This document shows positions 1-64,000 of a stretch of 64,000 nt of DNA, piece by piece. Each line of letters opens with the position of its first letter. The first letter of the stretch is position 1. The notes below the pieces were generated by a model. That model had not been told where the DNA came from, ran no database searches, and saw only the letters and a program-made list of their open reading frames with translations. Source of the stretch: Hemiscyllium ocellatum. Its lineage: Eukaryota. Where the stretch lies: contig NC_083405.1 in assembly GCF_020745735.1 (NCBI RefSeq), positions 62,586,345-62,650,344 of the forward strand, given 5' to 3'. Both the position numbers and the translations under genes were made by a program.

Positions 1-160
1 AACACCACATATGGAACAGATATTGAACTACAGAAGCAATCATCCCAACACCCACAAAGGGAACTGCGTTAAAACATTAGTTTAACGAGCCACCACTTCC
101 TGCAGCGCAGAGGAACTATGAAGAGCAGAGGAAAATCACTAATGCATCTAAAAGACAACA
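1..160 (+). mobile_element. Penelope-like element RT C-terminal fragment (decayed)
   Basis: Translates as THMEQILNYRSNHPNTHKGNCVKTLV*RATTSCS, matching the PLE RT thumb motif THTDQYLxxxSxHPxxHKxxxxxxLxxRA. Confidence 0.75.
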
Positions 161-279
161 CCACTGAACACTGCGGCATTCCTTCACTACTGCAAAGGTG
201 ATAGCCTAGATTTTGGGCGCAGATTTCTGAAGTAAAACTTGAATCCACAATCCTCTGATCCAGAGATATGATAACTATG

Positions 280-492
280 AAAAAACTGAAAGAACTGCAG
301 ACGCTGCCAACCAGAAACAAAAACAGAAGTAGCAGGAAAAGGAAAGCAGGTTTGGAAGCATCTGAGAAGAGAAATCAAAGTTAATGTTTCAGGGTCGGAG
401 ACCCGTCCTCAGATGATCTGAAAAGTCAACTTTGTTTTCTCTTCACAGGTGCTGCCAGACTTGCTGAGCTTTGCCAGCAACTTCTGTTTTTG
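280..492. mobile_element. Palindromic PLE-derived non-autonomous repeat (family B) with hammerhead remnant
   Basis: Imperfect inverted arms (AAAAACAGAAGTAGC...GCAACTTCTGTTTTT); - strand reads CTGAGGA-C-GGGTC-TCC-GACCC-T-GAAA-CATT. Confidence 0.75.
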
Positions 493-784
493 TATAAGGT
501 AACTATGGCTGGGCTACAACCTACACCTGTTCGATTATCATAACGAGTAGTTCGACAACAAAAAGTTAGTAAGAAGATATCAAAAGAAATACTGAAAATA
601 TATTATTAGCTAACACTAATTCTTTTATCATAAAAATATACCTTTAATTATTATCCTTTACTGTGTCATAGATATGAAGTTTCCAGGCCAGGATTTTAAA
701 AATAAACTTTAAGTGTTCTCCTCAACCAATCCAAATAAGATGAGGAATAACCAATACAATATGCAAACAGTTTATATTTTAAAA

Positions 785-1114
785 TTTGCTCATGGGATGT
801 GGGTGTCACTGGAGAAACTAGCATTTACTGTCCATCATAATTGTTCATAGGCAAATGCTGTAGGCTTGGGAACACATGCAGGTCAAACTCAGTACAGATG
901 ACAAATTTCCTTTTCTAAATGGTATGAGTGAATCAGAGGCTTTTTACAACAATCAACAATTGTTTCCATTAGACTGGCTTTTTTTTTCAGATTTTCATCA
1001 AATTCAAGTTTCACTATCTACCATGGTGGGATTTGAACCGCTGTCACCAGGACATTCGTCTGGGGTTCTGGATTACTGGTCCAGTGGCATGGCCACAATG
1101 TCCCCATGTTCCTC
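785..1114 (-). mobile_element. tRNA-derived SINE sharing both head/body and 3' tail with the LINE at 30633-33780
   Basis: - strand B box GGTTCAAATCC; body resembles 30795-30870; tail AGTAAATGCTAG...CACCCACATCCCATGA resembles 33720-33765. Confidence 0.75.
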
Positions 1115-2094
1115 AATATGATGCCAACTTTAATTATTGCCACTGAAACCAGAACAGATTTGACGGAAATTCAAGAAACGTATCAATGAAATTAATTTTG
1201 AAAAATGTTCAAAAAGAAAAAAATAAATCTCACATATGCAGCACTGAAGAGTTTTTGTTGTTCATATATTTGCAGTAAAATTTGTAATCATTGAGAAATA
1301 CAGCTTTTTCTTGTGGGTTTTTGTAAGCAGAATGGAATATATGAGAAGGTATTCATTGCAGTAATCCACGTTTTTTTTAAAATGGTATCTGAACTTTGGC
1401 AATTTCTAAGCTACCCAAACAAGCGTCATAGATCCACCACATCATTACCATAGCATTCACTTTCAGCACACTTGCGTGAGAGGAACTCCTCAATTACTTA
1501 ACCAGCCCTCCCACAGTCTTGAACCTTAACAAATGCTTTGGAATGCATCAAGACTTCACACGAAAGACCAGAAACACTCCTGTGCCAAAAACTTTAAGCG
1601 TTAACCCAATCACTTCTAGAATTATTCTCTATATTGTCCAGTTGCTTGGCTGATTTTTAAATAAAAAGATTGTGAATCTTCCTCCTTCGCCAAACTTCTA
1701 CCTCCAATGAAACTAAAATGGCAAATCTCATGAAAATATAAAACTAAACTGAAAGCAGTTGAGTCTGTGTACTATCCATAATGTGAATCATACAGAAACT
1801 ATTTAGCTTTTAACTTAACATAATATCAAAGTCATTTTAGCTCAGTCTCCATTGCCGATCAACTGTTTGTGTTCTGAAATAAAAATGAGAAAAGCAACTT
1901 GTTAATTTAAATACATTCTGAAAGTGGTCCCTTTTTCAATATAATGAATTGTGGTTATGTAAATCTAACCAACTGTTTTGCTGTTCATTTTTTAAAGAAC
2001 AAATGAAAATATACATAACGAGCAATTTCCTTCACCTCCCCCACAAATTAATAGTCTTTTTTAAAATAGAAAGTGAAAGGTTAAAGTACTAAAT

Positions 2095-3070
2095 GGAGTC
2101 ATACAGCATGAAAACAGACCCTTTGGTCCAACCAGTCCATGCCTAACATAATCCCAAACTAAATTAATCCCTCTTGCCAGCACTTGGCCCACATCCCTCC
2201 AAACACTTCTTATTCATGTACTTATTGAAATATCTTTTAAACATTGTAACTGTACCCAGATGCATCACTTGCTTTGGAAGTTCATTCCACACACAAACCA
2301 CTGTGTAAAAAAGTTGCCCCTCATATCCTTTTTAAATCCTTTTCCTCTCACCTTGAAAATATGCCCCCTAGTCTTAAAATTCCCCACCATAGGGAAAAGA
2401 CACCTGCCATTCACCTTATCTGTACCAGTCATTATTTTATAAACTCTATAAGGTCACTTCTTAACCTCCTATGTTCCAATGAAAAAGTTTCCAGCCTATC
2501 TAGCCTCTCTTTATAAGTAAAACCCTTCAGTCCTGGCAACATCCTGGTAAATCTCTTCTGAACCCTCTACAGCTTAAAAATATCTTTCCTATAATAGGAG
2601 CACTACAACTGGACACAGTATTCCAAAACAGGCCTCACCAACATCCTGTACAACCTTAACATAACATCCCAATTCCTATACTCAGAAGTCTGAGCACTGA
2701 GGGTAAGCATGGTAAACACCTTCTTAACGACCCTGTCTACATGTGATGCAAACTTCAAAAAATTATGTACCAGAACCCCTGCGTCTCTCTCTCCCCAAGG
2801 CCTTCCTTTTAATTGTATAAGTCTTGACTTTGGAGAAAGTGAGGACTGCAGATGCTGGAGACCAGAGTCAGAGTCAGAGTGTGATGCTGAACAAGCAGAG
2901 CCAGTAAGGCAGCATCCGAGAAACAGGAGAATTAACATTGAGCATACTGATGAAGGACTTATGCTCGAAGTGTTAATTCTCCTGCTTCTCGGATGCTGCC
3001 TGACTGGCTGTGCTTTTTCAGCACCACACAGTTTTACTAAGTCTTGACTTTGCTTTACCGAAATGAAAAG
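2095..3070 (-). mobile_element. CR1 LINE 3' fragment, interrupted by a PLE-derived palindrome
   Basis: RMLVRPVLEYCVQL motif in ORF 2603..3076; typical CR1 3' end ...GGTCTGTTTTCATGCTGTATGACTC. Confidence 0.9.
2833..3037. mobile_element. Palindromic PLE-derived insert (family A) with degenerate hammerhead
   Basis: 15-bp TSD TAAGTCTTGACTTTG (2818-2832, 3038-3052); inverted arms; CTGATGA-AGGACTTATGCTC-GAAG at 2947-2970. Confidence 0.85.
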
Positions 3071-3479
3071 CAACAAAACTTCATCTTCATTGTTAACTTA
3101 TATAGCCATCCATTTGTTGATATTTCTTAGATGTTTCCTGCAAACAGCAAGAACACCCGATCACTATTCATAAAGACTGTTGAGCTTCATAGATCTGTGC
3201 TGATACTTTAAATCAGCAATTAGAGTAACTATCATTGCACCACAAAACAATAAAACTAATTTTAAAAAAGCTATTTTCAGAATACACCACTTGTTTCTGC
3301 CTATGCAATAGGTTCTGTAAAGGTTCTTGATAATGGCAAGTTAGCAAATGTCACTACACTATTTAAGAAGGGAGGAAGAGGGACAACGTAGAACCGCAGA
3401 TCAATTAAGCTTGACATCTACCTTTTTTTAAAAAGTCATTCGCGGGACATGGGCATCCAACATAAATCCACTTATGGTA

Positions 3480-4795
3480 ATATATTGTAGCATTTTAGGT
3501 TTTGTCTTCAGCACAGATATATCCAAAACACCTCTTTTTTCATTTCCTTTGGTGCTATTTGAATTTGGCCCACTGTGCGGCCTAAGTAAGTCATTTTTGC
3601 TTCACCAAATTTACTCGTAACCATTTTCATGACCATGTTGATTCTGTGTATCTTATCAGACAGTTCATTCAAGCAGTGTAAACATTCTTCCTAGGTTTGG
3701 CTGAACATAACCTAGTCGTGATATAAAGGTGAGTTACTTAGACCAATGACTTTGTTGTTGAATTGTTAGAATGTTGCTGGTGCAGGTTTTATTCCAAAAG
3801 GTACGATTTTACATTAATTTGCTGGTAAAAAAGCTGATATTTCTTTGATTCTGTCACTCAATGCAAATTGCTCATATCCTTTTAGCAAATCGATATTGGC
3901 AACGAATTATGCATGTCCAATTCTTTCAATACAGTTCTCTAGTCTAGCAACAGAATAACATTCAGCTCTTGTTATCACTATGACTTATGATAATCATAAC
4001 AAAAACCTTGTGATCTATCTGGTTCATCATCATAATGGGTGAGCTCTAGGTACTCAGTTTAATAATGTGATTGCCCGTCATGAAATTTACCTCTTCGTTC
4101 ACCTGAGGTAACTTCTCTGGACTGAGCCTGTAAGGATGTTGTTTCATGGGTGACATCGCCCCATATTAATATCAAAAAATGTTTTCATGGCTTATTCAGA
4201 TATATTAACTTATGAGTCTAATAGCCTCTGTAGTCACTTTGATAGGATTCTATCTTCCAGAAAAATATTGCATCTAAATGTTTAAGTATCTCCATACTAT
4301 CCGATCTTGTTACTAGAGAGTCAACTCACAACTGATCATTTCTGATTCATTCGGCAATTGCTTTCATAATTTTATTTTACATCCTATTTTTTTCACTACC
4401 TAACAATCCGCCTTGTCATAATATCTCTTTAACATATTAACATGACAAACCCATTGATTTTTCTTCTTGTCTGGAGTATTCACGACATAGCTGCCATTAC
4501 GAAGTTTCTTTTTTGCTGACTGAACATTGCTGCTAATGGTTGCCCAGAAACAGATAATAACACTAACATCTCACAATCAGCAAAACAAAACTTAGCTTTG
4601 GTTTTTATCTGCTCTATTTTCATTGATTGTTAAATACATTATATCTGCTAATTCACATGCTTTGATTAATTTTTCTCAAACTTGAAACACAGACTTGAAG
4701 GGTTACCACTGAGCTTTAGTTTATGAAATTTCTCTTTAATCCATTTAAGGATCCTCCTACCCTAATGTCCATGCATAAGTTCAAAAGGACTGAGT
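3480..4795 (-). mobile_element. Decayed Gypsy LTR retrotransposon pol, Gmr1-type order (integrase upstream of RT)
   Basis: - strand: SPFELMHGH...YVVNTPDKKKNQWVCHVNMLKRYY (integrase C-terminus), then KQHPYRLSPEK, IDLLKGY, PFGIKPAPATF, TYLG (RT); many stops and frameshifts. Confidence 0.8.
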
Positions 4796-5329
4796 CCTTG
4801 CCTCTCATTGTAACATTGCTTGTCCAACAATCATTCAGTTGGGCAGAAATTTACTCCAATTATGTATTGGGAAGAGCCAAAATCCATGCCGCAAACAATT
4901 TCCTATCTGATAATTTCATCCTCCTCGTTGATTTAACTGTCTTACTAATAAGGTTGATTGCATATCCTCAATCTGATAAACAATTGAAGGCTGCCAAATA
5001 GTTTTTACAGGCAGGCAAATGACCTTTAAAGAAGCACTTTCAAATTGAAAATGTTTCCAGTTTCTATTGTAATTAAGGACGTAAAATACATTATACACAC
5101 ATGTACAAATTGGCATGAAACTGAAAAAAATCCATTGTCTATATCACTATAAACAGCAAATTGAAACGGACTTCGAAAATTTCAAAAACTTTTATGAAAA
5201 TTGCAGATTGCAATAATTTTTTTGGCATAGATTATGCAATTTAAAAGTCCACCCAATTCTCCTGGTCAAGTAAACAGCATTGCTCACTGAACTACAGTTC
5301 ATGTGGCATATCACTTGAAGTGCACAGGT

Positions 5330-5830
5330 GGTCATGCACTAGTGCACAAGTCAAAATGCTAGTATGCAGATACAGCAAGCACTTAAGCAAGTTAATTAAA
5401 TGTTATTTTTTATTACAACAGGAATTGAAACTGGGTATGGAAGGTTGAATTCTAAATAAAGAGTGGATAAGCTGGGACCTTTTTCATTGGAACACAGAAG
5501 GTTCAGAGGTGACCTCACTGAAATTAATAAAAATAACAAGGGGTACAGATAGAGTTACTGGTAGTTGTCTTTTCCTTAGAATGGGGCATTTCAAAACTAG
5601 GGGGCACATTTAAGGTGAGAGAGATTTTAAAAAGACATGAGGGGCAAATATTTTACAGAGGATGGTTCACGGGGAAATGATGGATGTGAGTATAATTACA
5701 ATGTTTAAAATACATTTGCATAAGTACATGAATAGGAAATCTTGAGGAATATGGCAAGGAGGAGGTAGGTGTGACTAGTTAATTTGGGATTATAGACCAA
5801 AGGGTCTATTTCTGTGCTGTATGACTTTAT
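5330..5830 (+). mobile_element. CR1 LINE 3' fragments
   Basis: RGDL.E motif and CR1 3' terminus GGGTCTATTTCTGTGCTGTATGACT. Confidence 0.75.
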
Positions 5831-5859
5831 AAATCAATTACTATGTCATGCTTCAGTTA

Positions 5860-6421
5860 TGATTTGGAGACGTCAGTGTAAGACTGGGGTGTACAAAGTT
5901 AAAAATCACAACACCAGGTTATAGTCCAACAGGTTTATTTGGAAGTACTTTCATTCGGAGCACTGCTCCTTCATCAGGTGGTTGTGGAGAATAAGGTCGT
6001 AAGACACAGAATTTATAGCAAAAGTTTTCAGTGTGACATAACTGAAATTATATATTGAAAAAGACCTGGATTGTTTGTTAAGTCTCTCATCCTTTAGAAT
6101 GACCATGTTGGTTTCAGCTCTTTCATATGTAAATCGCAAAATATTTTTTATAAGTTACATTGACACAGGGAGCTAACACCTTCAATACATTATCTGGGCC
6201 GACACGACACCAACTGTTAAAGTTCACTTGAGAATGAGACTTAATAAACAATCCAGGTCTTTTTCATGATATAATTTCAGTTACATCACACTGTAAACTT
6301 TTTGTGATAAATTCTGTGTCTTACAATCTTATTGTCCACAACTACCTGCAGCACTCTGAAAGCTAGTGCTTCCAAATAAACCTGTTGGACTATAACCTGG
6401 CGTTGTGTGATTTTTAACTTT
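5860..6421. mobile_element. PLE-derived insert (family C) with ~190-bp inverted arms
   Basis: Arms at about 5897-6086 and 6236-6420; near-perfect 12-bp TSD ATG(C/T)TTCAGTTA; degenerate hammerhead in each arm. Confidence 0.85.
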
Positions 6422-8292
6422 ATGTTTCAGTTACACAGGGACATTAACAAGACCACATTTTGCATACTGTACTCAGTATTCATGTACTTCTCCTTATTTA
6501 AGCAAGAATGCAAATGCATTGAGGTGCTTCAAAGGAGGTTTACTAGATTGATACTTTAATCACTGTTTTAAAAATAGAGGTTTTACCCTCTTAAGACAAA
6601 GGTAAGGAGATTTTTTTTCTCTCAGAGGGTTGTGTAATTTTGGAACTCTGCCTCAGAGAGATGGAATATTTTTCAGATAGAAGATTTTATTCGGCAGGAA
6701 AATCAAAGATTATCAAGACTAGATGGGAACGTGGAATTCAAAAAACAAACAGATATGCCATGATCTTATTGAATAGTAGAGCACGCTTTAGGAGTTGAAA
6801 AAGTTGACTGGGGGCAGATGTTTGTAGGTAAAGAATGGCTGGAAAATTGGAAGCCTTCAAAAATGAGATAACGAGAGTTCAGATACAGTATGCTCCTGTT
6901 GAGTGAAGGGCAACACTGGGGTAGGTCTAGCAAAATACTGGATGACAAGAGAAATTGAGGTGTTGGTTAGGAAAAGGTCAGGCAGACAGCAGAGATCGGG
7001 TGAATTCCTTGAAGACAATTGGAGTATACTTAAGAGAGAAAGAAGGAGGACAAAATGGGGACGTGAGATAGTTTTGACAAATAGGGTTAAGGAGAATCCA
7101 GAGAGCTTCTACAAATACATCAAAGGCAAAAGAGCAATTAGGGAGAGAATAGGGTCCCTTTAAAGATTAACAAGGCAGTCAATGTGTGGAAATTCAGGAA
7201 ATGGGGATATACTAAACACTTATTTTGCATCAGTGGAAAACAATGTGGAAGATATGGAATGTGGGGAAATAATAGCGACATCTTGAAAAAGATATTATAG
7301 ACGAGTTGGCGCTGGACGTCTTAAAATGAATAAATGTGGATAAATCCCTGGACATGATCAGGTGAACCCTAGAACTCTGCAGGAAGCTAGGGAAGATACT
7401 GCTAGGCTCCTTGCTGAAATATATGTATCATCAATAGCCAAGGTGGAGCGCCAGAAGACTAGAAATTGGCTAATATTGGTGTCATTATTTAAGAAAGGTG
7501 GTAAGGAAAACCTAGGGAACTGTAGCCAGAGAACCTGACATCAGTGACGGGCAAGTTGTTGGAGGGAATCCTGAGGGACAGGACTTGCATGCATTTGAAA
7601 AGACAAGGACTGATTAGGGATAGTCAACATGGCTGTGCATGGGAAATCATGTCTCACATATTTGATTGAGTATTTTTGAAGAAGTCACAAAGAGGATTGA
7701 TGAGGGCAGAGCAGAGGATGTGATCTATATGGACTTCAGGGAGGTGTTTGACAAGGTTCCTTATGGGAGTCTAGTTGGCAAGGTTAGATCACATGGAATA
7801 CAGGGAGAACTAGCCATTTGGATACAGAACTGGCTCAAAAGGTAGAAGGTGGTGGGGGGGGGTTACTTTTCAGACTAGAGACCTTGTGGTGTGTCACAAG
7901 GATCGGTGAAAGGTTCACTGCTTTTTATCATTTACATACATGATTTGGATATGAACATAGGAGGTATGGTTACTAAGTATGCAGATGACACCAAAGTTGG
8001 AGGTATGGTGTACAGTAAAAAAAGTTACCTCAGAGTACAATGGGATCTTGATCACATGGGCCAATGGGCCGGGGAGTGGCAGATGAAGGTTTATTTAGAT
8101 AAATGTGAGCTGCTGCATTTTGGAAAGGCAAATCAGGGCAGGACTTATACACTAAATGGTAAGGTCCTGGGGACTCTTGCTGAACAAAGAGTCCTTGTAG
8201 TGTAGGTTCATAGTTTCTTGAAAGTGGATTCCCAGGTAGACAGAACAGTGAAGGAGGTATTTGGTATGCTTGCCTTTATTCGTCAGTGCATT

Positions 8293-8603
8293 GATTAGAT
8301 TAGACTTACAGTGTGGAAACAGACCCTTCGGCCCAACAAGTCCACACCGACCCACCGAAGCGCAACCCACCCATACCCCTACATTTACCCCTTACCTAAC
8401 ACTACGGGCAATTTAGCATGGCCAATTCACCTGACCCGCACATCTTTGGACTGTGGGAGGAAACCGGAGCACCTGGAGGAAACCCATGCAGACACGGGGA
8501 GAACGTGCAAACTCCACACAGTCAGTCGCCTGAGTCGGGAATTGAACCCGGGTCTCTGGCGCTGTGAGGCAGCAGTGCTAATCACTGTGCCACCGTGCTG
8601 CCC
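8293..8603 (-). mobile_element. HE1 SINE (V-SINE), young
   Basis: - strand GGGCAGCACGGTGGCACAGTG head, B box GGTTCAATTCC, V-domain GGGTTTCCTCC..GTGCTCCGGTTTCCTCCCACA, CR1-like tail with (TCTAA)n. Confidence 0.95.
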
Positions 8604-9255
8604 ACTATAGGAGTTGGGATTTCATGTTGTGGCTGAACAGGACATTGGTCAGGTTGCCTTTTCAGTATTGTATGCAGTTCTTGTCTCCCTACTATAGAAA
8701 GGATTTTATGAAACTTGAAGGGTTCAGCAAACATTTATAAGAATGTTGCCAGGGTTGGTGGATTTGAGCTATATGGAGAGGCTAAATAGATTGAGTCTAT
8801 TTTGCCAAGAGGGTCAGAGGCAGACAGTTGACTTTATAGAGGCTTATAAAATGAGGGGCATGGATAGGGTAAATAGACAAGATCGTTTCCTTGGGGTGGG
8901 GGAGTCCAGAACTAAAGGGCATAGAACAAAGAGAAAAACAAAGAACAAAACAGCATGGACACGCCAAGCCTGCAACACCACATTTTGCCCATCCATACTA
9001 AAACTGAGTTCACTTGTAGGATTTATATCTCTCTAGTCCCTTCCTGTTAATGTACTTATTTAAGGTGAGAGAGGAAAGATCTAAAAGTGACCTAAGGGAC
9101 ATTTTCACGCAGAGGGTGGTGTTTGTATGGAATGAGCTGCCAAAGGAAGTGCAGAAGGCTGGTACAATTACAACATATGAAAGGCAGCTCGATGGGTATA
9201 TGAATAGGAGGGGTTTAAAGGGACATGGACCAAATGCTGGTAAATGGGACTAGAT

Positions 9256-9349
9256 CAAGTTAAAAATCTCACAACACCAGGTTATAATCCAACAGGTTTA
9301 TTTGGAAGCACAAGCTTTCGGAATGCTGCTCCTTCATCAGATGGTTGTC
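9256..9349 (-). mobile_element. Short PLE pseudo-LTR insert (family C)
   Basis: TSD CTAGAT (9250-9255, 9350-9355) inside the CR1 3' UTR; homologous to 5897-5985. Confidence 0.85.
9309..9343 (-). ncRNA. Minimal type I hammerhead ribozyme motif
   Basis: CAT-CTGATGA-A-GGAGC-AGC-ATTCC-GAAA-GC-TT-GTG: intact core, stem II, palindromic AGCT stem III, stem I CAT/GTG. Confidence 0.7.
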
Positions 9350-9854
9350 CTAGATTAATTTAGGATATCTGGTCAGCGTGGGTGAGTTGGACCGAAAGAT
9401 TTGTTTCCATGCTGTACAACTCTATGACTACTTCTGCTCCTAATCCGTATGCTCATATTATAGAGCTATAGATGCAAAGTCAATTCAGTTAAATGAAACC
9501 TTTGCACTAAGGCCACTAGATGGAGGTGGTGCACTAATTATCTCACTATGCCTTTCAACAAAGTATTTGTAAATTGCTATACTGTTAAATAGTATATATG
9601 TATACATTATCTCAATCACAATCACAATGCCCTGGATTCGTGGATTGTGCAAGTTTACACCAGGCCCACAGACCTTCCAAGATGCAGAAAAAAAACAGTT
9701 TTGCTGCAATATCTGACGTTTCCTGGGTGAAAGGAATAACTGTACGTGTAGAGTTATAAAAATCTACAGCAGAGAGTAAAGGCCATTTGGCACATGGTTT
9801 TTGACTGGCGCAGACTCAACCAACTAATTATTCTCATGCCATTTTCCAGCACTT

Positions 9855-10500
9855 AGATTTGAGATTTAGATTGAAGTTTAATCATCACACGTACTCCAGT
9901 ACGGGGTACAAGACTACTGTGAAAAGTGTACAATGTGACTACACACGGCGTCATCTTAAGCACAATGCACCTAGGTACAAAATCATACAGAAAAATAAAG
10001 AAATAACTTGCAAACTTCAGCACTACAGTCTTCTTAGTAAAGAAGTGAAAAAAAAGTGAAAGCAGTCCTCTCTTAAGCCATAGGCCAGCAGACACGCCAA
10101 GCTGGGCTTTCCCCCAACAGGACTTACTCTTCCCTGCGCTGGGCTAAGACTTGCCTGTGTTTGCCTGCCACCCTCACCACCGCTGTTCTTGACCTCCACC
10201 GGTCAGGACCACCACCTCAGCATCCTTCATTGCAACTTGGGCTTGTGCTGGGCCCCAGCTGCTATCATGCTCTGTTGCCGCGTTAACAGCCTTGCTGCAG
10301 ATCCTGCTCCAGTACCACTCTAGATAGCAATTAAATCATGGTGCTGTTGACCTTCAATGTCCATCATCCGCCACTGTCACTACCTCCATGACCAAAGAAC
10401 CAAAATAAAGACAGAGAAAAGCAACGAAAGATGAAAAACATAGAAAAGCAATCGGAATGACAAGTTCTGGTGAGGAGCCCTAGTCCGCCACCATTTTGGC
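9855..10500 (-). mobile_element. Non-autonomous element with Rex1-like 3' tail
   Basis: - strand tail CTTTTCACAGT...GTACGTGTGATGATTAAA+(AATCT)-like repeats resembles the Rex1 tail at 48250-48290; starts with CAAAATGGTGGCG. Confidence 0.5.
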
Positions 10501-10742
10501 CTATTGCTTTGTGTGCCTTGGCATAGCACATCTAAATACCTAAATGTTATGTGAATTTCTGCCTCTACCATTCTCACAGGCAGTGAGTTTCATATTCCTA
10601 CCACCCTCTGGATGAAAAAGCTTTTCCTCACATCTCCTTTAAACTTTCTGCTCCTTCCCTTAAATCCATGGTCCGTGATTGATTCCTCCATCAAGGGGAG
10701 GAGTTTCGTCCTCTCTACCCTATCTATGCCCCTCATAATTTT
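10500..10742 (-). mobile_element. CR1 3' fragment
   Basis: KIMRGIDRV...FFIQRVVG motif (ORF 10590..10778). Confidence 0.8.
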
Positions 10743-11212
10743 GATTTGGAGATACCAGTGTTGGACAGGAGTGTACAATGTTAAAAATCACACAACACCA
10801 GGTTATCGTCAAACAGGTTATTTGGAAGTACTAGCTTTCGGAACGCTGCTCCTTCATCAGGTGTTTGTGGAGTATAAGATCGTAAGACAGAGAATTTATA
10901 GCACAAGTTTACAGTGTGATGTAACTCAAATTATACATTGAAAAAGACCTGGATTGTTTGTTACGTCTCTCATCTTTGAGAATGATCATGTTGGTTTTTT
11001 CACATGTAAATCCCAGAACTTTTTCTTTAAAAAGTTACATTCTCAAATGAACTTTAACAATATGTGCCATGTCAGCTCAGATAATGCATTGAATGTGTGA
11101 GGTGCTCTGTGTTCCAAAACTGCATGAGTCCATGGAAAATTCTGTAAATCCCTTTTTTTAAGAAATAGAATCAGTCTGAACACTGGACACAGGCAGCCTC
11201 ACACAGGGCACC
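10743..11212 (-). mobile_element. PLE 3' end / pseudo-LTR (family C)
   Basis: Homologous to 5860-6200; contains hammerhead at 10829-10863. Confidence 0.8.
10829..10863 (-). ncRNA. Minimal type I hammerhead ribozyme motif
   Basis: CAC-CTGATGA-A-GGAGC-AGC-GTTCC-GAAA-GC-TA-GTA: intact core, 5-bp stem II, CUA cleavage triplet. Confidence 0.7.
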
Positions 11213-11244
11213 AATTGTATCATGTTCCTGATAGGTTGGAGAGA

Positions 11245-11795
11245 TTCATTAACAAAAGGCACTCCATTCTATCAATGTTTGGATGGGATTAGACCACCTG
11301 ATGATATTATGAATGTTCAATTTCCAGACAATGTCACCATGTTTAATTTGGAGGAATCTTGCCTGACTCAGCTTTTCCATCCTGTTGGCCATGCACATGA
11401 CTGCCTGTACAGCAACAAAGCTTTTAATGACGTGGTTAAAAATCACACAACACCAGGTTATAGTCCAACAGGCTTATTTGGAAGCACTAGCTTTTGAAGC
11501 ACTGCTCATTCATCCTTTAAATGACATGGCTCTTCACTCCCCTGAGAAACATACAGAATGAGGCCCAGCAGCATTATCATGGGAGTTATATTCAAATGTG
11601 GAAGATCACTGAAAATTCAGTTATTAAAGATAAATTTCCAGGTGCTTGACAGATTAAGTGACATATTATAATATTCAACTGCCAAAGTGGTCAGGATATT
11701 GTTTATCTACTCACCTTGCACAATTTTGGGCACTCAGAAGAGATAGATGCCAAGGAAGGACCCATGTCATCAGAACAGGAGGATGAAGAGGAAGG
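11245..11795 (+). pseudogene. Harbinger/PIF (HARBI1-like) DDE transposase relic, split by a PLE pseudo-LTR at ~11435-11514
   Basis: Frameshifted motifs FINK.G.HSINV, QFP, FNLEESCLTQLF, MTWLFTPLRN..NEAQQHY, FRCLD-like, L*YSTAKVVRI, LHNF, then an acidic tail. Confidence 0.75.
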
Positions 11796-13469
11796 CAAGG
11801 AATGGGTGGTGGTGTCAGAAGGTGAGCCATTTTAAATACATGGTGGCCAGGGATGGATCGGCAGATGCCAAGAGTCAGTGGTTGATTCCACGCAATATGT
11901 AATGGTCACCAAAGACAGCAGAAATTGATCACAAGTAACTCACAATGCAGAGTATTCACTGTAAAGTAGCAAACCTGAACCTTCGAGTTAAAGATGCTAA
12001 CGCCATCATTATGGATCGTGCTCCAGGGTCACTCAGAGGAAACAGGGGCACGCCGCTCCCCACTCTGGCTGCAGGATTATGAAGAACATGGTTTCTGACC
12101 TGAGCATGCAGGGACCTTGTCTGTGCTCACTGGCATATGTACTACAGATCCCGTTCTGACACAGGGCAGTGGAAAACAAGGGTGCCAAAAGCTGCACAGA
12201 ACCCCCCATGCCCCTCCTTGATTGCCAGTCTCATGTATTCTTTCAGGTAGCCTGGAAGAAACCAACTGCTGGACTGCAGCTGCTGACCTCTTTAACCACT
12301 AGCACAGGAGTCCTATTTTAATTCACATGTCGTATACACCATGGAGAGCAGTGCTTGCATTATGAACAGGCTGGTCCAGTCAACTTAATGTATGGTATCA
12401 GCAAAGTGGTAGATCTTCAGCATACACACCACAAAAATAAAATCCCCACCAACAGCTTCAATTATTTATTTTACACAACAGATGCTTTAAGGTAAAAGCT
12501 TCATAGTACACTGAAAACACTTCTGTTAGCTACCCTAATTAAAGTCTACCTGTAGTCAGCTTATATCAAAGCAATGACACATAGGTTTCAGGTCATTTAT
12601 TGAATTTTCCTGCTGTAAGAAACAACATATTTTTCATTTTTGGGATTGCAAACAGAAAAGGGAAAGTGGATCACAGTAATTAAAAGACCAGGAAAACTTT
12701 GCCACTTGAAAATCAAATGCTGCATATATTGTTGAATTGTGTTAATGAACATATTCATTTGAAGCAGTAAAAGGGCGAATTTAAGACTGAGGACACAAGA
12801 ATCTTCCAAGTTAAGAAGCTATAGGACAACAGCTATCTAATTGCTTGAACCACACAGTGTTAAAAAGTTGCAACTTCCAGGAGCCACCGTTCCTGAAAGA
12901 GAAGAAAAGTCCAGAGTCAGTAAAGAGAAAGCACCTGTCTCTTTCTCTCTCAGCCCACATGGGGAAAAGACTGAACAACAATGAAAGCTTAGAAGAATAA
13001 ATTCTTCAAAAGACCTCAGTCCATCTGATCAGCCATTGATTCAAAGAATGACCATCACCCTAAAGGCAAAAGTGTGTTAACATTGCAAAACTCAACAGGA
13101 CTGTGAGAAAGTAATTTTACACCTGGTGTTCTGGACTTCTCGTCTTCAGAATTTTACTTAACCTGCCTATATTATTTTTCCAACCATAGTTTGTGTGTTA
13201 ACCAGTTGTCTTTTGTTTATCGTAAGCATAACTGAGGTGTATTTTGGGACTGTTAAATGTATAGTCTAAATCACACAGTAGTATATTAGAAATTATTTCA
13301 TTTCACTGCTCTTGCTAAAGTTAAGTCATTTTCTGTTACTGATTAACCTGGCGTGACTGCTTTTATCCTGCAGAGCAGTCAGACAAATTGGTTATTTTAG
13401 TAGTTGCTTTAGATATTATACATTTATACACTTTGCAGAATAGTGGGACATTATCATGCACTCTTCCCA

Positions 13470-13800
13470 GATTATTAAAGGTAGTAGGACAAGTGGAGAG
13501 AGTACTTAATAAAGCAAACAATGTCTTCAGCTTTATTAATACAGGCATTGAATAAAAAAAGCAGAGAAGTGATATTGATCTTGTACAGGACACTCTTTAG
13601 GCCTTGGCTAGAGTAGTCTGTTCTGTTGTAGATAACACATTATAGGGAAGCTGGGAATGCATTGTAGACAGTGCAGAAGCCATTTACAAGAATGGTTCCA
13701 GGGATGAGAAACTTCAGTTGTTAGGATAAATTGAAGAAGTGGAGAGAAGGCTGCTGTGATAGAGATTTTCAAAATCATGAGCAGTTGGACAGTATAGATA
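13470..13800 (+). mobile_element. Old CR1 3' ORF fragment
   Basis: KANNVFSFINTGIE and VQK.FTRMVPGM motifs. Confidence 0.65.
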
Positions 13801-14701
13801 AGTAAAAGTTTTAAGCTCTTTTTTTCCTGCTGAGTTTAACCAGTATCACATTATTACAACAACTTCATCTCATCTCTTTTCCTGCAAATGTGCAGTGGCG
13901 GGAAGTTACTGTATGATTTATAGTTTAGTAAAACTAAGTGCTAACAGCATCACCATTATTTTGAGCACAAAGTCTATTATTCAGCCTTAAAAAAAACTAT
14001 GGTTATAGTGTTTCCATTCAAAAGGATGAGATGAGCAATATCATTTAGAAAAACTGAAAGCAGGTATACAACAAACTAGAACAAATTAGATCTTGTGGTA
14101 TTGCCAACATATTTAACTTCTACTGTTTTCAGCCATACAGTTAACCCCAAAGCCTGAGAAATCCTGTGAAGTAAATGTAAAGACTTATATCTTTGATATT
14201 TCCTATAACATTCAATACAAATGTCAACTTTTTTTTTTGTAATTTTCTTACTTTGACAAAGTAGGTATACAAAAGAATGACCATTTTATTTTTGGTTCAT
14301 ATAAGTTCTGTTTTTAGCATTTGTTTGTGCATTTCGAGATTGACAAGAATTGCCAAAATTCACCATCATTGTTCAGAAGTGCTTAACTTAAGTTGAAAGT
14401 TAAAAATGAAGTTTCTGTATCAACACAGTGTTAGGCAGTGCAGCTCCCTGTACACCAACACAATATTCTGAGGAATAGAAGAAAAGCAGGTCATGATTAG
14501 GTTTCCCTGTGACTAACACCAATATTTCCCTCTGTGTATCTGTTTTAATCAATTTATAAATCCACTATTTGTTAATGTTTTCATAAGTTATTAAAGCAAG
14601 TCTGAGATTGAGATCTCAAGTGGATAATGAATGATATAGTTTCCTACAGGGTTGCTTTTTTTTGTAATATTAAGCATTATTAAAATTAGAGGAACAATTA
14701 C

Positions 14702-14771
14702 CTTGCACGACCATTCTCTTAGTTGCTACCAGCAACTCGCTGAGAGCAGGTCAAGGGCCAGCCTTTCTTGA
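14702..14771 (-). other. Candidate 70-nt exon of the - strand transcript, within an enhancer-like block
   Basis: Acceptor ATTCTCTAG|, donor CAAG|GTAATT; stops in all three frames, ATG 13 nt before the donor (MVVQ); non-repetitive DNA. Confidence 0.4.
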
Positions 14772-14974
14772 CTAGAGAATTATGAATCATAAACACACCA
14801 TGAAACAGGGAAAAACCCATAAAATTCCGCTGTCATTGTGCAAAAAGTAATTAATTTAGCCATCAAGTCCATGCAAAAGTTCAGGGCACTAACTATTTTA
14901 AGGTAACTTCCATAATTACATGCACTTGTTCTCCAATACCTGACCATGATTTTAGTGTAGTGTTCAAAGGAGAT

Positions 14975-15598
14975 ATGAAGATATAGATGTACAGCACAGA
15001 AACAGACCCTTCGGTTTAATTTGTCCATGCTGACCAGATATCCAAACCTAATCTAGTCCCATTTGCCAGTACTTGGCCCATAACCCTCTAAACCCTTCCT
15101 ATTCATATACCCATCCAGATGCTTTTTAAATCATCTCATTTTAAAATATCCCCCTCATTCCATACCCGCACCGCTCTCTACACGAAAAATATCCCCGTTA
15201 TGTCCCTTTTATATCTTTCCCCTCTAGTTCTGAACTTGTCCACCCCAGGGAAAAGACTTTGTCTATTTACCCTATCCATGCAGCACCTCATATTTATCTA
15301 ACTTAAGCTCCATTTGCCACTCCTCAAGACCCATCTGATCAAGATCCCGTTGTAATCTGAGATAACCTTCTTCGCTGTCCACTACACCTCCAATTTTGGT
15401 GTCATCTGCAAACTTACTAACTATACCTCCTATGTTCACATCCAAATCATTTATATAAATGATGAAAAGTTGTGAACCCAGTACTGATCCTTGTGCCACT
15501 TCACTGGTCACAGGCCTCCAGTCTGAAAAGCAATCCTCTACCACCACCCTCTGTCTTCTACTTTCGAGCCAGTTCTGGATCCAAATGGCTAGTTCTCT
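14975..15598 (-). mobile_element. CR1 LINE with internal deletion
   Basis: QGSVLGSQLFIIYINDLD..KFADDTK (ORF 15272..15547) joined directly to the 3' end. Confidence 0.9.
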
Positions 15599-15599
15599 C

Positions 15600-16170
15600 T
15601 GGCAGAGGTTCCGATTTGTCTGGGTTAAGGGATTTTGTAAATGGTTAACAGATACTGCCTAAGACAACAATCAGAGAAAAGGCTTTTAAATTTTTGGTTC
15701 GAACACTTGTACAATGAAAAGAGAGCAGCCATTTCTCCCAGTTCAGCATTTTATTTCCGAGTTTGGTTTGGTTTTAGCAAGCAGTCTATTCAAAGTTGCT
15801 GGTCAAAGAAAACTGCTGGGAAAAAAAAGAATACCTGATTCAATAGACGTTTCTTTCTGACTCTCTCTCTAACATCTGTCCTGTAAGAAACCTGTGGTTG
15901 CATTTATCTTTTTGCCAAGGGGTTTATTTATGGGGATTTTGCAGGAAATTAGAACAGCTGTTTGTTAAATTGCTGGGATATTACGTTGGTTGGGTTTTCA
16001 TATAAGGTTATTCTAAATTCTGTTTGCTTTTGCCTGTGTTTAATTCGGTGTTGTGTTAACACATTGTGTTTTACTTGAAGCTAAGTGATTTTATCCGCTG
16101 GAATTTCCACCTTACATCTGCCTAAAACAGCTACAAAAGTTAGGGTTTGAGCTACCTTCTTGAAACGTAT

Positions 16171-16201
<31 letters not shown>

Positions 16202-16222
16202 GTTCTGGCCTGATCCATAACA
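15600..16222 (+). mobile_element. Solo LTR-like repeat, 5'-truncated, with a G30 run
   Basis: Homologous to 40089-40695 and 44393-44558 (ACAGATACTGC...AACACTTGTACAATGAAA); ends ...CCATAACA. Confidence 0.65.
16171..16200. repeat. G30 homopolymer
   Basis: 30 consecutive G. Confidence 0.95.
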
Positions 16223-16914
16223 AAAGGCATAAATACATTGAAATGATGAATATTAAAATGTAACTTTATTTGAAGTGGTGGCTGTCAACACATCATTTAG
16301 CTGTGACAATATCTGCTCCAGGCAGTTCTCAAACTCAATACAACATATAATTAAAATATGGACGATCACAATTACTTGTGAAATTCAAATGCGGTTTTGT
16401 TCAGGATGAACCGTCAATGGAACAAGACTGTCACACCTATCAGCAGATTTGACTTTCTACTTCAATCTGGACGACAGAGGCATTGAAACTCAATGTCTTT
16501 TCTTGAGTGACATTCAAAAGCTGATTTAACTTGAAAGGGTTAAGGCAACCATGGCTGTCTCAAATTGTTTAAAAGGATGAAAGATGTCATGTATTGCGAA
16601 TGATTATACATACTCCAACCTGCAGGCACTATTCCCAGCTCGGTAAGGCTGCATTCTCATACCTGGGTTGTTTTTATGCTGCTTCTGGCTCCCAACTGCC
16701 TCTGGTCTCAATTTAAAAGTACATTTTTTTCATTATGCAGCCTATCATTTGCCCTCATAGAAGACTTTTTTTTCCTTGGTGGTGGCTATGCTGAAAGTTT
16801 ATTTTTGATGTGGTGTTCATATATTTATACAAACTACCACCCCCCTAATGGCCACAGGTGCAAAAACACCTTGTCAACAAACTATGGTTAAATTTCCTAA
16901 ATTTTAAGAAAACA

Positions 16915-18550
16915 GAACACAAAACAGTACAGAACACGAACACACTCTTCGGTCCACCATGTCTTTATCAACCATGATACATTCTAAACTAATCTCAACT
17001 GTCTACACATTTTCTCTTTTTCCTACCTGTTCAGGTGTCTAACTAAATGCCTGTTATGCTTTGCGAATATATCTGCTTCTACCACCTCCCCTGACAGCGC
17101 ACTCCAGTCACCTATCACCATCTGTGTAAAACACGTACTTGCACCATCTCCTTTAAACTTTGTCCTTCTCACATTAAACCTATACCCCTCTAATATTTCA
17201 CATTTTCACCCTGGGAAAAAGACTCCAACTATCCACCACATCCATGCCTCTCATAATTTTACATATTATTAGCGCAGCCTCCAATGTTCCAGCGAAAACA
17301 ATCCAAGTTCGTCCAGTCTCTCATTATAGCTAATACACTTTAATTCAGGCAACAGCCTGATAAGCATCTTTTGCACCCTCTCGAACACCACCGCATTCTT
17401 CCGATAGTGTGGTGACTAGAACTGCACATAATATTGCAAATGTGACTTAACTAAAGTCTTAGACATTTTGCAGCAGGACTTGCCAAATTCTATACTTAGC
17501 ACCCCAACCAATGAAGGCAGGAATGCACTTGTCTTCTTTACCACCTTATTTACTGTGGTGCCACTTTCAGGGAGCTATGGACTTGCACTCCAAGATCTCT
17601 GGGTATCAGCGCTCCTAAGGATCCTGCCACTTATTGTACACTTTCCTCTTGTATTTGACCTTCTAAACTCATCTGCCATTTCTCTGCCCAACTTTCCAAC
17701 TGTGGTATCCTTTAACAACCTTCCTTACCACCCACAACTCATTAACTTTCACGTCATCTTCAAACTCACTAATCAGACCACTTGTATTGTCATACATATC
17801 ATTTATACATATTACAAATGAGAGGTTCCAGCATGATCCTTGAAACATAACTGATCAAAGACCTCCAGTCAGAAAAACACCTCTAACTACCCTCTGTCTC
17901 ATATGACCAAGACAATTTTGTATCCAGTTTAGTCAGTGCTAACCACTGAGTCACTGGGGGCAAGCACGGTGGCTCAGTGGCTAGCACTGTTGCCTCACAG
18001 CGCCAGGAACCTGGGTTCTATTCCCACCTCAGGCACCTGTCTGTATAGAGTTTGCAATTCTGTGTCTGCATGGGTTTCCTCTGGGTGCTCCAGTTTCCTC
18101 CCACGTTCCAAAGATGCGCAGATCAGGTGAACTGGCCATGCTAAATTGCCCATAATGCTAAGTTCATTAGTCAGGAGTAAATGTAAGGGAATAGGTCTGG
18201 GTGGATTACTTTTCAGAGGGTCGGTGTGGACTGGTTGGGCCAAAGGCCTGTTTCCACACTGCAGGGAATCTACTCTAATCTGCCAACTCATCATAGATTC
18301 CAATGCTATTTAATTTTCTGTACCAAACTGGCATGAGGGACCATTTCAAATGTTTTAGCAAACATCCACGGCTCTACATACAATTATATTCATCACTCCC
18401 TCAAAATACTCAATCAAGTTTGGGAGACAAGACCTCCCCCACATTCAGTAATGCTAACTATCCCCAATAATTCCATTCTTCTCCAAATGCAAGTACGTCT
18501 GTCCCTAAACATTTCAATAATTTCCCTATCACTGATATAAAGCTCACCAG
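16915..18550 (-). mobile_element. Older CR1 LINE RT/3' region with nested HE1 SINE
   Basis: CR1-type sequence on - strand (EY.VQF.SP, DD.K.MS, DFNPVGLIS); (AGAAC)-like tail near 16915. Confidence 0.8.
17956..18281 (+). mobile_element. HE1 SINE
   Basis: A box TGGCTCAGTGG, B box GGTTCTATTCC, V-domain, CR1-like tail. Confidence 0.9.
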
Positions 18551-18555
18551 GCTAT

Positions 18556-20135
18556 GGAGTCATAGTCCTAGAGATGTGCAGCACAGAAACAGACCCTTTG
18601 GTCCGACCCATCCATGCTGTCAAAATATCCCAACCCAATCTAGTCCCACCTGCCAGCACCCAGCCCATATCCCTCCAAACTTTTCCTATTCATATACCCA
18701 TCCAAATGGCTTTTGAATGTCGCAATTGTACTAGCCTTCACCACTTCCTCTGGCAGCTCATTCCACACACGTACCACCCTCTGCGTGAAAAAGTTGTTCC
18801 TTAGGTCTCTTTTATATCATTACCCCCTCACCCTAAACCTATGCCCACTAGTTCTGGACTCCCCCATTCCAGGGAAAAGACTTTGTCTAGTTATCCTATC
18901 CATGCCACTCAATTTTGTAAATCTCTATAGGGTCACCCCTCAGTTTCCGACGCTCTAGGGAAAACAGCCCCAGCCTGTTCAACCTCTCTCTATAGCTCAA
19001 ATCCTCCAACCCTGGTAACATCCTTGTAAATCATTTCTGAACCCTTACAAGTTTCACAACATCTTTCCGATAGGAAGGAGACCAGAATTGCACACAATAT
19101 TCCAACAGTGGCCTAACCAATGTCCTGTACAGCCACAACATGACCTCCCAACTCCTACTCAATACTCTGACCAATAAAGGAAAACATACCAAATGCCTTC
19201 TTCACTATCCTATCTACCTGCGACGCCACTTTCAAGGAGCTATGAACCTGCATTCCAAGGTCTCTTTGTTCAGCAAAACTCCCCAGGACCTTACTATTTT
19301 TTGTATAAGTCCTGCTAAGATTTGCTTTCCCAAAATGCAGCACCTTGCATTTATCTGAATTAAACTCCAACTGCCGCATCTCAGCCCATTGGCCCATCTG
19401 GTCAAGATCCTGTTGTCATCTGAGGTAACCTTCTTCGCTGTCCACTAAACCTCCAATTTTGGTGTCATCTGCAAACTTATTAACTGTACCTCTTATGCTC
19501 ATGTCGAAATCATTTATATAAGTGACAAAAAGTAGTGGACCCAGCATCGATCCTAAAGGTAGTCCACTGATCACAGGCTTCCAGTCTGAAAAACAATCCT
19601 CCACCACCACCCTCTGTCTTCTACATTTGAGCCAGTTCTGTATCCAAATGGCTAGTTCTCCCTGTATTCCGTGAGATCTAGCCTTGCCCACCAGTCTCCC
19701 ATGGGGAACTTTGTCGAACGCCTTACTGAAGTCCATATAGATCACGCCTACCACTCTGCCCTCATCAATCCTCTTTATTACTTCTCCAAAAAACTCAATC
19801 AATTTTGTGAGACATGTTTTCTCACGCACATAGGCATGTTAACTATCCTTGCCTTTTTAAATACATGTCCATCCTGTCCCTCAGGATTCCCTCCAACAAC
19901 TTGCCCACCACAGACATCAAGCTCACAACTCTATAGTTCCCTGGCTTGTCCTTACCACCCTTCTTAAACAATAGCACCACATAAGCCAACCTTCAGTCTT
20001 CCAGCACCTCACCTGTGACTATTTATGATACAAATATCTCAACAAGAGGCCCAGCATTCACTTCCTTTGCTTCCCACAGAGTTCTAGGGTACACCTGATC
20101 AGGTCCTGGGAAGTTATCCACCTTCATGCGTTTCC
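18556..20135 (-). mobile_element. Young CR1 LINE, 5'-truncated RT region
   Basis: ORF 19416..19829: [30 protein letters not shown]; full 3' tail. Confidence 0.95.
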
Positions 20136-20139
20136 TGGT

Positions 20140-20820
20140 TTATCACCATTGCCCTTATTAAGCAACGAAACAATCTTGGCTATTCACTAGTCTTCTCAGA
20201 CCTTGTCTCTGCCAAAATATGAGACAAAAATCTCTGTCAAGACTCCAGCAATCTCTTCCTTTGCCTCCTTCAGTATCCCGGGTAGATCCCATCAGAGGAT
20301 CTTAGAGGCTTACTTACATTAATGTTTTTCAAGATACCCAACATCTCCTCCTCCTTGATATCAACAGATCCAAGAGTATCAACATACCGCTCTCTCATCT
20401 TACCATCACCCACGTTCTCTTTGGTGAATACCAATGCAAAGTACTCACTGAGGAGCTCACCTACTTCCTCTTTAATCCTACTCGCCAAGGGCATTTCATG
20501 ATCTTGTCTATCCCTAAATTCTTGTATAAGTTCCTTCCTGCTTTCCTTTAAACACTTTGTTTGATTTCAGTTTCCTAAACCTTCCTTATGCTTCCTTTTC
20601 CTTTTGATTAAATTCTCAACATCTCTTGGCATCCAAAGTTCCCAAATCTTGCCATCCTCATCTTTTATCCTGACAGGATGATGCTGATCCTGAACTGAAA
20701 TGAACTAGCCTTCAAAAGATTCCCACATGTCAGATGTGGATTCACCCTCAAACAGCTGCCCCAATCTAAATTGTCCAGGTCTGCCTTTGGTCATCAGCCT
20801 TCCCCAATTTAGCCCTTTCA
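20140..20820 (-). mobile_element. CR1 ORF2 linker fragment
   Basis: ELLSEYFALVFTKE..DGIYP (ORF 20270..20494). Confidence 0.8.
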
Positions 20821-23059
20821 CTTAATGTGACTTGATCAAAGTTTTTAAGATATTATCTTAAGCATAGGGTAAAATTGGGGAAACTATTTCTGTTACTGGG
20901 GAGTTTATGACCGGAAACATAGGCCTGAATTTGCAGAACTGGGTTGGTGAGTTTGCTGAGAGCCGCTACTGGCTAGAACATAGGGCCTTTTGTTTGGGTG
21001 ACCTTTTCCTTGAGGCAAGAGGATCCTTTGCTAGCTCCAGGTGCTGTTGCTCATGGAGGTAGTGTCTGCCAGAAAAGGACAGGTGTAGGAGGATGAGGCA
21101 ATTGCAGAAGAGATTTATAGGGATGAGAAGGCTTGAGATGATAGAGGAGGTGGTAAGGTAGTTCAGGGGAGAAGATGTTTGCAAGAAGAGCGTGGGCAGG
21201 AGAGTGAAAGATTTCAAGGATAGCGAGTCAGGAAGATGGCAGATGAGAAAAACCAGTTTAAAAAGGGGGCAACAAAGGAATATTCAGCTAACTCAAAGCC
21301 AAAAAACCTTTAAAGCATTAAGATAAGGATTTGACACTAGGCAATGAAAATTGCACCACCGGAGTAATTTTTTTCCACAAAGTCTGGTATTTTTCTGATT
21401 CCCACCACCTGCGTCGAGGATGAAAGCCCAACCACAGTTTAAAGATTAGAGAACACGACCTTTCAGGAACAAAATTAGCAAGATTTCTTCACGCAAAGAG
21501 TGGCAGAAATTTGGAATCTCTTTTGCAAATGGCAATTGAGGTGCTGTACTCACAAAAAGCTTAAACGCAGTTTCTTTCTAATAAAAGCGAAGTATCTATT
21601 TATCTCTTCATTCCAGCACAAAGACTGTATAAAACATATTCTTTGGAAAATCAATGCATAAAATACCTATCTTGTCTACAAAAATAGAGGAGGAGCAAAA
21701 AAGATTAAGATAGGTTGAATGCTTCATTTATCCCCCCAGTCATTCATCTGCACAGACCCTAAGGTAACCTGAAGAGTGATGAATTGAAGCTTGTTGCAGA
21801 TTTAAGAAAAGTAATCTGATCATCCAGTCTAATTTTTGATCTTGAAGTCCAATGAAATATGCAAATTTCATGGCTCCAGGTACCCACAAAACTTGACAAT
21901 ACTTTTTTTTGTTAAACAAGTCAATCCAAGTGGTTAAGATTATATTTGTCACAGCTTATTAAATGATGTTTGTTTTGTATACTTATGTTATTGGGGCATT
22001 CCATCTATTCCTGAGATTAATTATATGGATATACAGACCCAAAAGGTTAGCTAGCATCATTAATCATATCTATTCTCAACAGCAATGTTACTACAGGGAA
22101 GGTGGGACTACTTGTGCATTTTAAAATAGCTAGTATATGAATATGGGTTAACTTTTAAAGCTACAAATTAGTTGTCAATTGTCCAGGTTGGAAAACGTAT
22201 GGTACAAAGATATACATCACAGCATATACAAATGAGGTACTGATGATATTGTGCTGCGAAAAAAAGTATACACATAGCTTCTTTCATAATCATGGCTGCA
22301 TCTATAACAGAGAGCCACTGTTTCAATACGTTATGATGCCTGGCTTTATCAGGTTAGAGTGTGACATTAGCCTATCACTGACAACTCCATTCGGCTGAAT
22401 GGCAAAACTTGTTGGGCTAAATCTCAGCCATTCATTTCAATGCACGTTACCATACCACGCTAGTGCAGAGTCATTGCCAGCTGGCAACTTTGACTATTGG
22501 TGCCTTGTATTCTATACTAAAGAGAAAGTCTATCAACTCTAAGTTCTGGGATTGCCATCCTAAATCTCTCCACTTCATTTTATTCCTTTCAGACACTCCT
22601 TAAAACCTACCTCACTGTCATCTTCCCCAAGTTCTACTCAAGTGCCGTGGCATCATATTTTGTTTTATGTTCTTTATCTGAATAATCTTAAGATTTATCT
22701 ATTAAGTTAAAGGAACTACCTAAACACAAGTAGTTATTTAGCATAAAATTTCTCACTTTAACAAAAAAGACAAAATACTGCAATATAAAATAAGAACCTA
22801 ACACTGTAATGACTGATCACTGCAACAGTTTGTCAGGAACTTTGCCAGTGTTTACATTTCAGATTCATGATTATCCTCTCCTAAAGATGCTGCCTGCTTT
22901 ACTGCCAATTTTCTGTATTTTACGTTTTTAAAACTTATAATTCATCAGTATTGACTTGGGTGAACTTGGTTACTTCTGCATGAAATGCTGATGAACTGAG
23001 GTTAAAAGAAAATGTGGAAATATCAACTTTGGATCAACTATAACAGCTGTTCGCTTTGC

Positions 23060-23755
23060 TATGGAGGAACGAACTAGAGAGCAGGCCATCTTAGACTAGG
23101 TACTTTGCAATGAGAAGGGAATCATTGCCAATCTAGCAATGAGAGACTCCTTGAGGATGAGCGACCATAACAAGATAAAATTGTTTTTATCAAGGTGGAG
23201 AATGAGGTAATTGATTCAGAGGCCAGGTGCTGAATCCTAATAAAGGAAACTATGAAGCTATGAGGCACGAGTTGACTTTGATATATCGGGGAGAGTTACT
23301 TTAAGGGATGAGAGTGCATAGGCAATGACAAACATTCAAAGAGCACATGGGGGAACTGCAACAACTGTGTGTTCCTTCTGGCACAAAAGCAAAATGAGTA
23401 AAAGGGCCAATCCATGGCTTAAAAAGGAAATTAGATATAGTATTTGCTCCAAGGAAGCATACAGATTAGGCAAAAAAAAATCTGAGGATAGGGAGCAGTT
23501 TAAAATTCAGAAAAGAGGATCAATGGATTGATTAAGAAGGGGAAAATACAGTATGAAAATAAGCTTGCAGGGAACATAAAGACTGACACTAAGAGTTTCT
23601 ATAGGTACATGAGGAGAAAGAAATTGGTGAAGACAAATGTACGTCCCCTACAGACAGAAATGGGGGAATGTATAATAGGGGACAAAGAAATGACTAAGCA
23701 ACTGAATACATACCTTGGTTCCGACTTCACAAAAGAGGACACAAACCTGATACCA
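23060..23755 (+). mobile_element. CR1 endonuclease/linker fragment (different subfamily)
   Basis: TREQAILD, SDHN, YENKLAGNIKTDTKSFYRY, LNTYLGSDFTKED. Confidence 0.85.
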
Positions 23756-26073
23756 ACTTGACCTACTCTTGGAAAATAGGACAAGGCAAGTGACTGAGGT
23801 GTCAGTGGGGGAACATTTGGGGCAAGTAACCATAATTCTATTAGTTTTAAAATAGTGATGGAAAAAGATAGACCAGATCTAAAAGTGAAGTTCTAAATTG
23901 GAGAAAGGCCCAATTTTGATGGTATTAGGCAAGAACTTTGAAAAGTTGACTGGGGGCAGATGTTCGCAGGTAAAGGGACGGCTGGAAAATGGGAAGCCTT
24001 CAGAAATGAGATAATGACAATCCAGAGAAAGTATATTCCTGTCAGGGTGAAAGGTAAGGCTGGTAGATATAGGGAATGCTGGCTGACTAAAGAAATTGAG
24101 GGTTTGGTTAAGAAAAAGAAGGAAGCATATGTCAGGTATAGACAGGATAGATCAAGTGAATCCTTAGAACAGTATAAAGGAAGTAGGAGTATAATTAAGA
24201 GGGAAATCAGGAGAGCAAAAAGGTGACATGAGATAGCTTTGGCAAATACGGTCAAGGAGAATCCAAAGAGTTTTTACAAATACATTAAGGACAAAAGGGT
24301 AACTAGGGAGAGAATAGGGCCCCTCAAAGGTCAGTAAGGCGGCCTTTGTGTGGAGCCGCAGAAAATGGGGGAGATACTAAATGAGCATTTTGCATCAGTA
24401 CATACTGTGGAAAAGGATATGGAAGATATAGACTGTAGGGAAATAGATGGTGACATTTAACAAAATGTCCAGATTACAGAGGAGCAAGTGCTGGATGTCT
24501 TGAAACACAAAGGTGGATAAATCCCCACGATCTGATCAGGTGTACCCGAGAACTCTGTGAGAAGCTAGAGAAGTAACTGTTGGGTCACTTGCTGAGATAT
24601 TTGTATCATTGATAGTCACAGGTGAGGTGCCAGAAGACTGGAAGTTGGCTAACATAGTGCCACTATTTAAGAAGGGTGGTAAAGACAAGCCAGGGAACCA
24701 TAGACCAGTGAGCCTGACCTCAGTGGTGGGCACGTTGTTGGAGGAAATCCAGAGGGACAGGATGCATATGTATTTGGAAAGACAAGGACTGATTAGGGAT
24801 AGTCAACATGGCTTTGTGCGTGGGAAATCATGTCTCACAAACTTGATTGAGTTTTTTGAGGAAGTAACAAAGAGGATTGATGAGGGCAGAGTGGTAGATG
24901 TGATCTATATGGACTTCAGTAAAGCATTCAAAAGGTTCCCCATGGGAGACTTATTAGCAAAGTTAAGTCTCACGGAATACAGAGAGAACTAGCCATTTGG
25001 ATACAGAACTGGCTCAAAGATAGAAGACAGAGGGTGGTGGTGGAGGGTTGTTTTTCAGACTGGAGGCCTGTGACCAATGGATTGCCACAAGGATCAGTGC
25101 TGGGTCCTCTACTTTTTGTCATTTACATAAATGATTTGGATGCGAGCATAAGAGGTATAGTTGATATGTTTGCAGATGACACGAAAATTGGAGGTTTAGG
25201 ACAGCGAAGAGATTACCTCAGATGACAACAGGATCTTGACCAGATGGGCCAATGGGCTGAGACATAGCAGATGGAGTTTAATTCAGATAAATGCAAGGTG
25301 CTGCATTTTGGAAAAGCAGGACTTAGCAGGACTTATACACTTAATGGTCAGGTCCTAGGGAGTGTTACTGAACAAACAGACCTTGGAATGCAGGTTCATA
25401 GCTCCTTGAAAGTGGAGTAACTGGTAGATAGGATAGTGAAAAAGGCATTTGGTAATCTTTCCTTTATCGGTCAGAGTATTGAGTACAGGTGTTGGGAGGT
25501 CAGTCTGTGGTTATACAGGACACAGTTGGAATATTGCGTGCAATTCTGGTCTCCTTCCTATCAGAAAGATGTTGTGAAAGTTGAAAGGGTTCAGAGAAGA
25601 TTTACAAGTATGTTGCCAGGGTTGGAGGATTTCAGCTATAGGGAGAGGCTGAACAGGCTGGGGCTGATTCCCAGGAGCATCGGAGGCTAAGGGGTGACAT
25701 TATAAAGGTTTACAAAATTATGAGGGGCATGGATAGGATAAATAGACAGTCTTTTCCCTGGGGTGGGGAGTTCAAAACTAGTGGGCATAGATTTAGGGTG
25801 AGAGGGAAAAGATATAAAAAAGACCTAAGGGATAACTTTTTCACGCAGAGAGTAGTACGTGTATGGAATGAGCTACCAGAGGAAGTGGAGGAGGCTAGTA
25901 CAATTGCAACATTTAAAAGGCATGTATATGTTATATATGAATAAGATGGGTTTGGAGGGATATGGGCCAGGTGCTGGCAGGTGGGACTAAATTGGGTTGG
26001 GATATCTGGTCAGATTGGATGAGGTGGACTGAAGGGTCTGTTTCCGTGCTGTACATCTCTATGACTCTATGAC
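23756..26073 (+). mobile_element. Young CR1 LINE ORF2 plus 3' end, pseudogenised
   Basis: [62 protein letters not shown]; tail (CTCTATGA)2. Confidence 0.97.
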
Positions 26074-26779
26074 ATGTGCAGTTGTTTCTATAGTCTTGAC
26101 AGATGCAACTTGCTCAGGGAACATAGTATTGGGATGTCTTCTAAATGCTCTTTAAGATAACAATCAGGCTTCACTTTGAATTTGTAACAGGAAGTTTGCA
26201 AAAAGGGAGAAGCAAGAGCTGGTAAAAACCCTTTTATTTAAGCATCAATTGACGTCTTAAACTTTATCTAAACAAGGCAGCTGTAAAATCCAGGAAGGTA
26301 TTTTCTATAAAGTGACTCTAGCAATTACCTGAAATCATGCGATTTCTCAGAAGAATCATTTAAAAAAATCAAAGTGTCCTTTCATTGAACACTTTCAGAA
26401 GAAATGAACCAGATTCCCACTGAACTTGAAATAAATGAACTTTTCCAGATTCCTTCAAAACACAAGCTCTCAAAGCAAAACAGCACTAAATATGTAGCCT
26501 TCGTAATAACATCAATATCCCATGAATTAATTCTAAAAGACTTTTTGCTGCTGTATAATTCCTGACATCTCACCAAATAGGAAACACACTGTTCGATCTT
26601 TCAGGATCCTTTCAATGCTTGAAACATTGAACTCTACTGCCAAAGTTCAGCGCACAGTATCAATGTCCTACATATTCCTGCTCCCTTTGACATGGATTAC
26701 AATGTTAACCAACCTAATGTCAAAAGAAAACTTTAATATGTGGTTGTCTTTTCTTTATCTGTAAAGGTTCAAGGCCCTA

Positions 26780-27460
26780 GCACCACAAGGTAACCACGCA
26801 GCGCAGATATTTCAGACACTTGAGAGGCTGGAAGAGATTACAGAAAGGTGGAGGGATAAGGCCATGGAAGGATTTTAATCAAGGGTCAGAATTTGAAACT
26901 TGGGTGTAGCCAGAGAAGCCAGTTTAGGTCAGCTAACACAAGGATGATGGCCAAGTAGGATTTGGCGCAAGATTAGATCAGCAGAGATTGGATGACTTCA
27001 GATTTACAGAGGTAGAATATGGAGAAACTGAGCAGGATCATATGTAAATAATCAATTTTGTAAATCAAAAGGCGTGAATGATAACTTCATGTGCTGAAGC
27101 AACACAACAGTTGGATGATATAGAATGTGTTCACAGCAATGGCATAGACACACAGTTGAAAGTTCATCCTGGGTTCAAATATGACACCAAGATTGTAAAT
27201 AGTCTACTTCAAACTCAGGAATTACAGGGAAAGGGATGGAGTCAGTGACAAAGAAATAGTTTGAGTGGCAGGAACAAAGGACCATTGCTTCAGTCTTCCC
27301 AATATTTAATGGTAAAAAAATTCTGCTCATCCAGTACGAAATATTAGATGAATATTTTGAAAAATAAAGACAGTGGAGGGATTGAGAGAGCTAGTGAGAT
27401 AAAGCTAGGTGTCCTCAGCATACATGTGGAACTGGTACCATGAGTTTGGATGACAACACC
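26780..27460 (-). mobile_element. Old L2-type LINE fragment
   Basis: Typical L2 antisense text (AGTTCATCCTGGGTTCAAATATGACACCAAG; GTCCTCAGCATACAT = YAED-like). Confidence 0.6.
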
Positions 27461-27818
27461 AAGTTAACAATATCACCAAAATAACTAATTAACAACTCAA
27501 GAAAAATAGTAGTACAGGTGGTGTGTCAAAACCTCAGTATGTGGGAGCTCAAGGATACCATTGTGGTCCAGGGCAAATAAACCTGTGGTAAATGTTTGAA
27601 ATTTATGCAGCTTCACCTTGGAGTTAAATCAGAGTTCATGGTTCGGGTCCAGTGAGCCTCTGAGGAAGGATATTAACTCTGATTTCTCTCCAGAGAGGCT
27701 GCCAGACCTGCTGAGCTTTTCCAGCAATTGCTGTTTTTGGTTCTGAATTCCAACATCTAGCTGGAATTTGGTTTTGGTTCACCCTAGAGTTTATGAGCTG
27801 GAGGCTGAATTACAAACA

Positions 27819-27890
27819 GGATCCAAACTCAGGTCCCCAGAACATTTGCTGGGTCTCTGGATTGCAATAATAGCACTAGGCCATTGCCTC
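27819..27890 (-). mobile_element. Inverted tRNA-like head of the 30633 LINE/SINE family
   Basis: Reverse complement GAGGCAATGGCCTAGTG...GTTCTGGGGACCTGAGTTTGGATC matches 30633-30712. Confidence 0.75.
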
Positions 27891-27891
27891 T

Positions 27892-28403
27892 AATCTCCAC
27901 CACTGATGTACATTGCCACACACTGCTGCCATTGAAAAGATGTACTGCAGCAATTTACCAAATCTTTAAAGCCTACACCTTCCAGACCCATGACTTCTCC
28001 ACCAAGAAGCATAAGAGTAGTAGACAAATGGGAATACCAATTATACACCTGCATTTTATTTTGTTGCAGGGTGCCCGGAGATCCATGCATGGCAATAGCT
28101 TGTAAAACCAGAAGTCAATGTGTCAGCGCAACAATTGCATGTGTGTAGAACCTCAAAGGAACCTTGCAATGACTAAATACTCCAAGTTTCCCTTCAAAGC
28201 AATCACTATCCTGACTTGGACCAGTATTACCATTCTATCACTGTTCCTGAAACTCCCTTCCTTATGGCACTGAGTGTTCCTACACCACAACGTGGGGGTG
28301 CAGCAGTTCAAGAAAGGACTCAACTCATCATCACCTTTGCAAGGACAATTTGGGATGGACAATAAAGCTGGCCTGGTAAGTGGTGCATATCCTATGAATG
28401 AAT
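27892..28403 (+). mobile_element. 3' fragment of the tRNA-headed LINE family
   Basis: Homologous to 33415-33765 (TCCTGACTTGG, GTTCAAGAAAG, GGACAATAAAGCTGGCC tail). Confidence 0.75.
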
Positions 28404-28479
28404 ATGTATACTTCACAATTTTTACATGATAGCTTACTGCACATAGGAAAAGTATAGAGTAACACTTCACAACAAAATT

Positions 28480-29880
28480 AGAAAGCGGTAACAACTGTAG
28501 CATATTGGAATATAATGTGGAAACATGTGGGGTTTGATAGGAGGGACAGATGTACAGAGTACTTCTTAAATACAGAGAAATTGGAAAATGATGCCAAAGG
28601 GACCTGATTCTCCTTGTCAATAAGTCACTGAGGGCTAACATGTAGGTGCAGCAAGCTGTTGGGAAAACTAATGGAAAGGAAACTTTTATCGCAAAAGAAT
28701 TTGAGTGAAGCAGTAGTGAGGTCTTACCTCAATTATATGCGAGCTTGGTGAGATCATACTTGGAGTACTATGTACAGTTTTGGTCTCCTTATTTGAATGA
28801 TTTATTGCCATTTGCATTTTAGTGAACATACTGTGCAGTTTAAAGCTTCAACTGTTGCCACGATCCATTTTGAATAGTTTAAGAATGAAAAGAATGAAAA
28901 GATATAACTGAAAGAAAGTTTATCTTCATTCTGCCACCCCTACCATGAGTCCTGAGCTGGCTCAGCAATACCTGCTCAGGAATGATATTACCGTAAAGGG
29001 AGTGCAACGAAGGTTCACCAGACTCAGTTCCAGGATGACATGACTGTCCAATGAAGAGAAATTTGGCAAACTAGGCTTGTACTCTCTAATGGTTTTAATA
29101 ATCTGCAACAGTTTCACTGAAACGTACAAAATATTTTAAAGGATAGACAGGGTAGACGCAGCTAAGATGTTTCCCCTGATTTGTCTTGAAGTGGGGGCAT
29201 AATTAAAAAATAAGGAAGCTCTACTTAGACTCGAGATAGAAAAGATTGTTTAACAAATGGTTGTGAATCTTTGGAATTCTCTGCCTCAGAGGGATGTGAA
29301 AGTTAACATATTTCAATTTGAGGTTGATAAATTTCTAGTTCCCAGTGTTGTAAAAGATAGTAAGGGCCAAAAGCACTGAAGTGTTCAATTAGCCATGATC
29401 CTATTAAATGGCAGAGCAGGCTCAATGGACTGAATGATCTACTCCTGCTCCTATATTTCTATGGTTATGCTGGTGAACTTTATTTATCTTAATATATACT
29501 GGCACGATAACAGTACAAAGAGCAAGAGACGGGTAAGAATTTCTGAAATAGGTTTAGAAGAATTCTCTACAGAGTAGGAAGCAAGTATTGTTGTATCTAG
29601 TTCTGGGAAATGAGGTGGGTCAAGATAATCAAGTGACAGTAGGGGACATTTACAGGTTCATGGTATCAAGTTTAGGTCGGTCATGGAGAAAACAACAAGG
29701 AGCAATCCAGAGTAAAAATTAATTGTGGGATGATCAAACTTCATGGAACAAGGGCAAATCTGGACAAGGTAAATTGGAAATAAAGTCTGGCTGGCAATCT
29801 GCAAAGCACTACCTTCAAAAGGGAAATAGTTAAGGTACACTAAAGATATATTTTCATGAGAAATGATGATCAGACAAACA
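28480..29880 (+). mobile_element. Old CR1 fragments
   Basis: LVRSYLEYYVQFWSP, VQRRFTR motifs and CR1-type tail. Confidence 0.7.
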
Positions 29881-32800
29881 CTTTCCAGAACACATCAGAT
29901 AATGACTATAATTGTGAGTAAGGTAATGGCTGAAATAAAAATGGACAAGTTTACCAAACCATGTAACTTTCAGCTGCCGAGCTTCCAATCAATTCAAAAA
30001 TGTGGAGGATTTGACCCACTAGCCACCTGACTAAGGAGCAGCACTCCGAAAGCTTGTACTTGCAAATAAACCTGCTGTACTGTAACCTGGTGTTCTGTGA
30101 TTTTTAAATAAGTAATTCAAAGGCACGAGGCTTGAACTTATTCTTCTTGTTTGCAGAGAATAATGTTTGCATATATAATTGCATGTCACCACTAAAAAGC
30201 CTAAATGACCATGTTAAAGCCCCATGATTATTTTTGATTGGTTGTTAGTTTGTGGTTCAAAAAAAGAATTGGCAGCTAACATGAAAGGGAAGCAAAAATC
30301 TTTTAAAGATGATATAAATACTAAAAGGATTGTAAATCAAGGAGCGGGTCCAATTAGAAGCCAAAAAAGGAGGCTACTTCTTGAACCTTTTCAAAAGAAC
30401 ACTTGACAAAGCCAAGGACACCAGATAGAGCAGTGAAAATGGTGCACTTGCAAATACAATCTGTTTTATGGAGCCATTGACTCTGTAACACTTTCAAAGA
30501 AAGGTCATGTGCCCCAGTTTTAGTATCCCCTTTAAGCTGTGCAGCTACCCAGACACCCTGTCATGCTGACTAACGTGCCAATGCACTGGCTTACTCATGT
30601 GCAGGTTGCAGTTGCATGCGGAATTCAGAGGTCGGCAATGGCCTAGTGGTATTATCACTAGACTATTACTCCAGAAACTCAGCTAATGTTCTGGGGACTT
30701 GAGTTTGAATCCTGCCATGGCAGATGGTGGAATCTGAATTCAATAAATAAAAAATCTGGAATTAAGAATCTGCAGGTGACCATAAAACCATCACATTCGC
30801 TAATGTCCCGCAGGGAAGGTTATCTGCCATCCTCATCTGGTCTGGTCTACATGTAACTCCAGACCCAGAGTAACGTGGCTGACACTTAACAGCCCTCTGA
30901 ATTGGCGAAGCAAGCCACTCAATTGTAGCAACTGATACAAAGTTTAAATAAAATGAACAGACCACCTAGCATTCACCCAGGCATTGGGAAATACATCAGA
31001 AACAGCCCTGTCGACACAACAGATGCTCCTTACTAACATCTGGGAGAGCTGTCTCACAGACTAGTCAAACAACTGCCTAACACTGTCCGTAATGTATGAT
31101 TCTGTGAGCATGACTATGTCCCAGACAACACCATCACCATCCCTGGATATGACCTATCCCACTGGCAGGACATACCCAGCAGAACTGGTGGCACAGTGGT
31201 ATACAGTTGAGAAGGAATGCCCCGGGAGTCTTCAACATTGACTCCAGATCTCGAAGTCTTGCAGCTTTAGGTTAAGCCTGGACAAGAAACCTTCCAGCTG
31301 ATTACCATGTACCATCCTCCCTCAGCAGATGAATCAATACTTCTCCATGTTGAACAACACTTGGACAAAGCACTTAGTGTGGCAAGGTGATAGAATGTCC
31401 TCTGGGTGGGGGAATTTCAGTGTCAAGAGTGGCTTGGCAGCAACACTACTGATTAAGCTCGTCATGTCCTAAAAGACATAGCTGCTAGACTGGGTCTGCA
31501 GTGGTGGTAAGGGAACTAACAAGAGGGAAAAACATACCTTACCTCATCCTTTCCAATCTGCCAGCTGCAGGTGTATCTATCCATGACAGTATTGGTAAGA
31601 GCAACCATCGCATAATCCTAGTGGAGACAAAGTCCTGCCTTCACACTAGGAATAACCTACATCATGTTGTGTAGCAGTATCACCTTGGGACAGACTTCAA
31701 CAAAGCTAGAATTCAAGACTGGGCACCCATCCTGGGCACTGTGGGCCAACAACAGCAGCAGAATTGTACTCCAGACAATCTGTAACCTCATGACCCGGCA
31801 TATCCCCCACTCAGCTATGACCATCAAGCAGGGGAACAACCCTGGTCAATGGAGAGTGCAGGAGGGCATACCAGGAGCAGTATCAGGCATAGCTGCAGAT
31901 GAGGTGTCAACATGGTGAAGCCACCAAACAGGAAGACTTGCATGTCAAACATCAGAGGCAGCAAATGATAGATAGAGTGAAGAGATCCCACAACAAATGG
32001 ATCAGATCTAAGCTCTGCAGTCCTGCCCATTCAGTCATGAGTGGTGGTAGAAAATTAAACAACTCACTGGCAGAGGACACTCCATAAAATACCCTCATCC
32101 TCAAATGATGAAAGAACCCAACACATCAGTACAAAAGATAAGGCTGAAGCTTCAGCAGCAATCTTCAGCCAGAACTGCCGTGCAGATTATCCATCTTGGC
32201 CTCCACCAGTTGTCCCCAGCATTATAGATGTCTGTTTTCAGTCAATTCGATTCACTCCACGTGATATCAAGAAACGGTTGGAGACACTGGATACTGCAAA
32301 GGCTACGGGCCCTGACAATATTCCGGGAACAGTACTGAAAGTTTATGCTCCAGAATGTGGCTCTCCCTTAGCAAGCTCTTCCAGTACAGTTACAATACTG
32401 GCATCGATCCAAAAATGTGGAAAAACATCAAGTACACAAAAAGCAGGACAGATCCAACCATCCAATTATTGCCCTATCTGTCTATTCTCAATCATCAGTA
32501 AGTGATGGAAGATGTCATCAATTGTGCTATCCGAACAGCACTTGCTCCATAAAAAAAAACCTGCTCGGTGACGCCCAGTTTGGATTCTACCAGGGCCACA
32601 CAACCCCTGACCTCATTATAGCCCTGGCTCAAATGTGAGTACAAGAGCTGAATTCTAGAGGTGAAGTGAGAGCCAAAGCCCATGACATCAAGGTTGTATT
32701 CAACTGAGTGTGACATCAAGAAAAACTGGAATCAATGGGTATTGGGGTGAAAATTCTCCACTGGTTGAGGTTGTATTTGCTTTGAACAATAGAGAGACTT

Positions 32801-33074
32801 GGGCTGACAAGTGGCAAGTAACATTCGCGCCATGCAAGTTCCAGGCAATGAACATCTTCAATAAGAAACAATCTAAATGCTGTTCCTTGACATTCAGTAG
32901 TGTTACCATCACTGAATACACTACTATCAACATCCTGCAAGTTATTATTGACCAGAAACTCAACTGGACTCACCGCATAAACACAGTGACTACGAGAGCA
33001 GGAGAGGGGCTAGGCATACTGCAGTGAGTAACTCACCTCCCGACTCCCCAAAGCCTGTCTAACACCTATAAGGC

Positions 33075-33281
33075 TGAAAATGTGTTGCTGGTTAAAGCAC
33101 AGCAGGTTAGGCAGCATCCAAGGAATAGGAAATTCGACGTTTCGGGCATAAGCCCTTCATCAAGAATTATGCCCGAAACGTCGAATTTCCTATTCCTTGG
33201 ATGCTGCCTAACCTGCTGTGCTTTAACCAGCAACACATTTTCAGCTGTGATCTCCAGCATCTGCAGACCTCATTTTTTACC
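33075..33281. mobile_element. Young palindromic PLE-derived insert (family A)
   Basis: Perfect 79-bp inverted repeat 33073-33151/33167-33245 with 15-nt loop; perfect 16-bp TSD CTAACACCTATAAGGC (33059-33074, 33282-33297). Confidence 0.95.
33131..33168 (-). ncRNA. Minimal type I hammerhead ribozyme motif (U3 variant)
   Basis: AATTC-TTGATGA-A-GGGC-TTAT-GCCC-GAAA-C-GTC-GAATT: 5-bp stem I, 4-bp stem II, palindromic ACGT stem III, GUC triplet; C3 replaced by U. Confidence 0.7.
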
Positions 33282-34319
33282 CTAACACCTATAAGGCAAA
33301 AGTTAGGAATGTGATGGAATATTCCCCACTTGCCTTGATGAATGCAGCTCCAACAACACTGGAGAAGGTTGATATCATCCAGGACACAGCAGTCTGCTTG
33401 ACTGGCATGATGTCCACTCCCTCTACCATTGATGCTCTAACTAAAAGAAGCACTGCAGAATTTCACCAAATATCTTCAGACAGCACCTTCCAAACCTATG
33501 ATCACTTCCATCTAGAAGGACAAGGATAGCAGACACATGGAAACATCACCACCTGCAAGTTCCCCTCCAAGGCACTCCCATCCTGACTTGGAAATATAAT
33601 TGCTGTTCCTTCACTGTTGCTCTGTCAAAGTCCTGGAATTCCCTCCCTAATAGTATTGTGGGTCAACCCATAGCAATGGTTCAAGAAAGCGGCTCCTTCT
33701 CAAGGGCAAATAGGAATGGGCAATAAATTCTGGCCAGCCAGAGAGAGACACATCCCACAAATGAATTAATTTTTTAAAAATTGAGGTATGTTGTTCAATT
33801 TATGGCTGTAAACCAAATGGTTTACTATCTTCCTTTTTCTGATTTTGGTCAAGTTCTGGTTTTTGTTTAAAAAAAACATTTTGTATACTTTTTCATGCTG
33901 AGCAAGAACGCCACCAGAGGACATCTTGACAGCCTAGTTTGAAACCAATTTTCTGCTTGCATGAACCTCAAATCCAGCAGGCCACAAATCCTACATTCAC
34001 TGTTCAGCATTTAAATTAAGAGTCAATGATTCTGGCCTCCGATCCTACCTCAAATATTGTCTAACGCTTTTCCTGTAACCTTCAAGACCTGCTACATGAT
34101 TGTTCTTCAGACAGTGGTTACAAAAGTTCAACAACTACTGTTACAGATTAAAAAACCAAATTCCATGATGCAAGCTATACATTAGACTGATAATGGCTGC
34201 TGCTCATCACATGTTCGACATTCTGGTTATTTGTTCAATAATATGCTCCCTCTTAATGTGATATCACAGTAAGTATCAATCATGTTTGTATGACACTTTT
34301 CCTCTACATTTATGATATA

Positions 34320-34936
34320 CAGAGAAATCTCGGTTATCCCAACTTCAGATTATCCAAAGATGATTTCAAGGTCCCACAAAAACATTACAAAGAGGTAAGT
34401 GTATTCGATTTACCTGTCCTGAAGAACAGGTGAAAACGCTGGCAAAAACAAAGATACACAAGCAGCTCAAGCATCAGCGACTAGATACTTTTTAAAAGGG
34501 TTATTACACAGTCCTTTGCAAAAGTAACTATTTTTACAGGGTCTTCCTGCCACTTTACCGAGCCGTTCATAAATAAAAAGGCTGAGGACGTAAATGCCCG
34601 CGCAAGGCAGTGCTTCTGTCTTTCTACTACGAGACAGTGTTCCCGGAAACTGACAAATGCTCTTCAGATCGTAGCAGCTGTTCGGGACCTTGTTTAATGC
34701 TAGGATTTGATATACAGTATTTATGTGATGATAAGTCCTTCTCATTTTAACCTGTAACTTGCAGACTGCAAGGATTAGTTTGTTTAAATGGCAGACTCAT
34801 TAAAATTATAGATTTCAACAAATTCTCCGGCAGAGCACAGCGTTAGATCAGTCTGGCTTTCTTTATTTACGGTAAAAGTGATTATCTAAACGAAACAGTG
34901 CCCGTCTATCTTATTTGGATAACCGAAGCTCCTCTG
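34320..34936. mobile_element. Tigger/pogo-like MITE
   Basis: TA flanks; TIRs CAGAGAAATCTCGGTTATCC vs CAGAGGAGCTTCGGTTATCC (16/20). Confidence 0.8.
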
Positions 34937-35419
34937 TAGATTTTGGAGTACATAGCACCAATTTAAAGACTGCAGTTGACACAAAATTAGGAAGTATTAT
35001 GAGCGGTGAGCAAGATAGTGACAAACTTTGATAGGTTGATGGAAAGGTGGGACATATGACTGACTAAATTTATTGCAGGGAAGTGTGAAATGATTAATTT
35101 TGGTGTGAAGAACATGGGGTAGTAATCGAAAACAAAACGTACAAAAGAATCAGAGGGACTAAAGAATAAGATGAAACGTAATAGAAATTTTCAAAATCAT
35201 GAGGTGACGGGATAGAATAAATAAGGAGAACCTGTTCCCGTTTGCTTTAGGATGAAGAACCAGCAGACATCGATTTAACGTGACTAGTAAAAGAAATAAT
35301 GCTGACATGGAGAAAGACTTTGTGTTTATGTGGTGGAGGCAGACTAAATTGAGTCCTTCAAAGGACAATTGAATAAATGTGGTATGAAAACATTTGCAGG
35401 TCTAAGGAAAAAGCAGAGG

Positions 35420-35710
35420 AACGCTGTGCTGTTAGAAATGGCCATCTTTTGATGCAGCATTAAACCATGATCCTGTCTACACAATTTTGAAGACGACTAA
35501 GGGAGGAATTCCCAGAGTCCTAACCCATATTTCTCCCCCTTTCAACATTGCAGAATGAGATTATCTGCTTATCATTATCACATTTTGGAGTTGATCATGC
35601 AATTACAACAGTGCCTATACTTCAAAAATACTTAATTGACTGTAAAATGCTTTGGGATGTCCTAAATTTGATAAAGGCATAACAGAAATTCAAGCCAATG
35701 TTTCTTTCTC
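35420..35710 (+). mobile_element. DeuSINE (SacSINE1-like) fragment
   Basis: Deu-domain-like GCCATCTTTTGATGCAGCATTAAACCATGATCCTG plus L2-type tail. Confidence 0.6.
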
Positions 35711-36845
35711 TGTCTCTCAAAATGGGCATTTCCCTTTGGGTCCTTCTTCCAGAATCACAGAATTGTTAGAGCACAATGGAAGCCATTTGGCCTGCCACGG
35801 CCACATTGTCATAGATGAGGGGACTGAGGGCCTGATTGCTAAACTGGCATGAAAAACATTAACTGATCAATAGTGTGCATTTAAAGATGAGATAGGTAAC
35901 TAAAGAGAACACAAAGTTAAGTAGAAATGTATGTTGTGTAAAGGATATAACAAAGTTGCAGACCAATATAGACAGTTTAAGCAAAGACAAAGATCTGGCA
36001 GAGGAGAGGATAATGTGGGAAAATGTAAGATTGTTCAGTTTGGCAGGATGAATAAAAAGCAGGGTATTACCGGAATGGAGAGCAACTGGAGAATTATGAG
36101 GTGCAGAAGAATCTAGGTGGTCTAGTGCACAAGTCACAAAAAGTTCATAAAAATTAACCAATGTTAAACAGACTGGCATTGTTAGGATAATATTTATCCT
36201 TTTTTAAACAATGTTTGCAATTCCCTTGTCTTCCAGCATCACATCTGATTCTAAACGACTGGACAATTATGGCCGTGCCTTTGCAATTTCCACTCTCACT
36301 TCCCTCAGCATCCTTGGATGCTTCTCATCCAGTCCAGGTGCCACATCAACCTCAAACAAATAACCTATCCAATTAACTTCTCCTCATCATTTTTAAATGT
36401 TTCAAGTCTCCGAGTTACTTTCTATTTACTCAGGTCATGGACAGCAACTTCTTCTTTCGTAAAGCCAATCGTAAAGTCTTCAGTTAACACCTCCATCTGC
36501 CCAGTCTCTCTCTGATTCATAATCGGTCTCCAACCTTTTATTATTTATGTGCTTGTAGAAGACTTCAAGATAGGGTTTGACCTTATGCGAGTATCATTTC
36601 GTACTTTCTCTTCATTTCTCTTATTTTCTTTTCAACTTCCCTTCTGAATATTTTATATCCAGCCTGGTCCTACACGTGCACTGCAGTACCAACTGCAATC
36701 TATATCTGTGACACATGGAACAGAGCAACAAAAAGTGTCATGTAATTATGATATCTTCAATCAGTGTTGCTCACATAAGAGCCTTGGCCTCACTTGAAGG
36801 GACAACCAATGAAGACGTGGCAAACAGTACTGGTCAGAGGCTTAC

Positions 36846-36933
36846 CAGACGATCATGCTAGAGACTAGCAGAATACATATTTCACTCCTGGATGTACATC
36901 TCACTAGAGTGGCAGTAGAATGGACATCACCAG
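36846..36933 (-). other. Candidate 88-nt exon of the - strand transcript
   Basis: Strong acceptor TTTTTTTTTCTCTTCCCAG| and donor CTG|GTAAGC; one open frame (GDVHSTATLVRCTSRSEICILLVSSMIV). Confidence 0.5.
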
Positions 36934-37147
36934 CTGGGAAGAGAAAAAAAAACAACCTGGCAAAGTACTTTTAAGGCCCTTCAAAATGGGACTCAACCTG
37001 AACTGTTTGCAATGTATTGGGACCTGTGGCAAAGTCTTGTTATCCAATGTTCTGAGCAAGGCTGAGTTTACTAAGTAAGTGAATGACGGTTGTATTATCC
37101 ACCTGACATTCATTAGAAGCACACATATTTCTTTATCTTAACATCTA

Positions 37148-37643
37148 CAGGTAGGTTAGATTAGATTCCCTACAGTGTGGAAACAGGCCCTTCGGCCCAG
37201 CAACTCCACACTGAACCTCTGAAGAGGATCCCATCCAAACCCCTTTCCCTATCCTATATTTACCCCTGACTAATGCACCTAACACTATGGACAATTTTGC
37301 ATGACCAATTCACTTGACCTATACATCTTTGGATTGTGGGAGGCAACCAGAGTACTCAGAGGAAATCCATGGGGAGAATGTGTGAACTCCACGCAGATGG
37401 TCAACCAAGGCAGGAATTGAACCCGGGTCCCTGGCTCTGTGAGGCAGCAGTGCTAGCCACTAAGCTACCCCAATCTTTAACATGATGGTTGCGTCCTTGT
37501 GCAACTCCATGTTATAGAAAAATTGCACTCTAGAAACGGCATTTAAAGTGTTGGCAATGTAATTGCAATACGTATGTTTTAAAAGTTCACACTTTAGAAA
37601 CACTGTCCTCAGTTCAAAACATGCATTATAGCAGAACAACCTG
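37148..37643. mobile_element. Tigger-like MITE split by an HE1 SINE
   Basis: TA|CAGGT... left end and ...AGCAGAACAACCTG|TA right end; SINE interrupts the left TIR. Confidence 0.6.
37153..37471 (-). mobile_element. HE1 SINE
   Basis: Homologous to 8293-8603. Confidence 0.9.
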
Positions 37644-39510
37644 TATCCCATTCATCATACATGAAGTTCTGGACTTGGTGTCCTACCTTTCTGTTCATGG
37701 GAATAAATCTTTCATATATCTAACATATCTTTTAAAACAGTCCATTAATCACCTATTGTTTTTCCTGACAATTTTAATTTATCTGGCCCAGTGTCATTCT
37801 TTTCCATTGAAAAAGTTGACTCTTTTGGGATGGGCAAGAAATGCTGGCCTAACCAGTAACTGCCTCATTTAAAAATGATTTTTTTCCCAGTTAATTATTT
37901 TCAGTTTGGATTTTTTTTCCCTTTTCCAGAGCCAACCTAAATCTCATGCGCAAGGATCACCACCCTCTAAATTTTCCTTTATTGACACTTGATCCACTTC
38001 ACCCACTTCGGTGTCTTCTTTGTCATTGGACTGGGATCATAATGCCATATAAAATTTTCCTGAACACAGTCGAGGAACTCTTGCCAATCTTTGTTCTTTA
38101 AACTATTACTATCCAGTGTATATTCAGATAATTAAAGCTCACCCATTACAGCTTTGCTATATTTCTGCAAAATAACTGTTCTTTGCAAACTTCTTCTTCG
38201 ACATCATTCTAAATTGTTGGTGACACAGAAATATAGTGCACCTTTTTAGTTCCTTAGGTTTAACGAAATGAAATATTTCTTTGATCCCTCTGGTGTGTCC
38301 TCTACCTCCAACACAGCAATATTTTTACAATGTTTAACTAACTTAACATTTTCCATATGTAACTTCTCACAGTTTATATGCTGTGTACTGAACATTCTTC
38401 AACCCATTAATCAAAAATGTTCTCTTGTATACATCAGAAATTGTCTCCCTTAGTTTTATATATTTTCAATGTACATTAAAGTAATCAAGGTCATCTAAAT
38501 ATACTATATTTTTAAAATCTAATATTGAAATTTGACAAATTCTCTCATCTATCACCTTCTTACCATTTGGATTTCTACACAAAACTCCCAATGAGGTAAC
38601 AACTGCCTGTTAGTTCCTGAATTCAAGGCATTTTCTATTCTAGAATCACATGTCACATCCTTTCCAGTTAGAACATTATGTTTAATTAGTATTGCCATAT
38701 CTCATTCTCTTTCCATCTTCTCCATAATGCCAAAATATTTGGTAATCTGAAACATTAAGAACCAATTCCTTACCTCTTTTGAGCCACATCTCTAATGCAA
38801 TCATGTCAGACTCTCATGCAATAATTTGTATTTGCAGCTCACCAACTTCATCAGTTAGACCACAGACATTAAAATAAGTATATTATCTAGTTTTGTGATT
38901 CATACTTTTTTTCCTCAAAACCATCCCTTCAATTTTTGGAATGTTTCTGATTTTATTGCTGTCTGTATCTGTATCCTCTGATTTCAATGCTGCTCTTTCT
39001 TTTCTCCTTTGAAATTAATTTTCCAACAGTCCAAGTAAATTCCTATGCATGTTTTATATGAAATTTCACATGGAATGCCAATATTTTCCTGGGCTCAATG
39101 TATCCAAATTTTGCAAATTAATTTGGTTTAACAAATTAATTTAACTACATAAATTTCTTCCCACTTTTTCTTATATGCTTCCCACTTGGCTTGAGAGAGT
39201 CAAATTACTTTGCTGGACAGTTGCTGGTCAGCACTCCATTATTCATACTATCCAAAACAGTGATATAATTTTTTTAGACGTGGATGACTTACAATTTACT
39301 TTAATTCATTGAATAATACCAGAACTGAAAAGGTTACCAGGACTGATTGATCAGGCCGAGATCGTTTATTCACAAAAGCGAAGACTTCAGGATGATAGAA
39401 GAGTTTAATAAGGTACATGTGGATATTGTTGCTTGCAGGCATGATCAAAGCCATAAATGTAAGATAGCTACCAATAAATTCAGGTAGGAATTCAGGAAAA
39501 ACATCTTTCA

Positions 39511-39776
39511 GGCAGCACAGTGGCTCAGTGGTTAGGTGGTTAGCACTGCTGTATCATAGCATCAGGGCCCCAGGTTCGGTTCCAGTCTAGGGCAACTGTC
39601 TGTATAGAGTTTGCACATTCTCCTTGTGTCGGTGAGTTTCACCTCCGGGTGCTCCAGTTTCGCTCTGCAGTCCAAAGATGGTCAGGTGTTAGGTGCATTA
39701 GTCAGAGGCGGGGTGTGTCCGGGTGGATTACTCTTTGGAGGGTCAGTGAGCACTTGTTGAGCCTAAGGGAATCTAC
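39511..39776 (+). mobile_element. Degenerate HE1 SINE
   Basis: GGCAGCACAGTGGCTCAGTGG head and V-domain. Confidence 0.85.
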
Positions 39777-40088
39777 AGTGGTTAAAATATGGAACTTGAG
39801 CGATGAATAGCACAGATGAACTCAAGGGGCAAATAGTTAGTAGGTGAGGGAAAAAGTTGTTGACGAGGGCTGAGGAGACTTGCACGCAGCATTGACACTG
39901 GCATATAGATATTTTCTCATCAACCTATTCAGAGATATCATTACACACCTCTGGAGCTGGTGAAACTTGAACCCAGGCCTCCAGGCTTACACTAAGGATA
40001 CTATCACTGTACCACAAGAGGCCTCCTAATATTGGCATTGATAGTTATTTTAGTAAACCTGTTACGGCACATCTCCTGATTGTGAACC

Positions 40089-40695
40089 TGTGATAAAGCT
40101 GCTCCTTTAACAAGGTTGTATTGTCCTTGGATTTTTTCCAGAGAGGTCATAAAAGACACATTCTGAAAAATCTGGTGTTGAAGGGTTTCCGGGCAAATTT
40201 GTTTATAGCTGACAGATACTGCCGCAGACGGAATGCTTTCAAGTTTAAAAACACTTGTACAATGAAAGGGGAGCAGCCAATTCTTCCAGCTCAGTTTTTC
40301 TCTGGTTTGGTTTGGTTTTAAACAGTGTGTGGAAAAGGCTGCTGAACCCAAATAAGCAGGTCTAGGCTGGCACTCTCTTTCTGGCTTCTAAGAACCTATG
40401 TTTGATTTTACCTTGTGTGCCAAGGGGTGTTTATGGGGATTGTTGCAAGTGTCGGGCACAGCATCAAGTTCGGATGATCTGTTGGGCTTTCAGAGAGGTT
40501 ATGTTATTCTGTATTTTGTTTTCTGTTGTTTGTGTTTCAGCCAGTAATCTTGTAAATAAATTCTGTTCTGTTTAAAACTAAGTGGTTTGACCAGCAGCAT
40601 TTCTGCTGGATTATCTGCTTTGCACCTGCTTAAAACAACTAGCAATGTTAGGCTCTGGGCTATCTTCTTGAAATGTTTTCAGGGGTCTGGCCTTC
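40089..40695 (+). mobile_element. Solo LTR-like repeat
   Basis: Starts TGT; AATAAA near 40555; homologous to 15600-16222. Confidence 0.65.
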
Positions 40696-40909
40696 TGGTC
40701 CAGAGGTAATGATACTACCACAACACCACAAACCTCCACTGGCACGGCCAAATGGCCTGTAGCTACATAAACACATGGCAATCATTTTGTACAACAAAGT
40801 GGCGATATTGTCATGATTGCACTTTAATGTCCCAGCTGGATTATACATGCACTTCAGGTACATATTAGACAAATCCATATCTACATTGCTGTTGAGACTT
40901 TAGTAATAC

Positions 40910-41114
40910 CTTTGGTCTCTCAATCAAAAGTGGATCCTGTAAACAGACCTTTGTCCTCAAATTGGGCTTTGCTTGGGTTTTAGTTATCCCAATGAAGTAA
41001 TTGACTTGTGGGATATAACAGTCTTCGTCATGCCAGCAATATTTCTTCAAAAATGACATGTAACCAAACATACATTGCAGAGGTTTAAAGACTAAAGCTA
41101 ATAACTTTTTACAC
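40910..41114 (-). other. Candidate 205-nt exon (possibly coding) of the - strand transcript
   Basis: Acceptor CTTTGTTTACTTTTTCCAG|, donor AAG|GTATTA; open frame CKKLLALVFKPLQ...LLIERPK; phase fits the donor at 48543; protein not recognised. Confidence 0.35.
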
Positions 41115-42604
41115 CTGGAAAAAGTAAACAAAGAAGTCACAAATTATTTGTCTCTCCATGCCATTAATTGTCTGCAGCTAACTGGATTTCATCAATTTCA
41201 TTGTAACCTGGTGTTTGGAAGTACATATGAACAGCCCAAAGCCATTCGCCCTTCTTTGCCATGAAAATATGTGCTCACTATTCCATATTTCCCCTCCACA
41301 GCATTGACTAGATTTGCAAGGGATTGTACCATCTTTTGTTGCTGCATCTTCCCAAAACATTGTATATCTTCAGTTATGTGAAATCAAACCCATGTTACCT
41401 ACTTCATCTTTTTTATATCAACAAAAGTCATTTGAATACATAAATACTGCACGTGAATCATGTACGGTTTACGGTTCTTCTCAAGAAAAAGACAGTTCAA
41501 ATTTAGAAACAAACAGATAGGAATGAAACATAAAAACTGGATGTAAATGGAAAGGACTCTGGCTTATCATGCTATCCTTTGGGTGAGCAAGTAGTTAGAA
41601 GATATAGTTGTTTCCAGTGTGTGCAGCAGCAAAGCGGTGGGGAATGGGCATCATGGTGATGTCAGCGGAGAAAGCAGCATCTGCGGTCAGCATTGGAATC
41701 AGAGATGTTGGGCTTCAGCTACAGCGATGTAGCAGGCCCAAATAGTACTCCTGGAGTGCACTGTGATGCAGGGGTGTTGGTGGACTCAGAGTCCATTGTA
41801 GAAAGCCCGACTAATGTCAGGCAGAGCATAAGAGGAGAAGATGATGAACTCCGGTTTTGCTTATATTTAAGTCTTACATCTTAACTTCAGTCTTCTATCT
41901 TAATATCTTCACTAAGTCAAAATGGCTTCAGAGCATGGTGACATATTACGCTTGTATTTAACAGATAAATACAGAGACAAGTGACAATGAATCATTCTAT
42001 TCAATTCAATGTTGTAGTTAGTAGCTGACAAATAAAGAGGAAGTCCATTCAGGTTTTTTTAGTAATTAAAATTAGAGTGTTGGGCATCGAAAAAGTAAAA
42101 TAACTGGGAAAATAATTCGATTGGCGAAGTACAAAGAGTTAACAAAGGGAGTAAGAAAAAATTTTCTATGAATAACATATTCTCCTTAACATATATCCCA
42201 AATGGAACTTATAGATATTGGTGGCTCATTGCTCTGCAATACAAGTTTTGCTCCCAACTACTTTTCACATGAATGGAGAAATAGAAACAAGTTAAAGTTA
42301 TGGCAAGAGACACAAATGAGAGAAGAAAAGGAGGCAAGATAAAGAACCAGCTAGGCAGAGGAAAAATACACAACAGCGTGACTATTACTTCTGACTTATC
42401 ATGTAATGATATGGAATGTTGACTTTGAATATATTCAAATGCTGGCTTTGACGTGTTCTTGGAAGCATCTCTCTTACTTTCTAAAAACTCATTCTTTCCC
42501 CATCACTTCTATTTGTAATTCTTCTGGTCACTTTAACACTCTCTTTATTTGAAGATGTATTTTTTAAATTCACTTTTTATTCACCCAGTTTTCCTACATG
42601 ACTT

Positions 42605-44392
42605 ATTTTTTAATTCACTCATAGGATGTGGGCATTACTTAGTCCAGCATTTCTTGCCCATCTCTATTTGCCCTTGAGAAAGTGGTGGTGAGCTGCCTTC
42701 TTATTACTGCTGCAGTCCAAATGCTATCGGTAGATTCACAATGCCTTTAGGGACCAAATTCCAGAATTTTGACCCAGCGACAGGGAGATCAATATATTTC
42801 CATGTCAGGATGATGAGTGGCTTACAGGAAAACTTGCAAGTGGTAGTGTTCCCATGTACCTGCTACCCTTGTCCTTCTAAATGGAAGTGGACATGGGCTG
42901 CACTCATCCAGGCAATTGATGAGTATTCTGTCAGACTTGTGCATTGTAGATGGTGAACAGGCTTTGGGAAGTCAAGAGGTGACTTACTCGCTGCTGCATT
43001 CCAAGCCTCTGACCTGCTCTCGTAGATACTGTGTTTACGTGGCAAGTCCAGTTCAGTTTCTAGTCAATGGTAACCCCAGGATGCAGATAATAGGGGATTC
43101 AGTGTTGGTAATACAAATGAATGCCAAGGAGCAGTAGATAGATTATCTCTTATTGGAGATGGTCATTGTCTGGCATTTGCTGGCACGAATGTTGCCTGAA
43201 TATTGTCCATCTCATGGTACATTTGGACATGGACTGCTTCAATATCAAAGGTGCCATGAATAGTCCTGAACACTGTAATCATCAGCAAACATCCCCACAT
43301 CTAACGTTAATAATAGAGAAGGTCATTGAAGTAGTAGGTGAAGATGGTTGGGTCTAGGGCATTACACGAAGGCACTCCTGCACAGATGTCCTGAAGCAGA
43401 AATGACTACCTCCAACCATCTTGTGTGTCAGGTATGATTCCAACCGGTGGAGAGTTTTCTCTCAATTCCTACCGAATCCAGTTTTGCTCGGGCTCATTGG
43501 TGCAACATGCAGTTAAATGTGCTTTGATATCAAGGGCTATCACTATCCCACCTCTGGAATTCAGTTTTTGTCAATGTTTGAATCAAAACTGTAATGAGGT
43601 CAGAAGCCAAATGATCCTGCAGGACCCAAACTGGGTATCACTAAGCGGCACGGTGGCACGGTGGGCGGCACGGTGGCACAGTGGTTAGCACTGCTGCCTC
43701 ACAGCGCCTGTAGACCCGGGTTCAATTCCCGACTCAGGCGACTGACTGTGTGGAGTTTGCACGTTCTCCCCGTGTCTGCGTGGGTTTCCTCCGGGTGCTC
43801 CGGTTTCCTCCCACAGTCCAAAGATGTGCGGGTCAGGTGAATTGGCCAAGCTAAATTGCCCGTAGTGTTAGGTAAGGGGTAAATGTAGGGGTATGGGTGG
43901 GTTGCGCTTCGGCGGGTCGGTGTGGACTTGTTGGGCCGAAGGGCCTGTTTCCACACTGTAAGTCTAATCTAATCTATCTAAGCAGCTAAATAGTAAGCAG
44001 GTGCTGCTTGACAGCACTGTTAATGATACCTTTCAACACTGTGCTGATGATCAAGACTGTACTGATGGGACAGTAGTTAGTTTGGTTGGATTTGTCCAGC
44101 TTTTTGCGCACAAGACATAGCTGGGCAATTTTCCATAATGCTGGGTAGATGCCAGAGTTATAGCTGTACTGGAACAGTTTGGCTTGGGGAGCAGCAAATT
44201 CTGAAGCACACGTCTTCAGAATTATGTCAGGGACCATGATCTTGACAATATTCTGTGTCTTCAACTGTTTCTTGAGATCATGTACAGTGAATCAAATTGA
44301 CTGATGACTTGCACCTGTGATGCTGGACATCTCTGGAGGAGGCAGAGGTATTTGATCTACTTGCACTTCTGACTGAAGATTGTTGTAAATGC
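42605..44392 (-). mobile_element. Second copy of the tRNA-headed LINE family (5'-truncated, RT core retained)
   Basis: LWKIAQLCLVRKK..NYCPIS (ORF 43986..44264), GMFADD near 43285, same 3' tail as 33700-33770. Confidence 0.85.
43647..43977 (+). mobile_element. Very young HE1 SINE with duplicated 5' end
   Basis: CpG-rich; TSD CTAAGC (43641-43646, 43978-43983); near-identical to 8293-8603. Confidence 0.97.
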
Positions 44393-44558
44393 TGTGGCGA
44401 TGCTGCTCCTTTGTTATTCTGCCCTTGTTCTTTTTGAAAGGCGGCATAAATGCAGAAGGTTCCAATGTATCTGCTTTAGATGGGATTTAGGAACAATTTG
44501 AATAGCTAACAGATACTGCTTTAGGAAAAAAGGCTTTCAAGTTTTGATAAAAACACTT
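44393..44558 (+). mobile_element. 5' part of the solo LTR family
   Basis: TGTGGCGATGCTGCTCCTTT...ACAGATACTGC...AAACACTTG, homologous to 40089-40260. Confidence 0.6.
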
Positions 44559-44559
44559 G

Positions 44560-45268
44560 GTGAGTTTTGAGAAGATTCATCGCTCAGGTTGAGGTTCTGG
44601 ATGTAGGGTTGCTCGCTGAACTGGAAGGTTAGTTTTCAGACATTGTATCACCATACTAGGTAACATCATCAGTGAGCCTCTGGATGAAGCAATGGTGGCA
44701 TGGCGCACTTTCTATATATGTGTTTGGGTTGCCAAGGGCTGGTGATGTCATTTCCTGTACGTTTTCTCAGGGGGTGGTAAATGGGATCCAAGTCAATGTG
44801 TTTGTTGATAGAGTTCAGGTTGGAATGCCATGCTTCTACAAATTCTCGTGTGTCTTTGTTTGGCTTGTCCTAGGATGGACGTATTGCCCCAGTCGAAGTG
44901 GTGCCCTTCCTCATCTGTATGTGAGGATACTAGTGAGACTGGGTCATGTCTTTTTGTGGCTAGTTGGTGTTCCTGTATCCTGGTGGTTAGTTTTCTGCCT
45001 GTTTGCCCAATGTAGTGTTTGTTACAGTCCTTGCACAGTATTTTGTAAATGACATTAGTTTTGCTCGTTATCTGTATAGGGTTTTTCAAGTTCATTAGCT
45101 GCTCTTTTAGTGTGTGGTGGGTTTATGGGCTACCATGATGCTAAGGGGTCTGAGTAGTCTGGCAGTCATTCCTAAAATGTCTTTGATGTAGGGGAGAGTG
45201 GCTAGGGTTTCTGGATGTGTTTTCTCTGCTTGTTTGGGTTTGTTGCTGAGAAATCGGTGGACTGTGTG
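44560..45268 (-). mobile_element. Penelope-like element 3' end: GIY-YIG endonuclease plus pseudo-LTR with hammerhead remnant
   Basis: ORF 44793..45095: NVIYKILCKDCNKHYIGQTGRKLTTRIQEH; TCA-CTGATGA-T-GTTACC..GGTGAT-ACAAT-GTC-TGA at 44636-44675. Confidence 0.92.
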
Positions 45269-46934
45269 GGGGAAACTATTTTTAAGGTGACAGGAGAATA
45301 TTTATATAAGATATTAGGGGCAACTTTTTTTTTTACAGAGAGTAGTTGCATGTGGACTGAATTGAGAAATGGTGAATGTAGGTCCACCCAAACATTTAAA
45401 AGCCAGTTGGATAAGTACCAGTCCTTGAACAGGAAAGATTTGGAGGAATTTCCATGCTGTATGACTCTACAAACAAAAGTCAAATACAAAAGTAAAACAT
45501 GGCAGATACTGGAAGTCTAAGATGAAATTAGAAAATGCTTGAAAGGTTCAGCAGGTCTGACAAAAATGTTGCAGCAAAAAAACAAACAATTAAGTTTCAC
45601 ATTAATGATCTATCATCAGTATTCTGTTGAAAAGTTGTCAGCTTGAAACATTAACTGTTTCTCTCTTCACAGGTATCACCACAGCTGTTAAGTGCTCCGA
45701 ACAAAATTTAAAGTAAGGAACCTACATGCACCTCCAGATTCAGAGTTCAGATAGTTATTCCCCATTGTGTAATCCTCCAAAATATCTAAACTCGGGCAGA
45801 CCCCATGTTGCACTGTCTAGTTAATGCATCATAATGCAATGATCGGTATTGGAGTAGATCAATATGGCAGCCAATGCATCGCTCAATGAGTTGTCCAATA
45901 TCTAAAGGCTTAGAGGTGATAAATGGCTTTGAGGTAAGCAGTTGCCAGGAACAGGCTTAACCTCTTTTAATGTTAAATATTGGTGCAGTAGGGATTGTAC
46001 GTTTAGTCAGATTTTCCTTCAGTATTTTCAATGTTTTGACTGGAGATGGGAAGAACTACCTAAGAGATTTATTCTCTCTTAAATCTATTACAAATTGTAA
46101 TGACTCAAATTATTCTAAGACTACACGTCAAAAAGATTCTACTCGTTAACCTTTAGAGTACTTTATTCCCCTAAAGATGTACACAATACAAAAATATCGA
46201 AGATCTGATAATGGTTCTACAGCTTAAACATGAATCTACAATATTCTTTATTTTCCAGATGTTAAACGGCAATTTCATTAAGTTCAATATCTATGAAAAG
46301 ACTTTTCAGATGGCAGGGTTTCCTACCCTGTCACTCAAGGTTTCAGCAGGAATCACAGCAACCTTACAGCTATTTGATACTTTGCAGTATTCCATTTGTC
46401 ACTCTGACGAAAATCCTACCTCAGAGAGCTGCCTGCCTATGTGACTGGCTAACAGCTCTGTGGTGACTAGGACTGTGAATATTAGTTGTTCCCAAATTTT
46501 AAGCCCCATAGTCCAGGACTAGCTAAGCACAGAGGTCTCACAATGGGGTGGAGAGGTGAGAACTAGGGATATTAATCTTGATGGTGAAGCTGGAAAGGAA
46601 GGAGATTCTGTTAGGTAGCTGATGAAGAAAGGTGCCTGTGAGAGAGTAACCCAATCCTCTTTGTAGGCCCAAGGCCTGAACAGGGTATCATGCCACTTCC
46701 CCCCCACACCCCCCCCCCCACACCCCACCCTAGCCTGCCCCAAACTCCTCCCACAGTGTCAAATATTTAGGGGGGGGGGGTACAGGGCCTCAATTGGGGT
46801 TAAAGTGAGGAGGTGTGTCTCGGTCTCTCCCACCACTATAAAATTGCAGACAGGGTCAGGGTGTGCAGGATGGTCACCTGGGAACTTTTATGGGCCCTGC
46901 TGCCTGCAAGCACACCCCTGGGGACTGTAAACTT

Positions 46935-48391
46935 ATAAATAATAATTGAGAAAACTGTGGATGCCGTTACTCATCCCTGTGCCTAAGACAACTCATGCAG
47001 CATGTCTCGATGACTACCGCCCCAGTGGCCCCAACTTCGGTGGTCATGAAGTGCTTTGAAAGGCTGGTCATGGCATTAATCAACTCCAGCCTCCCCACTA
47101 CTCTTGGCCCACTCCAACTTGCCTATCAGACCAACAGATCCACATCAGATGCCATATCACATGCCCTTCACTCTTCCCTAGGATATTTTGACACCAAGAA
47201 CAGCTACGTAAGAATCATACTCATTGACTACAGTTCAGCCTTCAACACTATTATCCCCTCGAGACTGAATACTAAACTTAGTGATCTCGGACTAAGCCCC
47301 ACACTCTGCAACTGGATCCTCAGTTTCCTGACCCACAGGTCACAATTAGTGAAGATTGCGGACAATATTTCATCCTCACTAATATTCAACACTGGAGCCC
47401 CCCCCCCAGGGGTGCTTACTCAGCCCCCTACTGTACTGACTGTATATCCATGACTGTGTCGCCAAATATCAGACAATTTCGCTGATGACACCCCCACAGT
47501 CGATCAAATCTCAGACGGCTACAAAACAGACTACAGATCGGAGGTGGAAGACCTGAAAACATGGTGCACTGAGAACAACCTAGCTCTCAATGCTGGCAAA
47601 ACCAAGGAACTCATTATTGACTTTCAGCAGGATGTTACTCATGCCCCCCTACACATTAACAGCACAGAGGTGGAGCAAGTGGAGAGTTCAAGCTCCTGGG
47701 AGTGGTCTTGGACTCTTCATGTGGACGCACTGATTAAAAAGGCCCAACAGGGTTTCTTCTTCCTCAGGCAGATGAGGAAACTTGGAATGACAGCAAATAC
47801 CCTTGCCAACTTTTATAGGTGCACCATCGAGAGCATGCTGTCTGGATGTATCACTAGCTGATATGGCAACTGTACCATTTAAGATCAGAGACGTTTACAG
47901 AGGGTGGTGAACTTGGCCCGGACAATCACAAAGGTCAATCTCTTATCTACAGAATCCATCTACCAGGCCTGCTGTTAAGGAAAGGCCGCCAGCATTCTCA
48001 AAGATCCATCCCACCCTGGCAATGTTTTTTCTACAACCTCTACCATCAGAGAGAAGGTATAGAAGGCTGAACTCACACACCAGCCGGTTTTGAAACAGTT
48101 TCTACACCACTGTTGTTAGAATACGGAATGGACTCACAAACGCTTAACATTCGCCTGTACCTGTGTTTTTGTTTATGTCTCTGTTACCCATTATAAACTT
48201 AACTATGCTACTTAACTATGTGATCTGCCTGTATTACTTGCAAGACAAAGCTTTTCACTGTGCCTCGGTACACGTGACAATAAATTCAATCAGAAACAAA
48301 ACAGACATTGCTAGAAAAGCTTAGCAGGTCTGGCAGCATCCGTGGAGGAAAATCAGAATTAACATTTCTGGTCAAGTGACCCTTCCTTAGA
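46935..48391. mobile_element. PLE-derived family B repeat split by a Rex1 insertion
   Basis: AACTGTGGATGC (left) and AATCAGAAACAAAACAG...GACCCTTCCTTAGA (right); 11-bp TSD ACTGTAAACTT (46924-46934, 48392-48402). Confidence 0.7.
46965..48290 (+). mobile_element. Rex1/Babar LINE, 5'-truncated
   Basis: TSVVMKCFERLV, NRSTSDAI, IDYSSAFNTIIP, FADDT, LNAGKTKELIIDF, FYRCTIES; tail CTTTTCACTGTGCCTCGGTACACGTGACAATAAA. Confidence 0.93.
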
Positions 48392-48542
48392 ACTGTAAAC
48401 TTCGAAATGTGATGTTCAGTAAGACAGAATGAAAATGACTCTCAGTTATGTTCATAGTCTTCTTTGAAGCACTTAAGCAAGAGCATATGCATTATACAGG
48501 TGATGTACTAAAAGTACAAGTAGAGGCAAATGATGGACTTAC

Positions 48543-48650
48543 CATGATTGGTAGACTTTGCCTTTTGCTCCCTGTCCAACTGAAAACATTTGCAGCTTTG
48601 ATATTTGCACGCAAGACATCATTAATTATCTCTTAAACGACTCATTTCTT
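48543..48650 (-). other. Candidate 5' exon of the - strand transcript
   Basis: Donor ATG|GTAAGT; acceptor CTTTCTCCTTTCAG| (alternatives near 48706 and 48726); upstream stops in all frames. Confidence 0.5.
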
Positions 48651-49754
48651 CTGAAAGGAGAAAGTGACCCGTGTCAGTTCTTTGAAAGCAAACAAATCTT
48701 TACAATCTAAAGACAAAAAGCTTCAACTACAAATTAGAAAAATAAGAAATAAATGTTTTAAAGAACTAACTATAAAAACAAAAAAAAAGCAAGAGCTGTG
48801 CTCTTTAATAGCAGCATCCAGCATGTTAAACTGTGATTGCAAAATTGTAATTTTTCCTTCAATGTTTTGCAGTGTATATATTGCACACCTGTGATAAATA
48901 TCGTGTATGGCTACATGGCTGTATGCTAACAGTTAGACTGCAGCATCTGTGATGTTAGACCACATGGGATTAGGACCTGTTTGAAGGTTCTACTTAAGTC
49001 TAGGTCAACTATTATAGTGTAGAGATAAAAATGATTGTCTGTCTGGTGTTCAATCCTCAACTATCTAAAGCTAAGAATCTGCTCATGGTATTTATACACA
49101 GTCTGGAACCTGTAAAACTCGAACACATAGGATCATCAGATAATATCCTATTTATAACTCAACCAATTAGTTAGCCTGCTCCTGGCCCACCCCAAATATC
49201 TTTTCATCTAAGTTGAAATGGCTGTTTAAAGTGAAATGAGGAAATTAGAAAAACACAAGTGACTAAGATCTAAAGTGCTCTGCCAGAATGTGTGATGGAA
49301 GCAGCTTAACTCAATACAATCAAAATGAAATTACATGGTTTAAACAGGAACAACTTGCAGGCGAACAGCAAAAAGGCAGAAGAACACACAAAGTGAGAAA
49401 CTCATTTGGACTCCTTTTACACCGTAACAATTCTACAATTCTTCAAGCACCCATCCACATCATCAGCCACTCTCATTTCAACGCACTTATGGTTGAATTT
49501 TAGTGCAAATAAGGGTGGATGGATTTGAGTCAGATATCAACATTTGTAACATCTGAATTCCAAACTACTTACTGGTTGTACACAGCTGGAATGGAGATAG
49601 TGGCCAATCCAGTCTCTCAGAGTGGGTTGGTAAATTAAATATTTTAATGATGGTGCTGGTAGCCTCTGACTTAACCTGTTTTTCCAGTGAACTACCTTAT
49701 TTTCCAGACCTCGAGTGCCAACAATATACTACTAACTAACACTTACACAGCCAT

Positions 49755-50135
49755 AATCAGCTCACCAAAGCTCAATCTAAGTTCTGGTAGAACTACTCAG
49801 CTCCAAATCTTGATACAGTATCAATCCAAAAATGAACAGGAGCTGAATTCCAGAGGTGAGTGAAAGTGACTGCGCTTGACATTAAGAAAACGTTGTCTAC
49901 AAATGGATCACCAAAATGTCCTCATAAAATAGAAGTTAATACCAATCATGGGAATACTCTCGAATGGGTTGGAGTCATATTTAACACAAGAAAGATGGTT
50001 ATGCTTGTTGGCTATAAATTTTTTAACTTCAGGCCATTACTGCAGGAGTTTCTCAAGGAAGAATCCTAATCCCACCCATCTTCAGCTAACTCGTCAATGA
50101 CCTTCCATTCAGCAGAAGGTCAGAAGTGGGCTAGC
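49755..50135 (+). mobile_element. Old RT fragment of the tRNA-headed LINE family
   Basis: GAGCTGAATTCCAGAGGTGAG..VTALDIK, homologous to 32645-32700. Confidence 0.65.
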
Positions 50136-50624
50136 ACTAAAAATCGTTTTTTCTGACCATTATGACATGGGACTGAAAATGGTGTTTCCTACAACAATGA
50201 CTACACTTCAAAACCACTTCATCAGCTACAAATCATTTTGAACATGTTGGAGTTTGGAAGGCATTGTATAAATGCAAATCTAACTTGTCCAATGATTCAT
50301 ACCAAACTATAATGTTCACAGTCAAAATATATTATCTACAGAAAACAGAGTTTCCAATGTAAATCCTTTCACTGATTTAAACAAAACTTGAACCACCTCA
50401 AGAACATCACATTTCATCCTAAAATTAGCCCATCTACCATTGAAGCTCTCACACATGCAGTCAACAATTCTCTCTCACTACTCCAATGCTCCCTCTGTTT
50501 GCCTCCTACTTTTGAGCCTCAAGAAGCTCCAAACAAAATTGCTCCAATAGCCAATTGCACACAAAGTGGCTCCTGGTTCTTGAAGCCTCCAAATTAAATT
50601 AATTCCCTGTCTATTAAGTGCCAA

Positions 50625-50970
50625 CCATGGCTTAGTGGCAGCACTCTGTGGAACAGATTGTTGTGGCTCCAACAACAATGGCACATAATCCAGTTGAAAC
50701 TCATGCTGAAATATTGAGAGTCAAAGCAGGCGTCTTTTCCACTGAGACACACAGTTAAGGGATAAATGTTCTCTCTGGCAGACCTAAAAGATCTGAATGG
50801 TATAATTTCAAAAAAGAACATCTCTAACGTTTTAGCCAACACTTACCCTTCAATTAATTTAAAAAAAAACAAATTCACTCATCATCAGCACATTTCTGTG
50901 CAAGAGTTCTTGCTGTGTGTAAGTGGTTGCTGTATTTTCGTTATAGCAAATCAAAAAAGTATTCATCTTT
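50625..50970 (+). mobile_element. Degenerate DeuSINE
   Basis: A box TGGCTTAGTGG and decayed Deu-domain. Confidence 0.5.
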
Positions 50971-53119
50971 CCTCCCCTTTAAATGTTTCTGTGTCCACAT
51001 CTCACATAACTAGTTAGCCTATTCATCTCAATGATTTATCTTTGCTCATAACACATACTCTTAGTCAAAATCTTCATTCCTCTAATTTATTTTGCAATGT
51101 TCCTCCCAAATATCCTTTTCCTGCAACTACTTCTCCAGACTACTTTCTCTCAACTCGTATGTCCCTCAAACTTCCTGTTCACATTTAAATCCACCCTACA
51201 AGCATTTTGTTAGTAACTCTTATCTGCCTTCTTTGGCTCTGCATTTATCTTCTCATGTCTTGTAGCATAGTTTTATATTAAGGGAGACATATGATTGTTG
51301 CCAGAATAATTAAGTCAGGAAACTGATAAGAATAGTTGGGAGAATTGATGAATAGGTTTGAGCTAAGTGGGAATGATATTTTGGTGGATATGATGCACCT
51401 CTAAGGCAGAGAAGTTGAGATGTTCGGTGTGGAGAAGGAACTTGAGGAGTAAGGAAAGTGGAACTGGAATCAACAGCCATGCTGGTACCAGTGTGGCTGA
51501 ACACAGCCACATGGCAGATATTCAATTTGAGAAACAAACCATTGTTGACTAGTCCGGCTCTTGATCAAACTTATTTATCATTCTGTGTTGTGATTAGCTA
51601 AGCAAACTTTTCTTAACCCCATAAAGAAGAGGATCTTTCTTCTTCTGACAACTGAGTCATCTATATTAACTAAAGTGACAATACATGCTAAATCATGCAA
51701 AACATCTGTTGATCTCAGTCTTGAAAATTCCACTTGCTCAATATCCACAAAGTTTTGATGGAAGAGAAATCCAGATTTCTATTACTCCATGTGTTTTTTT
51801 TTCATATTTCATTGAAAATGGTCCTATTTGAATTTTAGGATTGCGACCCCTCCTTCACGGCCACAGAGCTCCCAGTATCTACCCAGATTGAATTCCTTAA
51901 CATTTTAAACACCTTCTCAGGATCACTTTAAACATAAGGAAATACAAAGGATGTTTACGCAATCTGCTCTTATGACATAATTCTTTAAGCCCCAGGTTGT
52001 GCTGAAGTGATCTTGAGTCACAATGATAGAGTACTTTCTCTGAGCCAGAAGCTCAGATTCAAGTCTCATTCAGAGTTGATAGCCAAGGAAGATGTATTTA
52101 ACACAATCAAACTGGTTGAGTATCATATTTTAAGTCACACACAAACTGCAGTAGGAGTGGAAGAAATTCCTAGCCAGCCATATGAACCTCTACCATCACT
52201 ATTCATAATTCCAGGCTACAGTATGCATGTAAAAAAAAGTATGTTTCCACTGCAACTTGGACCCTTGAGGCTGGTTAGTTGGACATCCAATGTGAGCCAG
52301 ATTGGTGCCAACAGCATGTTGGTTCAATCTGCCTTCTGACTGAGATGGACTGGTACCTACTTCCTGTCCTTCTGTGGTGGAAGTCAAGGCACTGAGGATC
52401 AGACCTGCCTTCGAGCAAAGAAGTCAAGGTGAAGACTGCCATTCTAGGGATTATATCACATTCCAAGTCCAATTTTCATGAGGCAGTGCTCAGAATGGCA
52501 CACAATACAACAAATTACCTAATTAATCTAACTCCAAAACAATGTAACAATGTTATCACCAATTCCATATACTTTATAGTTTTGTTCAAATCAACTAGTC
52601 AGACTTGATCTACTCTTTACAAAACTACATCAATGATCGGATTGTGCACCTCAAAGGACTGAGTGATATGGTCTGTCATGATACATTCCACAAACTGCTC
52701 CCCACAAGTGACAATAAACTGACAATTTTGATTTTCTCATTTCCCCTTCTCTATTTACTTTGAGGAAGTGATAATCACAGCTTTCCACTTCAAGAACATT
52801 ATTTCTGAATCCAGAGGGCTTGGAAAATTGGACAAACAAAGCTCTAATTTCCTCACATTTTTTCAACGCTGTATCTCGTGTGGAAGTTGTCAGATTCAAG
52901 AGTTATGCTGATCCCAAATTCTTTTACTTTCTCTAAAAGCATTTTTTTCCCAAAATCTTGTCTTAAGTCTTGAAAATTCTTCCCTTGGCTTATTTTTTTA
53001 ATAATTTCATGGCTTACTTTTTAGATTTCAAAGATCTGCTGGTATTTTGTCCTCCTCTTCAATCCTAAGGAGCCATAGATAACAAAGGACAATAGGCATA
53101 TCTCAACAAAGAAAGGCCC

Positions 53120-53430
53120 AATTATCTCCACAGATGTTTGAGATGTATCCTTGACATCGCATGAAATGAGCAAGTCATCAATAAAGCAGGACTGTGGGGC
53201 ACAAATGCCAAGTATATAGGAGTAATCAAGCAGAGAAGGGTGCACTAGCTTCAACATATGCACAAGTTGGAACATAACCACGGTCCCAAAGTTGTGTTAT
53301 GCAGAGAGACATCCTGTACTAAGTGACCTATGGGGTGCCCAAGGCAGTGATTCAAGGATGTGTCAAAAGAGATATGAAGGACCTCAACATCAATCACAAA
53401 AGTAGAAAACTCCAGTTAACAACTGATACA
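53120..53430 (+). mobile_element. RTE-clade LINE fragment
   Basis: HRCLRCILDIA*NEQVIN and GCPRQ*FKD..KRDMKDLNI motifs. Confidence 0.7.
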
Positions 53431-54285
53431 GAATCACAAAACTGATGCAGCACAGTAACATAGAACACAGAACAATACGGCACAAAATTTGTCCATCATT
53501 TCAATGCTGATCACGATGGCATTCTGCTGTACGTGGTCCATGTTCCTCTATTTAATGCCTGTTCTTGAGTCTGTCTAATACATCTTAAACTTTGCTAATG
53601 TATATACTTCTACCACATCCCCTGGCAGCATGTTCAAGGGACCTACCACCATCTGTGTAAAATGCGTTCCTTACACATCTCTTTTAAACTTGCCCTGACA
53701 CACGTTAAACTTATGCTCCAATTAAGCCCATTGTGTCAGTGCTGTTTCTACAAATGAGCATCACATTTCATGCCATTCTCCTGTCTTTTCCCAGAATATC
53801 TAAATCCCTTCTGAACGTCTTCATTGGATTTACTTCCACTGCACTCACTGGCAATGCATTCCAGACCCTTGCTGCTTGAAATTGCTCTCTTGTTCTTAAT
53901 CCTTACACGATGGGAAAATTTTCTCTGTATTTATTCTGTCTAGACCACTCATGACTTTGAATATTTCCATCACATCACTTTCAGACAACCTTTTGTCAAG
54001 GAGGACAGACTCAGCTTCTCTGATTTACTTTAACTAGAACCATTCTCGTAAACCTCTTCTGCAATCTCTTTCATTCCTTTACACTCTTTCGAAAGCGCAG
54101 TGCCCAGACAGGATGTAATACCCCCTCTGATGCCAAACTAGGGACTTACAAAAGTTAAATATAGCCTTACTCTTGTAAACAATGTCACTATTAATATAAA
54201 GCAGATGCTAACCCTACAAATAAAGTGCCAATAGTGATCATCCCGGAGTGCATGTAGTACCTGTAAAAGACTTTGCCTTTCCACA

Positions 54286-54385
54286 AATAAAGACAGAAGT
54301 AGCTGGAAAAGCTCAGCAGGTCTGGCAGCATCTGTGAAGAGAAATCAAAGTTAACGTTTCGGGTCCAATGACCCTTACTCAAGAG
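54286..54385 (-). mobile_element. PLE-derived family B half element
   Basis: - strand TTGAGTA-A-GGGTC-ATTG-GACCC-GAAA-CGTT-AAC (hammerhead with mutated core). Confidence 0.8.
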
Positions 54386-55086
54386 CTTCCAAAATCAGCC
54401 AGTTCACCTAGTTTAAAGGTATTAGGACCCACTTGACAGAGCATGCTGATTCTCAAGCCCTGTTACTCATGGGGTCATCATAAAAGGTTAATGATTTATT
54501 CAAAGTACATAAAGTCCCCAATTCACCCATCTAGTGGAATCAGGTTAACTGAAACCATTGAGCAAATACTTGCACTTAACAAGAACATATATTCATTACA
54601 AATAGTTTTGATGACGTGGCTAGAATCCATGAATTATAAACATATAACTCTACTAGTTGAAGCTCTTAACACCATTTTAAAATGCCAATACAGACAAACA
54701 TAAACACAAAGAAACAGGATGGTTGGAAAAATAAAATGAGGGGGAAATAATGTTCAATAGCACTAGTTCACAGCATTGATGAAATTTTCCTTTTGCTTCC
54801 ACTTTTGATCTTCACTTTGAGTATTTATGATTTTATTTAAAACATCTTGTCCACATCCACTTTTCTCTTCATTTGTGGAATCTCTCCTTTCAGCTGAGTT
54901 CTAAATCTCACCTCATTTGCTTAAAAGCTGAGAGAAGACTGTTGTCTTTGAGGAATATGGACTGGTTTTATCATTAGAACATTTGCATGTTTCAATACTT
55001 CTTCCCATTACTTATAAGTTTGCCCATTAACAATTCAGCCACATTGTGATCATTTACATTGCATTAATTTGAAATTTGCCTTAGTT

Positions 55087-56160
55087 ATAGAGTCGGAGTT
55101 ATACAGTATGCAAATAGACCCTTTGGTCCAACCAGTCCATGCCTACAATAATTCCAAACTCAACTAGTACCAACTGTCTGCACTTGGCCCACATCCCTCC
55201 AAACATTTCTTAATCACATACTTATCCAAATGTCTTTTAAACATTCTAATTGTACCCGCACCCAGCACTTGCTCTGGAAGTTCATTCCAGACACGATCTA
55301 CCCTTTGTGTAAAAAAAATTGACATTATGTCTTTTTTAAATCTTTCTCTTCTCACCTTAAAAATATGCCCCCTTTTCTTGAAATCCCTCTCTCTCGAGAA
55401 AGGACATCTGCCATTCATCTTACCTAAAACTTTCATTATTTTATAAACCTCTAAGGTCATCTCTCAACCTCCTGTGCTCCAGTGAAAAAATTCCCAGCCT
55501 ATCCAGCCTCTCAGAGTCAGAGATGTACAGCATGGAAACAGACCCTTTGGTCCAACTTGTCCACGCTGACCACATATCCTAAATTAATCTAGTCCCATTT
55601 GCCAGCACCTGGCCCATATCCCTCTAAACCCTTCCTATTCATATACACATCCAGATGCCTTTTAAATGTTGTACCAGCCTCCACCAACTCTGACAGCTCA
55701 TTCCATACATGCACTACCCTCTGCATGGAAAAATTTGCCCTTATGTCCCTTTTAAATTTTTCCTCTCTCTCCTTAAACCTTCACTCTCTAGTTCTGGACC
55801 TCCCCAACCCTCATGATTTAATAAACCTCTACGTTTTCTTAGCTTCCAATGCGCCAAGGAAAATAGTCTCATCCTATTCAACCTCTCCAGACAGCTCAAA
55901 CCTCCAACTCTTGTAAATCTTTTTTGAACCCTTCCAAGTTTCACAATATCCTTTCTATAGGAGGTAGACCAGAATTGTACACAATATTTCAGAAGTGACC
56001 TAACCAGTATTCTCTAAGCCACAACATGACCTCCTAACCCCTATACTCAATGTGCTGACCAATAACGGAAAGTATATCAAAGGATCTACCCGTGACTCTA
56101 CTTGCAAGGAACAACGAACCTGAACTCCAAGGTCTCTTTGTTCGGCAATAATCCCCAGGA
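55087..56160 (-). mobile_element. Two tandem CR1 3' fragments
   Basis: FFTQRVDRVWNELP; RVQKRFTR; tails at about 55090 and 55515. Confidence 0.9.
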
Positions 56161-56482
56161 TCACTCCATCCAAAGACTGAATTGACTGAATGTTTGAACT
56201 GCTTCTAATGAAATTATACTCTAAAGTAAGGAGCAGGATTCAGACTTGTCGAATTTATTCCTTCTGGTGTAACAAACACAAAGAAAGTCTTGGACTTTTA
56301 TTGTAGCAGACCCAAAAATAAAGGATAGTTCTCTAAGTCAGCATATACCACGGTAATCATTTTATATGCTTTCCTCCCCATTCCCAGAACTGCATAAGTA
56401 ACAGTTGTACCTGGAAGATTTCATCCTTGTGTGACTCAAAGGAATGCAACTATATATGATGGAAACTTCATGGTTAAGAAAG

Positions 56483-56488
<6 letters not shown>

Positions 56489-56540
<52 letters not shown>
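56489..56540. repeat. (GT)26 microsatellite
   Basis: Perfect dinucleotide run. Confidence 0.95.
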
Positions 56541-56544
<4 letters not shown>

Positions 56545-56849
56545 CCCTCCGTTCTACAATACTGCCAAAGGCACTACTTTTAATTGTATAAGTCTTGCCT
56601 TTGTTTGTTTTGCAAAAATCAATACCTTGCATTTATTCAAATTAAACTCCATCTGCCATTCTTCAGCACATTGACTCAATTGATCAATATCTCTTTTGTA
56701 ACTTTAGAAAAAACTTTCTTCAATGTCCAGTATATCACCAATCTTGGTGTCATCCATCCACCCACACTAATCATGCTTTCAATATTCTCAATTATTTATA
56801 TAAATGACAACAAAACTGGACTCAGCCCCAATCCCTGTCAAAGGAGCAA

Positions 56850-57573
56850 AACCTGACCTTCGAGTAATAGGGCAAGTGACTGGTGTGATAGTAGAGGAAC
56901 ACTTTGGGTTGAGTGATCATAATTCTATTTGTTTTAAAATAGGTATGAAAAAGGATAAACCTTCCATAAAAACTAAATATTTAAATGGAGTAAGAAAAAT
57001 TTTAATGGTATGAGACAAGAACTTTCAAAAATTGATTGCAGTAGACTGGAATATTGTGTGCAATTCTGGTCTCCCTCCTAAATGAAGGATGTTGAGAAAT
57101 TTGAAAGTGTTCAGAAAAGACTTATAAGGATCTTGCCAGGGTTGGAGGGTTTAAACTATAAGGAGAGGCTCAACAGGCTGGGGCTATTTTCCCTGGAGCA
57201 TCAGAAGCTGATGGGTGACCTTATAGAGGATTTTTTAAATCACGCGGATTTTATAGACAAGGTATTTTCCCTGGGTTAGGGGAGTCCAGAGCTAGAGGGT
57301 ATAGATTTAGGGTGAGAGGGGAAAGATTTAAAAACAATCTAAAGGGCAACATTTTCACACAGACTGTGCGTGGAATGAGCTGCCAGAGGAAGTGGTGGAG
57401 GCTGGTATAATTACAACATTTAAAAGACATCTGGATGGGTATATGAATAGGAAGGATTTAGAGGGATATGGACCAAGTGCTGGCAAATGGGACTAGATTA
57501 GGTTAGGTTATCTGGTCGGTATGGATGAGTTGGATCTAAAATTCTGTCTCCAATGTGCACATTTCTATGATCT
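56850..57573 (+). mobile_element. CR1 with large internal deletion
   Basis: EHFGLSDHNSI (endonuclease end) joined to LEYCVQFWSP and the 3' tail. Confidence 0.85.
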
Positions 57574-57849
57574 CAAGAGAAGGGAGAGACTGAAAAGAAT
57601 TTTGTCGACTAGATGTGAACTACAAGTTTAGTTTAATATAAATACTTCACTTTTTAAACTTAACCTGTGAGGGTCAGTGTAGACTTGTTCTCTTTGTGCC
57701 ATTGGAATAAAGCATCTCTGCTTCATGATCTTCGGCTTGTGAATATGTTTAAATGCCACAATACACCAACAGGTTTAATTATTTGATGGTTTCCTTCTTG
57801 TTAACTTGTCACTAATTTAAACACTTTAACATGACATTTGTCCTTGGCA

Positions 57850-59070
57850 ATTTTGATGTTACTGCAGCAAATTGTTCTGAGTACTTTGTCTAAAATCACA
57901 TCAAATAAATCATGTATGGATGGAGGATTGGCTGACTGGCAGAAGGCAGACAGTAGGGATATTTTCCAGGCTGGCAGCTGGTGACAAGTGGAGTTGCACA
58001 GAGGCCCATGTTGAGACAACAACTATTTATGTTATACATTAACGATCTGAACGAAGGAAATGAGAGTATTGTTGCTAAGTCTGCACATATACAAAGAGTG
58101 ATGGAGGGACAGGCAGTGTTGAGGAAGAGGAAAGGCTGCAGAAGAATTAGACAGGCTAGGAGAGTGGGGAAAGAAGTGACAGGTGGAATACGATGTAGGA
58201 AAGTGCGAAGTTGCACATTTTGTTAGGAAGAATAGAGGTGTAACCTAAATAGGCCAGAGCTTTGTAAATCTGAAGCACAAAGAGACTTGGGAGTCCTAGT
58301 TCAGGGTTCTCTTTAGGTTAACATGCAGATTCACTTGGCAGTGAGGATGACAAATTTTAAAAAAAATCAGCTTTCATTTCAAAAAGACTAGGATAAAAGA
58401 TTAGGGATGTACTGATGAGCCTAAGACTCTGGTCAGACTGCATTTTGAACATTGTGAGGGTCAATGTAGACTTGTTGGGCCAAAGGGCCTGTTTTGACAC
58501 TGTATTATTCTATCAATATCTACATTTTGGGCCCTACAGCGAAGAAAGGTTATGCTTCATTGGAGAGGGTCCAGAGGAGGTGTACGAGAATGATTCTGGG
58601 GATGATGGGCTTGTCACAGGAGGACTGGTTGAGGATTCTGGGTGGCAGAATACTTGATGGCATTCAGAAGGCTGAGGGTGGATTTCATTGAAAGTTACAG
58701 AATACTGAGAAGCCTGGATAGAGTCGCAATGGATGAGATGTTTCCACTAGTAGGAGAGACTAGGACCCAAGGGCACAGCCCTCAAATGAAATGATGGTCC
58801 TTTAGTACTGAGATGAGAAGGAAATTCTTCAGCCAGAGAGTGGTTAATCTGTTGAACTCATTGCTGCAGAGAGTTGTGGAGGCCAAGTCACTGAGTGCAT
58901 TTAAGACAGAGATAGATATGTTCTTGATTGGTAGGGGGACTGAGAGTTACAATGGGGGAAACGGGCAGGATAATGGAGTTGAGAAACATATGAGCCATGA
59001 CTGAATGGCTGGTGAAGCAGACTCGACAAGCCAAATGGCCCAATTTCTGCCCCTATCGCTTATGATCTTA
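57850..59070 (+). mobile_element. Older CR1 RT/3' region
   Basis: VTSGVAQ..LFMLYINDL; ERVQRR; FFSQRVVNL. Confidence 0.85.
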
Positions 59071-59736
59071 AGGTCTGTGTGGTATGTCTGAACACAGCTG
59101 CTAACTTGTATTAAGTAGCTTTCACTAACAGGGAGATGGAAATGAATCGCTCCATTTTGTGAAATGTTGGCCAAAGCACGGGATGATTTATCGGCTTTTC
59201 TTCAAATTGTGCAACAGAATAGTTAACATTCATCTGACAGCCCTAGTTGCAATGACACCTCCAACTACACAACATTTTCTTAGTTGTAGAAAGCACCAAC
59301 CAATCAAGATTTTGTACTCAACTTAATTATCAAATAAGGTCTAAAATTACAACTTTCTGATTCGGAACGATATTATTTTTACGGGATCAAAATGTTATTT
59401 GCATGTATATGTTAAGTTTAAAAATTCAAAACCAAACAAGCAAATTTCAGTAAGTGGGTGTGGTTTGTGCTTGACCTCATATTCTTCAACTCTCTAATCC
59501 CATCGAAGTTCAAAATGTTTGGCATATTAAACACATTATCACACCATCGATAAGACTATATCGGTAAACAAATAATTGTACTTTTCCCCTTAGTCAAATA
59601 AAACAATTTACCAATTTTACGCTACACATCTTTGAACACCAAAAGCGAGACCTTCATTGAAAATTAAAAGAAGTTGTAATTAAAAAGATTTCATTTGCAA
59701 TCACTCGGTTAAGTTCAATAGTTGGACCTTATTTAC

Positions 59737-59754
59737 CTACAGCTGCTGAAAGGC
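59737..59754 (-). other. Candidate 18-nt micro-exon (or 3' end of exon 1) of the - strand transcript
   Basis: TTTTCTCCTTTTTTTTGTCCCCAG|GCCTTTCAGCAGCTGTAG|GTAAAT. Confidence 0.45.
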
Positions 59755-59839
59755 CTGGGGACAAAAAAAAGGAGAAAACTTTTCAACCTCGAGCTCTCTC
59801 CATTTTACTTCTTCATTTGTACAACAACTGAGACAACTT

Positions 59840-60700
59840 TCCCCGGCAGTGTCCGGAAGGAAAAAGAGAATCAAGGAGCTAATCTCCCTTCGGCAATTAA
59901 TTAAAACATTATTTTACTTTTTTTAACCCAACAAAATAGATGTGTCTTCAGCGCCGGCCGAACACTGCATACTGGTCCCTGTAGTCTCTCTACTCCACAA
60001 GCTGCTTTCAAACAGGCGATGGTGCCGTGGCTGTGGAACTACAACTCCCGAGATGCTATGAAGTAGCACAGGAAGTGTTTGTGCATTGTTCTCCCCGCCC
60101 CTCCCGAAGCAGCGGCTTGTGGTTCCGGGAGGCGGCCTGCGGTGTAAGTGGAGCGGAGAGAGGAAAGCAGTGTGGAAGCCTCACCGGCCATCCCACCCGC
60201 TCACCACTACCATGAAACCTACAGCGCCTCTGCAGCTCTCTCACTCCATACGGCACATCCTCCTCTTCCTGCTGGTGAGTGCCTTTACTGATTTTTAGGT
60301 TCAGTCTCTGGACTTGGAGCGGACCCCTCACCCCCCTCCTCCTCCTCCTCCTCCCCCCCCTCACTAAAGCCGGTTGGACAAGGCGGGGGAGCCCGAGTCC
60401 GCCGCAGTCTGGTGTGGGAGAGGCCCTGTCTGCGCCGCCGCTCTCTGAACTGTGGCCCCAGGTCAGTACCCCCCCCCCCCCCCCCCGGGGGCTTCAAGGC
60501 TCGCCTCTGGATTGTGACAAAATAAGATGGAGTTTAACCGGTGTGTCGCCGCCTTGGTTTATATAACTTAGCGCCGTCTTGTTCTGTATTTTCCATTCAT
60601 TAGCCGCCGGTTTAATCTCCCGGATCTGCCTTGTCCGTCCTGTGTGTGTGTGTGTGTGTCCACTTTTCATAGGCGGAGAGATCAGGCCCGGCACCCGGAA
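59840..60700. promoter_or_regulatory. CpG island, probable bidirectional promoter
   Basis: GC/CpG-rich; ZNF143/SBS motif ACTACAACTCCCGAGATGC 60038-60056 and a degenerate opposite copy 59967-59985; ETS CAGGAAGTG 60069-60077; GC box near 60093. Confidence 0.85.
60212..60274 (+). CDS. First coding exon of an unidentified gene, signal peptide/anchor-like MKPTAPLQLSHSIRHILLFLL
   Basis: Kozak CTACCATGA; 63 nt ending at canonical donor CTG|GTGAGT; directly downstream of the promoter motifs. Confidence 0.65.
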
Positions 60701-61494
60701 ATACTGAGTGTGTATTGCTGTTTCCTTATCCATCCAAACCAAATCTGGCCCACAGAGAAACACTTTCATTTCATTGGAATAACCTGATGGTAGTTCAGCA
60801 GCCAACAACTGAATTTATATCCAGCTTTTTGTTTTTACTGAGACAAAACGTTCAGAAAATCCCCGCTTGACAGTGATCTGAAAAAAAATGGACTCATAAC
60901 TAATGAAGGAGATATTAGAGGAGCGATTAGTAGTTTGGTGGGGGAAAGGAAAAGTTGCAGAGAATTCCAGTGAGTTGGGGCTTGACGAGGCAGCCGCCAA
61001 CGGTCCACCATTTGTACGAGAGGCGAGAGATTGATGGGCATAGATTACTGTGGGAGGTTACTGAGATAAGAGGCCCGGCTGTTAGATTTAAACATAAGGA
61101 TATTGATGTTAGGTCTCAGGTGTTGGAGTACAAAGAGCCAGGCTGACTACTGGAGATGATGGAAAGTGAAGGAGGCGTTTTGGAATAGTTGTATGAAGGA
61201 AACAAAGACGTGGATTAAGATTTCATTCTTTCATGTGACCTGAGACAGAGATAGAAGCCTTTGTGATGGACAGTCAGAAGTTCAACACGGATTTCACAGG
61301 ACAATTAAATTGCAAATAGTATAGCTCATTCCGATTGTGGGGACAAAGGATAGGTGACAACAGTGGCAAAGGTATAAAGTTTCTGACAGGACAGGTAATG
61401 GCTTCAGTTTCACATTTGTATCTCAGAAATATTGAGGAAACCAGATACAATAAAGGTGTTAAATTCCAACAAATCTGATTTGTTGTGGGAGATC

Positions 61495-62290
61495 TGTATT
61501 CCGGATCCTAATCAATCTTTTCAGTACAGTTATAATGCTGACAATATCTATCTTTTAATATGCAAAATTGCCCAGGAATGTTATGTCGACAACACAGGAC
61601 AGTCTGGCTAATTACCAGTTCATTATTCAAGTCATGATTTCAATCAAAATGATGGAAAGAGTTGTCAACGGTGCTGTGAAGTGGTGACTGCTGATTTGAA
61701 CATAAGTGAAAGCAGGTTAGCAATTTAGGTTTTGCTGGAACTGCTTGGCCATAGACTTCATTGTAGCACAAGTCCAAAGGTGAAGGCAAGGATAACTGCC
61801 CTTGATATGAAGGCAACATTTAACTTAGTAACACAAATTAGTGCATCATTAGGAACAGTGGCAAACACTCTAGTGGCTGGGATTCATACTGGCATAAGAG
61901 CAAATAATTGCTGAAGGCAGTCATCTTGAACTCAGAACATTGCTTCAGGAATTCCTCAGGACAACATTACATACACCTATCATTCATTGCTTAATCAAAA
62001 ATTTTTCCTCTTTCAAATTCAGTGGTCAGATCCAAGATGGTTCTTTCACAGCATCTCCCAAAACTACATTCTCTCGGTTCATGTACATGTTGGATACCAT
62101 GCTGACTTTGACTTAATTTGTTGTTCCTTTCATTCGTGTTTTTAAAAACTTGGAGTTCCATACATAATAGTATTGTGAGAGCATTTCTAGTCCATAGCCT
62201 GCAATGGTTCAAGAAGGCAAGCTTCTACCATATTCTCAAAAAAGTAAGTCAGCAACAAATACACCCACATCTGAAGAATTAATGCAAAAA
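61495..62290 (+). mobile_element. Old, deleted copy of the tRNA-headed LINE family
   Basis: CKIAQ, ANY, ITALDMKATF, GIPQ motifs and tail GGTTCAAGAAGGC..CACCCACATC. Confidence 0.65.
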
Positions 62291-63551
62291 TAATTGTAGC
62301 TGATTCAAGACTGGATGCCAGACACACAATCAAAAATGTGTGTTGGATCAATCAAGAAAGTTGGAGCAGTCGATCCCTGGTCTTACCAGTCTACATTTGA
62401 GATATAGCCAAAATGCACTTTATGGTGCTATGAAGGAGTAACATGAAGATGAAGACATTAGTAATTCCCAGAGATTATAGGATAGTATTAAAGATGAAAG
62501 ATGATTGCACAGATGTCAGTGAGAGAGGTATTAAGATGTGAGGCAAAAGGAAAAAAAGAAAAAAAATCAGCTCTGATTTTTCAGTCACAAAACAAGGTCT
62601 ATTGTGACAAAGAGAATGTCCCTACCTTGGAGCCAGGAGGCCTAGGATCCAGTCCTACCAGTAATACTATGGTATACTGCAATACCATCTCTGACCAGTT
62701 TGATCAGAAAGTATCGAAAATTGAATAAATTCACAATTCATCGAATGAACACAGATGTTTTGGATACATTTTATGCAAAGTATATGAAATGGTGGTGAAA
62801 ACAGAATTAGAGAATTCAAAGAGAATAAATAATTAAGTACAATTAATTTAAATAATTAAAAATAAGGGGGGGGGAGTTCTAAGTGGGTTGCTGTTTTGGA
62901 GAGATGACACAATGGGATGTGTGGGTTCTTTTGCTACAAAGTTTTGAGATTCTCATTTTTCTAAAGGCCTTGCTTTTAATATTACTGATATCTTTAAATG
63001 CTGAATGTGCATCTTCAGCATAAATTGTGCTGAATCAATAAATCAGTCAATTTTTGTTTAATTCATTTGCATTTTTTGGACTGAAATATTTTGTTTTAGA
63101 GAAACTAAAATGATATCTTGAACAGTTAAGGCCAAAGTAAATCATGTGGACTTATGCAGATAATTCTGATTTCTCAGTGGAGGTCCTAACATTCAACCCA
63201 ACGTTGGAGACATCGCAATCGTGCTTGCTTATTTTGACACGTCATCTCAAGTGAATGAGACTAACTGATTATGAACTAGGACTGACTAACTACATTTAAT
63301 GTTTCACATGCAGCCAACAGGATGCTTTGTAACTTGCTGATAGCTTTTGCTGTAAATAAATTACGAGCCAAGTTAGAGAAGATTGAATGATGTAGTCATG
63401 GCCTTATGTCTTAGGCAACTAGGTTGGAGATTGTTTTAGACCTGTAAAGCCTTACAATATTGCCCTTTAATGTAACATTACATCTTCTGGTAAATAAAAC
63501 TATATTGTGATGAATTGGTCTCTTCCATTGGGGTTAACAATTCAAGGACTC

Positions 63552-63960
63552 AGTGTCAGAGATGTACAGCACAGAAACAGGCCCTTTGGTCAAAATCGTA
63601 CATGCCGACCAGAAATCCGAACCTAATCTAGTCCCATTTGCCAACACTTGGCATATATACATGTGCCCATATACGCCTATTCATATACCCATCTAGACGC
63701 CTTGTAATGTTGTAATTTTACCCACTTCCTCTGGCAGCTCATTCCATACATGCACCACCCTCTGTGAAAAAGTTGCCCCTTGGGTCCCTTCTTGAAAGTT
63801 TTCCCTCTTGCCCTAACCAATGCCCTCCAATTCTGGACTCCCCCATCCCAGGGAAAACACCTTGTCTATTTACATTATCCACGTCCCTCATTTTATAAAC
63901 CTCTGTAGGGTCACCACTCAGCCTCTGACGCTGCAGGAAAAATAGCCCCGATTCAAGTTC
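63552..63960 (-). mobile_element. CR1 3' fragment
   Basis: RQRLSGD.TEVYK, GNFF motifs and CR1 tail. Confidence 0.85.
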
Positions 63961-64000
63961 CAAGTGAGATTTTTCAGTGCTTTTTATGGCAATTAAAGCA

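Follow-up and report, generated by a model that had tools for sequence, protein, structure and literature searches.

The window analyzed here, the whole 64,000-nucleotide (nt) stretch of Hemiscyllium ocellatum DNA, carries near its start a SINE copy of ~320 bp that is old and decayed and lies on the minus strand. The first-pass annotation had placed this element at positions 785 to 1114, which is essentially right (784 to 1106 by our alignments), and its statement that the element contains no open reading frame (ORF) holds. The same window contains a second, shorter SINE fragment and two copies of a LINE. For comparison we used five loci from Heptranchias perlo (L001 to L004 and L006; ~170 kb in total), which were reached through protein searches with pieces of the LINE ORF that led to annotated fragments in other sharks. 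The features of the two elements in the window are as follows.

784 to 1106, minus strand: whole SINE copy, with a 349-bp alignment to the young Heptranchias SINE at L004:31684-32043.
1010 to 1106, minus strand: tRNA-like head of the SINE, 72% identical over 93 bp to the head of the window LINE.
850 to 1009, minus strand: linker and body of the SINE, homologous to the 5' untranslated region (UTR) of the LINE.
784 to 849, minus strand: tail of the SINE, matching the LINE 3' end at L002:12129-12192 with 79.7% identity over 64 bp.
37812 to 37885, plus strand: second SINE fragment, 5' truncated, consisting of the body end and the tail with another joint between them.
30630 to 33766, plus strand: LINE copy 1, with head, 5' UTR, decayed endonuclease (EN)/reverse transcriptase (RT) ORF, and tail, 71.9% identical over 2,069 bp to L002:9101-12189.
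30639 to 30712, plus strand: A box (TGGCCTAGTGG, 30639 to 30649) and B box (AGTTTGAATCC, 30702 to 30712) of the LINE head.
30784 to 30898, plus strand: portion of the LINE 5' UTR common to the SINE body.
33699 to 33766, plus strand: LINE 3' end common to the SINE tail (CTCAAGGGCAAATAGG … CACAAATGAAT).
42610 to 44486, minus strand: LINE copy 2, 5' truncated or interrupted, whose tail matches the SINE tail.

The SINE family is noncoding and 320 to 360 bp long, with two copies in the window and others in Heptranchias at L002 (~8180 to 8478, minus strand) and L004 (31684 to 32043, plus strand; 360 bp). In the window copy, the B box (GGTTCAAATCC, 1029 to 1039) has one mismatch and the A-box region (1081 to 1097) is decayed. 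The linker preceding the body is A-rich, the body itself occupies 850 to 954, and the tail extends to 784, where it reads …CCCACATCCCATGAGCAAAT. None of the copies has an identifiable target-site duplication, the 7-nt repeat near the window SINE being at chance level.

The window SINE is spanned, at ~95% identity, by contigs from two further species labels (one example, of 727 nt, covers 361 to 1086). Its presence at the orthologous locus under both labels dates the insertion to before the split of the three related species. The head core (1004 to 1047) and the end of the tail (784 to 827) are covered by contigs of the three species labels to a depth of 10^3 to 10^4 at a likeness of at least 80%, which fits large families having those parts in common. 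Within the SINE, multicopy depth peaks in the head core. The window copy itself is a dead relic without sign of function. Close by, at 300 to 520, lies a very high-copy repeat of another family, with a depth of 10^4 to 10^5 at a likeness of at least 80% under all three species labels.

The LINE family is ~3.3 kb long with a single ORF and is present in the same genomes as the SINE. EN and RT motifs occur in stop-free pieces of frame in window copy 1; a Pfam search with these ORF pieces returned no match, since the copy is too decayed, and the corresponding pieces from Heptranchias match Exo_endo_phos_2 and RVT_1. The Heptranchias LINE is younger, with 3' ends 91 to 96% alike. One of its copies has a complete 5' end (L003:8856 onward); another is truncated within the body (L002:9101-12189) and includes a 503-amino-acid (aa) EN-RT piece whose TAG stop codon, at 12133 to 12135, falls within the tail region common to the SINE. 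The end of the LINE tail (…GAACGAAT) is reminiscent of the L2/CR1 type. A more distant ENA contig, L005, has an 834-aa EN-RT ORF that is 38% identical to that of the shark LINE, with no head-like sequence upstream. A library search with window positions 32059 to 32502 recovered mainly short fragments; the only long close match, P0007, is a Sushi-repeat protein with an exonized LINE piece and no gene record, and it was set aside.

Several other elements occur in the window. LINE copy 1 contains an insert of 174 bp at 33073 to 33245 that forms an inverted repeat (hairpin) with arms 95% identical, and relatives of this insert occur at 2836 to 3028 and 54299 to 54388. A 72-nt isolated head fragment (27817 to 27888, minus strand) abuts a LINE 3' fragment (27904 to 28403, plus strand) in opposite orientation, an arrangement that could reflect chance nesting or an inversion during retrotransposition. 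Where the 5' side of LINE copy 2 is broken, positions 44672 to 45122 (minus strand) encode a stop-free piece of 109 aa with a GIY-YIG-like motif (…VIYKILCKDCNKHYIGQTGRKL…), which suggests a Penelope-like element. An RT ORF of 152 aa from a different LINE family lies at 46995 to 47453 (plus strand). Another SINE family is represented by A/B-box heads (TGGCACAGTGGTTAGCACTG…GGGTTCAATTCC) at 43674 to 43729 (plus strand), which is inside LINE copy 2, and at 37413 to 37467 (minus strand).

The first-pass annotation proposed that the SINE and the LINE have a head, a body, and a tail in common. Within the window, the heads and the tails match clearly. For the heads, SINE positions 1086 to 994 match LINE positions 30656 to 30747 with an E value of 7e-11. 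The tails match at 69% (SINE 843 to 793 against LINE 33707 to 33757), and against LINE copy 2 at 68% over 87 bp (SINE 860 to 775 against 42687 to 42604). The bodies are collinear (SINE 944 to 874 against LINE 30784 to 30854) and 62.5% identical over 72 alignment columns, a match equalled by 13 of 895 random pieces of the window (P ~ 0.015), so that body homology as judged from the window pair of sequences would be marginal. When the window SINE was compared with the window by BLAST at an E value of 1e-3 or less, it found only itself, and matches to the LINE appeared with looser scoring. The weakness of the direct body match stems from private deletions in both bodies, one of ~36 nt in the window LINE and one of ~18 nt in the window SINE, immediately before the joint with the tail, both placed by multiple alignments.

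The young SINE at L004 bridges this gap. It matches the window SINE over 349 bp at 63% identity (E = 3e-24), the 5' end of the window LINE (30641 to 30898) over 296 bp at 65.5% identity (E = 2e-26), and the tail of the window LINE (33711 to 33766) at 75% identity. The two places at which the body and tail had originally been compared, 30795 to 30870 and 33700 to 33765, fall within these bridged matches. Head, body, and tail are therefore all borne out as common to the SINE and the LINE, and the resemblance goes beyond generic tRNA-box similarity, the body being clearly homologous via the L002, L003, and L004 copies.

Within Heptranchias, the correspondence is complete. Bases 1 to 303 of the L004 SINE equal the LINE 5' end at L003:8856-9133 (80.5%), and bases 175 to 303 equal L002:9101-9229 (93.8% over the 129 nt that this truncated copy retains). 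Bases 303 to 360 equal the 3' ends of eight LINEs at 91 to 97%. Together, the two LINE ends thus explain the whole of the L004 SINE, with zero bases left over. As aligned, the SINE consists of the first ~295 nt of the LINE followed by its last 58 to 66 nt, in collinear order and without SINE-specific sequence. The internal segment that the SINE lacks begins ~130 to 190 nt upstream of the endonuclease and reaches as far as the last few codons of the ORF. The SINE tail accordingly comprises the final codons of the LINE, its stop codon, and its entire 3' UTR of ~52 nt.

The shared body includes an ATG (CAGCAATGTGG) at L003:~9104, L002:~9200, and L004:~31956; the window LINE has ACG at 30873. In L003 this ATG opens a frame of 59 codons, the endonuclease frame beginning within it. 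If the ATG is the start codon of the LINE, the SINE includes the first ~10 codons.

The alignments also show that the head is an integral part of the LINE copies and forms their 5' end. Three LINE copies from two species (the window copy, L003, and L002) are uninterrupted across the point at which the SINE departs from the LINE and continue into the endonuclease; in the window, the divergence follows position 30898 (…CAGCCCTC / TGAATTGG…). The head stands first in both copies with a preserved 5' end (window 30630 and L003:8856), and in Heptranchias the LINE and the SINE begin at the identical base (GGTACGGTAGC…), with unrelated flanks upstream. Chance nesting of a SINE beside a LINE was considered and is ruled out by the continuity of the three copies across the boundary.

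Exact A boxes (TRGCNNAGTGG), each with a B box (RGTTYRANNCC) downstream at an identical span of 74 nt, are present both in the SINE at L004:31691-31764 and in the window LINE head, and pairs with this span are expected by chance only 0.03 times per 241 kb. Describing the head as tRNA derived rests on these boxes and on a hairpin resembling an anticodon arm; this hairpin and a long extra arm are seen by eye only. A search with the Rfam tRNA models gave no tRNA match at an E value of 1 or less in L004:31600-32100 or in window positions 30550 to 31100, and ARAGORN called no tRNA in the window or in L001 to L004. The term "Pol III LINE" used in the first-pass annotation thus goes further than the A/B-box motifs, in a head that neither program calls a tRNA. 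The SINE copies contain no internal run of four T's, which would be compatible with Pol III transcription. On the sense strand of the LINE (L002:9101-12189, L003:8856-11196, and window 30632 to 33766), there are one to three runs of four or more T's against an expected 3.5 to 7, along with 13 to 18 runs of A. The scarcity of T runs would be compatible with a Pol III constraint or merely with an A-rich coding strand.

The deletion junction, whose mapping was proposed in the first-pass annotation, can be located in the window SINE at ~847 to 850. The LINE 5' UTR reads …TTAAYTGCCCTC / TGAAATGG… at the corresponding point (that is, …GCCCTC/TGAAATGG), and the LINE 3' end reads …CACCTTCTC / AAGGGCAATTAGGGATGGGC… (or, in another rendering, …CTTCTC/AAGGGCAATTAGGG). 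The joint in the window SINE and in the L002 SINE, which we call type I, reads …TGCC(C)T(C) / A(A)GGGCAAYTAGGG… (or, in another rendering, …TGCCCTC/A(A)GGGCAAYTAGGG) and has 3 nt of microhomology (CTC). It is common to copies from two shark orders, which indicates that the deleted form itself propagated as a family. The L004 SINE has a different, type II joint (…TGCCCTCT / TAGGG…), situated 8 nt past type I and ending 1 nt short of the stop codon of the LINE. This joint could reflect either another deletion, independent of the first, or a minor loss that came later. The fragment at 37812 to 37885 has a joint (GACTCTT/TTGGGATGGGC) unlike either type. On the tail side of the joint, a predicted stem-loop is retained in both SINE and LINE copies; covariation in the tails of these copies is almost absent because nearly all pairs are invariant.

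Taken together, these features probably identify window positions 784 to 1106 (minus strand) as a copy of a bipartite SINE family that arose by internal deletion from a head-bearing LINE of ~3.3 kb. The proposal that the SINE is an internal-deletion derivative of the LINE is supported in that the one is collinear with the other minus a single internal segment. There are zero SINE-specific bases between body and tail and zero tail bases in the LINE 5' UTR, and this exact collinearity favors deletion as the source of the body and tail. Because a LINE with head, body, and tail is found in two shark orders, one deletion can explain the SINE. An internal deletion in the LINE, or an intramolecular template jump, would have produced the SINE body and tail. 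Transcription from the head's internal Pol III-type promoter would yield the SINE RNA, and the LINE reverse transcriptase, recognizing the shared 3' hairpin, would copy this RNA in trans by target-primed reverse transcription, as in other "stringent" LINE/SINE pairs.

In this account, either the LINE or the SINE may have been the first owner of the head. For the body and tail, derivation of the SINE from the LINE is the direction that we consider probable, and it becomes highly probable when a two-step origin of the head, described below, is counted with it. The argument for direction is one of parsimony, drawn from two LINE 5' ends and about four SINE copies. A comparison of subfamily-diagnostic sites and ages had been suggested as a way to set the direction; distances were computed, and the direction of derivation does not follow from them. 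In the identity matrix, the SINEs are not grouped apart from the LINEs, and there is no signal of direction. The young SINE has 94% and 81% identity to the 5' UTRs of young LINEs but only 64 to 69% to old copies of the SINE, a difference that mainly reflects the ages of the copies.

We raise only tentatively the broader idea that the LINE is autonomous, with an RNA beginning at a Pol III-type promoter, that it repeatedly sheds SINEs by internal deletion, and that its 5' UTR would be the source of a conserved vertebrate SINE body, the Deu or V domain. Repeated shedding is suggested by the occurrence of two different joints and by the 94% identity of the young SINE to a LINE 5' UTR.

Two histories that assign the head differently are each improbable on present data. 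In the first, a two-ended LINE derivative that had no head gained the tRNA-like head and became the SINE, and the LINE later took the head from the SINE by a template switch guided by homology within the shared body. Such a switch, occurring in homologous sequence, explains the perfect collinearity, and the 94% identity between young SINE and young LINE 5' UTR is compatible with ongoing exchange. The scheme also fits the published model for RTE-derived SINEs (Okada/Hamada and Kojima; PMC5786205). It requires one event more than simple deletion from a head-bearing LINE, and in ~240 kb there was neither a head-less full-length LINE nor a head-less two-ended element.

Template switching makes chimeras at LINE 5' ends, as in U6/L1 and tRNA/L1. 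In the second history, to which we give no greater weight, the LINE captured the head and body of a SINE that is the older of the two elements and in which only the tail is LINE derived: the reverse transcriptase, at the 5' end of the LINE RNA, would have jumped onto SINE RNA, as in U6/L1 chimeras, and copied it to its 5' end, giving rise to a LINE subfamily whose 5' UTR comes from a SINE. Exchange of 5' UTRs is frequent among LINEs, chimeras of this kind are established, and the distances between SINEs and LINEs do not contradict such a capture. Moreover, the SINEs SacSINE1 and LmeSINE1 are reported with homology to a LINE in the tail only (PMC5499810), and conserved SINE bodies are found with many heads and tails (PMC5786205). 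Capture would become more attractive if the body proves to be an ancient Deu or V domain found elsewhere with other heads or tails. Against it, the captured piece must end within a few bases of the start of the LINE-derived tail, a coincidence of a few percent or so; under capture this match would be due to chance, whereas deletion gives it automatically. A head-less relative of the LINE was not seen, among very few 5' ends.

It is very improbable that the families are unrelated, the window element being a LINE copy whose middle was lost in place after insertion or else an unrelated SINE with generic tRNA boxes, for although the two bodies in the window match only weakly when compared directly, the L004 SINE provides a full-length alignment, the SINE tail matches LINE 3' ends specifically, and the type I joint also occurs in an independent copy from another shark order, which rules out decay in place.

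With the deletion origin as the preferred explanation, the interest lies in the relationship between the SINE and LINE families, not in the window copy. How SINE bodies originate is not settled; so far, the 5' UTRs of RTE and Vingi LINEs are their one documented source, and there the head was added later. If the relationship holds genome-wide, the before and after forms would be present in one genome for studying the birth of a SINE. With this pair one could also ask if a Pol III-type promoter can serve a protein-coding LINE and if a LINE 5' UTR was the starting point of a widely conserved SINE domain. Our literature search found no paper on a shark LINE that begins with the head and body of a SINE, although such absence is not proof, and a search of the literature for printed strings of the SINE body or tail found nothing relevant.

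The closest known elements include the shark tRNA-type SINEs. SacSINE1 and LmeSINE1, from shark and coelacanth (DeuSINEs, with L2-2_CM or CR1-4_DR-like partners), and HE1 (a V-SINE, with HER1 as partner) have a conserved body and a LINE-derived tail, and the window SINE is probably a member of one of these families. The LINE homology reported for them is confined to the tail (for SacSINE1 and LmeSINE1, PMC5499810 and the table in PMC3747384), whereas the window SINE matches its LINE in head, body, and tail.

The nonautonomous two-ended LINEs RIME/ingi, NARTc/L1Tc, the R2 SIDEs, and the RTE-N families resemble the shark pair in their internal deletion, in the retention of both termini of the parent, and in movement in trans. 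Unlike the shark SINE, they lack a head with Pol III-type A/B boxes, and their expression is attributed to the promoter of the parent or to a cotranscript. The U6/L1 and tRNA/L1 chimeras, in which a LINE copy has acquired a small Pol III RNA at its 5' end, are one-off dead copies, whereas the shark fusion is a feature of a family in two shark orders. RTE-1_DAn and related elements are LINEs whose consensus contains a tRNA-like stretch matching many tRNA-type SINEs (PMC5786205), but they are mentioned merely as a source of spurious matches, with no derived SINE and no 5'-terminal position described.

The closest parallels in structure are SINEs composed of a head, a LINE 5' UTR, and a LINE 3' end, which are known from Bov-tA, SINE2_Gav, and others (Kojima 2018, PMC5786205). 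The view in the first-pass annotation that SINEs usually borrow only the LINE tail is too strong in light of these elements, which exist for RTE and Vingi, the only LINEs from which 5' UTR contributions to SINEs have been found (Kojima 2018, PMC5786205). Bov-tA with Bov-B and SINE2_Gav with RTE-11_AMi share with the shark pair a tRNA-type head, a LINE 5' UTR, and a LINE 3' end, the latter two drawn from one LINE by internal deletion (Okada & Hamada 1997; Kojima 2018, PMC5786205). Their heads are proposed to have been added onto two-ended LINEs (Kojima 2018, PMC5786205); in these cases a head was joined to a deleted LINE and the LINE itself is head-less. The shark LINE differs in carrying the head, and it is this presence of the SINE head on the LINE itself that is unusual relative to the Bov-tA type.

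What the first reader, a model, noticed from the sequence alone, without database searches (positions are those of the whole stretch)
30633..33780. LINE with a tRNA-derived Pol III head and almost no T4 terminators: candidate Pol III-transcribed autonomous retrotransposon
Seen: a perfect A box (TGGCCTAGTGG, 30639-30649) and a CpG-decayed B box (GTTTGAATCC, 30703-30712) run through a ~350-nt body straight into APE endonuclease and RT coding sequence, with no ORF1 and no SINE tail or TSD in between. An imperfect TSD (AATTCAGAGGT 30622-30632 / AATTGAGGT 33779-33787) brackets the whole unit. Excluding the later palindrome insert and the terminal T6, I count one T4 run (32235-32238) on ~2.9 kb of sense strand against roughly 15 A4+ runs; the 2.3-kb CR1 at 23756-26073 has about 10 T4+ runs. 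The second copy (42605-44392) has two sense T4 runs, and none of the three is shared between copies, so the ancestor was probably T4-free. Known: Pol III stops at T4+ in vertebrates, and LINEs are normally Pol II units. Inference: this LINE was transcribed full length by Pol III and would need cap-independent translation. I know of no description of this, but could not search.
Basis: partly seen in the sequence, partly recalled or inferred. Interest (0 to 1): 0.9.

Follow-up and report, generated by a model that had tools for sequence, protein, structure and literature searches.

The report
Shark LINE with a tRNA-type head
This is an old, broken copy of a shark jumping-gene family (a LINE) whose every full-length copy begins with a tRNA-derived RNA-polymerase-III promoter and whose body carries no polymerase-III stop signals, so it may be the first protein-coding retrotransposon copied by the enzyme that normally makes only small RNAs.

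Summary
The structure is real and is a property of the family, not chance adjacency. Three independent LINE copies run head, then about 300 nt of 5' UTR, then endonuclease and RT. They lie in this window, in Heterodontus francisci (L002) and in Heptranchias perlo (L009). A fourth copy (L006) is 5'-truncated inside the UTR. Assembly contigs from three species also join the SINE-like body to the endonuclease start.

The abundant local SINE (785-1114) is the LINE's 5' UTR plus its stop codon and 3' UTR.

The T4 claim holds better at family level than in this copy:
- In 15 copies (21.5 kb of sense strand) none of the 8 T4+ runs is shared, so the master was T4-free.
- A synonymous-codon shuffle gives P(0)=0.012.
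- A headless distant relative shows no depletion.

Not supported: the TSD (P=0.20 by chance) and the 2.9-kb length. This copy has lost about 220 nt that include the RT catalytic box.

Pol III transcription of the whole LINE is untested. I put it at about 0.4, against about 0.35 for Pol II. No description was found in the searchable literature; the nearest is Kojima 2018.

The scan's first readers noted the same structure at nine or more other places in this genome (unchecked).

The parts
30627..30712 (+). tRNA-derived SINE-type head at the extreme 5' end of the LINE. It contains the A box (30639-30649) and the B box (30702-30712).
   Evidence: A+B pair: 5 in the window against 0.03 by chance. 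The same head with 63-65 nt spacing is found in L002, L009, L008_SINE and the window SINE. Contig loose ends put the family's 5' end at GGGGAGG just upstream of 30634. Rfam tRNA: no hit.
30713..30947 (+). Rest of the 5' UTR ('body'). Up to about 30897-30927 it is shared with the SINE; the last 25-50 nt are LINE-only.
   Evidence: Alignments A1-A3 with L002, L006 and L009. Summed depth is 20,000-150,000 up to about 30870, then falls to 15-60 at 30954-30995.
30948..31025 (+). Leader between the 5' UTR and the endonuclease domain. It has no conserved AUG.
   Evidence: ATG only in L002; ATA in the window, L006 and L009. The frame relation to the endonuclease differs between copies.
31026..31625 (+). 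Apurinic-type endonuclease domain, decayed, with a 19-nt deletion at 31040/41.
   Evidence: tblastn with P0023 residues 46-207 and 206-550. Pfam Exo_endo_phos_2 on the homologous piece of L002, E=4.6e-7. Loose-end consensus TTACTAACATCTGGGGGCTAGTGCCAAAAT before 31041.
32230..33394 (+). Reverse-transcriptase region, decayed. About 220 nt carrying the FADD catalytic box are missing between 32767 and 32783, and the region is interrupted by the insert.
   Evidence: tblastn with P0023 residues 479-854, with a gap at residues 644-729. L001:8124-8360 holds the missing part, including FADD. Pfam RVT_1 on L001:8014-8469, E=2e-20.
33059..33299 (.). Foreign palindromic repeat inserted later; not part of the LINE.
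   Evidence: Inverted arms 33073-33245, 95% over 174 nt. Other copies join 33059->33300. Summed depth is 1-2 million.
33395..33713 (+). C-terminal domain (WNSLP..IVG motif) and the probable stop codon TAG at 33711-33713.
   Evidence: Translation frames. L006's open frame ends ...QQFKKAAHHHLLKGN* at the homologous TAG.
33714..33769 (+). 3' UTR, which is also the SINE tail: AATAAA, a hairpin (GCTGGC...GCCAGC within GGGATGGGC...GCCCACATCCC), then GAAT repeats.
   Evidence: The hairpin folds at -25.4 and -24 kcal/mol, z=-3.2 and -3.6, in preserved copies; it is decayed here. Tails are listed.
33770..33775 (+). T6 directly after the tail, followed by A5.
   Evidence: A T4-T9 run follows the tail in 5 of 16 copies; A7-12 alone follows in most young copies. 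It is unclear whether the T run comes from the element or from the target.
42605..44392 (-). Second copy of the same LINE, 5'-truncated.
   Evidence: blastn at 68-79% identity. Its 2 T4 runs are private.
785..1114 (-). SINE derivative: head, 5' UTR body and 3' UTR tail.
   Evidence: Pairwise alignment. The better-preserved homologues L008:27688-28043 and L006:3168-3480(-) show the junction CCCTCT|TAGGGATGG.
27817..27888 (-). Isolated head fragment of the same family, cut off by another repeat.
   Evidence: blastn 78% over 81 nt; sequence.

Best explanation
SHOWN
- 30627-33775 is an ancient, dead copy of a compact (about 3.2 kb), single-ORF endonuclease-RT LINE family of sharks. It belongs to the CR1/L2 group and is probably L2-like.
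- The family's 5' UTR begins with a tRNA-derived head carrying A and B boxes.
- The head is inherited with the LINE.
- The abundant local SINE is the same element without its ORF: about 300 nt of 5' UTR, then the stop codon and a roughly 60-nt 3' UTR hairpin tail.
- The family master had no T4+ run anywhere on its sense strand.

INFERRED, about 0.4
- The head works in the LINE as it must in the SINE. TFIIIC/TFIIIB assemble on the A and B boxes, and Pol III starts about 12 nt upstream of the A box. That start is the element's first base, which is why the head is copied into every full-length daughter.
- With no T4 terminator in the way, Pol III can run through the ORF to beyond the tail.
- The family's RT recognises the 3' hairpin and GAAT/A-rich end. 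It therefore mobilises this long Pol III RNA exactly as it mobilises the SINE RNA.
- The protein may come from the same uncapped RNA by non-canonical initiation (no conserved AUG precedes the endonuclease). Alternatively it may come from rarer Pol II read-through transcripts.
For: - Independent headed copies: window, L002 (Heterodontus francisci) and L009 (Heptranchias perlo), in alignments A1 and A3.
- L006 shows the same UTR-to-ORF continuity but is truncated at about nt 150.
- At least 12 contigs in 3 species join positions 30854-30931 to 31041.
- All three LINE copies that reach the 5' end start at the head's first bases. None starts at the head/body border.
- In Heptranchias the LINE and SINE 5' regions are each other's nearest relatives: head 80% and body 89-94%, against 60-77% across genomes.
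- T4: 8 runs in 21.5 kb from 15 copies, none shared, with 3-11 other copies covering each site.
- A synonymous-codon shuffle of 2529 nt of the best-preserved ORF expects 3.34+-1.42 runs, P(0)=0.012. A codon-order shuffle gives P(0)=0.033.
- Comparators show no depletion. The headless relative L005 has 3 observed against 4.47 expected (P=0.30), plus 5 in its 3' UTR. The CR1 in this window has 10 in 2.3 kb.
- The 3' hairpin is significantly stable.
- From established knowledge: SINEs with LINE-type tails are Pol III transcripts that end in flanking T runs and are mobilised through tail recognition. Uncapped R2 and RTE RNAs are translated (Ruminski et al. 2011, as cited in PMC5786205).
Against: - No transcription data were used.
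- No natural Pol III transcript of about 3 kb is known. Kojima (PMC10886601) argues that Pol III processivity limits such elements to about 1.3 kb or less.
- The T4 test is post hoc, and T3 runs are also somewhat low (7 against 11.6). A general T-run bias may therefore contribute.
- Most young copies end in A7-12 with AATAAA about 40 nt upstream, as expected for Pol II cleavage and polyadenylation.
- Pol III RNA is uncapped and would be poorly translated.
- The head fails tRNA covariance models.
- Only three 5' ends were seen directly.
Confidence: 0.4

Rival explanations
1. The structure is the same, but Pol II makes the LINE's RNA. The 5' UTR (head plus body) acts as an internal Pol II promoter that starts at the element's first base, as in other LINEs. 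The A and B boxes matter only for the SINE offspring. The T4-free body is chance or a composition effect.
For: - All LINEs studied so far are Pol II units (stated in PMC10886601 and PMC5786205).
- The mRNA must be translated.
- AATAAA lies about 40 nt before the 3' end, and 8 of 11 young copies carry A7-12 tails.
- In this single copy the T4 paucity is not significant.
- T3 runs are also low.
Against: - A T4-free master has P about 0.01-0.03, and the headless relative shows no depletion.
- This reading gives no reason for a LINE lineage to keep recognisable A and B boxes, at fixed spacing, at its first bases in three shark orders.
- No conserved AUG precedes the endonuclease.
Confidence: 0.35
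2. The LINE's own RNA is headless. Headed LINE copies arise again and again when the RT, or recombination, switches from LINE RNA to the abundant SINE RNA inside the shared ~300-nt 5' UTR. In this reading the SINE arose as Kojima proposed: a UTR-only bipartite LINE that gained a tRNA head.
For: - Template switching is the accepted route to SINE birth and to U6-L1 chimeras (PMC5786205; PMC5499810).
- The shared homology would leave no visible junction.
- LINE and SINE heads are alike within a genome, as repeated exchange would predict.
Against: - All 3 LINE copies that reach the 5' end carry the head, and none begins at the head/body border.
- The only headless copy is truncated at an arbitrary point inside the body.
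- Other first readers report nine or more further headed copies in this genome and no headless full-length one (unchecked).
- It needs one more event than 'headed LINE, then ORF deletion'.
- It leaves the T4-free body unexplained.
Confidence: 0.12
3. The tRNA-like head is an RNA-processing signal. The LINE is co-transcribed within host Pol II transcripts, and RNase P cuts at the head's 5' end to release unit-length RNA. This would be analogous to the HDV-like ribozymes of R2 and RTE.
For: - Copies start precisely at the head.
- No conserved AUG precedes the endonuclease, as in ribozyme-processed LINEs.
- Ribozyme-based 5' processing of RTE, R2 and others is discussed in PMC5786205.
Against: - The head has no acceptor stem and fails tRNA models at E<=10.
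- The minimum-energy fold is not a cloverleaf.
- It does not explain the lack of T4 runs.
Confidence: 0.05
4. Chance adjacency, or a one-off template-switch chimera of a SINE and a 5'-truncated LINE at this locus.
For: The TSD around the unit is not significant, so single-unit insertion cannot be shown at this locus alone.
Against: The same colinear head-UTR-ORF structure occurs at independent loci in two other shark genomes and in contig joints. The SINE's tail is absent at the junction.
Confidence: 0.01

Closest known systems
SINEs built from a small-RNA head plus the 5' and 3' parts of a LINE. Examples: Bov-tA, SINE2_Gav, SINE2-1_EC, WALLSI2 and the AviRTE SINEs (Kojima 2018, PMC5786205; hagfish SINE1-1_EBu, PMC7245038).
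   Same: The local SINE is head + LINE 5' UTR + LINE 3' UTR, as in those families.
   Different: - Those cases involve only the RTE and Vingi clades. This LINE has CR1/L2-group hallmarks.
- In those cases the autonomous LINE has no head; the head is thought to be added to a bipartite derivative.
- Here the autonomous LINE itself carries the head, in three genomes.
RTE-1_DAn and relatives (one-sentence remark in PMC5786205 that these LINEs contain a tRNA-like sequence)
   Same: An autonomous LINE that holds a tRNA-like stretch.
   Different: The paper treated it as a nuisance in similarity searches. It gave no position, promoter boxes, SINE offspring or T-run analysis. The clade and host also differ. 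I could not inspect the sequence.
SacSINE1 / DeuSINEs of cartilaginous fishes and their partner L2-2_CM (Nishihara 2006; Luchetti 2017, PMC5499810)
   Same: A shark SINE with a tRNA head and a tail shared with an L2-type LINE. One earlier first-reader note calls the local SINE a DeuSINE.
   Different: Identity was not tested, because no SacSINE1 or Deu consensus was available to me. The published account shares only the tail with the LINE and does not place the head or body in the LINE.
TRIMp3 elements (Cassandra, Helenus, Ajax): LTR retrotransposons with Pol III promoters (PMC10886601)
   Same: Retroelements other than SINEs that carry a small-RNA-derived Pol III promoter at the start of their transcribed unit.
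   Different: They are non-autonomous, non-coding, 1.3 kb or shorter, and LTR-type. This element is a 3.2-kb coding non-LTR element.
U6-L1 and other template-switch chimeras
   Same: A small Pol III RNA sequence fused to the 5' side of LINE sequence.
   Different: Those are one-off dead copies with variable junctions to truncated LINEs. Here the junction is constant, the LINE is full length, and the structure is inherited across species.

Membership tests
Non-LTR retrotransposon (LINE) with endonuclease and RT | Apurinic-type endonuclease domain | tested here: met
   tblastn with P0023. Pfam Exo_endo_phos_2 on L002:3436-3645, E=4.6e-7. The window's own pieces fall below Pfam thresholds.
Non-LTR retrotransposon (LINE) with endonuclease and RT | Reverse-transcriptase domain with catalytic YXDD/FADD | tested here: met
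   Met for the family: RVT_1 on L001:8014-8469, E=2e-20, FADD present. This window copy has lost that segment.
Non-LTR retrotransposon (LINE) with endonuclease and RT | Many 5'-truncated copies sharing one 3' end | tested here: met
   Eight or more truncated copies in L007 and L008 all end at ...CCCATGAACGAAT. Window copy 2 is also truncated.
Non-LTR retrotransposon (LINE) with endonuclease and RT | Target-site duplication flanking the unit | tested here: inconclusive
One short copy (L008:54867-54945) has a 7-nt CTATCCA repeat at both flanks.
CR1/L2 group, L2-like clade | RT phylogeny with reference clades | not testable with these tools
   No named reference LINE proteins were available. Indirect evidence only: the C-terminal WN.LP..IV...FK motif, a 3' hairpin plus short GAAT repeats, and nearest full-length relatives that are single-ORF elements of 960-990 aa.
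tRNA-derived SINE head (type-2 Pol III promoter) | A box TRGCNNAGTGG and B box GGTTCGANNCC in the right order and spacing | tested here: met
   0 and 2 mismatches here, 63-65 nt spacing in four heads, chance expectation 0.03 per window.
tRNA-derived SINE head (type-2 Pol III promoter) | Recognisable tRNA cloverleaf or parent tRNA | tested here: not met
   No Rfam tRNA hit at E<=10. ARAGORN default finds none. At 70% threshold, 3 of 4 heads give an 88-94-nt class-II-like call, but random sequence gives 15%.
Bipartite LINE-derived SINE (Kojima 2018) | The SINE contains both 5' and 3' parts of its partner LINE behind a small-RNA head | tested here: met
Bipartite LINE-derived SINE (Kojima 2018) | The partner LINE itself lacks the head (head added to the deletion derivative) | tested here: not met
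   The window, L002 and L009 LINE copies all carry the head.
Complete Pol III transcription unit | No T4+ terminator between promoter and end of unit | tested here: met
   Met for the family master: 0 shared T4+ runs in 15 copies, P(0)=0.012. This copy has one private T4 at 32235.
Complete Pol III transcription unit | T-run terminator at the end of the unit | tested here: inconclusive
   A T4-T9 run directly follows the tail in 5 of 16 copies. The other copies have an A-run instead.
Complete Pol III transcription unit | Pol III dependence of the transcript | not testable with these tools
Standard RNA-seq would not tell the polymerases apart.
One-off template-switch chimera (U6-L1 type) | Unique event; junction not shared by other copies | tested here: not met
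   The same junctionless structure occurs at independent loci in three genomes.
SacSINE1 / DeuSINE | Deu domain in the SINE body | not testable with these tools
   No Deu or SacSINE1 sequence was reachable. PMC5499810 has no held supplements, and k-mer searches of the paper library found nothing.

The most novel reading that the evidence does not exclude
An autonomous LINE whose genomic RNA is made by RNA polymerase III from an internal tRNA-type promoter. In effect it is a 'long SINE' that encodes its own endonuclease-RT, kept free of T4 terminators by selection and translated without a cap. Its SINE partner would simply be its ORF-deleted form. That reverses the usual order of SINE birth (the LINE gains the head first, then loses the ORF). 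If the shared body proves to be the Deu domain, this would also give that conserved SINE core a LINE 5' UTR origin.
Probability: 0.35. Interest if true: 0.92.

Novelty: new variant of a known kind. Interest (0 to 1): 0.68.

Why it matters
LINEs are taken to be Pol II units and SINEs to be Pol III parasites that borrowed only the LINE's tail. Here the protein-coding partner itself starts with the Pol III promoter, and this holds across shark lineages that I take to be separated by very deep time. The SINE is its UTR-only derivative.

That gives a concrete, testable case for two open questions:
- How SINE heads and bodies arise. Here the evidence points to the LINE gaining a head first and then losing its ORF.
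- Whether Pol III can produce a kilobase-scale, coding retrotransposition template in vivo.

The T4-free body is the kind of footprint such use would leave. Heptranchias perlo still has copies about 94% alike, so experiments on natural copies are feasible.

If the Pol II reading is right, the finding is still a new clade and a new architecture for LINE-derived SINE bodies.

Tried and rejected
- ARAGORN and Rfam at gathering thresholds found nothing in the window. Rfam at E<=10 on the two heads gave only noise hits.
- The first depth profile suggested that the bridge 30920-31043 is about 35 times rarer than the endonuclease start. That could have meant most LINEs have another 5' end. Fine bins showed the jump at 31041 comes from a 19-nt deletion in this copy plus its divergence, not from a different upstream sequence. 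I therefore dropped it as evidence against the head.
- Protein routes that failed:
  - P0007 is a sushi-domain gene model with a LINE fragment.
  - P0005 and P0009 are not on record, and P0004 came without DNA.
  - The L002 linker piece found no homologue.
  - Most family hits are EukProt whale-shark models without contigs.
- The distant intact relative L005 has no tRNA-like head. The head is therefore not a clade-wide trait.
- I considered the T run after the tail as a built-in terminator. It is present in only 5 of 16 copies, and A-runs dominate, so I left it open.
- I looked for a start codon or a frameshift arrangement. The ATG seen in L002 is ATA in three other copies, and frames disagree between decayed copies. 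This is unresolved.
- Sequence-string searches of the paper library found nothing, and no supplements are held for the SacSINE1 paper.
- I built no consensus and no repaired ORF.


Full report
WHAT IS AT THE COORDINATES

The window is repeat-rich vertebrate DNA without N. Relatives of the element come from sharks: Heterodontus francisci, Heptranchias perlo, Rhincodon typus and Cetorhinus maximus.

Positions 30627-33775 (+) hold a heavily decayed non-LTR retrotransposon. Mapping the intact 983-aa relative P0023 onto it places residues 46-854 on 31037-33394.
- The endonuclease lies at about 31026-31625.
- The RT lies from about 32230 to 33394.
- The C-terminal WNSLP..IVG motif and a probable TAG stop are at 33711-33713.
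- A roughly 60-nt 3' UTR follows.

Pfam confirms both domains on better-preserved family members. RVT_1 scores E=2e-20 on L001 and Exo_endo_phos_2 scores E=4.6e-7 on L002.

No ORF1 is present. The copy is damaged in four ways:
- It has many stops and frameshifts.
- A 19-nt deletion lies at 31040/41.
- About 220 nt with the FADD catalytic box are lost between 32767 and 32783. The segment is present in L001.
- A foreign palindromic repeat sits at 33059-33299, which other copies lack.

The family unit is therefore about 3.2 kb, not 2.9 kb.

THE HEAD

TGGCCTAGTGG (30639-30649) is a perfect A box. AGTTTGAATCC (30702-30712) is a B box with two changes. The TG here and the CA in the SINE copy are the two decay products of one CpG.

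A+B pairs occur 5 times in the window against 0.03 expected; the other four belong to a different SINE family. The same boxes recur with 63-65 nt spacing in heads from three genomes.

The tRNA origin itself is weakly supported:
- The Rfam tRNA model is silent at E<=10.
- ARAGORN finds a class-II-like cloverleaf in 3 of 4 heads only at a threshold that also fires on 15% of random sequence.
- The minimum-energy fold is not a cloverleaf.

IS THE HEAD PART OF THE LINE?

- L002 (Heterodontus) was found through a protein fragment. It aligns colinearly to the window from the head's first bases, through the body and leader, into the endonuclease. L004 is the same locus and L003 a near copy, so I count them as one.
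- L009 (Heptranchias) is a third independent headed copy.
- L006 (Heptranchias) is the best-preserved copy, with a 526-aa open frame. It starts at an arbitrary point about 150 nt into the 5' UTR, an ordinary 5' truncation, and again shows UTR-to-ORF continuity.
- In Logan contigs of DNA runs from three related species, at least 12 contigs join 30854-30931 to 31041. A further 105-151 contigs per run continue upstream of 31041 with the family's N-terminal coding sequence.
- The locus itself is shared by all three species. Contigs run from the unique flank into the head, and one orthologous contig spans 30837-31046. The insertion is therefore old.
- Other first readers of this scan noted the same head-plus-LINE structure at nine or more other places in this genome. 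I treat these as leads only.

RELATION TO THE SINE

Cleaner Heptranchias copies show the join...TGCCCTCT|TAGGGATGGGCAATAAATGC... The 5' UTR up to about nt 300 is fused to the stop codon and 3' UTR. A second copy has the join 8 nt earlier. The SINE is thus the LINE minus its ORF.

Within Heptranchias, LINE and SINE 5' regions are nearest relatives. The head is 80% identical and the body 89-94%, against 60-77% between genomes. The two have therefore stayed one evolving lineage.

The 3' UTR forms a stable hairpin (z=-3.2 and -3.6) ahead of GAAT repeats. This is the usual recognition signal of stringent-type LINE/SINE pairs.

T RUNS

For this one copy they are not unusual: a dinucleotide shuffle expects 3.2+-1.6, P(<=1)=0.135.

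The family-level test is stronger.
- In 15 copies and fragments (21.5 kb of sense strand, three genomes) there are 8 T4+ runs. None is shared, although 3-11 other copies cover each site. The master therefore had none.
- Keeping the protein and codon usage of 2529 nt of L006's ORF, a synonymous shuffle gives 3.34+-1.42 runs and P(0)=0.012. A codon-order shuffle gives P(0)=0.033.
- The headless relative L005 (a 3.6-kb element on a TARA metagenome scaffold, with no tRNA-like head) has 3 against 4.47 expected in its ORF (P=0.30) and 5 more in its 3' UTR.
- The CR1 in this window has 10 in 2.3 kb.

There are caveats. The test is post hoc, and T3 runs are also low (7 against 11.6, P=0.065).

WHAT FAILS OR STAYS OPEN

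- The TSD is no better than 20% of random flank pairs, and it overlaps the head's own GGGGAGG start.
- 3' ends: most young copies end GAACGAAT + A7-12. A T4-T9 run sits between the tail and the A-run in 5 of 16 copies, including this one. In one short copy the 7-nt TSD lies beyond the A-run, so the A-run belongs to the insert. AATAAA lies about 40 nt upstream. This fits Pol II polyadenylation or a templated A-tail equally well.
- No conserved AUG precedes the endonuclease.

MECHANISM

Shown:
- The head is inherited with the LINE.
- Copies begin at the base where a type-2 promoter would start Pol III, about 12 nt before the A box.
- The body lacks terminators.
- The SINE uses the same head and tail.

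Inferred: Pol III starts at the head of LINE copies too and can read through. The RT then mobilises that RNA through the tail.

My estimates are:
- Pol III supplying the full-length template: about 0.4.
- Pol II with a dual-use 5' UTR: about 0.35.
- Recurrent LINE/SINE recombination: about 0.12.
- RNase P processing: about 0.05.
- Chance adjacency: about 0.01.

COMPARISON WITH WHAT IS KNOWN

Kojima (PMC5786205) described SINEs made of a head plus LINE 5' and 3' parts, only for the RTE and Vingi clades and with headless LINEs. [quoted passage not shown]

Kojima (PMC10886601) states that non-LTR elements are Pol II units and that Pol III limits element length.

Luchetti et al. (PMC5499810) describe the shark tRNA-Deu SINE SacSINE1 as sharing only its tail with L2-2_CM. 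Whether the present SINE is SacSINE1 could not be tested.

I found no description of a headed autonomous LINE. Repbase and Dfam were not searchable.

VERDICT

The Pol III reading is plausible and now has a modest statistical footprint, but it is untested.

Noticed in passing
window 33059-33299: The palindromic insert has arms at 33073-33245, 95% complementary over 174 nt. It belongs to a hyper-abundant family: summed contig depth is 1-2 million against 5-14 for single-copy flanks, in all three species.
   Followed up: partly
window 17970, 39521, 43674 (+), 37467 (-); also 8290-8555 / 43712-43977: A second tRNA-headed SINE family with intact A+B boxes and a CR1-type tail occurs at these positions; from memory it looks like the HE1/V-SINE type. 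Two copies in opposite orientation are 98% alike over 266 nt, so this family is young here.
   Followed up: no
window 30948-31025; L002:2800-2883; L006:4287-4373; L009:~5190-5277: No conserved start codon precedes the endonuclease. L002 has ATG where the window, L006 and L009 have ATA. In L002 and L006 that frame is offset from the endonuclease frame, giving a short overlapping mini-ORF of about 42 codons. All four copies are decayed here.
   Followed up: partly
window 33770-33775; L006:7189-7197; L006:3168-3185(-); L008:53256-53265; window 785-800(-): A T4-T9 run lies directly after the tail and before an A-run in 5 of 16 LINE and SINE copies. The other copies have only A7-12. It could be target preference for T(n)A(n), or it could derive from the RNA's 3' end.
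   Followed up: partly
L008 (Heptranchias perlo, 73.6 kb): Seven LINE fragments and one SINE of this family lie in 73 kb, at 88-94% identity to L006. The family was active far more recently in Heptranchias than in the window's genome, where copies differ by about 25%.
   Followed up: partly
Proteins P0007, P0163, P0193, P0141, P0028, P0225, P0229: Several annotated shark 'genes' contain stretches 53-82% identical to this LINE's ORF. Their names include sushi-domain protein, myoD family inhibitor domain-containing protein, aldo-keto reductase 1B1-like, DMBT1-like, CWC25, GPR139 and LRRC32-like. These are likely exonised fragments or gene-model artefacts.
   Followed up: no
L005 (TARA Oceans metagenome scaffold, 3619 nt): A complete, intact single-ORF LINE sits in a marine metagenome assembly: 347-nt 5' UTR, 983-aa endonuclease-RT and 320-nt 3' UTR. 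It is the nearest full-length relative found (about 35% identity) and has no tRNA-like head.
   Followed up: partly
window 31189-31199: A second perfect A-box match (TGGCACAGTGG) lies inside the endonuclease coding sequence (GGTVVY motif), with no B box downstream. It looks coincidental.
   Followed up: yes
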